Assembly: GCA_907165135.1 (NCBI GenBank) | Contig: OU015568.1 | Coordinates: forward strand, 2,852,001 to 2,916,000 | DNA length: 64,000 nt | Source: Oikopleura dioica | Taxonomy: Eukaryota; Animalia; Chordata | Direction: 5' to 3' | Part shown: in pieces, positions 1-64,000 of the stretch | Layout of the letters: the number at the start of each line of letters is the position of its first letter | Numbering within the stretch: position 1 is the stretch's first letter | Made by a program: the position numbers and the translations under genes | Notes under the pieces: model-generated | Databases searched by the model: none | What the model saw: only the letters and a program-made list of their open reading frames with translations | What the model was told of the DNA's origin: nothing

Positions 1-765
1 TCTGTGTTTCTAGAGCAGTTGCTACTACATTCGGTGCAAAAGTTTTTGGCTCTTTCGCCTGGATAGTCCCAGTTGGAGTAGCTTGCTCAACTTTTGGCTC
101 CTCCAATGGCGAAGCTTTCACGTCTGCAAGACTTGTTTACGCAGCCGGAGGAAATGGGCACTTCCCAAGATTTCTTGCTTATCTCAGGTAATCTTCCTTG
201 ATTTCATTTTTCCCAACTAAATCTTCAGCAACGAGCGATTGACTCCCCTGATGGCAGTGGTTTTCAACGCTGTGATCGGAATTCTTATGGTCTTGCCGGA
301 ATCGTCGAACATTGAGAATCTTCTTGACTACTTTAGTTTCGCCATGTGGACAATTTACGCCCTGACATTTATTTCTATCATTATTTTCCGCTACAGAAAG
401 CCATATTGTGATGTTGAAAGAAAATTCAAGGTGAATTTTTTGAGCTTTTTTTGCTTCTTTGTTTGTTTTCTTTTATCGCCTCTGTCAGCAAAATTCGCTC
501 AAACATGCTTTTTAAGATTTGGCTTCCGCTTCCTGTCCTTGCTGCCGGAATCTCGCTGTATTTGGTCATTGCGCCTCTTGTTGAAGAACCATCCTTGGCA
601 TATCTTCTTGCTACTCTCATCATTTTTGGTGGACTGATATTCTACATTCCCTTTGTCTATCTCGACTGGGACCTTCCCTTTGGAATTTACAACAAAGTCG
701 AGATTTTCTGCCAAAAATACTTTGAAGTTGTTCCTGTTTCAGCCGATGAGCTTAAAAACGAATAA
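1..765 (+). CDS. SLC7 (LAT/b0,+ light-chain type) amino-acid transporter, 3' part; 5' end outside window
   Basis: Spliced translation ..FGAKVFGSFAWIVPVGVACSTFGSSNGEAFTSARLVYAAGGNGHFPRFLAYL|..RLTPLMAVVFN..LLDYFSFAMW..RYRKP..RKFK|IWLPLPVL..LVIAPLVEEP..GLIFYIPFV matches the TM8-12 pattern of SLC7 light chains; GT-AG introns near 188-228 and 431-517. Confidence 0.88.
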
Positions 766-911
766 AAATCAAAACAAATTTTAACACTGAATCCGGATTT
801 GTTTTATAAGGTCGGTCGTTTCCCTGAGAACAGATATTGCTTGCATAGAAATTCATTTTTGAGTGAAAAAGCGGCTTCGAGTTTTCGTCGAAAAAGTTGG
901 CAAATGATTGA

Positions 912-1952
912 AGGAAAAAATATGAGCTGAAAGAGAAAATATGGCTAGAATATACTGAGGATAATGAAGGATCAATTTTCTTCGAAATTTTCGATGATGA
1001 CCAGTTACTTTGGTCACATTGGTCATCAGATTTGCCAAGCCTGAAAAACTATTGGCTTAACAAATTTGTCGGGGAGGAAGATGTTATTATTCTTCAAGAC
1101 CATGATGACTGTTATTATTGTTTCGACAGAAAAATTAAGATTTGCGCTCATCATGGAAGCGAGATCATCATTCGCATATCTTTAAAAAACCGAACAGTCA
1201 AAAAATACGTTGTTCCTGATCGAAAACTCAATGAATGTTCTGACTTTGTATGTGGTTTCGGAGTTGCTAGAGATCAGCTTTATTTCCTCGTAACAGCACC
1301 TTCATTTATACAAGTCCAGCATTCAGGAAACGAAGATCAATTCCATTATCGTTATTTTGGAGTTCTCTCTGAAAACAAGGATGAAAACAATTTTCTTGCC
1401 AACACCATCTGTTTTATAAGAGAAGATGTTTTCCTCAGTGGAAACGAGCTTAAAATACCGGCTAAATGCGACTACTTCCATTTCAACGACTTGACTGACG
1501 AAGAAGAAGAAGATCTTTTTCTATTTCGATGCTATAATGGAGGGACGGAAGGAGCTCGGGTCAAAATAAATCAGCCTCCCTAGAAATTCAAAGTGCGTAA
1601 AAAAAAAATTATGTATTATTTATTGTGTTGATGATTGTTGACTCCTTGAAAAAGATAAACTAGCTCTGTTGTATGGACTTCCTTTCGAGAAATTTCTTGA
1701 AGAGTTGGACGAAGATGTATTTCAGAAAGATCTAATTGAATATAAATATGGCGATGTAACCAAGCAAGCAATTTGCGTCGATCTTCGTAAGATCTTTTTC
1801 TTGTGAGAACAAGCAAACTAAGCCTCTTTTTTATAGTCTGTCATCCGTCAATAAAAGGCGAGGATGGGGAACTGCTCAACCTCATTGAAGCGAGAAGGGA
1901 AGAAGTTGAGTTTTACCGAGATTATTATAAAGAAATAGCCAATGGTGATTAA
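912..1952 (+). CDS. Uncharacterised multi-exon protein
   Basis: Open frame 912-1583, then coding-like exons LALLYGLPFEKFLEELDEDVFQKDLIEYKYGDVTKQAICVDL| and CHPSIKGEDGELLNLIEARREEVEFYRDYYKEIANGD* joined by a GTAAG..TAG intron; start and first junction uncertain; no family recognised. Confidence 0.45.
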
Positions 1953-2885
1953 ATTCATTCTGAGCTAAGACGACAACATTGTGGCTTGAAATAAAATTAT
2001 CTGATTCAGAATTATCATAAGTTATTGATTCATAACATAGTATTTTCTTTTCTTTTTTCATTTTCTATGTATCAATTCATCTGCTTTAAATTTTCTTCTA
2101 ATAAATATTTTTAAACTATTCTCATTTCCTTGAAACTAATAAAAAAGCGATAATTTTCTACCGACCGCCGAATCACCTCCTCCAATCTACCGTTCCAGTC
2201 GATCGCTTTTCTGAATCATCCGCCCCATTTTCGATCTTTATCAGACCTTGACGGGGCGCTAGACAAGAAAACTCAAAAATAAAATAAGTTTTTTTTCTTC
2301 ATCTTTTTTTGAAATCGAATACTTGCCTTTTCCGCCGCCCGCTGAGAAAATCGATATCCACGATAAATTTGTGAAAAATTGGCGCTTGAGAATAATTTTT
2401 TCGAAAAAAGCGGGCGCAAATTTTTCAAAGTGGAACAATAAAAACGACGAGGTAATCAAATTTGCGAGGGGATAACAAAAGCAGCCTAACAATCAGCCAC
2501 CGAGAAAAATAAAGAAAAGGTCGAGGAGAGAAACAAAAAACTTGGAAAAAAAGAGAAAATGTCGCACATGGGAAGAAACATGAGGAATGATTCGAAAATG
2601 TACTCGCATCCTGCTTATTCGTAAATCAAAAAAGTCTTTTTTATTCATCATTTTCATGGTTTTTAGTATTAGAAGAAAATAGCCTTTGGAGCTTACACTG
2701 TAAGCCTTACAGAAGGATAAAGATTGTTAAAAACGTCTCTGAATCCTGTGTAGAAAACCTGAGTCAGGGTCAGCTGCTTAGGGAGAATTTTAAAATAAAT
2801 TGCAAAATTTATTTTGGGAAGCCGCTTCGCGGCTTTGTTTTTAAAAAAGCCGCAACGCGGCTTTTCATTTAAGATCTGTCAGACC

Positions 2886-4253
2886 CAGGGTTCTAAACGG
2901 ACATGTCCGTGTACGGATTTTATCAGTGTCTGTCCGGTCTTGTCCGTACGGACAGACTAGACTTTTGGTCTTTTGGTCGAGGAAAAAACGGACAGCCTAG
3001 ACCGAACTTTTGTAGAGATCCGGACAAAATCCGTATTTGTCCGTATTTGTCCGTGAAATCCGGACAACTCCAGACTTTTGTCCGTGTCTGTTAAATCCGG
3101 GCAGAATCCGAAAAAATCCGTAAAAAGCACGACTTGAGTTCGAATCCGTTTCAAAAAACCCTGAACCAAGGTGATTATTTGTTAAAATAAACCAGGTTTT
3201 CAGTTAAAAATTTATAAATATCAAAATTTTTGACTTTTTGCCGGAAAATATCGATGATAACTTTCAATTGATAGCCTATCAATGATAGGTCTTTTGAAGG
3301 TGCGAAGCCGGAACTTTGAGGACTAAGGGAAAATTGGTTAAATTTAGAATATTAGGTTCTTCATTATTCCGCTAATTCATTGTGAGTCCTAATTTGGGAC
3401 CAGTATTGCAAATTTATTGAGCAAGTGAAATGAGCAATCACTCAGCTCAGCAATTTTCGGGAAAAGCCGGCTCAAGGTGTTAAGCGTGCTCATGCTCACA
3501 AAAATTTGAGCATCCCGTGCTCACGCATGCTCATGCTCACTGAAATTTGAGCAGCCTCGTGCTCACGCGTGCTCGTGCTCGCGCAAAATTTTCAGATTTC
3601 AAACCCCGGTCGGGTTAGCCCGCTAAAGTCATTCAGCTCGATCATTTCGAGAGAACTCAGCTCAGACCAATTATTTTCTTCATAAAGCCAGCTAAGGTCA
3701 GCTTGGATAACACCTCGATCGTGCTCAGGCTCCGCGAAATTTGAGCACGTGCTTATGCTCAGCCAAAATTTGCGACTTTTCAAACCTTGTGCTGAGCTAA
3801 GCTAGCAATTTTATGAAGTCTTTGGGCTAAGCCTAGCCTCTTCTGAAAAAAGCAGTCGCTTATTAAACTTGCGACTCTTTCCCAGCCCAGTCCCTTGATT
3901 TTCTAAAATTGCCTTGAGAAGAATTCGATTTTTCGATGTATTTTCGGTCAAATTTATTTCTAAAAGATTTTTTTTTTGGTCCAGTCGGGTTTATTTCGAT
4001 AAAAATTCGTTTTCTCCATGAAATTGTACGGACATTTACGGACAAGACCAGACTAGACCAGACTGTTTCTTTAAAAAAAATATGTCCAGATTAAACGGAC
4101 AAAAACGGACTAAAACGGACATGTCCGGGACTAGACCGGACAAAAATCCGTTTTTTTGATCCGGACACGGACAGACTAGACTTGGGATTTTGTCGGAGGA
4201 CACGGACACGGACAGACTAGACTTTTAGATTTTGCCTCAAATTTAGAACCCTG
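2886..4253. mobile_element. Non-autonomous hAT-type element with GGACA/TCCGT subterminal repeats
   Basis: TIR CAGGGTTCTAAA..TTTAGAACCCTG; perfect 8-bp TSD GTCAGACC (2878-2885, 4254-4261); many acggac/gtccgt motifs at both ends; no transposase ORF. Confidence 0.9.
3440..3835. repeat. GCTCA/TGAGC-rich cluster nested inside the hAT element
   Basis: Repeated gctcag/gctcatgctcac/tttgagca motifs resembling 14960-15387 and 49531-49920; boundaries unclear. Confidence 0.55.
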
Positions 4254-4610
4254 GTCAGACCCTGACTCAGATTTTTCACCAAGGTTACCGAGCCAGGCCA
4301 AAATTTTTACTGAGACAAAGTCAAAATTCTCGATTTTCTTTCTTTCAACTGATGAAGATTTTCTTTTGCTAAGTCTGCCTGAGAAAGTCTGTGAATGCGA
4401 AATAAAGCTTTTATGATGCGAATGAGAAAGAAACTGGTAAAATGCGCATCGATCTCCGTTGTGCCACGATAAGACTCTTAGAATCGAGCTGGGCAGGCTC
4501 AACGCCAGGATAAACAAAAATATTCTTTATAAAAGCTGTTTTGCCGAGTATTTTCTTAGCAGAGATTTTTTCGGTTGAATAAATAAAAACAGAGAAAACG
4601 GGTAATTTTT

Positions 4611-6210
4611 ATGAAACGATTGAGTTTCACCCCTTCGGAAAGATATAACATTGCCTCGGGGTAAGAGAGAAGTGTTTAATTAAAGAAGAGATTTCCGATT
4701 GAGGAATTTTTCTAGCTCTTGTCGAAAAAACCGCCTGGAGGGAAAATAAAATGAATATTTAGCGTGCGGACGTCAGAAACAGTCGTGACAGGAGTAGATG
4801 ATCAATTCATCAAATCAAAAGAAGGGATTCTCAAGATCCTTCAAGTGGTCTTTGGCGCAATTGCTTGGATCATCATGGCTTCCCTTCCGTACATGCGGAT
4901 GATTTACACGCAAGGACATACAGCGCCGTTTCATGCTATCATGACTCGTAAGTTTCAATATCTACAGTCATTTTTCTGACAGAAATCCGATTCTGAAAGA
5001 TTTCAATTTTTCATCATTTTTTAATTGAAAGACCTCAATAAAGGCTTTTCATATTACAAAAATTATCAAAATTGATGACTTATCAATATTTTAGTGGAGC
5101 TACTTGCCTGGATTGTTACAGTAATTATTCTCATTTCAAAAGCTTGCGGTACTGGAATGAATAGCAAGGGCTTCGCTGGCTGCATGTACAAATCAACTTG
5201 GGTTTTCATCCTGAATTTCATTCTTTTTGCGTTTTTCTTGATCGCTGCTTGCATTTTGGCCGCCAATGCTTACAGATTTGACCTTGGATCGGTAAGAATA
5301 ATCAAATTTATTCTTCATAAGCCATTTTAGTCGGCATATTCTTCATTCGGAAATCGCGGACGAATGCAAGAAATGAACCGATACGGCTACGAAATCGGAC
5401 GAAATCAGCAAAACGGAGAAGGAGGCACCTTCAATCTGGGTTCCTGCGATAGCTTCAACGTCAATCAGCCCTACTGTGCGATGCATGCTGAGGAGTGCAG
5501 AAAGTTTTTTGATGACTGCATGAAAATCGCCTCCGGGACTGGCTGTAAGTACCTTGTAAATGCTACTGTCACACTGAGAGTGGTACAAAAGCGTATTGTC
5601 AGAATTAATCAAACCGGTGTTTTCAGACAACAAGTACTTCGTCAACGCAATTACTGCCTGCGTCTTTGCATTTATCACGACGATTCTTTACCTGGTAAGA
5701 AAATTAAATTTGCACCTTTTCATTTAAAATAAATGAGAGTCTCATTGTGAGGCGAGCTCAATGCCTTCAATAAAAATAAACCTTGTGCTTGCCTGACACA
5801 GTTTTATTCCATTTTTCTTAGGTAAGCATGGTTCTTGCATTCAAAGATGGCGGGTGGACTCCATCTATTCCCGATCTCGCATCTTTCAACCCGCTAGAAA
5901 AAGAAGAAATCTCGAACGACATTGAATTCGGCAACGACGATGATCTCAATCGCTCGCTGAGAAAGAACACCTGGAAGAACCAGTCGAAGCAGGGAAGATC
6001 TTCAAAAGCTGAAATCACTTATTCGGAGGCAAATGTAAGCTCCAACACATTTACATTCACTAACTCGAAATGATCAAGGTTTATAATTGCTCCTTTTCTA
6101 ATTCTATTATTTTATAATCAACCATTTTTAGTCCGGCATCGTGAAACCAACACTCTCCTCAACCCTCTCGAAAAATTCCGTCTTCACTTCCAACGGCGCC
6201 AATCTCATCT
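4611..6210 (+). CDS. MARVEL-domain four-TM protein, paralog 1 (MAL/plasmolipin/CMTM-like)
   Basis: MKRLSFTPSERYNIASG|VRTSET..FIKSKEGILKILQVVFGAIAWIIMAS (typical MARVEL TM1 entry), three more hydrophobic segments, TM4 AITACVFAFITTILYL; short GT-AG introns. Confidence 0.75.
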
Positions 6211-6595
6211 AAACTTCCAAAAAATACCTCCGAAAAAAACCGAAAATATCGAAACTTCAAGAACCAAGAACTCATCACCCAAAGTCTGCCCGAAATCTCA
6301 ATCCCTGTAGTTTGACCTGATTCCTTTTTTGAAACCATTGTGAGCAAGAAAAAAAAATAATATTTCATTCTGTCCAAACAAATAAATCAAATATTGCATT
6401 CAATACTTTCTTCTTTGGAAAAGGTGGTCTTCTGTGTCTCACTTTTGCAATCAAGACGTTTCAATTATTGATACATTTTACAAATGAATGTCGTAATGAA
6501 CAAAAAAGAGGGCGCAAGTTGAAGAGAAGAGATTTAAAATGCGATCAGATCCCTGTTAAAAGTGCATTTGACAAGTATTCTTGAGAGTTTTCAAA

Positions 6596-6862
6596 ATGAA
6601 TTTTTTGCTTATTCTAGCTGCTCTGGTAAATCTCGCTTTTTCACAAGGAGGTAAGCCCTTAAGCTCAAATTTTATCAAAAATAAAATTTTTATTTGACAT
6701 TCAGAAGCGAGTAACTGGATGAACATGCTTGACTACGAAGACCCAAGAGGTAGCGATCCGCTGATGGACGCGATGAACATGTACAGTGAAGATCACATTC
6801 CTGCTGTCTACGAGAAACGCTCGAAATGGATGCGAAACCGAATGCGACCTGCAAGGCATTAG
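6596..6862 (+). CDS. Small secreted prepropeptide, 70 aa (candidate neuropeptide or host-defence peptide)
   Basis: Exon1 6596-6650 MNFLLILAALVNLAFSQG (signal peptide), GTAAG..CAG intron 6651-6704, exon2 EASNWMNMLDYEDPRGSDPLMDAMNMYSEDHIPAVYEKR-SKWMRNRMRPARH*. Confidence 0.72.
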
Positions 6863-6940
6863 ATTTCTTCGTTTCAAATAAATTTCATTGTAACAAGCCT
6901 GCGACGGTCAGTTTATCTGGTCAATTTTGTTAGGAAAGAA

Positions 6941-7781
6941 TCATTCGGATTTCTCTTCAGCAGCCATCATTGCTTTCATACATTCAGCAATTTGAGCTGA
7001 CAGCTCTTCGTTATTCGCAAATGTCGCCATTTTCTCTCGGAAAGCTGTGATCTTCGGGTATTCTTAACGAAAGTTTATCCCTTTTGAATTCACAAAGAGG
7101 CTTACTTTCGGGGCAGAACTTGAAGCCAACAAAGGTGGGGACGTAAAGAGAGCAGGAAATAGAAATGTCAGCGATGGTTGGTGAATCTCCGTTGAGATAA
7201 GCGCCTTTGAGAAGATGTTGCTCGATGAATTCGAATTTGGCTTCCATCGCCTTAAAATAATTTTATTGCCTTCAAAGCAAAAGGACGGGGAACCTTAAGT
7301 TTTTCCGCGTCAGGGGCTTGTTTGTAGAGCCAGATGGGGTAGACGTATTCGCCGATAGCTTTGTACAGAGTTCCGAGATCAAAGTTCAAAAGGTAGTCGA
7401 CTCTAGCGCGGGCTTGAGCGTCAACTGGGTAGAACTTGTTCTCCTTGTCGTACTTGTTGCACAGGTACTGCAAAATCGCCCTGAAAGGACTGATAAATTG
7501 GATATTCACCTTCCCAAATACCTTGATTCCCAAAGAACAAAGTCGCCATCCTTGATTGTCGGAACAACATGAGCAGGATTCATTGCGACGAAATCTTCGG
7601 CCATTTGCTCCTGCTTCATCAAATTGATGTTTTTGATCGAGTGCTCGACATTGAGCGCGTTCGCTGTCTTTTTTGGATTAATTTTTTTCTCTTTTAATCA
7701 TTTATACAACAAAAATCAAACCCCTTTCAAAAGAACAGCTCTGCAAGGAGCAGAAACGACCATCGAGAAAATTTCAACCAT
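6941..7781 (-). CDS. Glutathione S-transferase, theta/delta-like class
   Basis: [86 protein letters not shown]: GST N- and C-domain motifs, active-site Ser in SAPCRAV. Confidence 0.93.
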
Positions 7782-8403
7782 TTTTTTTTCTATCTAAAAT
7801 TTTTAATTTAATCAAAATTATGTTTCAGTATTATCGCGTCTCTCGTTGTCTTATTTATCTCCATGGAAATGAACATGAACAGGAAAAAAGTAAAACTGAA
7901 TTAGTAACGGCGGTTAGTTTCGAAAGTGGAAAGTCGTAAACATGCCCCTATTGATGCGTGACGCTCGACTGAAAAGGCTCTTATTTCAGAATTATCGACT
8001 GATTTTCTTGCCCGCGGCGCACCAACATTTTTTCGTGGATTATATAAAAAATTTTTTTGTAATTTCGTCAGTAAAATCTTTTTCGATGAAAAATTATCGA
8101 TTGTCTGACCTGGCGTGGAATCAAATCGGAACACGTCTGACAAGCCCGTCGCCTGTCGATTTCTAACAGCCAACATTTCAATGGCCATGATCACGATTTT
8201 CCAGACTTCAACTTTGATTTTGACCTCTTCAGCAAATTTCCTTGAAAAGCGCGGAATCATCCACCGGCGGGTAAACCGACATTTGGTTTGTCGCACTTGT
8301 CAGCTTATGACATCTTCGCGGCGCTAGATTTTGTATAAAAACCAAGTTCGCTTTTCAAGAAATCATCAAACAATTGAATCATCAATCAAACAAAAAACAT
8401 AAA

Positions 8404-9251
8404 ATGAAAATTTCCATTATTTTTTTCTCAACAGTCTCCGCCAACCCAGCTCTTTTGGGCGCTGCACCAAGAAGTGTTCATCCCAGCGCTTCGAATCTCT
8501 TCAATATCATCACTTTCAAAGCTAATGCTGCTGGATTCGGAGATATTGATGTGGAAGATCTTCTCAAATACGGATGCCACTGCAATATCTACGATGGGCT
8601 CGAAAAGGGCCTTGGCAAACCAGTTGACGGAATCGATAGCGCCTGCAAGAGATACTACGAATGCGTCACCTGCACAGAAATGAAGCGCTCCACGAACTCG
8701 GAAGCTTGTGTTTGGAACGAAACAACATACGAAATCGGCTCGGATGAAAATGGCCTCGCATGCCCTTCGAATGTCAATGAAGGTCTCGATTCAACAGGCT
8801 GCTCTCAAGAAATTTGCCAGTGCAACATGCAGCTAGCAGATGATCTGGTCGCGAAATTGGAGAGCTTTAGTGATGATAACACGCACAGCGGGGGGTTTGA
8901 TAAGGAAGCTATGTGCGTCTCTAGGAATTGGTTTTAATTCATTTATAATGAGGATTTTAAACAATTAAATTCCTCTAAATAAAAATTTGAAACCAAAAAA
9001 GCGGCCAAAAACTTGGCGGAGATCTGAAATGCTGCGGCCAAAATCCATTCTACAATCTCTATCGAGAGGGAAACGGAATCCGAGAATGCTGCAAAGGAAA
9101 AGTCCTCAACACAATCACCAACGAGTGCTGCGATGGAAACGTCTCACCAATCGGCACTTGCTCAAGCAACACTGCTGGCAACAATGGTGGAAACAACGGC
9201 GGAAACAACAGTGGTAATAACGGTGGAAACACTGGCAACTATGGATATTAA
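8404..9251 (+). CDS. Secreted phospholipase A2-like protein (predicted inactive) with CC-repeat and Gly/Asn tail
   Basis: Signal peptide MKISIIFFSTVSA; YGCHC..GLGKPVDGIDSACKRYYEC..ICQCN matches the sPLA2 Cys scaffold; exon 2 LKCCGQNPFY..ECCKGKVLNTITNECCDGNVSPIGTC..NNGGNNGG..GNYGY*; probable GA-AG intron 8925-9001. Confidence 0.8.
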
Positions 9252-9459
9252 AATATGGATATTAAAATGGATATTAAAACTGTTCTTCAACCTTTTTGTT
9301 CAAAAAAATTTTCGTCTTCGTTAGTTGGATAACACTGGATAGAAGCGAAACTTTCCGCTAGAAAGAATTCGTGAGACCAGGAATTTCTAACTGTATCTTT
9401 TTAAATAATAAATGCCTAAAATATGAGTTTTGTTTCTTTTGGATATCAAGGAAGAAATT

Positions 9460-10372
9460 TTATTTTTTGAAGAATTTGGACATTTTTCTCTGCGAGTTTC
9501 TCCATGTGTTTCTTGTCAGCGAGCGGTGGAGGGAGTCGTCAGTGACTAAGATGTCATTCCCGTCAATGTCGTCGAAAGTTGATAATTTTCGGCTATTACG
9601 ATCGTTGATTAAAAGCTTCGCTGCAAAGATCTAAAAGAGGCTTCTTTAAAAGTAATAAGCACTTTTTACCCAGTAAAGTATTGCTGTAGTGAAGGCAAAA
9701 ATGCAGCTAATAATCGCGCCAATAAAGTACTGAAAAGAATGAAGATACTGATAATGAGTTTAAAAACCTTGTCATGAAGCTCTCCCGCTGCGAGGCGCAT
9801 GCAATCGTTGAAGAACTCCGTACATTCTTCTTGATTACTTGCGCAATATGGCTGGTTGACGTTGAAACTGTCGCACGATCCAAGCTCTAGATGCGTGATT
9901 TCATAACCCTTACCCCGGTTTCATCCCTTTTCTCTTTCCTAATCAGTGTTTAAAGATATCAAAGAAACCGTCGCCAGGAGTTCAGCTCGTCTCCGATTCC
10001 AGCTGAAGCGGAGAATCTCGATCTTCCGAGCGAGAAATTGCCAGAAAAGACGGAGCTTATCAGTGCTGCCAATAGAAAAAATACTCCGAGGATGACATTT
10101 ATTATCGCCAAGGACTTATTCGGGAGGGAAACGAGAAGGGTCAGGATTGAAACTAGCCAGCTTATGACCTCAACTAGAAATTGTTATAAAAGGCTATCTT
10201 ACTCGAAAAACGTACAAGCAAGAACAATATGGAACGGAATCGTGTATCCTCCTGTGTAAATCATTTTCGTATACGGCAAAGAAGCCATGATTATCCAAGC
10301 TACAGCTCCTGTCAAAATCTCTAAGAGAATAATCTTCGAATCCTTTCCGAAATTCTCTCGAAATCGCTCCAT
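9460..10372 (-). CDS. MARVEL-domain four-TM protein, paralog 2
   Basis: Reverse-strand exons MERFRENFGKDSKIILLEILTGAVAWIIMASLPYTKMIYTGG, ELGSCDSFNVNQPYCASNQEECTEFFNDC and SLHRSLTRNTWRNSQRK align with paralog 1; not in ORF track. Confidence 0.75.
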
Positions 10373-10495
10373 TTACGGCTCTTTTCTCTGCTGAAAAGTT
10401 GGCTTTGAGTCACGTGAGGGAAGAAAAGGGTTGTTTGTTCTGGGTAGGATACTGAGGCTACTGTGCCAAGGGAGCATTCTGTTGGTGACCTTCAG

Positions 10496-11211
10496 AGGAA
10501 ATCAAAGAGACAAAAGAACTACTGGAGCTTCGCCCTTTTCGCCAATTTTCTAGACGTCTAATTTGACAATCTTCAAGAATCGCCAAAAATTCTCTAGATG
10601 CCGGCGCGCCGCTCTCAGATTTGGAAATTGAATCAGTTAGAGAGAGGTACGCCTGCTCCAAACAGCAGGGTCCGAAATCCGTATTTTATGAGGTAGAAAA
10701 GAGACATTGAGAAGCTGCTGTTACTAACAAATGTTTTCAGAACAAGCCCGTCGATCTTCCTGGAAGATACCTCGTGCGACCGCTTTTCCAAAAGGAAGAA
10801 AATTGACCCTAATATCGCCCTTTTTCGGGGCGATGTTAGGGACCGGCGCATCGAGAAACTGAAAAGAATTTTCAGGAAGATGCGCGGCTCGTGAAGAATA
10901 TTGAGTTTGCTTGTCCGGAGACCTATTCGAGTGAGAATCCTAGCGACAGCATGATGAGTGAGGAAGACAGCACACGAGTGCATGAAAATGAGGTTTAAAG
11001 TTTATGCTTTTTTCATGGCATGACCTTTCTTTAGGGTGTCGAGAAGGCTTCTCAAGAGTCTAAGGATGGCAAAGCAACGGAGAAACTAACTGAAGTGCAA
11101 TTTACGGTTTCTCTCGAACTGAAGGCGCTGCCCAAGCCGGCTTCTTCTCCCGAGAAACAAAAGAAAACAGAGTCAATCCAACCAAAACTCGCAAAATCTT
11201 TAATTTCCTAG
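10496..11211 (+). CDS. Uncharacterised multi-exon protein
   Basis: Coding-like exons ..ERYACSKQQGPKSVFYE|NKPVDLPGRYLVRPLFQK|GPAHRETEKNFQEDARLVKNIEF..VHENE|GVEKASQESKDG..KSLIS* separated by ~45-nt introns; both ends uncertain. Confidence 0.4.
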
Positions 11212-11460
11212 CATTCCTTTCAAAGCCTCTTCATGTTCTGCCATTCCTTGCAGCAATGAATTCAGTGAAATAAATTGAACTTCAGGAAGAATTAAAATTT
11301 ATTTCCTAGTTTCAGGTTCAGTTTTGTTGTAATTCAGGTTGTATCCATTATGTGCAGTCGGAAAGAAAATCGTAGAAAATGAAATTAGAAAAATAATGAG
11401 AAAAGAGTTTTTGGCCACCAAAATAAGGAAAGGATTGTACAGTTGATTTTATCGGATTTT

Positions 11461-13628
11461 TCAGAGGCGCATAAGACTGGAAATTGGTCGAATTATTACG
11501 AGCAGATTCAGGAGCGTCTGAAAGTAATGAATAAGAAAAGAAAAAAGAGTCGTCTCTTACCGCGAAGCTAGAGATATTCTTCCTTCTTGTGCCTGTAATA
11601 TAACTTTGCAACAAGCAGGTCAGTTCGTGCTGTAGCTCTTCAACCGTGTCTGTATCTTCGACTCCTGGTCTATCGGGCGAAAAGAGCGTGATTGCGCAGA
11701 GAATCGCAACGACAGTATCGTCGACTTTTTGAGAAGACATTCGGTGGTGGAATCGGTAGATTTCTTCAATCAAACGAGAGGGGATTCGAGATTCGGCGAT
11801 GTTCAGTGAGTGGGAAGAGATGATGAACTCGTTGGATTCCGTGTCGAAGAGTTTGTTCAACTAAAGAAGGGTTTATTTTGGCAAGCAGTTTATCGATTTT
11901 CTCAGTTTTGAACGCTAAAATAAGGGTGTCACTGAGTAAGTATTGATAAAACCTATTTAGAATGAGTGTTTTCTTACCCGAATATGAACCAATTCAGCAA
12001 TAGATCCATTCAAAAGCGCTCGTTGGTCATTTTTCGACAATCTGTTGAAGGGTTCCAAGTTCTTGGCAAAAGTAGCGACTTCATTAACGAGCTGCCCGAG
12101 GGTCTTTAAAAATAGCACCTGCGCCAGGTTCACTTCTTCGATGCATCCATTCGTTGCCTTTTTGATGACAGTTAGACTTTCAGAGCGGCGGACTGGCGAG
12201 AATTGCTCGTACAAGCCGACCAGGCGGGTGAAATCGATGTCGACGTCTGTTTGTTCTGAAAAAGATGATGATTACTTAATGTTGCAGTCGAGATAGAATG
12301 CTCGACCCCGTCCCGATTTGACCTGGCATTTAGTCATGTCAAAAATATGACGCAAGAGAGCACTCAAACGATCCCGAATGAAAGCTTCTGACTACGCCAA
12401 TGAATCAATAATTTTGAATTTCAAATGATTGCTTACAGAGCATACTCGAGCTCCAATTCAGCCGAGTTCGAAAATAAGGAGAAGCGAGTTCAAAATAGAT
12501 TACGTAACAAGCAAGCTTTCTCGTGAGATGATTAGCTCGGTGAAAAGAGCAATGATCTGATTTATTACTCAAGATAATAGATCTGAGGAGGGAGCTACGG
12601 TTTCTCTCCAAAGGTTAAAGTGTTTGAGCAACCCATTATCGACAAAAATCTTGGTTTGAATAAATGATCTTTTAGCGCCCTTTTAGCGCTTTTCTCCGAA
12701 GATTGCGGCCTTTTGATAACTTACGGGATGTTTGCTCGGTGGATTCAGCAAAAGCTCTCTCGATATTATTGAGTCGGCCGAGTTCGTCGCCGCTGAGTTC
12801 CGGAATTTCGTGTTGGATTCGTTTGATTCGATTGTGCTGGATTAATTCGCGCTAGAAAATTTATTAGGAATATACTTCGTGGAAAAGAAATCTACCTTTC
12901 GTTTGATTTGCTCGTCCGACATGATGCACTCCTTCTTCATTCCGATCAAAAGGCACTTCTGGATTCGACAGGCCTGGCAGTGTCTCCTGTTGTTTCTGTT
13001 GATCTTGCAGTTGCCCTCGTACGCGCATCGGAACTGCTTTCCAGCCTGAAATCAAAATGTCAAGCCATCAACCAGGGTTCAACAAAATTCAGACTCCAGC
13101 GTGGGGTCATTGCGTAAACGACGCTTTTCCCGAAGCAAGAACAAGATTCACGTGATGCGATTAGGACGTAATCAGTTCCACTTCTGCGGAACCCTCTTCC
13201 AGGCCGCCATTGGGTAAATTTGATGTAACAAGCGAAAAAAGGGATTGAAAATAATCTTGAGTTCATGTGGAAAAGTGCCCTCTGTAAAACTCTTTTGAGT
13301 AAAATAAGGGTGTCACTTCGTTAATTCAAGAAGAAAATTAACAAACTGAGAGCATTATTTTGGCCAAAAAAGGATTCACGGAAAGTTCAACCTAAACCCA
13401 TTCAACCTTTCGAACTTTAGTAGAAAATTCTAGACCTAGAAATAATAGCTGAGAAATAATTACCTTCATGGTTCTCCTGAAGAACCCCTTGCATCCCTCG
13501 CAAGTAAGAGCATTGAAATGATAACCGCTGGCGATGTCGGAGCAAACTTGGCAGGTTTTGGAGACTGGGGTTGATGTTACTTCAGTAGTCGTTGTTGGCA
13601 GCACTGTAACTCGCTCTTCGAACAACAT
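11461..13628 (-). CDS. Nuclear receptor, NR1I (VDR/PXR/CAR)-like
   Basis: [33 protein letters not shown]|..[41 protein letters not shown]; LBD signature [20 protein letters not shown] and [12 protein letters not shown]; 3' end uncertain (11461 or ~11200). Confidence 0.88.
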
Positions 13629-14959
13629 TTTTTCGCAGTTTTAAGTTTATTCTATCTTCTTGAGGATTTTTCTTAAAAAGGAGTTAATTTTGGGTTTGGT
13701 TTAAAGTGAAAGATAAGCGTTCGCCGAGGTAAAGTTGTTTTATTGATTGCTCTCGCGTGGTGGATATGCCCTGAAATGGCCCTGTCTACTTTTTCCCACT
13801 GCCCTTGGTGTCCGAGTTCATCGCTTTTTCCCGTATTTTTCCTGATGCAGGGGCAAATTGTTTACTTTTCTTATTGAAATTCAAGTCCTAAAGTCTTCAC
13901 CAACCTGAGTAAAACCGACAGAGGCTATGTCACATAGCCGGTTTTTTGGTCGGATGTTTTACGGTCTATATAAATTTTGACTATAACCGGACAAATCTGA
14001 CCAAAACTCAAAACCAAAAATGATTACCCCTTTTCTTGCTTTAGACTTTTTTGTTCTATTTAAATTTGTTAAGAATCCAGCTACGTCACAGTGTTCTGAT
14101 TTTAACGTGTGAACTGGCCTTGCTCGCTTTTAACGAGCTACTCAATCATCTTTTTGATAAAAAATAGACATGTCATCTCGGGTTAAGAAAAAATGATAAT
14201 CATTTCCAAAAATTTGAAATTTCGAAAGTCAAAATCCTAAAAAAAAATTTAGAAAATTTTTATTAAAAAAGAACTCTCTGAAAAATAATTTTTTTCTGGA
14301 AATTAATTTTATTTTTACCTTTTTATTTATTTTTGTGATTTCCTGATCTCTTAGGTTGATATTGATCGTTTTGGTCAGCTTCTTAGAGTTTTCTTACGAA
14401 AAAGGTGATTCTAGAAATTTCAAAAAAAAATCTTAAGAAAAAATGTTTTGAATCTGTTGATGTCGATGTCGACTTATAAGGATGGGCTGGTGTCGCTGCC
14501 GTGGCCCAAGAAACTCTGATGACTCACGGGGAGCTCGCAGAGTCCGAGTGAACTCGGGCCGACCTTGTCTATTTTTTCTCTTTTTCCTCCTCTGACTTTT
14601 TCTTGGGCAAATGACCCATCACTCGAATCAGCAATTTCTTCTCTTTCATATGGCGCCAAAATTTTTTAAGGGCATCAATCCGATCAGGAGTAATTCAAGT
14701 TTGACCTTCAATAACAGGCATTTCGCGTCGCCTCGGCGCGGTTATGTAATCGTTCCTAACCCACGTGAACCGCTGCGCCCTGCGACTGTCTATTTTTTGC
14801 CTCGTAGAAGGTCATCAAGTTCAGAAAACGCACAAAAAGCTACTACTACCGCATTCAAAAATTATAATCGATACTTTTTTATTGACAGATATTTTCATTT
14901 ATGCATCTTTCGAATATAAATTGAGTATATAAATAACAAATTATAATTTATAATCAAAG

Positions 14960-15387
14960 CAGAGTTGCAAATTTTGTGAGCTAGCTGAGCTGGGCCATCT
15001 GAGCTACAGCTAAGCTCAGCTCAGCTCAGCTCAGCAATTTTGAGGTTAGGGTCAGTTCAGCTCAATTTTTCTGAAGAAAACTAGCTCAGCTCGGCTCAGC
15101 TAGCTCAGCTTAAAAAAATTGTAAGCTCAGCTAGCTCAGTTTGAGAAATCATCAGCTCAGCTCAGCTCAATTTTTTTGAAAAAATTCAGCTAAGCTCAGC
15201 TCAGCTCAGTTGTTCTTAAAGGGGGCCAGCTCAGCTCAGCTCAGCTCAATTTTTTTGAAAAAATTCAGCTAAGCTCAGCTCAGCTCAGTTGTTCTTAAAG
15301 GGGGCCAGCTCAGCTCAGCTCAGCTCAATTTGGACCTCAGCTCAGCAAGCTCAGCTCGGAAAAAAATTTCGAAATTTTGCAACTCTG
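14960..15387. mobile_element. hAT-type MITE with (GCTCA)n subterminal repeats
   Basis: TIR CAGAGTTGCAAA..TTTGCAACTCTG; perfect 8-bp TSD AATCAAAG (14952-14959, 15388-15395); internal ~64-bp direct duplication. Confidence 0.9.
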
Positions 15388-16336
15388 AATCAAAGTGAAG
15401 TATTGAATATCCTCGCTAAACTAGAAACTCGAAAATTATCAACTTGACAATCGTAAGTAGGCTATACAATTATAACCATGAATCGATCCTTCTTACTAAT
15501 GCCAAGTTGACAATCTTCGATTTTTTAGTCTGGCGAGGAGAGACGCTCAACAATTATTTTTGATTAAAATAGGATAGCAAGAGGAGAGCTTCAACTCCAA
15601 TTTTATTTTTACTAAAAATAAACTACCTCTTGATAGTTTATTTTGACTATTTTGAGACGGATATCTCTCGGGTTCAAGCCCTGGTCAATATATTTTATAA
15701 CTAAATTGCAATTTTTGATCAGTTTTAGATAGGATATGGTTGGCTTATAAATTATAAGTTTAATATATAAGTTTATAAGTTATAAAGAAAGAAAAACGTC
15801 AAATAACGAAATATTAATTTTTCGGTTACATAACAGAACATTTGATTTGGCGATTTCGTCAGAGCGTACTTTTTAATCAGCGATTTTCAGACAGAGCGTA
15901 ATTTTTTGATCAGCGATTTTTAGACAGGTCACTTGGTGAACTAAATCGACGGGGTCACAAAACGCGCTTGATACTCGTCATTGTCAAAGTCCGATTTCTC
16001 GTTCTGATTTTACCCTACCAGCTTTCTCGGGTCTATGGTTTATTATGAATGATTTAATCAGGTAATGTCCGTAATGCCTTGAAAAATCTCCAACTCAATC
16101 TGTAATGGACGTTATGTAATCAGATCTAAGATGAACTTGGTTGTTTTAGTTAGTGAACCGCTCAATGGAGATTCTTCTGTGGCAGACATCCCAACGAGTA
16201 ATTCAATATTTGCAGTTCTTCATTTGCTCAAGCAGATGACCCTGGGAGGCGAAGTTCACTTGGGAAGACAAGTTCACTTTTTCAAGACTAAGTTCACGTG
16301 TCATTATTATTTCGAAAGAGTTTCTTAACAGATAAG

Positions 16337-17052
16337 TTTCGAAAAATGTTTTCAGGCCAAAAAATCACTTTTTAACTGTTAGTGCCATCTTCACCGCCGT
16401 CTCAAACCGAGTCGAACGGTATATGTATCGCTTGAAAATTCTAGAGTTTCGGGTACTTCCGGTCAGATTTACGAAATTCTAGTATTCCACTGCCGTTTTT
16501 GATACAGAAATGGTACTATGGCATATAGCATGTCAAAATGACCGCTAGGACGTGAGGAGTGCAGGGGTCTCAAAAATAAGTACTTTTGCAAAGAAAAGTA
16601 CCTAAAAATAATTATTTTGTGATTTTTAGCACTAAAAATATCAAATTTCAAGAAATTTTCGATTGAAATGTAGTTTTCTTTGTAGATTTATTTATAAGAG
16701 ATAAAACTTGATTATCCATCTGCTTTCTGCTCGAAAAATAAATAATTGATATTTTAAGTGCTAAAAATCACAAAATAATTATTTTTAGGTATTTTCTTTG
16801 CAAAAGTACTATTTTTTGAGACCCCTGCACTCCTCACGTCCTAGCGGTCATTTTGACATGCTATATGCCATAGTACCATTTCTGTATCGAAAACGGCAGT
16901 GGAATACTAGAATTTCGTAAATCTGACCGGAAGTACCCGAAACTCTAGAATTTTCAAGCGATACATATACCGTTCGACTCGGTTTGAGACGGCGGTGAAG
17001 ATGGCACTAACAGTTAAAAAGTGATTTTTTGGCCTGAAAACATTTTTCGAAA
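16337..17052. mobile_element. Foldback element / long near-perfect inverted repeat
   Basis: Arms ~16337-16644 and ~16746-17052 are reverse complements with only a few mismatches/indels; ~100-bp AT-rich spacer; both ends TTTCGAAA. Confidence 0.9.
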
Positions 17053-17630
17053 ATCATCACATCGAGAATTTTCTTTGTTAGTGGCAGCGGAAATGAACTG
17101 AAATCAACTATGATTTTGTCCTACCGGGCAGAAGGATAAGCCCGTGCCACCCACAATAGGTCGCGCGGGGGAGACATTACCTCACCCTTTTCAAAAAGAA
17201 ACTCTACTGGACTTAGAGCCTAGTATCAATCATGGAGAAAAGCGTCACTTTCTGTTGCTACTACTGCCGGAGAAACGAGACCGTCTTGTCAAAACGCTTA
17301 AATTATTCTGACAGTATTTTGGAACTTCTTTATAAATTTATAAGGAATATGACTTGTGAACCTAAACAACTCGGAAAATGAACTTTGGGAATGCTCCTGC
17401 ATGAACTTAAGGCTATTACAGTATAAATATGGGGAGGAGGCACGAATCGACAATTTGGAAGGATCTGTCATTGAGTCAATTTCTTGGGTTAATCCTTGTT
17501 GATTTCAAAATGACAGTTTTTCACAACAGTGAGGTTAAAATTTCATGTTTTCAAGGTTGATCCCGAAGGCGAAAAAAGAGAAATTCATAGAATCAATGTT
17601 TATTTGATTATTGAAAATGAAGGTCATTTT

Positions 17631-18747
17631 CTAGTCTGATGCAGCTTGAAGAAGTCTGACAATTCCGAGGAAGAGTCGACAGATTTGAACATACAGAAGA
17701 CACGCAGCAAAGATCCACAAGTTATCGATGCTATCTGCGCCCATATCGTCGGCAGCCTCCTGCAAAAAGTCGGCGAAGAAGATCATTCGTAAGAAAAACA
17801 TCATCCAAGTCATGATACCGACGATGAAGGCCAAACTAAAAATTTTCAAGAAAAGCCTTTCAAAAAAAAACTTACATAGCGCAAACGTAGACAATTTCAA
17901 ATCCAAGAATCCACCACATCAAGAATCCGCAGGGAATGGTCAGCACAATTTGAATTATGAGCATGAGTTTGAACTGATTCTCCATGTCCATCAGCCAGTT
18001 CAACGCGATGCAGATCAGCAAGCAAATCAACACGCCATACAAAGCAGAGGCAACAATTTGATTCGCAGCGAGTTCCTGGGGACTGTTAGGTTGGCAACCT
18101 TTCGAACACATCGAAGCAGAGACGTACACAGCGCAAAATCCAGTAAAAGCACTAGAATTTTTAAAAAAGAAGAGTTTTATATCTTTTTTTACCCAATGAT
18201 ATTCGTAAGAACAATGAACGATATATAGCATTTTGGAGCTTCCGTTAGCAGCTGAGGTTTGAAGAAAAAGATCAAAATGGCGAAAATTACGAGCAAGAAG
18301 GCAACCAACATGACCCACCAATTTGCGGAAAGAGCAGAGGCAACCCAAGCTTTCAGTTTTTCGCTACATAAAAAAAGTTAAAACCTGACGTTATGGACGG
18401 CATACTTGTAGGCGAAACCATTGCAGTAAGCCACTAGGACGCTGAATTGAAAGAAGACAGCAACAAGGACTTTCGTGGAGAACCTTGAGCGCCCACGGCG
18501 ATCGCTTTTAAAAGGGATGAAAATTCTAAAATCGCAAAAAATCTTGCAACAAACCTAAAAAAATCGCTCATTTTCTCGATAAAACTGATGGTATAAAAAC
18601 CTCTTTCTCAAATTAATCTTCCTCCCAATATTCCTTTATCAAATTTTCTCAGCTGGCTACTTTTCCTAACTCGATCAAATTATCTTCAACCCTTTTCCTG
18701 AAATCGTCGTCCGCCATTACTTCTCTAACGCTTCCTTCTTCGCTCAT
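17631..18747 (-). CDS. TMBIM/lifeguard (Bax-inhibitor-1 superfamily)-like membrane protein, divergent
   Basis: Spliced RSRFSTKVLVAVFFQFSVLVAY (cf. R.F..KVY.IL..QL), several further TM segments, and C-terminal LWIFAACLLYVQICRLFLGIVRLL (cf. YI.AAL.LYLDIINLFL). Confidence 0.65.
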
Positions 18748-19331
18748 GCGAGTGTTACCAAACTGCAAAAAATCATTAAATAAATTTGTTTTTCATTGTC
18801 ACTATTTGTCCTATGTCGTAAATTCCATCCATAACTTACTTTTGCCGGGTATTTCTCAAAAAATGTTCCTCTCTTTTATTTTTAGGAAAAAAGAAGGGAC
18901 GATGAGTCGGATCCAGTTAATGATTATCCACGGTATTTAGCGAAGGCAAATATCCGAAAGCTGTAGTCATATGTCGAATTTGAAATTTTTACGAAGCGCG
19001 AATTCCATTTGCAAACAAGGCAAAGCCCTGAATAATGGTAAGGGGCCCATATTTATGGCAAAAAGAAGAAAACAAGAGTTTTTCTCTGCCGCTCAGTCAG
19101 TAATCTGGAATCCAGATGAAGGTTCTTGTTTATTTCTCTTGGTTGAAGAGAAATTTCTTGATCATTTATAAATTCGATCGCTTTTCGAAGACGATCCTGG
19201 CATTCAATAGCTTTATGTGGTCCCAAACTTGGTCATCCGGAGCCGAAGTATTCGTCTTTATTTTCAAATTTGCCAAAGAGCTTTCAACGCTCAACTCGCG
19301 CAAGAGATTAAAAAAACGGTAGACGCATGTT

Positions 19332-19406
19332 ATGTCTCCGAACGTCCCGAATGTCTCCGAATGTCCCCGAATGTCCCGAATGTCCCCGAATGTCCCGAAT
19401 GTCTCG
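19332..19406. repeat. Tandem 9-10 bp repeat (AATGTCCC[C]G)n
   Basis: About 8 degenerate copies of aatgtcccg/aatgtccccg. Confidence 0.85.
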
Positions 19407-19699
19407 AATGTCCCCGCCATTTTTCTCAAAAAAAAATAAAAAAAAAACGGCTAAAAATCGAAAAATCAGTTACTCTATTTTCCGCGATTTCATCAAATAA
19501 AATTGTTTATAAAATCCTTGTTTACCCGTTGCGCGTTGCCAAACCGCCCTGTTTAGCTTGGACGACTGGCGCTTACCGCTGCATTCCAAGTATTCGGTGC
19601 TTCGTCTCAATCCGATAAAACCATGAGTCCCGGCTTCTCCCGCCATATCACAATATCTGAAGAGATAAGGGATAGCATCACACTGCATTTTATAACATC

Positions 19700-20595
19700 A
19701 TGAAGCTTTTCGCCGCCATCCTCCCAGCCGTCATCCTTGCTCAGGACGATTACGACTACGAAGAGCGAAAGAAGAAGACCCAGAACTACGGAGTAAGTAC
19801 AGTCATCTGAGAACTAAAAACCAAATGTAATGTGAAAAGATAAAACAAGATTTTTAATCTTCATTTTACATAAATATTAAGGGAAACAACAACTACAACA
19901 ACAACTACAACAACAACAACAACAACAACAACAACTACAATGCCTACGGTGATCCCCACTTCATGGTCCACACCGAAGGCCAGGAGTCTGTCTGCTTCGA
20001 CTACACCCCATCTCCCGACACCGAGATGAACCTCCTCATCGATCCTTCTTCCTCCCTCTCCGTCACCGCCCACGCCACCAAGGACGAGAACGATGGAAAG
20101 ACCCGAATGACCACCATCAACTTCTCCTCTCCCCAGGGTGCCCACCTCGCCTTCAACCTCGACGGTGTCCACCACTCTGGCATCGGCGCCGCTGGCCCAA
20201 CCGAGCCAGATGCTCTCACCGGCGTCCAGACCTACGGTGACATCAACTTCATCGTCCACCACCACAACGAGATGAACCACCAGTCCGTCAAGGTCTACAT
20301 CCAGAACGGCCCAACCTTCACCGTCAAGATCTCCAACCACCACGGCGGTCTCAACTTCGCCGTCGATGACCCAACCAGCATCTCCGACTCTGCCCGAGGT
20401 CTCCTCGGTGGTTTCATCCGACCCAACGCTTACCACGTCATGCCCCTCAACACCATGACCGACGATGATGAGCCAATGGCCAACGTTGTCATCAACAAGT
20501 TCGCCGTCTCCGCCACCAAGGGTGACTTCCACAAGACCGACAACTGCTGGATCGTTGATGACGATGAAGTCGCTCACATGCTCGCTAATCTTTAA
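19700..20595 (+). CDS. Secreted protein: acidic Tyr motif, poly-Asn, GDPH and inter-alpha-trypsin-inhibitor heavy-chain C-terminal-like domain
   Basis: MKLFAAILPAVILA-QDDYDYEERKKKTQNYG|GNNNYNNNYNNNNNNNNNYNAYGDPHFMVHTEGQESVCFDY..; GT-AG intron 19793-19881 in phase; GDPHF..CF matches the ITIH C-terminal domain start; strong C-ending codon bias. Confidence 0.8.
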
Positions 20596-20806
20596 ATTAA
20601 TGATTTCCGATTTGGCTTCTTTATCCCATAAATGACTGTATGAATTTTCGCCGTTTTCTGTGCATGTTCATATACGATATATAACATTTCCTCTTCGAAA
20701 AATTGTGTGTCGAGTACGTGTATGAGATGAAATGATTGAAACATTGAAATACAGACTCGCATTTGGAAACAAACAGTTGTTTATTGAATGTATTAGGGCA
20801 ATGGTT

Positions 20807-21108
20807 CTACAAAAAAAGCTTCTTTTTTAAGTCTTTTTGAAGATCAAATTGAATCAACTTCATAAGAAGGTCGTCTTCTGCGTTCTCTCGTTGTAACCAT
20901 TTCAGAAATGAGATAGGATTTGATTTTTCTCGAGAACGTATATGAGAAAGGTCCCTTAATCTAAATATTGTTCTAGAATTTTTGCTGAAAAAAGGCCGAA
21001 TCACCCGCTAGTTGTGATGAGATTATTTTCAAGTCGATTCATTCCGAGAAGATCGCGTTTGAGAATGTTCATTCCCGCTGTGAAGGCAATTAAAAAGTAG
21101 AGTTTCAT
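20807..21108 (-). CDS. Small putative secreted peptide precursor, 85 aa
   Basis: MKLYFLIAFTAGMNILKRDLLGMNRLENNLITTSG| 44-nt GT-AG intron (21004-20961) |LRDLSHIRSREKSNPISFLKWLQRENAEDDLLMKLIQFDLQKDLKKKLFL*. Confidence 0.5.
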
Positions 21109-21617
21109 TGATTCTTAGTTTTTGATGCCGATTGTCTGCTCCGTTGGTTTATAAAATAATTTTTTCGATGGCTGTTGACATCTTCTGACGCTGTTTAAAG
21201 CGTAGGGAATATCAATAATTGAATTCAAAAAGGAGTAGAATGATGATTTAATATCAATTTGGAACGATGTGATTATTATCTTTCTTCGGCGGATTCAAAT
21301 AGTACTTGCTCAGTTGTTGTTTGGCAGACGCAATATTGAAATTGAGACTAATTTTTTTTCAAATAGATTCAATTTCAATGTGAATAAACAGTGCACAACT
21401 AATTCTCTTTCAACTTTCTTTATACGAGAAGCCATTTTTATTTTTTTCTTCTTATCATAAAATAAGATAATGCGAAACATGAGCCAAGCGCATGATAGAA
21501 ATCGGAGATCTTTTCAGCAAGCGATGAAATTATACGCTGACATTTGTCCGGCGATTGCCAACAGAGATTATATAAACGACTTGCGGGCAACGCGAACATA
21601 AAGAGATTTCGGTTGCA

Positions 21618-24600
21618 ATGAAGCTTGGAGGTAAGCTACATATTTAACGTCATTTTCTTTCATCTATATTATCAAGCTGCTCTTTTGGGCCGGTCTCTCG
21701 CAGCCGAGACATGTTCTGCTCGCTGTGACGGTGGGGAGACCTCTGAAAACGCGCTTTGCAATGCTGAGCCTTGTTCGGTCTACACTGACGGATCAAATGT
21801 ATTTGGCGATGGAGGCACTTTTGACTCCCTAGAGAGCTGGATTTGCTCAGCCGGATGTTCAATGGAACTTGTTCAGCCCGGGTATTACTCTGACAACGCT
21901 GTTTTTGTCTCTGGAAGGGGCGTTCAGGGTTCCGCAGTATCTATGGATATTGATGGTGATTTGCTGTCAAATCAGGTTCTATTAAATTGCTCAAGTACTT
22001 TTTCAACTGTAAATTAAGGACTATAAAGGCCGTGTTTTCTTCAAGCCTGCTGCTGGCAACGAAGCTGGTACTGTCAAAATGATGGTTCGAAATCAAAAGA
22101 AAGTCGACAGCTCAAATCGATGGAGTCAACTTTCAAGTACTATTGATGTCCCTGCTGGAACTGAAGACTCAAGTTGGATTCCTGTGGATTTTAATTGGAA
22201 CCCACGGGACTCTGTCAGCGGATCGCCTCAGAACTTCATCTATCGGCTCTATCTCCTGTATGTCGGAGAAAACGGCCAGTTTGGGGACTACTACCAGGAT
22301 GAGTCCTTCATTGTTCCAGCTGCTGATCTGGTTTCATTTACATCTCTGATTACTGATGGCGACTTTGAAGCAGGAACGAGTATGTGGTACGCACCAACTG
22401 GCTCAGAAGTAACTTACATGAGAGAAGACAACGGCAACACTTATCTTCTACATCATGGCAGAACCGGAAGCTGGCAAGGACCGATTCACGATCTTGAAAT
22501 CACGCCGGAACTGTTATCTCAAGATATTGAAGCGACATGGCGGGTCAAATCGACTACTTCTGAGCAAGTTAGTCTCACTGGTAAAATCGACGTCACCCTC
22601 TCCGATGGCACCACTGTCAATCTTCTTATGCCGGGTTGTTCCGTTCCTGGAGGCGATTGGATGAAAGCAAGTGGAATGGTCAACATCGGGAAAAATGTAG
22701 AAGATACTTCTCAGGTAACGAAAGTAAGCTTCAAGCTTAGTGGTCCAGCAGCAGGAGTTGACATTTCTCTCGACGATGTGGACATCCATTTCTACTCTGA
22801 TGATAAGTCCTGGGAGACAGCCGCCGACAAGAGAATTAATGCTTATCGAAAATCAAATGTTCTCATGAATGTTAATGTTCCAAACGCGAGCAAGGTTAAA
22901 GTAAAGATGACAAAGAACGCCTTCATGTTCGGTGGGATGTGCGACAAAGACATGCCAAATGTCCTCGACGACTTTGAGAACGATTTCTTTGAGCTTTTCA
23001 ATGGTGGTGTGATGCGAAACGAAATGAAATGGTATCACAATGAGCGATTAATGGATGTGTACAACTATGTCGACGCAGATTACATGATCGACCTCTTCGA
23101 ACAGAAAAATGCGACGCTTCGGGGCCACGCAGTCTTTTGGTCCGTCGACAAACACGTCCAGCAATGGGTTCAAGACATTACCGACATGGCACTTCTTGAA
23201 GAACGAATGATGATGCGAACTGAAGACGTCATCGGCAGATATGCAGGACGAATCCCTAACTGGGACATTTTCAACGAAGTTGCTCACGGCGACTATTTCA
23301 GGCGAAATTTACCAGGTGGAGACGCAATCTGGAGTAAAGTCATGGACCGCATGCTCGAAATTGATCCCAATGTTGACCTCGTCTTCAATGATTACCAACT
23401 CAACACGGGTGATTTCAGTGAGTGTTTTCTTGATGTCACCTCTTCTATCCATCATTATCTCAGTCATTATGGGGTCCAGTCGCACACCAAGAATCCTCGA
23501 CCCCTTGCTATTGATCAGCGAATGAATGTGATGGCTGGAAAGAATCTAGAAAATCGTCTGCTGATCACTGAATTTGACAACGAAGAAGTCGATGTCGATC
23601 GAAGAGCAGAAGAACTCGGTGATTTTATGAAAATGACCTATTCTCATCCGAATGTCGACGCCATCATTGTTTGGAGCTGGCTTCGAGAAATTCAGAAACC
23701 AGATTGGCATCGCGCCATGTTTGAGTCAAACGTAGAAGGAATAGAGACTCAAAACCCGATAATCCCAAAACCTGATGTTTGCGATAAATTCAACGTACTC
23801 TGTAACTATCCGCTAAACCCAAACGCCGCGGGTTACAGATGGCTCGAACTCGTCAAGAACGAATGGAATACAACTTCTGGCCATGCGAATACCCCTGAGC
23901 TGACACCAGCGCTTCTCGCTGATGAAGGTGTCAGTCTCTTCAGAGGAACTTATGATGTCACTGTTTATGACGCATCAGACAACCTTCTCCACACACAGAC
24001 AATTCACGTGACTGATCACGATGCTTGCAAATCGCTTACAAGAATCAACTTTGAAAGTCTGGCGGAGATCGAAGCACTTGCACCGTCTCTCGTCATGATG
24101 GGAACGACCACCACTCCTGTAATTGAAGAAATGGCCGGATGGGTGAAGAATGCTGTCAGAATCACTGGTCGAACAGCACCGTGGAATAACATGGCTCTTG
24201 ATGCGTCACTTTTGCCTACTGGAGCTGAGATCTTCTTCGGCGGCGCTTTTCGAATCGTTGAACCTCTTGATGCTCCTGTATCCGCTTTCATTACTGTCAA
24301 ACGGATGAAAGATGATGGAAGCTGGGCTTACTCCCAAATCGATCGAATAGAAATCCCAGCTGAAGAAGTCAACGACTGGCACACAATCGGAGGAGCCCAC
24401 ACCATCCAAAACGGCGACGATAAAATTTACCTCGTTGTCAAGGACTACATCGGTGATCTCCTCGCAGATAGCTGGTATGCCGACAATCTTGCCGACTACA
24501 AAGCTTGCAACGAGAACACTTTCACCATCGAAGATACTGGATCGCCGCCAGATCCATGCGCCGATGTTACCTGCGGCGAAAACGAAAGTTGCGTCGATGG

Positions 24601-27600
24601 AACTTGTGAGTGCAGCAATGGCTTTATTTTTGATGAATCAACGCAGACATGCGTCGCCGATTCAACGTATTCCTTCACTTCTTCTTTCGGAACAACGTTC
24701 AAAGGAGAAGTAACTGACGCTGGAACCGTCCACTTCAAGGGTATTCGATACGCCGAGTCTCCAACTGGCGATCGTCGATGGAAAGGCCCACTTGCCACGA
24801 CGACTTATCCGACTGAATACGACGCTACTCAGTACGCGCCAAAATGCATGACTCGCGGCTGGAATGCAAACAGCCCCACTGCTGATGAGACAAGTGAAGA
24901 TTGCTTGTTCGTCAATGTAATGACAAAATCAGAATATATCGAAAGCGGCGAGAAAAAGCCCATTATGGCGTACATTCACGGTGGCGCTTATAATTTCGGA
25001 GATGGTCGAGTCGAGTATAACAATCTTGTCCTTGATCAGGGAGTCATCTACGTCTCGATCCAGTACCGACTCGGCCCATATGGATTCCTTTACCATGAAG
25101 GTGCGGATACACCCTACAATGGAAACTGGGGATTACTCGATCAAAATGTCGCGCTTCAGTGGATTCAACAATTTGCTGGCGAGTTCGGAGGTGATGTCAA
25201 TCAAGTAACTTTGAACGGCTGCTCTGCTGGTAGTGCTTTGACCTGGTGGCACTTGACCGTGCCAGAATCCTGGCCACTCTTCCATCGGGCGATAACAAAC
25301 GGTATCGGCGCATATGCCAGTTTTGGAAACAACTCCGACATTGAGATCAGCAAGGGCTACGTCGACTACACCATGGATCAAGTCGGCTGCAGCAATATCG
25401 CGTGCCTTAGATTAAAGACTCCATCCGAGCTCAACACGCATTTTACTGACGCCATCAAGCAAGTTTACAATCCAACGAAAATGTACTTGTCGCCAGGTTT
25501 TGCTCCTGTTGTTGACGGACTCATCAAAACGAAATCAACCCTTGAGTCGCTTCTTGCAGGAGAGATTAGGCCTAATACTCCTATTTCTTGGAATTACGCT
25601 CGGGATGATGCCTGGGGAATGGTCGATGGCGCATTCAATGATGCTACTGATGTAACTTCTAGATATGAGTTCATTCTGACATAACTTTTTTCTAGAGACT
25701 CGACGTTTTTGCTGGACGAGAAGACGAAATCTCCGCTGCTCAATCTGCATCCGGGTTCCATGTTCCTTCTGATTATTCCGATCAGATCCTCCGAGCCATC
25801 TATGGAGACGCTCATTTCACCAACCATCTCCAAAGCACTTTTGGCTGTTCTGATGTTGACGGTGTCGCTCAAGATTGCCAAGACGCACTAAGCAGATTCG
25901 GTGTTGCTCACACTTGGACTTGCAACACTCAATACGGCTTTACTGGCGAGGCTCTTACCAATCCCGATATCGGACCAATATACCCCATGGAATTGAGCTA
26001 CAAAACTTGCGAAAATAACGATCAAAATGAGAAAACGCGAACTTGCCACTGCGCTGATAACCAAATGATCATGGGCAATCAAATCATCGGTCCTTGGCTT
26101 CCAGAAGACGAGCAGTTTTTCAAACTCGGCATGCGCAACTACTGGGGTGAGTTTATCAGGACAGGTACTTTCCCAACAGGGGATTTCGGAACGATGAAAC
26201 CAATCACCGAGTTGAATGGCGATCTGAACTTGATCGACATCACCGGAATTCGACAAGAACCAGCCTATGCCGAAGAATGCGCCGCTTTGAACGCTCTTGC
26301 TGACGAGATCGGCTACCTTGAGCTTTACAACAATGGATATTTTCACGTGGATGAGCCTGAGAACCCAAACGAATTCTCTTTCACAACTTCTGACGGAACA
26401 ACTACGTTCACTGGAGAAAAAACAGCTTTCGACAACATCCATTTTAAAGGGATCAAATTCGCAGAAGCTGAACGATGGGCGCCTCCAGTCATGAAGACCA
26501 GCTACCCAGCTTCTGTTGACGCAACAACCTACGGTGCTGCCTGCATGAATGCTAACTGGACTCCAAATACCGCGAGCCCACCTGAGTACTCAGAAGATTG
26601 CCTCTTCATCAACGCACACACCAAGGCCGAATACATCCAAAACGGAGAAAAGAAGCCAATTTTGATCTTTGTGCATGGCGGTGGTCTACAGGGCGGAAAC
26701 GGCTACGAAGAATTCGATGCGCTGATCTCCAACGAAGAAGTTGTCATGTTCTCTATTCAGTACCGAGTTGGCCCGTATGGATTCATGTACAATCACGATT
26801 CAGTAGAAGAACACAAGGGCAACTGGGGATTCCTCGATCAGCAGATGGCGCTCGCTTGGGTTCAACAATGGGGAGGTGAGTTCGGAGGTGATGTTGATCA
26901 AGTGACAATAGCTGGCTGCTCCGCGGGCGGTCAATCTATTTGGTGGCATCTCACCATGCCCAGTTCCTGGCCATACTACCATCGAGCAATTACAACTGGA
27001 ATCGGTGTCGGCGGCACCTGGAACACTACTGCTAATTTGGAAGTGAATAGAATGTACAACGAGTACGTTGCGTTGCAAATGGAATGTGAAGACATCGATT
27101 GCCTTCGAACAAAAACACCAGAGGAACTCAATCCTCTCTTCAAAGCTGCTCCAAGCATGTTCTTGTTGGACGGAATCTTCCACGACGCTCAGTATGGTCC
27201 GCAAGTGGACGGAGTTTTGAAGAGCAAGACGAATCTCGAATCGCTCTACGCTGGAGAAATCAGGCCCAACACGCCGATTTCCTGGAATTACAACAGGGAT
27301 GATGTTTGGAACCTCCTCGACGGTGAATTTGCTAAAATGGTCACAGTAAGTCAAATGAATATCTCCAATGGTAAAAACTTTCAATTTTTAGCGTCTTGAT
27401 GAGCTAAAAGACAAGCTGGACGATCTTGAGGCACTTCAGATTTCTTCTGGCTTTGAAGTCCCATCAGATTATACCGATCAAATGCTCCGAGCTTCCTATG
27501 GCGATGAATTCTTCGCCACTTACATTGAGCCTGTTTTCAGCTGCCCTAATAGAGAGAATGGTGAAGTCGTAGACTGCAAGCCAGCGATGAATCAATTCCA

Positions 27601-28130
27601 AAACGCTCAAAAATGGAGCTGCAACACGCAATTTGCTCTTTCGGGCGCGCCAATGACCGATCCTAACATCGGTAAAAACGGATATTGTAAAATACGCTTC
27701 AATGAATTCAGGGCCTATCTATCCATTGGAGCTTACTCACGAAAACTGCGTCTCTGACACTCGAGTCTGTCACTGCCACGACAAATTTATCCTCTTTGGA
27801 AAAGCGGCGATCTACCCTGGACTTGGGGATAAAGAGATTGATTTCCGAACCGCTAGTCGTGAATACTGGGGCGAATTTATCAGAACAGGGACCTTCCCGA
27901 ATGGACATTTGGGCGAAATGAAAACGATCTCAGAATTGAATGGGTAAATTTATGAAAGAGAATTTTTTTTCCTTAGTACAATAATTCTAGTAAGTTGAAT
28001 TTGCTCGACGAAGACGGAATCGTCCATGACTATGCGTACGAGCAAGAATGTGCAGCTCTGAATGCTCTTGGAGACGAAATTGGACATCTTCGAATGTACC
28101 AGAACGGATACTACCACAAATATGACCAAG
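21618..28130 (+). CDS. Secreted multidomain enzyme: Cys module, CBM4/9-like x2, GH10 endo-xylanase, CBM-like, EGF, type-B carboxylesterase x2 (~2000 aa; last exon uncertain)
   Basis: Signal MKLG|AALLGRSLA; GH10 motifs NEMKW, RGH, WDIFNE (23261-23278), VQSH, ITE (23564-23572); EGF CADVTCGENESCVDGTCEC; two esterase modules with EDCLF.N, HGG, YR.GP.GF, NWG.LDQ, GCSAG; in-phase GT-AG introns 21976-22018, 25652-25695, 27346-27390, 27672-27711, 27944-27990. Confidence 0.9.
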
Positions 28131-28304
28131 GTAAGTTAAAATTAACGAATTATATGAACAGCGATTCATATGAATTCGAAAATAACAGAACAAATATATT
28201 TTCTAATGAAGCTTTTCCATCTTTACTGCTGAATAAAACTCTATTTTCGCACAAAAGATGCTTCGAAATGTCAACTTTTTTCATCTCAAAAGGTCATGCT
28301 TTCA

Positions 28305-28739
28305 TTAATCATTTGCATATTTATTTCTTATCGAAATCGCATTCTCGAGCAGGTCATTACATGTTTTTTCAGTTAAAGAATTCAACGAAATCCTAATATC
28401 TTCCATTTTTTCGTCGATCTTCGCAATATTAGAAGAAATCTCGACAGGGACTTGCATTTTCTGTACGTTTAAAATTACCATCGTCGCCGTCAGAATCCCC
28501 TGAATCAAAGATTTTCATCAAGTTCAAAGCAAAAGGGCTTGTACCTTTGCTTCGCCGAGCGTTTTCGTCAGTTTTGCGGCAGTTTCAAAACCAGAATTGA
28601 ACCCTTTCTGCATCTCTTCCTCCGCATTCAATTCCATTCCAAGTTTGAAGCTTTCTGTTTTGATTTGATTTTCATGCTTTTTCGTTGTCAGACGCATCAC
28701 TTCATCGTCGTTTGCTTCTTCGTCCCAAATATCGTCCAT
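28305..28739 (-). CDS. YAE1: YAE1-like maturation factor
   Basis: Acidic N-terminus MDDIWDEE.., then KTESFKLGMELNAEEEMQKGFNSGF..GEAK|GILTA matches the Yae1_N G..LQ.GF..G pattern. Confidence 0.65.
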
Positions 28740-29028
28740 ATTGATTTTTTCTGAAGTCTTTTCTTATCTATCAGGATGAGATATTGACATAAATTGAAGA
28801 TCATGCGAAATTGGAGTACAAGAAAAAGATGAAGAAAGGTTATCTCAAAGAAGTCGAAAAAAGGAGGGTTTGATAAAGTTTTTGCGCGTATTTGAAATGT
28901 GTAATCGTTATTGAGGAGGTCGCTAAAAGTGGCACGGTATGGTAAGTACGATACTTAAGTAAGTTACTAAAGTAAATACAAATACAAAAAAGACAACGTA
29001 AAAGAGAATGATGAAGAGAGAATTATGT

Positions 29029-29295
29029 TCAGTTCTTTGACTTCGACGTTGAAGAATGAAAAACGGGAGAGGCTGCCATCAGCTGTTCGATGTATTTTCC
29101 CAAGACTTCGTTTTCTGACCTAAAAAACGAACTACTCTCAGTATTCCAGACTTTGACGGACCTGAGTCGGATATTTTCATCTCTAACAGACTCGACTCGC
29201 TGGCTTAGATCTTCAAGGGTATTTTGGAGTTCTAGTATTTGCGTTACGAGCGCTTCTTTCTGCGTTAATTCACCAGGTGTTCCTGCAGAGCTCAT
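29029..29295 (-). CDS. SCOC: Short coiled-coil protein
   Basis: [34 protein letters not shown]|[19 protein letters not shown]. Confidence 0.93.
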
Positions 29296-29383
29296 TCTTT
29301 ATCTGAACAAAGATATCATCTCATATGGATGGACACAGGTTTATTTCAGTAATTCAATAAGTTACAGTAGGTGAAAAGCAGTC

Positions 29384-29717
29384 TTAAAAGTCAGTTACGC
29401 GGCCCTTTCGCTCCCAGTCGCCAAATCTTGTTGGTTCAACGCCACCAGGTCCTCCCCGTTCGCCAGTTTCTGGGTTTACTAAAAATTATTTGAGAAAATT
29501 TCCCTTTGGGACGAAAGTTACCTCCACCAGGGTGCTTCTGAATAGGCGCTTCTTCCATGTAAAGCTTTCCCTTTTGACTAGCTGGCATTCTTCTAACCGC
29601 TTCAAGATCGGCTTCAGTCTTGTCGTCGAACTTTCCTTTTGGGTTGACTGGAGGCCTAGCGGAAGTGGTTTTTGCGCGAACGATCAGTTTTGCCGGGTTA
29701 AGGGCTCGTTTCAGCAT
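29384..29717 (-). CDS. SDHAF4: Succinate dehydrogenase assembly factor 4 (Sdh8)
   Basis: Last exon [31 protein letters not shown] is the family signature; basic N-terminal targeting-like sequence. Confidence 0.92.
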
Positions 29718-29851
29718 TCTATGAAGATCTTTGTATGTCAATTAATTTCTAGAGATGTCTAGGGATGTATCCTTGAAAGATGAATTGCGGGACAGAATTT
29801 GAAAAATTAAAAACTAAAATATGATAAAGTTTCAGTAGCATTTAATAAATT

Positions 29852-31834
29852 CTAAAGGCCGAGCTGTGCTCGGGCAGCTTTTTGGATGTCCTTGGGGAGC
29901 TTCCAAAGTTTGTGATTTCCCGACATTTGCAGCTTGATATCGAGTTCGATTGGGTCCGAGCAGATGAATACGTAAGGAGCTTTGCTGCTACCGTCGGGGT
30001 ATTGCACTCTGTAGTCTTTCTGTAAGAAGAAGCATAAAAATTGAGCGTTGAAAAGAGAAAAGGTACCTGAGTTAGACAATCGTCGACATTCACAAAGCCC
30101 AGAAGGGAGCTGATCGGCCAGTCAAGATCCTTTCCTTCCGGATGATCTTTCAAAACATCGTCCAGGGTTTCTTGATCAGCATGCCGAGAGGAAGAATGAA
30201 TCCAGAGCCGACCACGATGGTTTGTCGGCCAGACGCGGCCCTCGTGGATTTTTATTCCCTTGATGAGGAGAGATGCCCACGGCTGATGCATGGTCAGACA
30301 AGTGCCAGTGTCGGACATTTCGCTCAAACGGGCGTCTTGAATTCGTGATCTAAAAACGTAAGGTCTTCTCGGCGGAGTCTCTTTTTACCTTTTAGCTTTC
30401 TTTTCCTTAGCAGGTCCATTTTCCTCCTTCTTTTTGAAAGTATAAGTTAAGTTGTTGTTTCCCAAATCTTCATTGAACAGAAGCAGTTCTTTATTATTCC
30501 TTTTTTCGACTACAACTTCTTCCACTTTGTTTTCTTCGATAAATTCGTCCAAGGTCTGTTCTTCCATATCTCCGCTCTCCAAATTGAGGCTGAATTTTTG
30601 GTTCATTCGTGATCCAAATCGATGCTCTCGGATTTTTTCTTCGTCCACTCCTCTATAAATAAAATGGTCAGAGCAGAATTTTAAAGCAGTATTTTACTTG
30701 TAGTAATCCGTTTCATCGTCGACAACTTCTGTTCGTTTCGCCGAATTGCGATCAAAATCCAACAAACGATCCTTTCTAGCGAGCGCTTTTTTCAAGTTCT
30801 CGTCGGTGATGTAGGCCACGTCTGGATAGAGAACTTCTTTGCCGCAGAAGAGACAAGGACCTTCGCCTTCTTGCTCGCAAACGATTCTACCGCAAGCAAG
30901 ACAATTGTTGATAAGCTCGTGTTTTTGGGCTTGGCAATCGCAGACGTTCCTTCCTTAGGAAGAATAAGAGATCATTATCGAATAGAAATAATTAAGCTAC
31001 CTGGCATGAGGAAGCCTCCATCCTCCGCTTCATCCAGCGTTTTAAACTTTCTTCTTTTCTCCTTTTTCCGCCGTGGTTTCGGCTTGTACGCTTCTGGCAT
31101 TTGAAACGATTCATCCTCCTTCGGCAGGTTTTCTTCCGCCTTCTTTGAATCACTCGGCGGTTCTTGCGCTGGCTGGACTGGCGGATTCTTTGGTCTTCCC
31201 TTTCGACGAGTTTTCGCCTGGCCAGTTCGTTTGTCAACGATTTTCGGGGCGTCGGAATAGGTTGTGCCGAAGAGGGATGAAGCGAGTTGAGCAGCTGATT
31301 GGACCTGTGGCTCCGAGGAATTGCTGGGAGGAGTTGGGGTTGCTTGAGAGCTTCTTTCTTGAATCGGCGAATCCCTCCCGTTCAGCTGCCCCGGGAGCGC
31401 ACTATCTTGAAGCAAAATATTTCTCCCTTTCTTGTTTTTCTTTCCTCTCCCTCCTCCCCCTCTTGGCGCTGAATTTTCTTGCTTTGGTGCACTCTAGCTA
31501 TTGGGTCGGGAACAAATTATGCTGGATCGAACTCGAAAAGATCTTACGAAATCTACGGATGTGTTTTTAACTTGCTTCGTGCCGACCCATCCCTGACCAA
31601 ATTTTCTTCGGACCAATTCGTCGATGAATACTTTTTGCTCGCCGAAAAGTTCGGAACAGTATTTTCGAAGAGCAGCTTCTGAAGGTTGATTTTCAATCGC
31701 CTTTCTTTGGCTTTAAACTATCATTTTCAGAGATATTTTTTAATTACAACAAAAGTAAAAAGCCTTTCCGAAATAAGTCCAGCATCCGAGAATCCAAGCA
31801 GCGTTTCCATCTGATGAGCCAGCCATTGTCTCAT
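29852..31834 (-). CDS. TRIP4: Activating signal cointegrator 1
   Basis: zf-C2HC5 CDCQAQKHELINNCLACGRIVCEQEGEGPCLFCG and ASCH domain CLTMHQPWASLLIKGIKIHEGRVW..HRGRLWIH. Confidence 0.93.
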
Positions 31835-32287
31835 CCTTTCTTTTTCTCTTTCTTTTCGAGCAAATCTGAAATGAAAAAAAAAGAAAAAGTGGCTGGTTCG
31901 ATCCTTCGAGAAAGGGAAAGTTCGCGAGTCGGGGCGCCAATTGGCCAGAAGTGGAAATTATATCAGATTTTTGTAAAATTGAAGAGAATTGAAAAGAAGA
32001 CTGTGTTTAGCAGAAGAAACTACTTTTTTTATACAGGTAATTGAATAATTTGAAAATATTTTTTTCAATTTTTAAGAAAAGGATTTCTATTTGCTAAAAA
32101 AAGATCTGCATGTAGATGACCTTTTCAACCTCTTCTGATAAGTCATTATTAAATGACTTCTATTAACAAATTAGATAAATAATATAATATGCGAACTAGG
32201 GCACCCTCGCGCGAAGAAAAGCGGCGAACAAGGGCACCCCTTTCTTTAGCTTATTCAGAGTAAGTTATTTTCGTTTTCAGGTAAAAA
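31835..32287. promoter_or_regulatory. Probable bidirectional promoter between two operon-like clusters
   Basis: ~450 bp between divergent TRIP4 and ZC3H3 starts; contains direct repeat GCGAAC(T/A)AGGGCACCC at 32191 and 32224. Confidence 0.55.
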
Positions 32288-33353
32288 ATGTCTCCCCCTC
32301 CAAATTTCCACAACCCTCGAAAATGGGTTCGCTCGGAACCCACAAACAACGCGATAAAAACCAACACCAAAATCGTCAAAAACCAAGTCGCCAAACCAAA
32401 AAAGGGCCCAGTCGCCTCTCCCTCTACACTTCGCAAAACTTTCAAGAAATGGATCAACTCTCTTTGAAATGAAGCTGGTCTTTTTCACGGCGAATTAATC
32501 GGATCCCTGAAAAGCCAGACAATCGAATATACTGTCGCTATTTCAATGCTACAGGGATTTGTCGAAATCACAAATATTGCAAATTCGAACACGATTTTTC
32601 CCGAGTTAAAATTTGCCCAGAGGTAATTATTGATGATTCTTATAATTGATTAAACTAAAATTCGTTTTCAGTTCATAAGACGCGGAGAATGCGAAGCCCC
32701 AAACTGCAAATTACGCCATGTGATCGACCCCCATACGATGGAGCATTGCGTCCATTTCACAAAAAGCACTTGCTCCAAAGGCAAGAAATGCCCCTTTCCG
32801 CACGTCAAAGTCGCCGAGAACGCGAGAGTGTGCATAAATTTCCAACAAGGATACTGTGCCAAAGGGCTTGAGTGCAGACTGAGACATGAGAGGAAAAAGA
32901 AAAAGGACAAGGAAGATCAGAAAGTTATTAATCCTTTGGAAGCGCTGCTGCCTTTCAAGATTCGGATACGAAATAATGAAAATTTAATCGATAACCGAAA
33001 AATTTTGTCAAAAGCCGCTTGCGGCTTCGAGCTATTGGATCAATCCATTTCGTATCCGTAAAAAGTCAGAAGCAGAAAAAGAGCAAGAACAGCTCGAGAA
33101 AGAAATCTTAGATACAGAAATCCAGACTGGTTGGCGATCGCTATTCGCTGTTCCTAACCAGCCTCTCCAAACTCTCCCGGATATTTCTGAAATGCGGGAG
33201 AGCTTGGAGAATCAACCTGAAACGGGGCAGGATGATCCTCTTCCCCCTAAAAAGAAGGAAGAGGAAAAAATCACCCGTCGTTATTTGTCGACGACGAAAG
33301 TGATTAAAAATTGCTCCTGGGACATACCAGGATTATGTATGAAACTTCTATGA
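32288..33353 (+). CDS. ZC3H3: CCCH zinc-finger protein, ZC3H3-like
   Basis: Tandem CCCH array YCRYFNATGIC..CKFEH..VKICP|..CKLRH..HCVHFTKSTC..CPFPHVKV..VCINFQQGYCAKGLECRLRH with ZC3H3 spacing. Confidence 0.75.
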
Positions 33354-33509
33354 AAAAACTGGTCAAACCAAAGAATTACTCAGTTCAGCATTTTTCTCTT
33401 TTCTCTGCCAAAATTTCACTTATCGCTTCAATTTTTACAACAAGTCAGAGCTAAAACAAGGTCTTTACTATTTTACTTTTAGATTGTTACAGTAAAATAC
33501 AGTGAATAA

Positions 33510-34390
33510 ATGGCCAATACAGTGCAGCTTCCAGGAACACAGTTAGGCCTCGATGAAAATGTCAGAATCGGACCAGGGTTGAAACGAAATCATTACGATG
33601 GCAGTATTCATGTCACAGAGGTTTGTACTTAACCAATTGTTGCGTTTTCAATTTTCTTACCATGCTTTCTTAGTCTGGAGTTGTGCGAGGCCTGAACAAT
33701 TTGGCATGGATGGAAGGTGCGCGAAAACGCTACATTCCTGTCAAGGGTGACTTGGTCCTTGGAGTTGTGACGCACAAACATCCGGATTACGTACGAGTGG
33801 ATATAAATGCTCCGGAACTGGCGACTCTTTCCGCATATGCCTTCGAATCAGCGACGAAAAGAAATAGAGTGGCAATCAATATTGGCGATTTAGGTACTTA
33901 TCTTTTTGCAACTGACGCTTAATGAAATGAACGACTTTATTCTAAACGATAGGCCGCTTACCGGCTCAGAAAAGTCTCATATAAATAATTTTAGTCTTCG
34001 CGAAAGTATCAGTAGCGCTGCCAGACTTGGAGCCGGAAATAGTTTGCTGCAACATGCGAACAGGCAAAGCCGATGGAATGGGAGTCATTCAAACGCAAAA
34101 GTTTTCGAACTCGATTGTTGTGAATTTACAAGCGGCGAGAAAGGCCCTCTCGCCCGAAAGTGTCTTTGGAAAAGGTATGAAATTCTTGCCTTTTTCAATT
34201 GAAAAAAAAACCTTTTTTAGCAATTGGAAAACACGGGCCATTCGAGTGGTGTATTGGCGTCAATGGACGAGTTCTAGTCACGACGCAGAAGATGAAAATG
34301 ACGACCCAAATCTGCCGCATTTTTCCTCTGATAACTTTTCTAACGAATGCTCAAATTGAAGGACTTGTTGATACTGCGCTTAGACCATGA
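33510..34390 (+). CDS. EXOSC3: Exosome complex component RRP40
   Basis: RIGPGL..KRYIPVKGDLVLGVV..AFESATKRNRVAINIGDL|VFAKV..EPEIVC..PFEWCIGVNGRVLV. Confidence 0.93.
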
Positions 34391-34441
34391 AGAAGACGAA
34401 TAATCGCCCAGATCTTTCGATAAATCATTATTTTTTTCAGA

Positions 34442-35057
34442 ATGAGCAGCGAGAAAGATTCACCGAAAGATCGGTCTTCGGAGAAAATCGGGAAAGTGCG
34501 CACCTCGATTCTAGCTCCATTGAAGAGCAGAAACAGGGGACGAAAGATGAAGATACAGCTGAAGGAAGATCGAAAAAGATCGGTGCAAAAAGACGAAAAT
34601 GATAATCTAGCGAAAGTAAGCAAGAACCAACTTGCCGCTTTGGAGAAAGAAGATCAGCCTTCGACTTCTCAAGTTTCAGGACTGACAGAAAAAGCATTCA
34701 ACCAGAGGTAAGATGTAGTGACTGGGAAGTCAATTGTGGCTTCGAAATCTCAAGCTGACCTTTGCGCGGCTTCTCCATACTTTATGGACGAAGACCCAAG
34801 CGGGTTTTCGGTGGAGGCAACACTGATAGGAGCCCTCTTGTTCGTACGGGGACTCCCCGTCGGGGAGAATGGTGTTTTATATAAATTTCAGCTCCTTCCT
34901 AAAAGTTCAACGCGGATGGCAACGATTCAAATTCGGCTGGAGATATTTGGAGGTTCAGAAAACCGAATCGGGGAAAGAAAAAGTAAGCATCTTCGGCCCA
35001 GAATCAAAGGAATGGTTAGAATTCGTCAAATTCGTCGGACCACCGCCACAAGAATAA
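34442..35057 (+). CDS. Uncharacterised basic protein within operon
   Basis: ATG 1 nt after a ttttcag acceptor; Lys/Arg-rich exon 1; last exon FLKVQRGWQRFKFGWRYLEVQ..VGPPPQE*; family not recognised. Confidence 0.5.
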
Positions 35058-35226
35058 AAGTTCAAAACAAAAAAATGAAACAAAAACAGATACTGTTCTA
35101 AAAATATTTTAAAAAGGTGTCTATTTTGCACCACTGCCGCTTCCTGCTGTAGATAAAACTATTCTAAAAGCCTGAATAAACCCATTTTTTGCAAAAACTT
35201 CCCTTCATTGATAATAAATCTCAAGA

Positions 35227-37586
35227 ATGCTGAGTTTGGCGCGAATCGGACCAAAACCAAAAGCCCTTTCAAAATGGCTTCTCGGCTCTTTTTCCTGCAC
35301 CGCGGTTTATCACGGTGCTCTTGCTTCTCAAAAACGCACTGTTCTCGCAAAAACACCTCCTCAACTACAAAAGCGCGAAAACAGCGAAGCTGGAATGACC
35401 TGGTCGTCCTTTTGGAAGTATCTTGGTCAACACTGGCTCGGTCTTTTCGGCGCGTTTTTGAGCACCCTCGCCGCGGCGTATTTTAATGTTCAAATCCCCA
35501 TTTCGATTGGTTCTATCACTTCCGTCATAACAACCATGGTCAATTCTGGCGAAGCAATAAGCTTCAAGGAATACTGGGAGAAAATCAAGGAGCCGGCAGT
35601 GCGATTTGCGTTCGTTGTAGCTTCCCAGGCGGCAGCTAGCTTTGCCACGATTTCGATGCTCTCGCATGTGATGGAGGGAGTGGCGGCGAAACTGAGACAT
35701 GACTTGTTCGATGCGATTCAAAGAGTGAGGCTCAAAAATATTTTCAATCATCGCTAAAGACTCTAGCCTAGGCTGTTTATAGATCTAACATTATTCAAGG
35801 CCAGAAGCGGCTTCCGTACTTGTTAAATCGAGCGAATATTTATGTCAGCTCAATTATTCTTGAGCCGAAAAAGGACAGGATATCGAATTCTTTGAGTTTC
35901 ATCGCACCGGTGAATTATCCAAGCGAATCAACCAAGACGTCCAAGAACTAAAATCAGACGCCAAAAAGCTCCTGAATTCCGGTATCAAGGCCATCGCTCA
36001 AACCGCCGGCGTCGTCCAAGTTCTGTACAGCATTTCCCCAACGCTTACCGCCAGTTTGGGCGTCGGTGTCGGTGGAATTGTCACAATCGGAACGATCATT
36101 GGAAAGATGCTGAAAAAGCACTCGATTCAGGCAAACAGGGATAGCTCCGCTTGCCAGAATCATTGCTACGAATCGCTTTCGAATATCAAGACTGTTCGGG
36201 CGTTTTCTGCGGAAGACACCCATCTGGAATCGTATGATGAACTCGGAGAAGTTGCTAAACGATCAGCAAGAAAACTTGGCTACGGGATCGGCATATTTCA
36301 AGGTCTCAGGGTGGGCAAAAGCTGGCTCTGAAACTCTCGCCAAGAGTCTTGGACGGTCTAAGTTGGACCCCTTAATATTAAAATATTAGGCTAGCCTAAA
36401 CAAGTAGACTTGCTAGAAGATTTTCGCCCACCCAAAGTTAGGCCTTACAAATCTTGCATTGAACGGCCTTGTTGGAGGTACAGTCATTCTCGGGGGCTCA
36501 ATGGTCGGTTCGAATCAACTTTCCGGTGGAGATCTGATGGCTTTCCTAGCAGCAGTCCAAATGCTCCAGAAATCTCTTGCTACGGTTTCCCAAATGTTGA
36601 CAGTTTACATGAAAATGAAGATTGCTGGCGATCAGGTCTTTCAGTTCATTACTCTTGAGCCGGGAAAGACGGTGGCGAGTCAGGATGGAAGACGAATTCC
36701 GCATTACAAGCTCATGGGAAATGTTTCCTTTGAAGATGTTGACTTCAGGTAAGAAACGGTGGATCCTTAGATGAATTCCCGTCTTTTTAGTTATGCAACT
36801 CGCCCAGATGATCCAGTTCTGAACAAATTCAACCTGCAAATGACTTCACATAAGGTGATCGCTCTTGTTGGCGCTTCTGGCAACGGAAAGTCAACAATCG
36901 CAGCTCTCCTGGCAAGAATGTACGATCCAAGCGGAGGAAAAATCACCATCGATGGAGTTGATATCAGAAATGTCGATCCGAAGTGGCTCAGAGGCGATCT
37001 CATCGGCTATGTCGGTCAGGTAAGTTTTCTACTAAAATCATCAACCACTCAGTTTTTCTAGGAGCCAGCGCTTTTTACAGGAACAGTTGCAGACAACATC
37101 CGCTACGGTAAACCAGACGCCAGTGACTTGGAAATTGAAGACGCGGCTCGCCGCGCCAACTGCCACGAATTCATTTCAAACCTGAAAGACGGCTACTTTA
37201 CGAAGGTCGCCGAGCGCGGATCAAGCCTTTCTGGTGGCCAAAAGCAGCGCATTGCCATTGCCAGAGCGATAATTAAAAACCCCGAGATTTTGATCTTCGA
37301 CGAAGCTACGAGTGCGCTGGATAATGAGTCCGAAGCTGTTGTGCAAAAAGCGATTGAGGAAAATTTCAAGAATAGAATGGTGCTTATAATTGCTCATAGA
37401 TTATCAACTGTAAAGAAAGCAGGTGATTTTACTACGTTTTCTGCAAGTTTCCGATATGAAATGTTTGTTTCAGATGTGATTCATGTTGTCGAAGGAGGAA
37501 AAATCGTCGAATCGGGCAATCATGAAGAACTGATGCGAAAACGCGGTGTATATTTTAACTTACAAAATCAGCAATCTTCCAAGTGA
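35227..37586 (+). CDS. ABCB8: Mitochondrial ABC half-transporter
   Basis: [35 protein letters not shown] (ABCB8-type), Walker [10 protein letters not shown], signature [14 protein letters not shown], Walker [13 protein letters not shown]. Confidence 0.9.
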
Positions 37587-37775
37587 TTATTCATTCATAA
37601 TTTTAATAAATGAAAGTTAAATCATTCCTTTTTATGATGACGATTTTACGTAACAGCATGCAGAATACAAAAAAGTTCGTTGTTTGCCCTTCAACTGGGC
37701 ATTTTCGGCCCAAAGGTCGTCAAGGTTATCTTGTCTCAGATATTGTTTGTGAAAGAGAACTTGTGAAATTTTAGC

Positions 37776-40152
37776 ATGGCGTCGGAGTCGACTCAGCTTT
37801 TAGGTCAAACTAGGGAGGAGGATAAAAATCACTTTGACTATTTCCGTTTTATCGACATGATAAGTCAAATGTTTTCTTTATCCAAAATAAGTTTAAAGCA
37901 ACGAAGAATAAAAATCGAGAGAGATATCTTCAGCCAAGAGGAAATCGACGATGCTCAGTTCTCGCCTGAACCTGCACTTGTTTCTTCTCAGATCAAAGAT
38001 TATTTCTACGGACTCGGGAGAAATCTCTTTCCGCCGCTTGAATGGGTTCCGAAATACAAGAAACAGTACGTAATTGGGGATGTTATAAGCGGACTGACTG
38101 TTGCTATGATTCGTCTTCCTCAAGTATTTCCTCTTCATCTATTCGCAGAGGGATGAATATTGATTCTAGGGCCTTGCATATGGACTTCTAGCCGGGCTGG
38201 ATCCAATAAACGGCGTTTACCTCGAATTCTTCCTTTGTATTATGTACTCGATCTTCTCCACAGTCCCTCAAAACTCCACTGGAACATTTTCAATCATCGC
38301 TCTCATGACTGGCGCAGCAGTAGACAAGCAGTTTCCTGCCCTAGCACCGACCAATGGAACTACCCTTGACACTCTCGGTGCAGAACAAATGCCGGAGAAG
38401 GTCAAATTTGCCTCAGCACTTGCCCTTGTTGTTGGAATCATTCAAGTGCTCTTCGGTTTATTGAACTTAGGAGCGGTTTCTATCCTGCTAGGTGAGTTTT
38501 CACATTGATTTAAATCGATGAAGTTGAATTTAGCAAAACCCGTTGTGGCTGGTTTTACGACTGCTTCTGCCATAATCGTCACATTAGCACAAGCTACTCA
38601 TCTTTTCGGAATACCGGTCACGCGCTTTTCTGGTTTCGCCAGTCCGCTCAGGACAATCGGATCGATTTTCCAAGGTAAAAACCTAAATCAACCACGAAAG
38701 TCTCCGAGAATGGATTCACTTTTACTAATAAAACTCCAAGGTCTGGCTGGGGGAGTAAATATGCCAGCTTGCATCATTTCTGCCGTCTCCATTCCTTTTC
38801 TTTACTGCTCAAAACTCGCCGCAATTAAATACAAAGAAAAGCTCAAAGGCTATCCGATTCCAGCTGAGCTTTTTCTGGTCATCATCACGACTACGATTTG
38901 CTATTTTTTGCCAGAAGACAATGAAGTGATCGTTGTTGGGCAGGTTCCGAGTGGTCTTCCGACTCCAGCTGTTCCTCCTGTTGGGAAATATTTGAGTGAT
39001 TTTATGTCAGGTACGAACTAGTAAACAAACCCCCGCCCTAACCCTTAGATGCGATTTCCATCGCCGTCATCGGATATTCAACAAACTTATCCCTTGCGAA
39101 AATTTTCTCCTCCCGCCATGGCTTTACCTGGTCAGCTAATCAAGAAGGATTTGCCCTTGGAATCGCCCATATCTTCGCCTCCTTTTTCACCTGCTTCCCT
39201 GGATCGGCAGCGCTTGCACGAAGGTTTTTTCACGTGTTTTTGAAATTGATTTCGGTGTTTCAGCGCCGCGCAGTGCTAGATTATATTGTGCTCTTGATTC
39301 GCATTATTTGATTCATAGAATTTTTTCATCAATAAGTTCTTGATCGGGGCTGAAGGATTTATTTCATAAGGGTGATTACTAAATGGTGATTTTCGAATTG
39401 CATGATTCTGATTCTTATTGTCAATACTATCTAACACTGCCATTCGCCAGCTCACTGCAAGAATCCGCCGGAGGAAAGAGCCAGTTCTCCTCAGTCATAA
39501 GCGCCTCGATGATGTTCTGCATCATCGTATGGGTCGGACCGGTCTTCAAGACGCTCCCACGCGCTGTCCTTAGCTGTATCGTCGTCGTCAACTTGAGATC
39601 AATGTTCTTGCAGTTCTATCAACTACCTGTAAGTCCTCACTAGAATAATTTCTTCTAAAAATGCAGGTTCTGTGGAAGACTTCTCGAAAGGATTTCGTCA
39701 TTTGGCTCTCTGCTTTCTTTGGAGTGATCCTTCTTGGCGTTGATTTGGGACTGATCACTGGAATTCTCTTTCTTCTCCTCTCTCTTGTTAGGGATCAGAC
39801 AAAATCGATGGTGATTCAAGTTGATTCTTACCAAAGATCGGAAATTTTTGTTCGCGTTAATGACAAATCAGGTTAGTAAAACCGCATCAAGCTGCTTTTT
39901 CAGATAATTTTTTAAGAAAGTCGGAAGAAGCCAATGGTCAGATTCACAGGGCCGCTGAACTTTGCCTCAGCAGATGAGCTATCGATTCCTGCGGACACTG
40001 CGGTACTTGATCTTTCACATGTTGCATCATTCGACTTTGTTGGGCTTACAAAACTTGCGGGAGCTCTCAAGAACTTGGAGAGAATTTCTATCGTTGGCTG
40101 CAAAGAGGATCTAAGGAATGGTTCAAGCGCTTCATCCGTAAAAAATACTTGA
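37776..40152 (+). CDS. SLC26 anion transporter with reduced STAS domain
   Basis: LEWVPKY..GDVISGLTVAMIRLPQ|GLAYG, GTFSIIALM, GFTTASA, KSQFSSVIS, LPRAVLSCIVVVNL, RFTGPLNFAS..VLDLSHVASFD. Confidence 0.9.
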
Positions 40153-40475
40153 TTTAATCTTGCTGAACCGCTAAAAGAAACGGAGTCAAAAATCATGACG
40201 ATTTAAAAACGCTAGAAATCTCTTTCTACGCTAGTCTTATTGATGCCGAAACTGCCTCCAGTTCCTGAAGACTTTTCACTACCTCCAAGCTAGCTTTACC
40301 AAGTTATCATTGTTGCATTTCACTCTCATGATATCTGCCTTCTCAGTGTTTACACAAACATTCAACTTCTATTAGTATTTATCAATAAAGCTCAAAACTT
40401 ATCAGTAAGAAAAACGTTGTCTTCTCGTTTTAAAGTTAGATATTTTTTTATTCAAGAAGTACATGTATTATCTGG

Positions 40476-42167
40476 TCAAACATTAAGAAACCTAGACAAA
40501 AAGATTTTTGCATCGATCTTCCAATTCAGCCCGTGCTTTCGCTTCGCCATTAATTTGCTCATCCAGCCGCTCAACTTCAGTCATCAGCATCTAAATGAAT
40601 GGACTTCGATAGAACAAGTTGAAACGCTGCATACCTTGACATCCTTGAAAATCTCAATCATAGCATCGCGATGGGCATTTTTTGGTCGAAGCTGGATTCG
40701 TTGTGTTCTGGACGCTTCTTCGTATTTGACATCTGCCTCGTGATCCCAGATGTTCAAGTCTATATTGTATTAGAAATATGATATTCTCGTCGAGTTTTTA
40801 CCAGTTTCAGACTTGCTCAAATAGCAAACTCCGCATCCCAACCGCGCTTTCTTTGGGCCCTTCGAAGTTTTTGGCCGTTTTTCAGCTAGAAATTAAGCAT
40901 CTCATCTTACAAACGGATTTACCTTTAATTTTTTGCCTGGAATGCCATTCTTCAAAGAAAACTTTTGATTTCCCATACTCAATTGGTTCAAAAATCGGGC
41001 TTTGAATCTCCTCTTCCTTGCTTTCTTCTGCCTCGATTTCTGGTTCTTTCTCAGATTTCGCGCTTTCCTCGCCATTCTTTGCGGTTTCTTCTACTTCAGG
41101 ATCAGTAAGAGCATCCGCAATAGAGTCAATTATCTTTCGCCCGGTCGATCTTGCCGATTCAAGAAGCTGAAGAGATTTTTCGTTATCCACTTTGATTGTT
41201 TTAATTACCTTTCTGGCTGTATCTGGCTCATCCTCTTCCTTGACATCATCGATTGTCTCCCTCATCTCATCGAGCTTTTCTAAACGATTGCGCGCTCAAT
41301 CCACCGTACTACACCAAATTACATATTCGCTGTCAAATTACCTTTGAATTCGTCTAAAACATTGGTGATGCCTGTGGTTTGCAATTTGGGAGAAAGTGAC
41401 GGCGGCGTGCCAGTTCCATTAGCTGCGGTATCATCGCGCGGAGACGAATTGAACACGACTCCTGAAAAAGAAAAACATGTGGTTGGAAAATGACACGAGT
41501 TGAAATTAATATTTCAAAAAATGAGAATTGATGGGTGAGAAAAAAATCTCTTCTCTTACCTCATAAACCTGCGAAGAAACCTGAGTCAGGGATCTGAAAG
41601 AGCCTTTAGATAACCCGAAGGGACTCTCCGGTTCCTGACTCAGGTTTCTCCACTGGTTACCAAGATAAAATCTGTAACAAAGTACCTTCAAGTTGAAGTT
41701 TCGGTACATTCTTCGGCAAGTCATTTTCTGGTGCAATAGTTTTTGACGAAATAGAAGACACCGCCGATGCTTTTGATAATCGACGCTTTGGCACTTCAGT
41801 TGGTCTAATGTCCCGTTTCTTCGATAAAAGCACTTTCTACATAAAATGAACCAGAATACCATCTATCGTTTTTAATAATAAATCAGGGGTAGACATAATA
41901 AACCATTCCTGGCGGTGCGACTTCAGATTCTATTTCAACATCTGTTTCGGGTCTACTCTTCGGGGTTGTTGGCGGAGCTGGAAAAGAAGAACCAGCAGGA
42001 GGGAAGCAAATACTTTTCGTTACTGACTTTCGTTCCGGAGAAACCTCCCGCTCAGTTGTGAAACCAGAGGTCGAGCCGTTTTCAGCATCAGAGAGCAAAT
42101 CCAGTTTTCTGGAGACTGAGAAATCTGAGTCGCGACCTCGACCAGGCGCTGATCGAGCTCTTTTCAA
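40476..42167 (-). CDS. Uncharacterised Ser/Pro-rich and coiled-coil protein; 5' end uncertain
   Basis: In-phase exon chain ending ..AMIEIFKDVK|MLMTEVERLDEQINGEAKARAELEDRCKNLLSRFLNV*; no family recognised. Confidence 0.5.
41575..41649. repeat. Intronic CCTGAGTCAG inverted-repeat element
   Basis: agaaacctgagtcagg..cctgactcaggtttct, perfect 16-bp arms. Confidence 0.8.
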
Positions 42168-43183
42168 GCGTCATCAAATTACTGCTTTTTGGCATATTAG
42201 CTCAAGAGTATTAGTTTATCTGAAAGTAGGGCGCATATGATAATGACAATACATCAATAAATTAAGGAACGCATGTCTTCTTTGCATAAAAGATGTTTGA
42301 CACCTGACCTGCGTCTTCTGAACGAAAATGAGCCTCTGCGGGAAGATCTCTGTTTTGGAACTAAAACTGCTTCGATAAGGGTTCGTTTTCTACCAATCTT
42401 TAGTCTTCAATCTTATTGAAGCAAGTTTCTTGTATCCGAAAAGATATATTTATCTCTCTACTTTGGGCGTGATTTTTCATCAGCGCGGCTAGAAAATCAC
42501 CCTAGAAATCATCATAATCCTGCTAAATCTTGTTGAATTTCACCGTTGTGGACATATTCTTTTTCTCAAAAAAAAGCTGCTTCCGTATGAATTTTGCGAT
42601 TGTGGATTTTGGAAAAAACCAGTCCAAAAATTGACCATGAAATATTCACGCTGCAGACACAAAGAGAAAAAATACAGTATTCGCCGGTGCTGCATTAGAA
42701 ATTCATAGAGCCAGCTTTTACGTGCGCTTTGAGAGAACATAATAGAATCCTCTTATTGGAAGGTTTATATTAAAAGCTGCAGCCTGCAAGAAATTAGAAA
42801 TTAATCGCGTCAAGCTCAAATGTCAAGAAATCATGATAACGAAAGGTGTTTTGAGAAGATTTGTTTTATTCTTTAGTGCCTCTTATCGTATCAACAAAGG
42901 TATCCTGAAATTTGACATGTGACTGTGAACGCAGTAGGACTCTACTTGAACTACGTTGATGTATGTTTGATGTTTCACAGAAAAGTGGTTGATGGGAGAT
43001 CGTTGAAAAATTTCACCATTTCTTATTGATGCTTTATTTAATTGTTCAATGAATTTTCTTGGTTCCTAAGGGTTGCTTTAATTCTAGATATGAGTAAGTT
43101 TTGTGGTTAAGTTCGATTCTCAAATCTTAAGTCAATTAAAAACTCATACTTGATGTTTTAAACATATTATTGTGGTTTTTCGT

Positions 43184-43542
43184 TCATAGAAAATTTAAAG
43201 AGAAGAACCCTTTTTCTAGATTTCTCAGTTTGAGAAAAGCAAGTTGAATTTGAAAGCATTTTCCTGACAACTTCTCTTGTAACTTGCACTCTTCGTGTTC
43301 ACTCATGTGATCAAGAAGCGTCTTTGAATTCTTCAATAATTGCTGATCTAAAATATTTTCAAAAACAAATTCGCTTCCCTCTTCTTACAAGCAAAATCGC
43401 GGCCAGGCTGAACATCTCTCGTCTTCATTTGAAATCGTCTATTTTTCTCGATATCAATCGGGGCGTATCCAGAGTACCTTGAGTTCCAAGATTCTACGGG
43501 ACTCATTAAAAGGAGAATGTTAAGAAAATGCTTCAAAAACAT
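43184..43542 (-). CDS. Possible secreted protein; further 3' exons likely
   Basis: MFLKHFLNILLLMSPVES signal-like start; GTAAG..TAG intron to QQLLKNSKTLLDHMSEHEECKLQEKLSGKCFQ. Confidence 0.35.
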
Positions 43543-44063
43543 CTTGCATCGAAATTGATTCTCCGCGCTTTATATGATTTACCCGGCAATAGATAGATTT
43601 CGGATGAATATTTGAAAACGATTGTCAATAATCAGAAATTCAATGAACCAATTCGACATTTTCTCGGTGATTTCTTCCGATCCCATCCGTAATAAAAATT
43701 CAGATTTGTCATTTTTGACAATTTAACGTCTTTTATTAACTCATTAATATCATCAAAATTGGACATTTTCGCTGATTTTGGCCTTGATGAACAATCTGTT
43801 CTTCAGTTCACTCTAAAACAGAACAGAAGTAGAAAGAAACCACCCAAGACCCCGATGAGCGAGGAAAACTTGCCCCTAAGCGCGTGAGTTGTCCCTGCGG
43901 TCGACTTTTAGTAGCAACACTCGCGGCGCATTTTCGATGGAGTTATTCTCGATGTCGCTCCAACTGAAACTTGTCATTAAAAGGGAGCATCAATTACACC
44001 CCTGGGTACTCTTTCAAAAGTGTTCTATATCTTCAGAAGGCAATTTTAGAAATATTAAAAAAA

Positions 44064-44389
44064 ATGTGGAAGGTAAGACTCATTTCTACAGAGATAATAA
44101 TTTGAAAAGAGGACCCTGACTGAGAGCTCTACACAGGTTTCCGAACTCAGAAATTAATTAAATTTCAGGGACTTTTTACTTCATTTGTTTTCCTGATGTC
44201 TTCAGCCGCTGCGAAACCTTCTAGTGATGGATATCAAATTCCTTATTTATTCAAGGTATGTCTTCATATCTTCTGATCATAAAATTGTCACAATTCTAGC
44301 GCTTTTCTGCACCTGTCCAGAGAGATCCAGGTCACCAGATCCCGTTCCTATTTAAACGATCTCCTGTTGAATCACTTTACGAAGACTGA
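44064..44389 (+). CDS. Neuropeptide precursor with two QIP(Y/F)LF peptides, 61 aa
   Basis: Exons 44064-44072, 44169-44255, 44300-44389 (phase-0 GT-AG introns): MWKGLFTSFVFLMSSAAA-KPSSDGYQIPYLF-KR-FSAPVQR-DPGHQIPFLF-KR-SPVESLYED*; AATAAA downstream. Confidence 0.85.
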
Positions 44390-44883
44390 TCTTTTCAACC
44401 CATTTTTTTCTACAAATAAAACTACTTTAGAGGAGAAAGCGCAATTATCACACGAGCAATTTAAATTATCCTAGTGGATTTTGATGGATCATTTCGTGAT
44501 TTCTGAACACGCTTTTTTCTTATTTTCGTTGAGCCGCGGGTACTTAGCCATTGTTCAAAAAAATAACAAGAGCGTTTCTTTTTGTCTAGCGAAACAAGTG
44601 CAGCTAGTAAAACGAGGCATCAGAGGCGTTTATTATTCCGCAAACAACGGGTCCACACGTATTTGTTCACATATTTTCGCAAACTCAGAAATTCCACATT
44701 TTCGTTTTCCATTTTTCGCCATAAAAATATCGGTTGCGCCCCGGGCACGAGCAAAAAAGGCTGAGACGATTGATTACTGAAAACCATTGAAGCGGATTAG
44801 CAAAAGAGATAAACAGAAAACAGTTTTGAAAGTAATGAAAAGGGCCTTTGAGAAGAGTTAAGTGCTTAGCACTTTTGACAATA

Positions 44884-46458
44884 ATGACGAGGGAGCTGTT
44901 TGTCGAAGAAAATAGAGGAAGCGTCAGAAGAAGAGTGGATAGAAATGGCAAAGAGAGGAAGCCAAATAGTATCAGAAAAAATGTTAATAGTATTGTTGGA
45001 TTCAAGAAAAGAAGGACGAAGAAAAATGATGAAGTTTATAGGGACATGGTAAGTCGGCTTATTTTATGGCTCAGTTAGGGTAAGGGTTCGATTAGGGTTG
45101 TGTGCAAAAAGACCCTTTTTGGGCAAGAAAGGAATCTAATATGAGAATTTTTATTTCAGAAAAATGTTCTTGGTGTTATTGATATTTTAACTATTATCCT
45201 CAATGTTCTTCATATTTTCATCGGCGCTAGAATTTTTTTCGCCTTTGGATCGATGATGGAAAAAGAAACATGCGTTGATGGTATCCGTGGAAACAATGCT
45301 CAACTGCTGGACGCAAGCGAGTTTACTGAAATCGGGCAGAATACGATGATCACCGGAGGAATCATGCTCGTTTTTGGGATCTTTGGTATGATTGTTACGG
45401 AGATGGAGACAGGAGTATTGATGTTGGTGATGACTACCGTGCGGATTTGCTTCTTTATGTATTCAATCTTGACGTCTGTGAGAAATTTCATCGAACCTGA
45501 GAAGGTCTGGTTGAGTTCAATGACTCTCGGCTCCAAATTTACGTATGAATTCGAGCAGGACAACCGCTGCTGCGGGTGGAATAATGTCTTCGACTACTGC
45601 GACCGGGACAAGATTTTGCAAATAATCTACGACGTCAGAACTGGGAGAAAGGATTTGGTCACGAAGCACACTCGACAAAGCTCGTTTTTTGAAGAATATG
45701 CCGATTCAAAAATATACAACTACGAAAGCTTTGAAAGTGAGATTTTCTACAGCTCCGAAATCGCGAGTATTTCAAAGCTGGAGGAAATCAATGATGGTGA
45801 GGATCCTTGCGAGCCGGATTCTTTAAATGAATACTGTGTCTGTGACGAAATGGAGAAGAATGACTGGACATTGAATATTCTTGATGAACCCTGTAGAACC
45901 GACTGCGAGGGAAATATCTTGTATGCACGAGAATCTTGTCCTGGGCATCATTCTAGAGGTAATAGACGTTATGATCTTTAGCCTGTAATCTTTACCCGAT
46001 TTTTCAATTTTAAAAATGAACACTGAACTTCAGACACGAAGGAAAAGCCCATTTGTCTGCTCAACGGCTGTGGGGACATTCTTCTAGCGCAGTGGAATTT
46101 CAAGCTTTGGCTTATCCGAATTCTATTTTTCTCCTTTATCGCTTCGATGATCGTCTATGCTTATTTCAAATACCAACTCGCCTTTTACTACATCGACGAA
46201 ATCAACAAGCGATGGGTCAGATTCGTTTCCGTCGCCCCCGAACCTCCCTTGTTAAAAGAAAATGAAGCTTGTGTCGTTGTTGATGGTCTTTTTGACCCAA
46301 GAAGAGTGTCACCGAAAGACAATTTGAAAGAAAAACTGCTTTTTCATTTCAATTCGGAATTGAGAAAGCTCAAAAAGAATGAAAAATTCGAATATGATTG
46401 CGATTCAAACTCGTCGGATTCTGATGAATCTTCAGATTCGCCAGAAACAGCTCTGTAA
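44884..46458 (+). CDS. Tetraspanin-like protein with enlarged Cys-rich second loop
   Basis: Three N-terminal TM segments, CCG motif (DNRCCGW), GC before TM4 (LNGCGDIL), TM4 LWLIRILFFSFIASMIVYAYF. Confidence 0.7.
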
Positions 46459-46561
46459 ATTCAAATTTTCTGGTTTAAAGACAATCAAAAGAAGCATTTT
46501 GTGTTTTCAGGTTAAAATGTTTATTTGAATATATACTGTATAAAATAAATAAGAACAGTTC

Positions 46562-48503
46562 TTATTGTGACACAACTCTTGTACTTTTTCGGGCGATTGA
46601 TGCTCTGACATGCGTTTGGCGACCAAAGTTGGAATAATTCTTCGCAACTGAAGTCTTTCTCTTTTGCATCATGCTTGGTGGGAGATGTTTGTTCAACTCG
46701 TGTCGTTTGTGGAAGATTTTAATGCAAGCCTGTTCAAGGGAAATCAATTTAAGGGAGAGGATCGAAAGCCTCAGATTTTGATCCCAGAAAAAAATGATTC
46801 CCCTTCCTCTCGATTTCGATATCTCTCACCAATGACAGGAATCTTCTTGAAAACCCAAATTTTAGTGACGCAAAAAGTAGCAAGAAGCACATGAATAACA
46901 GCAATACCAAGTTGAAATCCCCATGCGACGACTATCAAGCTCTCCGGGCTTCGTTCAAGAGAGCTAGAATAGAATAAGTACTGTAAAAATTCATGAATTT
47001 TCTATTTTACCCAAGACCTTGAGGTGGAGGATCTGTTCTTTGAATCAAAATTTGCACCGTTCCCCAAGCTCCGGCGATCAAGGGATGAAAGATACCATGA
47101 ATCGGGACTGAATTGGCAAAGTTTAGTATCCACTTGAGCTTAACTATTGAAAATACCTTTAGTGTCGAACCAAAGCAACTCAACAAGCATGAAAACTGTC
47201 GGAGAATATTCTTTGCTGGTGAGCCAGAACGCAGAAATGTGAAGAGGTCTGGTCATATCTCGATATCGGCAAATGCCGAGCCACTGAGTCCACCAAGAAA
47301 TGGAAACGACCAGACGTAAGGCTCCCTGGCAGTTGAAAAGGAATGACAGGACTTTGTTCAAAAAGTGGGTGAACTTGCCGAAGCCTTCGACGATTCTTGC
47401 TCTTTGGAAATTTATGTACAGGGTCAAACAGGCGGCTGAAGCAAGAAATAGCATGAGGAAGAGAAAAAGAGCTTACCCATGGGGAAATACGATCCAAAGT
47501 ACAGGGATCGCTGTCCCTCCCAACCGTTCAAAGTCAGAGTGAGTGACCAGATGGCGATAACCACTCGGATAAGAACGAAGGCCCGGTCGTTGTTGATCAA
47601 GGTCGATGAGATGAAATTCATTGAGGGTTCTTGTCCAAGCTTGCAGTCCTGACAAGGCTTGAGTGAGAGTGGTCGCGCATAAATGAATGTTTGAAACAAA
47701 GTTCGAAATTTGCTGGCAGTACTGCCACGACTGCCACTGGCAGCTGCCAATTTTGGCAGTCACTTGGCAGTGGCAGTTACACTTTTCAAGGACTGGCAGT
47801 TACTGGCAGCTGCCAACCGACTGCCACTTCGAAAGATATTGATTTTTCTTTCTAGAATGACAAAGAAAAATAACGTTAATGATGAAATTTTGCTCCCGAG
47901 ACCTATTTTATTCCATTTTTCTTATCAAAAGAGACATTTCAATTTTGGATAATGTTTCTTTTATATCGCCAACTTGTCAAAAACGCTGTTTTGAACTTAG
48001 TTTGACTTTAAAAAAATTTACAAATAGTATCAAAATCGGCAGTTTTTGGCAGTCAACTGGCAGCTGCCAGTGGCAGCTGCCGATTTTGGCAGTCACTTGG
48101 CAGTGGCAGTTGCAATTTAAAAAAGCTGGCAGTCGCTTGGCAGTGGCAGTCGCCATTTCATTTCGAACTCTGGTTTGAAAAATAAAAAAAAATCGAGCCT
48201 TTCCTGAGAAAATTTTTCCCAGCAATTCATGGGTTCGTCGCCAAGACGCTTCAGCAAGCTCATTCTTCGCCGAGTCCACCATGTCAAAATGTACAGGAGA
48301 ATAACCCCAATCATTGTTAGAAAGCAAACTAAAGGGAATTTTGCACTTTTCAAACCAAGCTTGATAAACTTACAATTAGTCGTTGCTGCATAGATCGGCG
48401 CTAAATTTTCGTAGGTAAATCCTCTGTCGAGCCAATAATCTTCGATCGTGTGATTTTCCAGAAACGGGTACTTGTCAATGTCTGCTTGGGAAAAGTTTCC
48501 CAT
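46562..48503 (-). CDS. Rolling-stone/FAR-17a-AIG1-like multi-pass membrane protein, copy 1
   Basis: Spliced ..NFISSTL..FVLIRVVIAIWSL..FLFNCQGALRLVVSISWW..FMLVELLWFDTKVPIHGIFHPLIAG..VIHVLL resembles the rolling-stone pattern; frame supported by synonymous differences from copy 2. Confidence 0.55.
47697..48172. mobile_element. Intronic hAT-type MITE with (GGCAGT)n subterminal repeats
   Basis: TIR CA(A/G)AGTTCGAAAT; perfect 8-bp TSD GTTTGAAA (47689-47696, 48173-48180); absent from the equivalent intron of copy 2. Confidence 0.9.
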
Positions 48504-48622
48504 CTTGGCTCTTCAGTTGAGCTAAAATTTAAAAAATCTGATGCTGAACGGATTTGTCAATACCTAAGTTACATCAGTTCTAGAGATACAGTACAGAAAT
48601 GATTCGACTACTTGTGAACAAT

Positions 48623-48709
48623 ACCTGAGTCAGAGTACCGAATTCAAAAAATTTCATATTAGTCTTGTTTTAAATCCTTTCCTAGCCTTTTCAGAACCCT
48701 GACTCAGGT
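48623..48709. repeat. CCTGAGTCAG inverted-repeat element upstream of rolling-stone copy 1
   Basis: acctgagtcag..ctgactcaggt. Confidence 0.7.
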
Positions 48710-49530
48710 TTCAATCACAAGTTGCCGGGGACATTTTTACACCAAGTCTTAATCTTACAGTCTAAGTCATATTTATTCCAGGATTCTTTCCTGTTACCTT
48801 GTTTTACCTGTAAAAGCGGAAAAGTACAAATGAAACAAAAATACTTGGTAATTGAAATAAACTCGCCTTATTCTAGAGAATCATCCTTATCGATGGTCCA
48901 GATTCAATGTTGAGGATATTCAAATGAAGCATTTGCGATTTTGAAGATATATTGTTTATTTGAATAAATACTGTATAAAATAAATAAGAAGATAAGTTAT
49001 TCACTTGTTTTCAGTGTACTTCTTCTTGCGATGGATGCTCTGACATGCGTTTGGCGACCAAAGTTGGAATAATTCTTCGCAACTGAAGTCTTTCTCTTCT
49101 GCAGCATGCTTGGTGGAAGATGTTTGTTCACCTCGTGTCGTTTTTGAAAGATTTTAATGCAGGCCTGTTCAAGGGGAATCACTTTGAGCTTAGTAGAAAT
49201 ATCATTGAAAAATTGATTCCCCTTCCTCGCGATTTTTTAATCTTTGGCCAATGACGGGAACCTTCTTGAAAATCAAATTTTTAGCAAGCAAAAGGTAGCA
49301 AGAAGCACATGAATAACAGCAATGCCAAGTTGAAATCCCCACGCGACGACAATCAAGCTCTCCGGGCTTCGTTCAAGAGAGCTAGAATAGAATAAGTTCT
49401 GTATGAGTAAATGCGATTTCGATTTTACCCAAGACCTTGTGGTGGAGGATGTGTTCTTTGAATCAAAATTTGAATTGTGCCCACAGCTCCGCCAATCAAT
49501 GGATGAAAGATGCCGTGGATCGGTACTGAA

Positions 49531-49920
49531 TAGAGTTGCTTATTTTTGAAAATTTTTTCTGAGCTGAGCAAACTGAGCTGAGGTTGAAATTCTGCTGATC
49601 TCAAGCTGAGCTGGCCTCTTTTAAAAACAATTGAGCTGAGTTAAGCTGTTTTTTTTCAAAGAAAATGAGCTGAGCTGAGTTGACGACTTCTAAAACTGAG
49701 CTTGCTGAGCTGAGCTGGCCATTTTTGAGGTTGAGCGAGTTGAGCTGAGCTGATAGCAGTGCTTGAAAAACCCGCCCGCGGCCCCCGTACCCGCCACAAA
49801 TCTCGGATTTGGCCCCCGCGCCCGCCCGCACTTAGCTGAGCCGACCCTCAACTCAAAATTGCGAGCTGAGCTGTATAGTCTATACAGTCTATCTATACAG
49901 TATAGATAGCTGAGCTCAAT
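49531..49920. mobile_element. Truncated (GCTGA)n hAT-like MITE in intron
   Basis: Starts TAGAGTTGC like the 14960 TIR; many gagctgagc motifs; GC-rich ccccgc core; right end not found. Confidence 0.6.
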
Positions 49921-49941
49921 ATTATTTTCGAGGCAAAACAA

Positions 49942-50541
49942 AGACGAATTTCAATAAGGATTTCTGAGTGAAATCCCCCTTATTTATTGGCTCATCTGAA
50001 AGAGCGTAAAAAATTACTCTAGTTGAGTCGGAAAGATTGGCGAATTTTCGAACTTATGACGTCATAGCACGTGACGGAAGTTACGAAAGTACCAAACTTT
50101 GGACGCTTACCATTTTCATGTCGCTTGAGCTATCATGACATGCAATACATGAAAATGATCGTCTGATCGAGATCTTGGTGTGAATTGAGGTTTCATCCCT
50201 CGAAAAATATCTCATCCCTTTAATGAAAATCAGGCACTAGTGATAAAGGGTTGAAAGAAATTTTTGAAGGGATGAGACCTAGATGCACGCATAGCTCTTG
50301 TCGCGACGATTATTTTCCACTATCACACGCCATGATAGCTAGAGTGGATCGAAAATGCGGAGCGTCCAAAGTTTTGGTACTTTTGGAACTTTGGTCACGT
50401 GCCATGACGTCATTTCGAGGGAAATTTCATCCCTTTTTGGGCGAATCTAGGATAACTTTTTACGCTCTTTCCAATGAGCCAATAAAAAAAAAGGGGGGGG
50501 GGGTAAGGATTTCACTCAGAAATTCTTATTGAAATTCGTCT
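49942..50541. mobile_element. Degenerate fully palindromic MITE (~600 bp)
   Basis: agacgaatttcaataaggatttctgagtgaaatcc mirrors ggatttcactcagaaattcttattgaaattcgtct; mirror symmetry continues inward through the TGACGTCA/CACGTG blocks. Confidence 0.8.
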
Positions 50542-51523
50542 AAAGTCGTTATCCTATCATTCTTGCTTATGAAAAATATTTAAAATACCTTTAGTGTCGA
50601 ACCAAAGCAACTCAACAAGCATGAAGAGTGTCGGAGAATATTCTTTGCTAGTAATCCAGAAGCCAGAAATGCCAAGAGGCCGGGTCATATCTCGATATCG
50701 ACAAACGCCGAGCCACTGAGTCCACCAAGAAATGGAAACGACCAAACGTAGGGCTCCCTGGCAGTTGAAGAGGAATGACAGGACTTTGTTCAAAGTGTGG
50801 GTGACTTTGCCAAAGCCTTCGACGATCCTTGTTCTTTGGAAATTGACGTACAGGGTCAAACAGGCGGCTGAAGCAAAAAGTAGCTCATGGAAGAAGTAAA
50901 AAGCATACCCATGGGGAAGTAGCCTCCAAAGTAAAGAGATCGCTGTCCCTCCCAACCGTTCAAAGTCAAAGTGAGTGACCAAAGAGCGATAACTACTCGG
51001 ATAAGAACGAAGACGCGGTCGTTGTTGATCAAGGTCGATGAGATGAAATTCATTGACGGTTCTTGTCCAAGCTTGCAGTCCTGACGAGGCTCTAGTTAGA
51101 GTCATCCCGGATTAAATATGATTTTTTCGTAAGAAATTAAAAAAATATCGAGCCTTCCCTGACAAAATTTTTCCCAGCAATTCATCGGTTCCTCGCCAAG
51201 GCGCTTTAGCAAGCTCATTCTTTTCCGAGTCCACCATGTCAAAATGTAGAAGATTATGACCGTAATGATTGTTAGGAAGAAAACTAAAATCCATCATGCT
51301 TTCTGTTTTTATTATTTAGCTGGATAAACTTACAATTGACCGTTACTGTGTAGATTGGCGCAAGATTTTCGTAGGTAAATCCTTTGTCGAGCCAATATTC
51401 ATCTATCGTGTGATTTTCCAGAAACGGGTACTTGTCAATGTCTGCTTGGGAAAAGTTTCCCATCGTGACTTTTGCTAAGAAGAATTCATGAATTTCAAAT
51501 TCTTTGATATTTTATTATTTTAA

Positions 51524-52170
51524 GGACCCCCCCATCAAGAATCGTGAAAATGAGGCTCTTTAGTGAACGTTTTTCTCAAAAACTACCTTAGGTAGACCCT
51601 TAATTTTAATTGCAAGCTTTTGTTCGAACCCTCGCCTGCAACCGTTCCCCTTAAGATGATCTTACGATCAACAACTTAAGGTTATACGGGCCGTTAAAGG
51701 TAAGGTTGTTAAGTGCAGGTTTTTTTCGGGTTTTAAAGTGGGGTATACCCTTAATTTTTTTTCAGGATAAAGATAAGGCCCTAAGCTACGACCGTTTGCT
51801 TTTTGAAAGTTTTTGGTCTACGAACTTAAGGAGGACAGCCCCTTTAAAATTTTTAAAGTCGAATCTAAGTCGAATTTTCAGATTTATATTTTCACTAAAT
51901 ATTGCCTAAATTGCCCTAATTTACGTTTTTATCCTCGTGTTTATGATAGAAATAGTTTTAATGGTTGGTATACCGTATAAAAATAGCGAACTGAAGATTT
52001 TTATGAAATTTAGAATGTGAATTTTCAATTTTCGAAGCCAATTTCTGTCAAAATTTTCTATAGGAGCAAAAAAATTTTCTAAATAAAAGTTCTTACCCAT
52101 GGTCTAAACTACCCAAAAAAGCAAAAAAAAATTGGAAATTTCGACATTTTTCATCTTGATGGGGGGGTCC
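51524..52170. mobile_element. TTAA-flanked non-autonomous DNA transposon (Kolobok/piggyBac-type target)
   Basis: Perfect 17-bp TIR GGACCCCCCCATCAAGA; TTAA on both sides (51520-51523, 52171-52174). Confidence 0.85.
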
Positions 52171-52750
52171 TTAAAGGTTTTTATGCCTTATTTGCGGACG
52201 AATCTTGTACCTCGACTTCCAAGAAAAAATTCGAAAATTTGGCCCCCTTGAAAAAATATTGTCCTACCAAGCATCCCTTAAAATTTTATGAGACGATCAG
52301 TGTTAGTCTATCACTTTGAAATTAAAAAATGAACTGACGAATATTCGGTTACTTATCTGCGAAGTCTGAGTCTAAAAGTTCTTTATTTGATGTTACCTGG
52401 AAAAGCGGGAAATCGCGAGTGCGACAAAATTTCCTGGAAACAGAAATAAACTTTGCTGATTCTAGAGAATTATCAATATATTTCTTATATTTAACAAAAA
52501 TGCTAATAATGAAAATTTCAGCTACTTTTTTGCCTCTTATCGTTCGCGAACTTCAAGAAATCACTCAACTGAGTTTAAAAAATATTTTGTACTTGCAGCT
52601 TCCGGCGCGTCAAAAACCGTCCATCAAATCTTTATCATCTTTGAACTCATTATTTACAAGAAAAAAGTGCGCGTGGAAAGATGAACTGTTTAGTCCTGTC
52701 AGACTGCTCTTATAAATGCGACTCCCGGGTGCTTTATCTACGACAAGATC

Positions 52751-53914
52751 ATGTCCAGAGCATTTTCGAAACTTTTATTCTATTTCGGAATTTTTCTGAG
52801 TTTTGGGATCATTTCCACGATTCTGAGTGTTCCAAAATTCCTCAAAAAAACAAGCCTTCAATATAAAACGACCAAAGATGAAACGACAACAACAACGATT
52901 TCGACACCAACAACAGGTTTTCTATTTCAAAATCTCCGAGGATTTTCAATTATTTTAGAGCCACCAACATCAGAAACCACGCTAGAGTTCTTCACTTCAT
53001 CATCCCCTTTTTCGACATCACAAAAGGCAAAAGAGACAAGCTCTACTTCCAAAACACTAGATTTGACTGAAACAACAACTCCAGCTTCAAACACCATAAT
53101 TTTGACAGCGACAACACCAACAACAACGGAGACAACAACAGAGATAGGAACAACGACGCTTACCGAACCAATAACAACACCATCATTTGAAATCACGACA
53201 GAATCTCGATGTGCCAGCTTCGATTGCCTAAATGGAGGAGTATGTGTTCTTGAGTACGGATATCCAAAGTGCGAATGTAAGGAGCCCTATTTCGCAAATC
53301 ACTGCGAGCGGCACCCATGTGACTTTCACGATTGTAACAATGGCATCTGCATATACGACGATAAAAATAAAATTCCAAGATGCGTCTGCGAGCCGAATTA
53401 CGCTGGTGAGTTCTGCGAACAAACTCTGTGCGAGATTCAAGGATGCGAAAACGGAAGCACTTGTTTAATTGAAAACGGAGTTGCTAGATGTAAATGCCTT
53501 GTCTCGTATTCAGGCGAAAAATGTCAGTGCCCTCCGATCTTTGAAAAGCAGCGAGAGCATGGAAGCTTTGTTTATAGACAGTGGCACGGGGCAAAAGCTC
53601 ATTGCGAAAATAAAGGAGGTTACCTTTCATTTTTTCTCAACCACAAAGAATTTGCCGATTATATTCTCAAATATCGAGGGCAGAAACATGATGAATGGAT
53701 TGGATACGAGCAAAAGTATCCAAACAACAAATACTTGTACAAAACCGTTGATGGAAATGATGCGGAATACTACAATTGGGCGGAAGGCGAACCGAGTGAG
53801 GATTGGGAGTACTGCGTTCAACTTTTTGACAACCGAGATACGATGAATGACAAAGAATGTAGTGCAGAGTGGTGGGCTTTTTCCTGTCGCTTTTCTCAAA
53901 ACTGCGTGAAATAA
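52751..53914 (+). CDS. Type II anchor, Thr-rich stalk, 3xEGF, C-type lectin protein; copy 1
   Basis: N-terminal hydrophobic anchor; Thr-rich stalk; three EGF Cys patterns; CTLD W..A..HC..KGG.L, WIG, WAEGEPS..CV..MNDKEC..FSC; probable 42-nt in-frame intron in stalk. Confidence 0.9.
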   Translation: MSRAFSKLLFYFGIFLSFGIISTILSVPKFLKKTSLQYKTTKDETTTTTISTPTTGFLFQNLRGFSIILEPPTSETTLEFFTSSSPFSTSQKAKETSSTSKTLDLTETTTPASNTIILTATTPTTTETTTEIGTTTLTEPITTPSFEITTESRCASFDCLNGGVCVLEYGYPKCECKEPYFANHCERHPCDFHDCNNGICIYDDKNKIPRCVCEPNYAGEFCEQTLCEIQGCENGSTCLIENGVARCKCLVSYSGEKCQCPPIFEKQREHGSFVYRQWHGAKAHCENKGGYLSFFLNHKEFADYILKYRGQKHDEWIGYEQKYPNNKYLYKTVDGNDAEYYNWAEGEPSEDWEYCVQLFDNRDTMNDKECSAEWWAFSCRFSQNCVK

Positions 53915-54382
53915 CTCTCCTCTATTTCAATAAAAATTCCCGCTCAAACTGATTGCTTTGATTTTTGTCCGAGAACGAAATTTCCTTGAAATAGAGATGA
54001 ACTTTATTGATTCTAGACGCTAGAATCTAGACTCTAGATTCTAGAGAATAACCAATAAGTATAGCAAGTATTTGAAAAAGTCTTCATTATTTCTTGTTGT
54101 TTCCTTATCGCCTTATTTTTAAGCTCGGGAATCCTAATAACGAACATTTCAGCTATTTTTTGCTTCTTATCGCTCCTGAACTTCAAGAAATCATTCAACT
54201 GAGTTTAAATAATATTTTGTACTTGCAGCTTCCGGCGTGTCGAAAACCGTCCATCAAATCTTTATCATATTTGAACTCTTTATTTACAAGAATAAATTGC
54301 GCGTGGAAAGATGAGCTGTTTAGCCCTGTCAGACGGCTCTTATAAATGCGACTTCCGGGTATTTTTTATCTACGACAAGATC

Positions 54383-55367
54383 ATGTCCAGAGCATTTTCG
54401 AAAATTTTATTTTATTTTGGAATTCTTCTGAGTTTTGGAATCATTTCCACAATTCTGAGTGTTCCAAAATTCCTAACTAGAACAAGCTTTGAGTACACAA
54501 CGATCAAACATGAAACAACAACTTCGACGCCAACAACAGGTTTTCTTTTAAAAATCTCCGAGTATTCTTATAATTTCCCCATCAACAGAGACAACAACAA
54601 CGACGCTTCCCGAACCAATAACAACACCAGCAGCAGAATTCGAAATCACGACAGAATCCCCATGTGCCAGCTTCGATTGTATGAATGAAGGGTCGTGCGT
54701 TCTTGATCACGGATATCCAAAGTGCGAATGTAAAGAGCCCTATTTTGCGAATCATTGCGAGCGACATCCATGTGACTTTCACCAATGCGTAATTGGAGTT
54801 TGCATCTACGACGAAGAAATTCAGAGTCCAAAGTGCGCATGTGATCCAAATTACGGAGGTGAATTCTGTGACCAAACTTTGTGCGAGATTCAAGGATGCG
54901 AAAATGGAAGCACCTGTTCGGTAGAAAACGGAGTTGCAAAATGTGAATGCCGCGTATCATACAGTGGAGAAAAATGCCAGTGCCCTCCGATCTTCGAAAA
55001 GCAGCGAGAGTATGGTAGCCTGGCTTACAGACAGTGGCATGGAGCAAAAGCTCATTGCGAAAAAAGAGGAGGTTACCTTTCATTTTTTCTCAACCACAAA
55101 GAGTTTACCGATTATATTCACAAATATCGAGGGCAGAAACATGATGAATGGATCGGATACGAGCAAAAGTATCCAAACAACAAATACTTGTACAAGACCG
55201 TTGATGGAAACGATGCGGAATACTTCAATTGGGCGGAAGGCGAACCGAGTGAGGATTGGGAACACTGCGTTCAACTTTTTGACAGCCGAGATACCATGAA
55301 TGACAAAGATTGTAATGCAGAGCGGTGGGCTTTTTCCTGTCGCTTTTCTCAAAACTGCGTGAAATAA
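54383..55367 (+). CDS. EGF3-C-type lectin protein, copy 2 (short stalk)
   Basis: Tandem duplicate; the intron starting gttttc near 54540 splices to ETTTTTLPEP in frame with ORF 54681. Confidence 0.85.
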
Positions 55368-55833
55368 CTCTCCTCTATTTCAATAAAAATTCCCGCTCAA
55401 ACTGATTGCTTTGATTTTTGTCCGAGAACGAAATTTCCTTGAAATAGAGATGAACTTTATTGATTCTAGACGCTAGAATCTAGACTCTAGAATCTAGAGA
55501 ATTATCAATAATTATAGCAAGTATTTGAAAAAGTCTTCATCATTTCTTGTTGTTTCCTTATCGCCTTATTCTTAAGCTCGGGAATCCTAATAACGAAAAC
55601 TTCAGCTATTTTTTGCTTCTTATCGCTCCCGAACTTCAAGAAATCATTCAACTGAGTTTAAATAATATTTTGTACTTGCAGCTTCCGCCGTGTCGAAAAC
55701 CGTCCATCAAATCTTTATCATATTTGAACTCTTTATTTACAAGAATAAATTGCGCGTAGAAAGATGAGCTGTTTAGCCCTGTCAGACTGCTTTTATAAAT
55801 GGGACTCCGGTGTTTTTTATCTACGACAAGATA

Positions 55834-56779
55834 ATGTCCAGAGCATTTTCGAAAATTTTATTTTATTTTGGAATTCTTCTGAGTTTTGGAATCATTTCCA
55901 CAATTCTGAGTGTTCCGAAATTCCTAACTAGAACAAGCTTTGAGTACACAACGATCAAACATGAAACAACAACTTCGACGCCAACAACAGGTTTTCTTTT
56001 AAAAATCTCCGAGTATTCTTATAATTTCCCCATCAACAGAGACAACAACAACGACGCTTCCCGAACCAATAACAACACCAGCAACAGAATTCGAAATCAC
56101 GACAGAATCCCCATGTGCCAGCTTCGATTGCATGAATGAAGGGTCGTGCGTTCTTGATCACGGATATCCAAAGTGCGAATGTAAAGAGCCCTATTTTGCG
56201 AATCATTGCGAGCGACATCCATGTGACTTTCACCAATGCGTAAATGGAGTTTGCATCTACGACAAAGAAATTCACAGTCCAAAGTGCGCATGTGATCCAA
56301 ATTACGGAGGTGAATTCTGTGACCAAACTTTGTGCGAGATTCAAGGATGCGAAAATGGAAGCACCTGTTCGGTAGAAAACGGAGTTGCAAAATGTGAATG
56401 CCGCGTATCATACAGTGGAGAAAAATGCCAGTGCCCTCCGATCTTCGAAAAGCAGCGAGAGTATGGTAGCCTGGCTTACAGACAGTGGCATGGAGCAAAA
56501 GCTCATTGCGAAAAAAGAGGAGGTTACCTTTCATTTTTTCTCAACCACAAAGAGTTTACCGATTATATTCACAAATATCGAGGGCAGAAACATGATGAAT
56601 GGATCGGATACGAGCAAAAGTATCCAAACAACAAATACTTGTACAAGACCGTTGATGGAAACGATGCGGAATACTTCAATTGGGCGGAAGGCGAACCGAG
56701 TGAGGATTGGGAACACTGCGTTCAACTTTTTGACAGCCGAGATACCATGAATGACAAAGATTGTAATGCAGAGCGGTAG
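55834..56779 (+). pseudogene. EGF3-C-type lectin protein, copy 3, premature stop
   Basis: Near-identical to copy 2 (period ~1451 bp) but TGG>TAG at 56777-56779 removes WAFSC, including a conserved CTLD Cys. Confidence 0.75.
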
Positions 56780-56981
56780 GCTTTTTCCTGTCGCTTTTCT
56801 CAAAACTGCTAGAAATAACTTTCCTATATTTCAATAAAGATCCTCGCTCAAACCCATTGATCATCTTGCCCCGACATGTTCAGTCAGATTAAACACTTAT
56901 CCTATCAAAGTGTTTACACTTGCTCCTCACGGTCATTCTGAGTTTTCAACTCACAGTGTCTTCTTGATTTAACATAATGAG

Positions 56982-57967
56982 ATGAAAGTTCTATATTTTA
57001 TCTTATCATTTTCTTTTGGCTTCTTGGGTTGCTACGATTTTTGTCCGAGAACGATAAGAGATGTACGAGAAATCGGAGAAGGCTGCCCTTGTCTTTGAAA
57101 TTGGTTGACTTTCATGTTTTTGTGAGATTTGTTATTTCTTGAAAACCAACCATAAGTGACGCCGACCGAAATGTCCGCTGTAACCAAGTCGGCCTCCAAT
57201 CAATCCCCGCTTTCAATAACCGAACAGAATTCGCAGCCCGAATCGCCTTTTTCGCCGACAATGAAATCACAGAGCTCCAAGAAGGTGGCTTTTCTTATGG
57301 ATACTCAACGCTCGAAACGCTTCACTTGCACAACAACAATCTGACGAAGATTCTTCCAGGAACATTTTTGCCTCTTCTAGAGCTAGAAAAATTATTTCTT
57401 CAAAACAACTTCATCGAAAAAATCGAGGATTTCTATTTCAGCGACCTGGCGCAATTGAAGTTTTTGTTCCTGGAGAATAATCGGATTCAAACTGTCAGCA
57501 AAAACGCATTCTTGAACCAGCGGAATCTCGAAGTTCTTGATCTTTCTCGCAACTCAATTCTTCATCTTCATGGGTTGGACATGAGCGGCTTCGTCTCGCT
57601 GCGATTTCTGAATCTAAGAAGCAATAATCTCTCATCTATCGGGATTCAAAGGCTTCCAGAATCGATCAGTCTTGAATTGATTTCTTTGGATGACAATGAC
57701 TGGTCATGTGATGAACGAACAAGCTGTTTCACGAGAGAACCTCTTTTAGAAATCATCCGAAATTCTAGTGCGCTTTTGACGGCGCCTCTGATCTGCGAAG
57801 AGCCCCAAAAATATCAGGGAAGAAATTTATTCCAAGTTCTGAACGATGTTGATTGCTCAAAAGTCGAGTTGTTTCCAACATTTTCATCCGCGAAATCAAA
57901 GTTCGACCATCATAATATTGCTCTGTTGACATTTCTTTTCGTCCTGCTGGTGGGAGCTCAAGAATAA
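56982..57967 (+). CDS. Extracellular LRR protein (LRRNT, LRRs, LRRCT, hydrophobic C-terminus, possibly GPI-anchored)
   Basis: Signal MKVLYFILSFSFG; repeated LxxLxLxxNxI motifs; LRRCT NDWSCD..LICEEPQKYQG..VDC; C-terminal ALLTFLFVLLVG. Confidence 0.88.
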
Positions 57968-58040
57968 TAATCATTCTGCAAATAAAGAAATAAATAAACA
58001 AGAATGACAAACTTTTGCTTCCTCAGATGTTGTCAAAAAT

Positions 58041-58877
<837 letters not shown>

Positions 58878-59309
58878 TGATGACAAAAAGAAATCTGTGC
58901 CACTGATTCTTTCTTGTTTTGTGACTCTCATCATCTTCAATAAAAACTTATCGAAAATTGATTCGAGAATATCTTCAGTCAAAAAAAGACCTTTTTCTTT
59001 GGATGGATGCGTTATTGTTAAACAAGTGATTGCGATATAAATAATTATTGAGCGCGACACTTAGCAGGCCCTTTTCTCTTAGTACTGGCGATTTGAATAT
59101 TTTATCCGGGCCGCTAAAGTTTTTTTACCGATCTTTTTCTGCAGGTTGCGAAAAAAACGGGAGAGCTTTGTTTTCTTTTCAAAGAGATTTGAACCTTTGA
59201 AAGTTATTCAGAAAGGAAAGGCCAGATGAATATGAATATTGCAGACCACAGATTTCGAGTACAAAATATGAAAATTGCGTCATTCTCTCTAGGCGTAGTA
59301 ACTTTCTAT

Positions 59310-59460
59310 TCGCAATCGCATTTGCGGTCGGAAAAAAATTGCGAATTTCGCAAATTTTTTTTTCTCGCACTTTTCTATAAATAAAAGAAATCAGCATAAA
59401 AATCACAAATTGCGAAAAAATCAGATTGCGATTTTTTTTGCGAAAATTTTTTCGCATTCG
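59310..59460. repeat. TGCGA/TCGCA motif cluster, probable MITE remnant
   Basis: Many tgcga/tcgca motifs separated by A/T runs. Confidence 0.55.
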
Positions 59461-60258
59461 GATCGAATTTTTCTAGAAAACAGGTGCTTTTGCGAAAATT
59501 AACTGTGGTATCTTTCTCGATTTTTTATGTTTTTGACTTCTTATTTTATATTTTTATATTCTTTCATATAAAGTATATTTGGCTTGGTGACCAAATGTGA
59601 TTCAAAGACTTCTTCGCATTTGCCTGGATAAGCCTTACCTCCCTATCTTCTTTATTCGCCTGCTTCTACCTGTATCCCTTCCTAGAGTAGATATATTCCC
59701 TTTTTCGAAGGAATCAAAAAAAGGATAGCCCTGTACATTGCTCAAGCAGATGCTGTCTGTTTAATCTAGGTTTATGTTTATTCATCGAAAATTGATTGAT
59801 TTAAAAAGCATTTTATTTTATTGCTTCTGAGCCAAGAAAAGGGAGAGAAAAAAGAACAAAAATGCCGCTGGAATTTGAGCAAATCGCGCAACTTATTGCC
59901 ATGCAAAAGTAAGTCAAAAAAAGATTAGTTTTGCTCTTCGCAAAGGACAGTTTATAATTGCCCGTTCTTGATTGTTTCATGAACTTGGTCAGCAGCATAT
60001 TGTTAAACTGCTGAGCAAAAAGTAGCAAAATAAAAAGAAGAGGGAAAAAATGAGAGTTATCGGTGTCGATAGACGGTAAATATTTTAGCGGAGATTAATA
60101 ACGTTTATATCTCCGGTTTTCAATCACTTACGATTCAGTTACCTAGTTCTCAGTTGAATCGAAAAGATTCTTTTTATGACGCTCTTAGAAATGTGTACCA
60201 AAGCAAATTGTACGAGCAAAGAAACAAAACGGTTGGTTATGCTTTTAGTGCTAAAATA

Positions 60259-60386
60259 GGGAGAAGCTTGGTTAGAATACCAATTGGTATTCAAAAACCA
60301 ATTTTGGTATTCAAAATTTGAATTTCAAATACCAATTTTTGATATTCAAATACCAAAAATTTTTGGTATTCTAACCGAGCGCCCCC
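60259..60386. mobile_element. 128-bp Mutator-like MITE
   Basis: 9-bp TSD GCTAAAATA (60250-60258, 60387-60395); GG..CC termini; arms gcttggttagaatacca / tggtattctaaccgagc. Confidence 0.8.
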
Positions 60387-63257
60387 GCTAAAATAGCCAA
60401 ACCCTAACATTTACCCAACCCTAACCCTTAAGTGCTTCCTATTTGGTGGTGAGTGGAGTCAACTAGAAAATCTTGATAAATTTTGCGTGGGTGGCTTTCC
60501 GGCTGCTGATTGGCCGGTTTGCCAAACTCAGGCTTCTGATTGGCTGAAAAATTTTGTCGGGATTTTTTGTCGATTCTTTACAACTCCCCAGATATTTGGA
60601 GGGTTATCTTGATTCAAGACTTGGTCAAATTGGATTATCCATTTAGACCAGACAATATTAAAAAAATTGAGAATCCGAGCTATACAGTATAGGCTATACT
60701 CTCTTAATTACTTTTTGTTTGTGAGCCTCTTGACCCAGAAAAAAAGAAAACTAATTACTATTATAATAAACCGCAGATGAAGAAATATATTTCTCGCCAA
60801 ATCGCTGGCTAGACATATTTTTTCTAGTTTTGCTGGAAATGAAAACGCATCGTCTTAGAAATGGATTTGCCCCGTAAGTCTGATTTATTAGTTTGAGTTT
60901 TTACACGGAGAACATGTATTTTTAATGTCGCTACTGGGTATGAAAGTAATCGACTAAATGAGTTTTTTCTTTTTTCTATTCTGAGCCGGGCATTTTTCCC
61001 ACACGCCGGAGGCCACAAACTGCGGCCATTAAAGAAATCCACCGAGAAATAATTGATAAAGAGACACGAGACACGAGCACCTACAACAATCATTATACCG
61101 CCCTTCTGATACATACGCATATTGTTAATTAATCAGCATAAAACCGACGAACGGATATGCCAAAACGAAACTCGAATGAAAACAAAATAGGCTTCAGCCA
61201 CTCAGTTCTCGGCTCAGATGGCGACTTTTGAAACGCAAAAAGACTTCATCGATAATTGGAGACAGAGGGACTGGAGGGGTTGAAAGACCTGTAAAGAAGG
61301 AAAATAGAAGTGAAAGCGATACAAGGTGAAAAAATTATTTTACTTCAGAGACTTTAACTTACCGATTTCTTTTTGATATAAACCCCCTCCTTTGCCTTGC
61401 CCCCAAAAAAGAAGCTTGAGGTCCCTTTCGATTCGGATTTTTTTCTGTCTACTATGCATTTTCTTTACCAAATAAACCCCAAAACAACATTAGCATGGGA
61501 GTTTATAACCTCATTACGAACAATTCGGACTCAGTCGGATCATCTATTTTCGTTGGTTATTTTAGAATAAGAGCCATTCGAGTTCGAATATTATTTGAAG
61601 TTTCGCTTTTTTGATACAATAATTGAAACATAAAATATGGTCCTTTTTACTCCCTTATTAGCCAGAGGCCGTTATTTGAAAAAACTGGTGAACCCGAGGT
61701 AACTTGTGGAGTACTAAATCCTTAATGCGCAAAGGCATCCAACATGTATGAGATTTTTATTATTAGAGATTTGAGAATATGTTTCCAGAAGGAAATATTT
61801 GATTCCCAACGTTCTGTATCTTCTTTCTTGTTCGCGCTCTTATGAATAAGTTCACACAGTAATGGTCAATTTTCGTGGGTCACAGCGTTACAGTAGCTTC
61901 TTCGGAGAAACTGTATTGAGACAAACCATTCGATATGAATGTCTGACATGATATGACATTTTGCTTTATCTATCGATGAATGTTTCATATTTATCAGATT
62001 ATATATTGAAATTTGCTAATTGAAAATGGTCATTTCACCATTTGCAGAAGGACTGAATTATGATAAATCTTTCTTTACCGAATCACAAGCGGGAAACTTG
62101 CTTTTATACGAGAATTCCAAGATTAAATACAAGGTAGAGTAGGGATTTAAACCGTCCATATTGAGGTATAGTGAGGCATATTGAGGCATATTGGTGAACT
62201 ATCAATATCATGTTTTCACTATAAAACTGAAAAGATATTTTTTACTTGTTGACCTAGAAAAAACAGTATTTTTGGACATAGAATTTGAATGAGACAAAAT
62301 GAACTGCTTTCTATCAATTGAACCTGTCGGCAAATCCGATACAAATTTAAATTTTAAAACGCTTGAAGCACTAAAAGATTCAGATATCAAACATTGTTCG
62401 CGGGACAATAAGTCTGACATTCCAAAAAGACGGGTTTAAAACCCTCTTTCTCGCATTTTGACTCGATTTTTGGTTGATAGAGAGCTTGATTTTTTAATCG
62501 CGAAGAAAATGGATTTTAGGTAAATTTAAATATAATAAAAATGGCTGAGTTGAAGTTTACTGATCCAGGCATGAAAACCGCTAATTATTTCGGTAAAAAG
62601 AACGGTTAAACCGTCTGACTTAGACATAAAATTAGTTAAAGTAGACAATTTCGACCCATTTTTGAGATTTGATGGAGTTATTCGGCAATTTTCGTGTCGG
62701 TTTTTGCTACAATCTAGGTCTTAGGTTTTTTTTCTGTCAAATAATCAGAATATTTTTAAGGTACAGTGTCTGAATAATTCATTTTTGAGTTTATATGAGG
62801 ATTTTTTCAGACAAAACTGACACGTATAAGATAGGACGTATAATTTGAGATAAAGTGTCACATATTTCAAACAAGATTTTTTTTAATATTCTGTATATAT
62901 CCAGTAAACTCTACCGGCGCGCATTTTTGCATAAATATTTCACTACATGAACGCATCAAGCTTCAATTAACGGTCGAATAAAGGCTTGCCACTTCACTGA
63001 TTGAGAATAATTTGAGCGATGATAAAGTATGCAGCATCGTTCAGTATAGGTACGTCAGATCTTCTTTGAATGCAGGAAGATTAACGACTGTTTTTGAGAC
63101 AAGAAAATGCTCATTATTGTCGAGAAACTTCAAAAATTTGGAATAATAAGAGGTTTCGCTCAAAAGAATGAGAAAAAGAGGTTCGTTGATTATTTGATAG
63201 AAGGACCTTACAAGGGCCTCCGACTCGGTAATCTGTGTAGAGGCCTAGAGAGTAGAG

Positions 63258-63592
63258 CCCCCCCCCCCGTCAGCTTTTTTCGAAGAATCAAGTTTCGGAA
63301 TTTAAAAATTTTGACCCCGGAAATCGATTCTACAGGTCAAAAAACGAGGCTGCATTTTTCGGGGGTCTATCTCGACTCTTTTACCCTCAAAATCGCATTT
63401 GAAAATTGGACTTTTCGTCAAAAATTGACGAATTTGTCCTAATTCTGGCGAAAATATTGATTTTTCTTGGTAAAAAATTCCTCCTATTACCTTTTTTGAA
63501 GCAAGTTTAACCTGAGGACGCAAAAAGAACCAAAAATATGGTGTTTTTAAAAATTTTCATTTTCGAAGGAAAAAGCTGACGGGTGGGGGTCC
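63258..63592. mobile_element. TTAA-type MITE related to 51524-52170
   Basis: cccccgtcagcttttt..aaaaagctgacgggtgggggtcc followed by TTAA; left terminus degenerate. Confidence 0.6.
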
Positions 63593-64000
63593 TTAAACAT
63601 TAAAAATTCTTGGAAAATCAGAAAAATAAGGTTTGAAAAACAAAAAGATCGAGGTTGAAGCTTTGAACTTTATAGCATCACCAAATGTATCCGTAAGCGT
63701 CAATGCATTTAAAAACAGTACTGTTGGTCCGTATCTAGGGCACTCTCAATGACGCCCCGAGAACAGAATGAACACAACTGTAAAGAGCTATTTTAATGAA
63801 CTTCATGACGACAGGTCACGGTATAAAGGCATTAAGAATGCAGAGCTAGCAGCAGAGGGATTAAATTAGCCAGCAACTTTTTCTTCTTCAGAGAAAACCG
63901 AAAACAAAAAATAAACAAAAAAAACATGCCTGTGGCAAGAGATTCCCCTTACAGGCGACTTCAGTCGGGAAAATTTGAAAATTCTTTCAAAAATATTGCT

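What the first reader, a model, noticed from the sequence alone, without database searches (positions are those of the whole stretch)
21618..28130. Single-chain animal hemicellulase: CBMs, intact GH10 xylanase, EGF and two intact carboxylesterases
Both GH10 catalytic Glu motifs (WDIFNE, ITE) and the substrate residues (NEMKW, RGH, QSH) are present. Each esterase module has an HGG oxyanion loop, a GCSAG nucleophile elbow, Asp where most family members have Glu (RDD, as in carboxyl ester lipase), and a His motif (CHCAD/CHCHD). CBM-GH10 proteins are known from plants and some invertebrates, but I know of no GH10 fused to tandem type-B esterases. Microbial xylanase-esterase fusions use other esterase families. 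Inference: one secreted enzyme that de-esterifies and cleaves xylan-like polymers, either digesting algal walls or remodelling the cellulosic house. This is the best candidate for a new system in the window.
Basis: partly seen in the sequence, partly recalled or inferred. Interest (0 to 1): 0.9.

Follow-up and report, generated by a model that had tools for sequence, protein, structure and literature searches.

The report
Animal xylanase fused to two esterases
A tunicate (Oikopleura-type) gene encodes one 2,096-residue secreted protein joining sugar-binding modules, an apparently active xylan-cutting enzyme and two apparently active carboxylesterases; I found this arrangement only in this species complex, and no paper in the searched library describes it.

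Summary
Window 21618-28232 (+) is one 8-exon gene with GT-AG introns of 40-58 nt. It encodes 2,096 aa: signal peptide, two CBM22-like modules, GH10 with a C-terminal beta-sandwich, a third CBM_4_9-like module, an EGF module and two tandem type-B carboxylesterase domains.

Both GH10 catalytic Glu and all subfamily-invariant residues are present. Both esterases keep HGG, Ser, Asp and His at the canonical alignment columns.

Uninterrupted ORFs cross both domain borders. A 75%-nucleotide-identical ortholog keeps the same reading frame, with dN far below a saturated dS in every module.

The Oikopleura dioica reference carries the ortholog (83% identical) annotated as two genes, CBY12110 and CBY12109. 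They are split at an unrecognised 128-nt GA-AG intron that this window lacks, so the window shows they are one gene.

No other GH10 + COesterase fusion appeared among 150 GH10 relatives, 97 esterase relatives, 80 metagenome loci or the ESM Atlas clusters. No paper found describes it.

The esterases form an appendicularian-specific clade, and their substrate is unknown. Gut versus house expression is untested, and the RNA reads laid were uninformative.

The most likely role is a digestive multi-enzyme for algal cell walls, convergent with clostridial GH10-CE1 enzymes. I class it as a new variant of a known kind, of moderate interest.

The parts
21618..28232 (+). Whole CDS, 8 exons (21618-21630, 21677-21975, 22019-25651, 25696-27345, 27392-27671, 27712-27943, 27991-28130, 28189-28232), 2,096 aa
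   Evidence: The junctions of introns 2, 4 and 5 are confirmed by orthologs that lack those introns. The last intron's donor and acceptor are conserved in L004.
21618..21705 (+). Short signal peptide (aa 1-14, interrupted by intron 1 at 21631-21676)
   Evidence: Inferred from the sequence. Paralogs P0004, P0285 and P0002 share the same MKL + hydrophobic + small-x-small N-terminus. No signal-peptide predictor was run.
21706..22321 (+). N1: Cys-rich cap plus CBM22-like beta-sandwich (aa 15-205; contains intron 2 at 21976-22018)
   Evidence: No Pfam hit. hhalign of the N1 family against the CBM family gives 95% probability, E 3e-8. It is a beta-sandwich in the AF2 model of paralog P0004.
22322..22822 (+). 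CBM22 module (aa 206-372)
   Evidence: Pfam CBM_4_9, 31.5 bits. The family profile hits CBM22 structures 4xup (E 1e-31) and 1dyo (E 1.5e-15). AF2 pLDDT is about 90.
22829..23776 (+). GH10 catalytic domain (aa 375-690); acid/base E524 at 23276-23278, nucleophile E622 at 23570-23572
   Evidence: Pfam 86.1 bits. PDB 7d88 at E 5e-33, with both Glu aligned to the residues mutated in 7d89 (E182A/E280A). Foldseek TM is 0.88 by target. All 22 near-invariant subfamily residues are present.
23777..24076 (+). C-terminal beta-sandwich extension of this GH10 subfamily (aa 691-790)
   Evidence: It is shared with GH10 relatives and fragments. The AF2 model shows strands.
24077..24511 (+). Third CBM_4_9-like module (aa 791-935)
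   Evidence: Weak Pfam CBM_4_9 match (E 0.026). The homologous regions of P0285 and P0080 match CBM_4_9 clearly. AF2 gives a beta-sandwich at pLDDT 70-83.
24524..24661 (+). EGF-like module (aa 940-985)
   Evidence: Six-Cys pattern; sub-threshold EGF family hits; four short strands in the AF2 model; corresponds to the inter-esterase EGF_3 module of paralog P0002.
24671..26355 (+). Carboxylesterase domain 1 (aa 989-1535; intron 3 at 25652-25695); HGG at 24977, Ser 25223-25225, Asp 25607-25609, His 26047-26049
   Evidence: Pfam COesterase 217.5 bits. Triad columns. 90% identical to the ortholog, with dN/dS about 0.02.
26356..28129 (+). Carboxylesterase domain 2 (aa 1536-2082; introns 4-6); HGG at 26674, Ser 26920-26922, Asp 27301-27303, His 27771-27773
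   Evidence: Pfam COesterase 207.8 bits. Triad columns for Ser and Asp; the His is read from the family alignment and motif position. 77-79% identical to ortholog P0172, with pN 0.13 against pS 0.78.
28189..28237 (+). Last exon (14-aa tail plus TGA) and overlapping AATAAA poly(A) signal
   Evidence: The same donor and acceptor context and the first three residues (EQI) are conserved in L004.

Best explanation
This is one gene in a genome of the Oikopleura dioica complex. It encodes a secreted, modular, three-catalytic-domain enzyme.

Shown:
- Domain order is signal peptide, CBM22-like N1, CBM22, GH10 with its C-terminal beta-sandwich, a CBM_4_9-like module, EGF, carboxylesterase 1 and carboxylesterase 2.
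- All catalytic residues are intact.
- Every module is under purifying selection.
- The reading frame is continuous across all domain borders.

Inferred mechanism:
- The CBMs dock the protein on hemicellulose-containing particles, most plausibly ingested algal or plant cell-wall material in the gut lumen.
- GH10 cleaves beta-1,4-linked (or mixed-linkage) xylan by the family's retaining double-displacement mechanism, with E524 as acid/base and E622 as nucleophile.
- The two Ser-Asp-His esterases, held next to the glycanase, hydrolyse ester groups on the same particle. The targets could be acetyl-type substituents on the polysaccharide or other wall- or membrane-associated esters.

Functionally this parallels bacterial CBM22-GH10-CBM22-esterase enzymes such as Clostridium thermocellum Xyn10B. 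It was built independently, from an animal-type carboxylesterase clade.
For: Gene model and frame:
- Orthologs in independent assemblies keep the frame and confirm the splice junctions (L001, L004, L085).
- The reference's two-gene annotation is explained by a 128-nt GA-AG intron. The downstream 'gene' starts mid-domain, without its oxyanion loop.
- DNA runs from several samples hold 24300-27300.

Selection:
- pN is 0.05-0.17 against pS about 0.75 in all modules.

GH10 and CBMs:
- GH10 identity, fold and catalytic pair are supported.
- CBM22 identity is supported.

Esterases:
- The triad and oxyanion loop are conserved in both domains and in all paralogs and orthologs.
- The AF2 model of paralog P0004 has a full carboxylesterase fold (pLDDT >90; TM 0.76-0.80 to CES1/BChE).
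- O. dioica paralogs P0004/P0003 pair the same CBM22-like N1 module directly with an esterase. So this esterase clade is repeatedly tethered to carbohydrate-binding modules.

Context from the literature:
- Animal GH10s with CBMs are digestive enzymes in algae-feeding molluscs, expressed in the hepatopancreas (PMC7560691).
Against: - No transcript evidence spans the gene. The RNA runs laid gave 14 or fewer partly matching reads, which stem from the divergent reference-type ortholog.
- There is no biochemical or expression-site information.
- The esterase clade has no characterised member. Its nearest named relatives are generic carboxylesterases and cholinesterases at 20-33% identity, so a carbohydrate-ester substrate is only an inference from the domain context.
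- Ligand specificity of the CBMs is unknown.
- EGF modules are typical of extracellular-matrix proteins, which leaves a house role open.
- The fold and triad geometry were modelled on a paralog, not on the window's own esterase domains.
Confidence: 0.55

Rival explanations
1. Same single-chain protein, but the esterases are digestive lipid or sterol-ester hydrolases (carboxyl-ester-lipase-like), not carbohydrate esterases. The CBM-GH10 part opens and tethers to algal walls, while the esterases work on released lipids, pigment esters or wax esters.
For: - The fold and nearest relatives are general carboxylesterases, cholinesterases and a gut esterase.
- The catalytic acid is Asp, as in a minority of the family. 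From memory, carboxyl ester lipase also uses Asp.
- No similarity to any CAZy carbohydrate-esterase family was seen.
Against: - Paralogs couple this esterase clade directly to a CBM22-like module. That points to polysaccharide-bound substrates.
- Carboxyl ester lipase was not among the best 60 PDB sequence hits.
Confidence: 0.22
2. The protein is made by the oikoplastic epithelium and remodels the polysaccharide scaffold of the house, rather than digesting food.
For: - EGF modules, and TSP1 in another GH10 gene noted in this genome (s1-322992, unchecked), are typical of house proteins (PMC3390340).
- Tunicates use acquired glycoside hydrolases in cellulose matrix formation (PMC10334666, abstract listed).
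Against: - No glycoside hydrolase or esterase term, and no accession of these genes, appears in the house-proteome paper or its 11 supplements.
- The house scaffold is cellulose, while GH10 and CBM22 are xylan-type modules.
Confidence: 0.15
3. It is not one chain. As in the O. dioica reference annotation, the GH10-esterase-1 part and esterase 2 are separate genes or separate mRNAs (internal trans-splicing or polyadenylation).
For: - The reference annotation lists CBY12110 and CBY12109 as two genes.
- Trans-spliced operons are known in Oikopleura (from memory).
- No bridging RNA read was obtained.
Against: - In the window, exon 4 (25696-27345) is one open frame from the middle of esterase 1 to two thirds of esterase 2, with no stop.
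- In the reference, the first 26 residues of esterase 2 are attached to esterase 1. CBY12109 starts at an internal Met and lacks the HGG loop. Removing the 128-nt GA-AG stretch restores the frame exactly.
Confidence: 0.05
4. The esterase domains are non-catalytic, cholinesterase-like adhesion or binding modules (as in neuroligins or thyroglobulin).
For: Neuroligin-4 is the best single PDB sequence hit for part of esterase 1 (E 1e-24).
Against: Ser, Asp, His and the HGG oxyanion loop are all present in both domains. They are conserved in every ortholog and paralog at saturated synonymous divergence.
Confidence: 0.03

Closest known systems
Oikopleura dioica reference proteins CBY12110.1 (E4XQM4, 1,576 aa, 'GH10 domain-containing protein') and CBY12109.1 (E4XQM3, 425 aa, 'Carboxylic ester hydrolase'), scaffold FN653106.1
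   Same: This is the ortholog. It is 83% identical over aa 1-1566, with the same domain order and all catalytic motifs.
   Different: It is annotated as two genes, because a 128-nt GA-AG intron inside the esterase 2 N-terminus was read through to a stop. The window has no intron there and shows the joined reading directly. The entry is uncharacterised, and its accessions occur in no paper searched.
Bacterial bifunctional xylanase-esterases: Clostridium thermocellum Xyn10B/XynY (CBM22-GH10-CBM22-dockerin-CE1; PDB 2w5f, 1dyo) and rumen XylR (GH10 + CE1, PMC8128909)
   Same: One chain carries CBM22 modules flanking a GH10 xylanase, followed by esterase catalytic domain(s). The window's GH10 and CBM match these structures.
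   Different: The esterase family differs: CE1 (GLSMG elbow) against type-B carboxylesterase PF00135. There are two esterases instead of one, and an EGF in place of the dockerin. It is an animal gene with spliceosomal introns. The full XynY domain order is from memory.
Eukaryotic CBM22-GH10 xylanases: amphioxus XP_078686187/XP_019626949 (P0007), plant and charophyte GH10s, molluscan CBM_4_9-GH10 clusters
   Same: CBM_4_9 modules precede the GH10. They share the same GH10 subfamily motifs and the C-terminal extension. Amphioxus is the best full-length hit (37% identity, E 2e-43).
   Different: None of the 150 best GH10 relatives carries an esterase domain.
O. dioica paralogs CBY11545 (P0285), CBY35795 (P0004) and CBY07427 (P0002)
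   Same: P0285 is N1-CBM-GH10-CBM, colinear with aa 1-934 at 36% identity. P0004 is N1 plus an esterase and is sister to esterase 2. P0002 is esterase-EGF-esterase.
   Different: Each carries only a subset of the modules. Only the window gene and its ortholog combine GH10 with the esterases.
Animal carboxylesterases and cholinesterases (CES1, CES2, BChE, AChE)
   Same: Same alpha/beta-hydrolase fold (TM 0.76-0.80 by target), Ser-acid-His triad and HGG oxyanion loop.
   Different: Only 20-33% identical. The acid is Asp rather than Glu. Cys sits next to the catalytic Ser (GCSAG) and on both sides of the His (CHC). The domains are tandem and fused to CBM and GH modules.

Membership tests
Glycoside hydrolase family 10 | Significant match to the family profile | tested here: met
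   PF00331 scores 86.1 bits against a cutoff of 22.1. There are 104 PDB GH10 chains at E<=1e-3, the best being 7d88 at 5e-33.
Glycoside hydrolase family 10 | (beta/alpha)8 barrel fold | tested here: met
   The AF2 model of window aa 206-990 has pLDDT above 90 over the barrel. Foldseek TM is 0.88-0.89 by target to 7d88/7d89.
Glycoside hydrolase family 10 | Two catalytic glutamates (acid/base in the WD..NE motif, nucleophile in the TE.D motif) | tested here: met
   E524 and E622 align with the residues that are Ala in the inactivated E182A/E280A mutant 7d89. They are near-invariant in a 90-sequence alignment.
Glycoside hydrolase family 10 | Endo-xylanase activity | not testable with these tools
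   This needs a recombinant enzyme assay.
CBM22 (Pfam CBM_4_9) | Profile match and beta-sandwich fold | tested here: met
   - Module 2: PF02018 scores 31.5 bits against 25.9. The family profile hits CBM22 structures 4xup (1e-31) and 1dyo (1.5e-15). AF2 gives a beta-sandwich.
- N1: matched only by hhalign (95%).
- Module 3: sub-threshold (E 0.026).
CBM22 (Pfam CBM_4_9) | Xylan binding | not testable with these tools
   Ligand specificity cannot be read from these alignments. It needs binding assays.
Type-B carboxylesterase/lipase (Pfam COesterase PF00135) | Significant match to the family profile, both domains | tested here: met
   217.5 and 207.8 bits against a cutoff of 27.
Type-B carboxylesterase/lipase (Pfam COesterase PF00135) | Ser-acid-His triad and HGG oxyanion loop at the canonical positions | tested here: met
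   In a 52-sequence alignment the Ser column is S in 47 rows, the acid column is E in 34 and D in 14 (D here), and the His column is H in all 46 filled rows. The esterase 2 His is placed from the family alignment and motif position. HGG is present in both domains.
Type-B carboxylesterase/lipase (Pfam COesterase PF00135) | Complete alpha/beta-hydrolase fold of about 500 aa | tested here: inconclusive
   The fold is met for paralog P0004, which is 61-64% identical to esterase 2 (pLDDT >90; TM 0.76-0.80 to CES1/BChE). The window's own domains are split by introns and could not be submitted as one sequence.
Carbohydrate esterases acting on xylan (acetyl-xylan or feruloyl esterases, e.g. CE1) | Membership of a recognised CE family, or demonstrated activity on esterified xylan | tested here: not met
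   The only family assigned is PF00135. Weak PF20434/PF07859 hits also occur in nearly all generic carboxylesterases. The CE1-type elbow (GLSMG) is absent. Activity is untested. So it may work like these enzymes, but it is not a member.
Cholinesterase-like adhesion molecules (non-catalytic) | Loss of the catalytic triad | tested here: not met
   The triad is intact in both domains and in all relatives.
Oikosins (house structural proteins) | Detected in the house proteome or expressed in the oikoplastic epithelium | tested here: inconclusive
   No esterase, hydrolase or xylanase term, and none of the accessions CBY12110, CBY12109 or CBY11545, occurs in PMC3390340 or its supplements. That paper may use identifiers other than the CBY accessions searched.

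The most novel reading that the evidence does not exclude
The appendicularian-specific esterase clade (GCSAG elbow, Asp acid, CHC His motif) would be a family of true carbohydrate esterases, recruited from animal type-B carboxylesterases. They would act in cis with a GH10 xylanase. That would make this an animal-encoded, convergent counterpart of clostridial xylanase-feruloyl esterase enzymes. It would also be the first polysaccharide-dedicated members of the carboxylesterase family that, from memory, CAZy dropped as CE10.
Probability: 0.3. Interest if true: 0.75.

Novelty: new variant of a known kind. Interest (0 to 1): 0.55.

Why it matters
- Multi-catalytic hemicellulases that pair a backbone-cleaving xylanase with de-esterifying domains are a hallmark of specialised bacterial plant-biomass degraders. 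Finding the same design in an animal genome, built from an animal-type carboxylesterase clade, would be a clear case of convergent enzyme architecture.
- Appendicularians process a large share of oceanic primary production, so it would also bear on how they digest phytoplankton.
- It gives CAZyme researchers a concrete candidate for carbohydrate-esterase activity in the PF00135 family.
- On the practical side, it corrects the O. dioica reference annotation: two gene models are really one, split at a non-canonical intron.

Tried and rejected
- RNA support. Three oligo-dT RNA-seq runs and one single-cell run with the same species label were laid on 22200-28190 at 90% likeness. Only 14 partly matching reads resulted. 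Their loose-end consensus matches the reference-lineage ortholog exactly (L085:10497-10526). So the runs come from a divergent lineage and say nothing about splicing here.
- RNA index. No indexed RNA run holds the stretch.
- More fusions. One metagenome scan with the CBM3-EGF-esterase junction found nothing. A second, with an esterase-family alignment, returned 80 loci, none of which also encodes a GH10. ESM Atlas look-ups showed no cluster combining PF00331 with PF00135.
- Labelled GH10 phylogeny. The third word-indexed search returned only 3 hits. The quick tree places the appendicularian GH10s with charophyte, plant and other eukaryotic sequences at SH-aLRT 90. I do not claim an origin from it.
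- Pfam on N1 gave nothing. Profile-profile comparison resolved it.
- Disulfide check. I could not test whether the Cys next to the catalytic Ser bonds with the Cys flanking the His, because model coordinates are not exposed.
- Rejected: a recent bacterial transfer of a ready-made xylanase-esterase. The esterases sit in an animal-type clade, and none of the GH10 relatives examined carries a COesterase domain.
Full report
**1. What is in the sequence**

Between 21618 and 28232 on the + strand there is one gene of 8 exons. The exons are 21618-21630, 21677-21975, 22019-25651, 25696-27345, 27392-27671, 27712-27943, 27991-28130 and 28189-28232. All seven introns are GT-AG and 40-58 nt long, and the product is 2,096 aa.

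The stop codon overlaps an AATAAA at 28232-28237. Its end (28130) is the end of exon 7, and a 14-residue tail is encoded by a last short exon.

So the domain borders are not at exon borders.

**2. Independent support for the gene model**

An 85%-identical protein (P0001) sits on a metagenome contig, L001. L001 aligns to window 21618-26159 at 75.6% nucleotide identity.
- L001 has intron 1 and intron 3 at the same places.
- It lacks intron 2 and reads exactly the junction I had inferred.

A second contig from the same sample (L004, protein P0172) carries the esterase 2 ortholog at 77% identity.
- It lacks introns 4 and 5, again reading my junctions.
- It keeps the donor and acceptor context of the last intron and the first residues of the last exon.

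Synonymous sites between the window and these orthologs are saturated (pS 0.70-0.95), while pN is 0.05-0.17 in every module, linkers included. GH10 and esterase 1 are the most conserved, at 90% amino-acid identity.

DNA runs from several samples with the same species label hold 0.39-0.73 of the sampled words of 24300-27300. The esterase 1 to esterase 2 stretch is therefore not peculiar to one assembly.

**3. The reference genome has the ortholog, split in two by annotation**

The 90% clusters of P0001 and P0172 contain two O. dioica reference proteins: CBY12110.1 (E4XQM4, 1,576 aa, 'GH10 domain-containing protein') and CBY12109.1 (E4XQM3, 425 aa, 'Carboxylic ester hydrolase'). They are adjacent and on the same strand of scaffold FN653106.1 (L085).

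The window protein aligns to L085 from aa 1 to 1566 at 83% identity, and esterase 2 follows downstream. Between ...DNVHFK and GIEFATAERW... the reference has 128 nt that begin GA and end AG.
- The annotated CBY12110 reads into this stretch and stops after seven codons.
- CBY12109 starts at an internal Met in mid-domain and lacks the HGG loop.
- Removing the 128 nt restores the frame exactly.

The window has no intron at that place. It therefore shows directly that the two reference models are one gene.

The window's genome is thus a divergent member of the O. dioica complex. That is an inference from three facts: 83-85% protein identity, saturated dS, and the same coded species label on the DNA runs that hold the window and on the RNA runs whose reads match the reference.

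**4. The modules**

- **Signal peptide (aa 1-14).** It is inferred from the sequence and from identical-style N-termini in paralogs. No predictor was run.
- **N1 (aa 15-205).** It has no Pfam hit. Its family profile matches the CBM family profile at 95% probability (E 3e-8), and it is a beta-sandwich in the model of paralog P0004.
- **Module 2 (aa 206-372).** It matches Pfam CBM_4_9 above threshold. Its family profile hits solved CBM22 modules: Paenibacillus Xyn10C 4xup at E 1e-31 and C. thermocellum Xyn10B 1dyo at E 1.5e-15.
- **GH10 (aa 375-690).** See section 5.
- **GH10 C-terminal extension (aa 691-790).** This is the conserved extension of this GH10 subfamily.
- **Module 3 (aa 791-935).** It is a weaker CBM_4_9-like module.
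- **EGF (aa 940-985).** It is a six-Cys EGF-like module.
- **Two COesterase domains (aa 989-1535 and 1536-2082).** They are 49% identical to each other and joined by a linker of only a few residues.

**5. Are the catalytic centres intact?**

GH10:
- The best solved relative is XynA 7d88 (E 5e-33; Foldseek TM 0.88 by target).
- E524 and E622 align with the two residues replaced by Ala in the inactivated double mutant 7d89.
- All 22 positions that are at least 90% conserved in a 90-sequence alignment of the subfamily are present in the window.

Esterases:
- In a 52-row alignment with generic carboxylesterases, the nucleophile column is Ser.
- The acid column is Glu in 34 rows and Asp in 14. All members of the Oikopleura clade, the window's two domains included, have Asp.
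- The His column is His in all 46 filled rows. The esterase 2 His lies in another exon and is placed from the family alignment and motif position.
- Both domains have the HGG loop.
- The same motifs are present in the reference ortholog and in all paralogs.

An AlphaFold2 model of paralog P0004 (61-64% identical to esterase 2) has pLDDT above 90 over the esterase. It superposes on CES1, CES2 and BChE at TM 0.76-0.80 by target. The window's own esterase domains are interrupted by introns and could not be submitted as one sequence, so fold and geometry are inferred from the paralog.

**6. Relatives and history**

GH10:
- The closest full-length relative outside appendicularians is an amphioxus protein with two CBM_4_9 modules and a GH10 (37% identity, E 2e-43).
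- Next come bacterial metagenomic, charophyte and plant GH10s.
- Atlas clusters show the same CBM_4_9-GH10 pairing in plants and molluscs.
- In molluscs these genes are expanded and expressed in the hepatopancreas (PMC7560691).

Esterases:
- They form a strongly supported clade (100/99). Every member with a species name is from O. dioica, and the rest come from unnamed environmental assemblies. The nearest named carboxylesterases are only 27-33% identical.
- Within the clade, esterase 1 is sister to a group of esterase 2 plus the 'N1-esterase' genes P0004/P0003. P0002 (esterase-EGF-esterase) branches outside.

O. dioica also has P0285, which is colinear with aa 1-934 of the window protein (36% identity) but has no esterase. 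The family has therefore been shuffling the same modules. Only the window gene and its ortholog combine GH10 with esterases.

**7. Is the architecture known?**

- None of the 150 best GH10 representatives carries an esterase-like domain.
- Of 97 esterase relatives, only P0001 carries PF00331.
- No metagenome locus fetched with the esterase family carries a GH10.
- The Atlas look-ups showed no such cluster.
- Literature searches found nothing on it, whether for Oikopleura plus xylanase, glycoside hydrolase or carboxylesterase, for GH10 plus carboxylesterase, or for the accession numbers.
- Characterised GH10-esterase fusions use CE1.

The closest functional analogue is C. thermocellum Xyn10B, whose CBM22 and GH10 structures are among the window's structural and profile hits. 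Its full domain order, ending in a CE1 feruloyl esterase, is from memory.

**8. Function**

The shown facts are these: a secreted-type N-terminus, three carbohydrate-binding-type modules, an intact GH10 and two intact esterases, all on one chain and all under purifying selection.

The step from there to 'hemicellulase that cleaves and de-esterifies xylan' is inference. It rests on domain context, on the repeated pairing of this esterase clade with a CBM22-like module, and on the bacterial analogues.

A lipid or pigment-ester role for the esterases, or a role in the house matrix, cannot be excluded. The house-proteome paper and its supplements contain no esterase or hydrolase term and none of the accessions. 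This is weak evidence, because that paper may use identifiers other than the CBY accessions searched.

RNA evidence was not obtainable. The reads laid came from the divergent reference-type ortholog. They show only that its esterase 1 C-terminal region is transcribed.

**9. Verdict**

The feature is a real, conserved, probably fully active multi-catalytic enzyme. I found its architecture nowhere outside the O. dioica complex, and no paper in the searched library mentions it. Its ortholog has been sitting in public databases as two uncharacterised entries.

I class it as a new variant of a known kind (bifunctional xylanase-esterases; animal CBM-GH10 digestive enzymes) and score interest at 0.55.

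Noticed in passing
L085:10789-10916 (O. dioica reference scaffold FN653106.1); the corresponding window position is about 26430, inside exon 4: A 128-nt GA...AG interruption splits the reference ortholog into two annotated genes (CBY12110 and CBY12109). The window lacks it. In contig L004 the same site is preceded by at least 251 nt of non-coding sequence, so the intron differs in length between close relatives.
   Followed up: yes
window introns 21976-22018, 27346-27391 and 27672-27711, compared with L001 and L004: Intron presence and absence differ between lineages. Window introns 2, 4 and 5 are absent from the reference-type contigs, while the reference-type intron in esterase 2 is absent from the window. 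This points to rapid intron turnover within the species complex.
   Followed up: partly
window 25220-25225, 26044-26052, 26917-26922 and 27768-27776: In the whole appendicularian esterase clade, and in the distant relative P0175, a Cys precedes the catalytic Ser (GCSAG, where most relatives have E, Q or H). Cys also flanks the catalytic His on both sides (CHC). A disulfide or redox feature at the active site is conceivable, but it could not be tested because model coordinates are not exposed.
   Followed up: partly
L002:10001-12901 (O. dioica CBY07427), L005, L003: The same modules recur in other combinations in O. dioica: esterase-EGF-esterase (P0002), N1-esterase (P0004, sister to esterase 2) and N1-CBM-GH10-CBM without an esterase (P0285). 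This suggests repeated exon or domain shuffling in this family.
   Followed up: partly
another piece of the same genome (earlier notes s1-322992 and s1-322928): Earlier first-stage notes report a giant double-GH10 gene with TSP1 and CBM modules, and a MITE inside a GH10 exon. GH10 genes therefore seem to be expanded in this genome. I did not check this.
   Followed up: no
window 53195-53710: A weak tblastn match (27.5% over 178 aa, E 2e-6) to the EGF-containing linker region of P0002. This is probably another EGF-module gene.
   Followed up: no
window 28305-28739, minus strand: A small gene on the opposite strand ends close to the 3' end of the xylanase-esterase gene, so the intergenic spacer is very short.
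   Followed up: no
protein cluster of P0007 (Branchiostoma): The 90% cluster of the amphioxus CBM-GH10 protein also holds 317-383-aa proteins named 'non-neuronal cytoplasmic intermediate filament protein-like'. This is probably a naming artefact of a shared N-terminal beta-sandwich region.
   Followed up: no

Follow-up and report, generated by a model that had tools for sequence, protein, structure and literature searches.

A three-exon gene of Oikopleura dioica predicted to encode a secreted precursor of two peptides ending in Leu-Phe

The window analysed here is a stretch of 64,000 nucleotides of the Oikopleura dioica genome (contig OU015568.1, positions 2,852,001 to 2,916,000 of the forward strand), and coordinates given below without a contig name are counted from its first letter. 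Within the window, a gap of ~3 kb separates a minus-strand gene, which ends near 42170, from a tetraspanin-like gene starting near 45150. This gap contains a small gene of three coding exons on the plus strand, the model of which matched base for base when the sequence was read and the three exons were translated. The coding part of exon 1 (44064-44072) consists of ATG TGG AAG, encoding Met-Trp-Lys, the start of the predicted signal peptide, and is followed directly by gtaaga. Intron 1 (44073-44168; 96 nt, GTAAGA...TTTCAG, phase 0) contains an in-frame stop. Exon 2 (44169-44255; 87 nt, 29 codons) is followed by gtatgt, which opens the short intron 2 (44256-44299; 44 nt, GTATGT...TTCTAG, also phase 0). 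Exon 3 (44300-44389; 90 nt) has 29 codons and a TGA stop codon, and an AATAAA polyadenylation signal is found at 44415-44420, 25 nt past the stop on the same strand.

The predicted product has 61 residues: an 18-residue leader, KPSSDGYQIPYLF with Lys-Arg after it, a spacer, DPGHQIPFLF with a second Lys-Arg, and an acidic tail. After Met-Trp-Lys, the first 15 codons of exon 2 (44169-44213) encode a hydrophobic core and an SSAAA c-region, which complete the predicted signal peptide. Predicted peptide 1, KPSSDGYQIPYLF, occupies 44214-44252. The first Lys-Arg site is split by intron 2, with Lys as the final codon of exon 2 (44253-44255) and Arg as the opening codon of exon 3 (44300-44302). The spacer FSAPVQR (44303-44323) ends in a single Arg and leads into predicted peptide 2, DPGHQIPFLF (44324-44353). 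The second Lys-Arg cleavage site is at 44354-44359, and the acidic C-terminal peptide SPVESLYED with the TGA takes up 44360-44389. The original prediction had proposed a nine-nucleotide first coding exon in a three-exon structure, a leader ending in AAA, a pair of related peptides with LF ends and Lys-Arg after each, and an intron interrupting the first Lys-Arg. Each of these can be read directly in the sequence, at the coordinates given above.

The prediction had also described the gene as hidden from the list of open reading frames, and this holds: the list gives only a 26-residue and a 43-residue fragment at the locus. Nor is the gene present in the protein collections searched. With HMMER, the open frame holding exon 2 had no match among 1.84 billion representative proteins, a search in which short, fast-evolving precursors are unlikely to score. 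Word-based protein searches gave no candidate, either for an open frame of 50 residues around exon 2 or for a stop-free frame of 76 residues that runs from exon 2 across intron 2 and through exon 3 in a related lineage (lineage B, see below); these blanks are weak, as the same search missed a called 127-residue open reading frame with the same words on contig L032. In Pfam, no family matched any exon in either of two lineages at E up to 10. The searches of the spliced model were run exon by exon. In the literature searched, no description of an Oikopleura neuropeptide precursor was found. The gene is unannotated, being absent both from the protein databases searched and from the annotation of O. 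dioica itself.

Related genes are found in ocean metagenomes. A degenerate (Y/H)QIP(Y/F)LFKR pattern had 24 matches among metagenome contigs, 23 of which were discarded as chance: they lack a second motif and fall either in bacterial genes or in frames of no relation to the precursor. The remaining match is a marine contig of 1,583 nt (L017) that begins within exon 3 and reads PGHQIPFLFKRSPMEALYEN, then stop. Its neighbouring 357-residue open reading frame led to two protein clusters and an Okinawa protein, and from the members of these clusters to their contigs. The whole gene is found on three of them, L030 and L032, whose exons are identical (lineage A), and L031, which with L017 makes up lineage B. 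One related contig was assembled from Tara Oceans data. From the neighbouring gene, we infer that A and B are two other Oikopleura-type lineages.

The coding exons have the same lengths (9, 87, and 90 nt) in the Okinawa genome, lineage A, and lineage B, and GT...AG is found at all four borders. The run of ATG, 6 nt, and GT at the first exon and its border is conserved in both A and B. Intron 1 is 96, 42, and 47 nt long in Okinawa, A, and B, respectively, and the orthologous intron sequences are unrelated; intron 2 is 44, 46, and 45 nt. AATAAA follows the stop by 13-14 nt in A and B. Conservation of the QIPxLF-KR motifs in related species had been set beforehand as a test of the prediction, and the motifs, the exon lengths, and the four splice borders are all kept. 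Two further features were observed on these contigs. The 45-nt intron 2 of lineage B (L031 1462-1418, minus strand) keeps the reading frame, contains no stop, and has AAG instead of YAG as its acceptor; if retained, it would insert 15 residues, still ending in Lys-Arg, and give a readable product. On L030, several close copies of a CGACTCAGTCGGGA-like word are found at the contig end (2171-2060, minus strand), upstream of the lineage A gene, and may represent a small repeat element.

Comparison with lineage B also bears on the start codon. As neither exon 2 nor intron 1 of this lineage has a Met codon, the ATG of the nine-nucleotide exon is the only possible start. A start at the Met within exon 2 of the Okinawa gene was rejected: the product would lack the leader, and lineage B does not have that Met. 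In all three lineages, the predicted leader has Met, a basic residue, and a hydrophobic core of 10 residues, over which Kyte-Doolittle values average 2.0-2.4; it ends in A-x-A (A-A-A or A-S-A), although its sequence drifts. Such a layout points to a cleavable signal peptide at the N-terminus, with its predicted cleavage position after the A-x-A.

The exons align with zero gaps and 69-71% nucleotide identity, while the introns and the 3' flank require gaps and are 43-50% identical in ungapped columns. Differences at the first, second, and third codon positions number 12/5/37 (Okinawa vs A), 15/4/32 (Okinawa vs B), and 7/3/22 (A vs B), a third-position bias (binomial test, p = 1e-7 to 5e-5 over the three pairwise comparisons). 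pS is 0.84 (saturated) and pN 0.14. The Okinawa product is identical to that of either lineage at 48 of 61 residues. For scale, the protein of the tetraspanin-like neighbour is 59% identical when Okinawa is compared with either lineage and 79% when A is compared with B. The topology of these identities agrees with the published split of Okinawa from Osaka/Barcelona (~25 and ~7 million years; PMC11067885).

Differences are not spread evenly along the precursor. Between Okinawa and A, the 18-residue leader accounts for eight of the 13 amino-acid replacements, and 26 of 27 residues are identical in the two peptides and their Lys-Arg sites. Invariant in all three lineages are GYQIPYLF (the core of peptide 1), the whole of DPGHQIPFLF, the Lys-Arg after each of them, the Arg preceding Asp-Pro, and the position of the stop codon. 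The spacer reads F(S/A)APV(Q/A)R and the acidic tail SP.E..YE(D/N) across the lineages. Purifying selection concentrated on the mature peptides, a feature expected of prohormone precursors, is thus present. The substitution pattern shows purifying selection maintaining the exon-intron structure and the reading frame in three deeply diverged lineages. Structure and invariant peptides together argue strongly that the gene is real and conserved.

The peptide motif is restricted to this locus. In the whole genome (64,281,565 bases, 19 contigs), a degenerate QIP(Y/F)LFK pattern has two matches, both at the locus, on the same strand, and 101 nt apart; reversed control patterns have 0 and 1 matches. 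This arrangement is far beyond chance. Exons 2 and 3 are each single-copy in a genome search. All nine aligned codons of the two repeat units differ in DNA, seven of them synonymously and two by replacement (Y/H and Y/F), and the duplicated unit takes in the Arg codon across intron 2. The pair bears the signature of an old internal duplication maintained at the peptide level.

Upstream of the ATG, four short non-coding blocks are invariant in the three-lineage alignment despite saturated neutral divergence, and they are taken for candidate promoter elements. Block 1 (GAAAGAAAC..CCCAAG.C.CCGAT, invariant columns) at 43832-43856 is a candidate cis-regulatory element. It is followed on the plus strand by block 2 (AACACTCGCGGC) at 43916-43927, block 3 (TCGATGTCGCyCCAACT) at 43949-43965, and block 4 (CACCCyTGGGTACT) at 43997-44010, 54-67 nt before the ATG. 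The exact form of block 3 is unique in the genome, its one-mismatch matches being in no excess over control, and block 4 is unique as well. With both found at this locus only, blocks 3 and 4 were rejected as repeats or shared regulatory words. The CCCnnGGG core of block 4 is reminiscent of COE/EBF-type sites. In each lineage, a pyrimidine-rich AG is found roughly 25-35 nt upstream of the ATG and could be a spliced-leader acceptor. An Rfam search over 42000-45500 found no RNA gene in the gap. The lone sub-threshold match, to the C/D-box snoRNA-like sR17 at 44805-44853 on the plus strand (18 bits against a gathering threshold of 36, E 0.54), is probably a chance match unrelated to the peptide gene.

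The layout of the precursor suggests how it would be processed. The 18-residue leader (MWK, hydrophobic core, and A-A-A) would direct the product into the secretory pathway and then be removed. A kexin-type proprotein convertase would cleave after both Lys-Arg pairs, and a carboxypeptidase would strip the basic residues. An extra cut after the conserved single Arg preceding Asp-Pro is possible; a basic residue is found eight positions upstream of this potential cut. The released peptides would be KPSSDGYQIPYLF and DPGHQIPFLF, or a 17-residue form of the latter that includes the spacer, with free Leu-Phe carboxyl ends. Amidation is not expected because the Lys-Arg sites are not preceded by Gly, the precursor reading -YLF-KR and -FLF-KR. 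The X-Pro start of each peptide would guard against aminopeptidases. P_proprotein domains (PF01483), which mark kexin-type convertases, score above cut-off at about 7 loci of the genome. An exon-by-exon search of the genome for the 7B2 chaperone family, taken as a neuroendocrine marker, gave no match, and its controls were equally silent.

Two related units, G(Y/H)QIP(Y/F)LF, each with a conserved dibasic site after it, are found in one precursor in all three lineages. We consider it likely that the locus is a real, unannotated, single-copy coding gene and that its product is a secreted prepropeptide cut into LF-ended neuro- or endocrine signals. Such peptides would most probably act via G-protein-coupled receptors. 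Secretion, cleavage, and a neuronal role are here predicted from the layout and conservation of the precursor.

The same gene-level support fits equally well a real, conserved, secreted propeptide that is not a neuropeptide and comes from the house-secreting epithelium, gut, or gonad. Its peptides might serve as a pheromone, cue spawning, act locally in a paracrine way, or be no more than a by-product from the processing of a small secreted protein, and Ciona peptides of the same kind act on the ovary too (PMC12441681). Repeated invariant peptides, dibasic sites, and X-Pro N-termini in a short precursor, however, make up the classic layout of neuropeptides and peptide hormones. The peptides are neither cationic nor amphipathic and so do not look antimicrobial, and in the nearest studied tunicate LF-type peptides are neuronal. 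A non-neural origin is unlikely on this evidence, and it is the alternative that deserves the most weight.

The relation to the downstream neighbour has to be considered as well. This gene (45150-46460, plus strand) matches Oidioi.mRNA.OKI2018_I69.PAR.g9239 of Oikopleura dioica, which places the window on scaffold PAR of the Okinawa assembly OKI2018_I69; the g9239 product has a weak, tetraspanin-like Pfam match. In the Okinawa genome, g9239 is in tandem with the peptide gene, about 0.7-0.9 kb downstream on the same strand, so that the peptide exons might be g9239's own 5' exons, or else an open reading frame upstream of it, rather than a gene of their own. The peptide frame, however, closes with a conserved stop and then AATAAA, and the annotated g9239 protein starts with an N-terminus of its own and includes none of the residues of the peptide exons. 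In lineages A and B, moreover, the two genes are on opposite strands and meet tail to tail, with their stops 100-120 nt apart, which makes a shared transcript impossible there. The tetraspanin-like gene is found at L017 165-1238 (minus strand), L030 217-1341, L031 154-1227, and L032 324-1718. Since the two genes converge in A and B, the peptide gene is not an exon of the tetraspanin-like gene, and a place for the peptide exons in g9239 was rejected on this orientation and on g9239's own product; we regard it as highly improbable. The tandem order in Okinawa, as against the tail-to-tail order in A and B, reflects a local inversion. The tetraspanin-like copy is one uninterrupted open reading frame of 357-360 residues in B and in some A contigs, and Okinawa g9239 has an intron near 45980-46100.

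That the exons are intergenic DNA in which open frames and splice-like sites coincide by chance, or a conserved element that is non-coding and gives no protein, would agree with gene finders having made no call and protein databases having no match, but it can be given hardly any credence and is already contradicted by the conservation pattern: third-position substitution bias in all three pairs, exons free of indels while intron lengths vary, a conserved ATG, stop, and four GT/AG borders, peptides invariant at saturated synonymous divergence, and a genome-unique motif duplicated with synonymous codon changes.

For the preferred reading, a secreted precursor of LF-ended signals, the Ci-LF family of Ciona is the closest known kind. 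The cilf precursor gives CiLF-1 to -8, including FQSLF, YPGFQGLF, and HNPFLPDLF, and these peptides are non-amidated (PMC12441681); they carry no amide mark in Table S1 of that paper. The claim that non-amidated LF-ending peptides are established in Ciona is borne out. Like the Oikopleura pair, Ci-LF peptides are tunicate peptides of 5-13 residues with a free Leu-Phe end, released as related copies from one precursor. The two differ in several ways. The copies number eight in Ciona and two in Oikopleura, and the residue before Leu-Phe is S, G, or D in Ci-LF while it is aromatic (Y or F) in Oikopleura. Nothing in the Ci-LF peptides corresponds to the conserved core Q-I-P-(Y/F) and, unlike the Ci-LF precursor, the Oikopleura precursor has only 61 residues. 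The likeness to cilf is one of kind, the searches above having found no homology to any known precursor, and the Oikopleura peptides would be the larvacean counterpart, in kind, of the Ci-LF peptides.

A resemblance to neurotensin had been suggested from the P-Y-L-F end. Neuromedin N ends in KIPYIL and neurotensin in RRPYIL (PMC3855394). As in Oikopleura, two tandem related peptides are found near the C-terminus of the precursor, with Lys-Arg after each and a free carboxyl end, and I-P-Y is common to Oikopleura peptide 1 and the neuromedin N end KIPYIL (PMC3855394). The ends themselves are different, being Pro-Tyr-Leu-Phe and Pro-Phe-Leu-Phe in Oikopleura but Pro-Tyr-Ile-Leu in neurotensin and neuromedin N. 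Oikopleura peptide 2 has Phe where these have Tyr, and no basic residues are found beside the Pro in Oikopleura. The Oikopleura precursor is also about one third the size of the vertebrate neurotensin/neuromedin N precursor. The Pfam family of pro-neurotensin/neuromedin N had no match with any exon in two lineages at E up to 10. With different C-terminal residues and no Pfam match, the likeness proves superficial.

Other Ciona peptides are similar in a more general way. Ci-NTLP and Ci-YFV/L, compared here by the examples pQLHVPSIL, NKLLYPSVI, and DDEPRSYFV, are lineage-restricted and have a hydrophobic, non-amidated C-terminus with Pro 2-4 residues from the end. They end in -IL, -VI, or -YFV, whereas the Oikopleura peptides end in -LF, and they have no core in common with them.

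Receptors for LF peptides form a urochordate-specific clade, which reportedly includes presumable O. dioica sequences (PMC6475428). The two Oikopleura peptides may be the natural ligands of these orphan receptors, a tentative proposal that we consider possible but on balance doubtful. If it is true, this would be the first peptide-receptor system common to larvaceans and ascidians and absent outside tunicates. A weaker alternative to this proposal is that the locus is a tunicate relative, strongly reduced, of the gene for neurotensin/neuromedin N. Tunicate neuroendocrinology gains a specific ligand candidate for those orphan receptors of larvaceans that have been placed in the LF-receptor clade. 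Genes for peptides that begin with a micro-exon may be a systematically missed class in the compact Oikopleura genome. The present one is minimal, about 0.6 kb including the promoter blocks, for the study of peptidergic signalling in a chordate with very few neurons. If the reading holds, the 61-residue precursor, the four short conserved blocks of the promoter, and the life cycle of 5 days would together make for a very compact and genetically tractable chordate peptidergic system.
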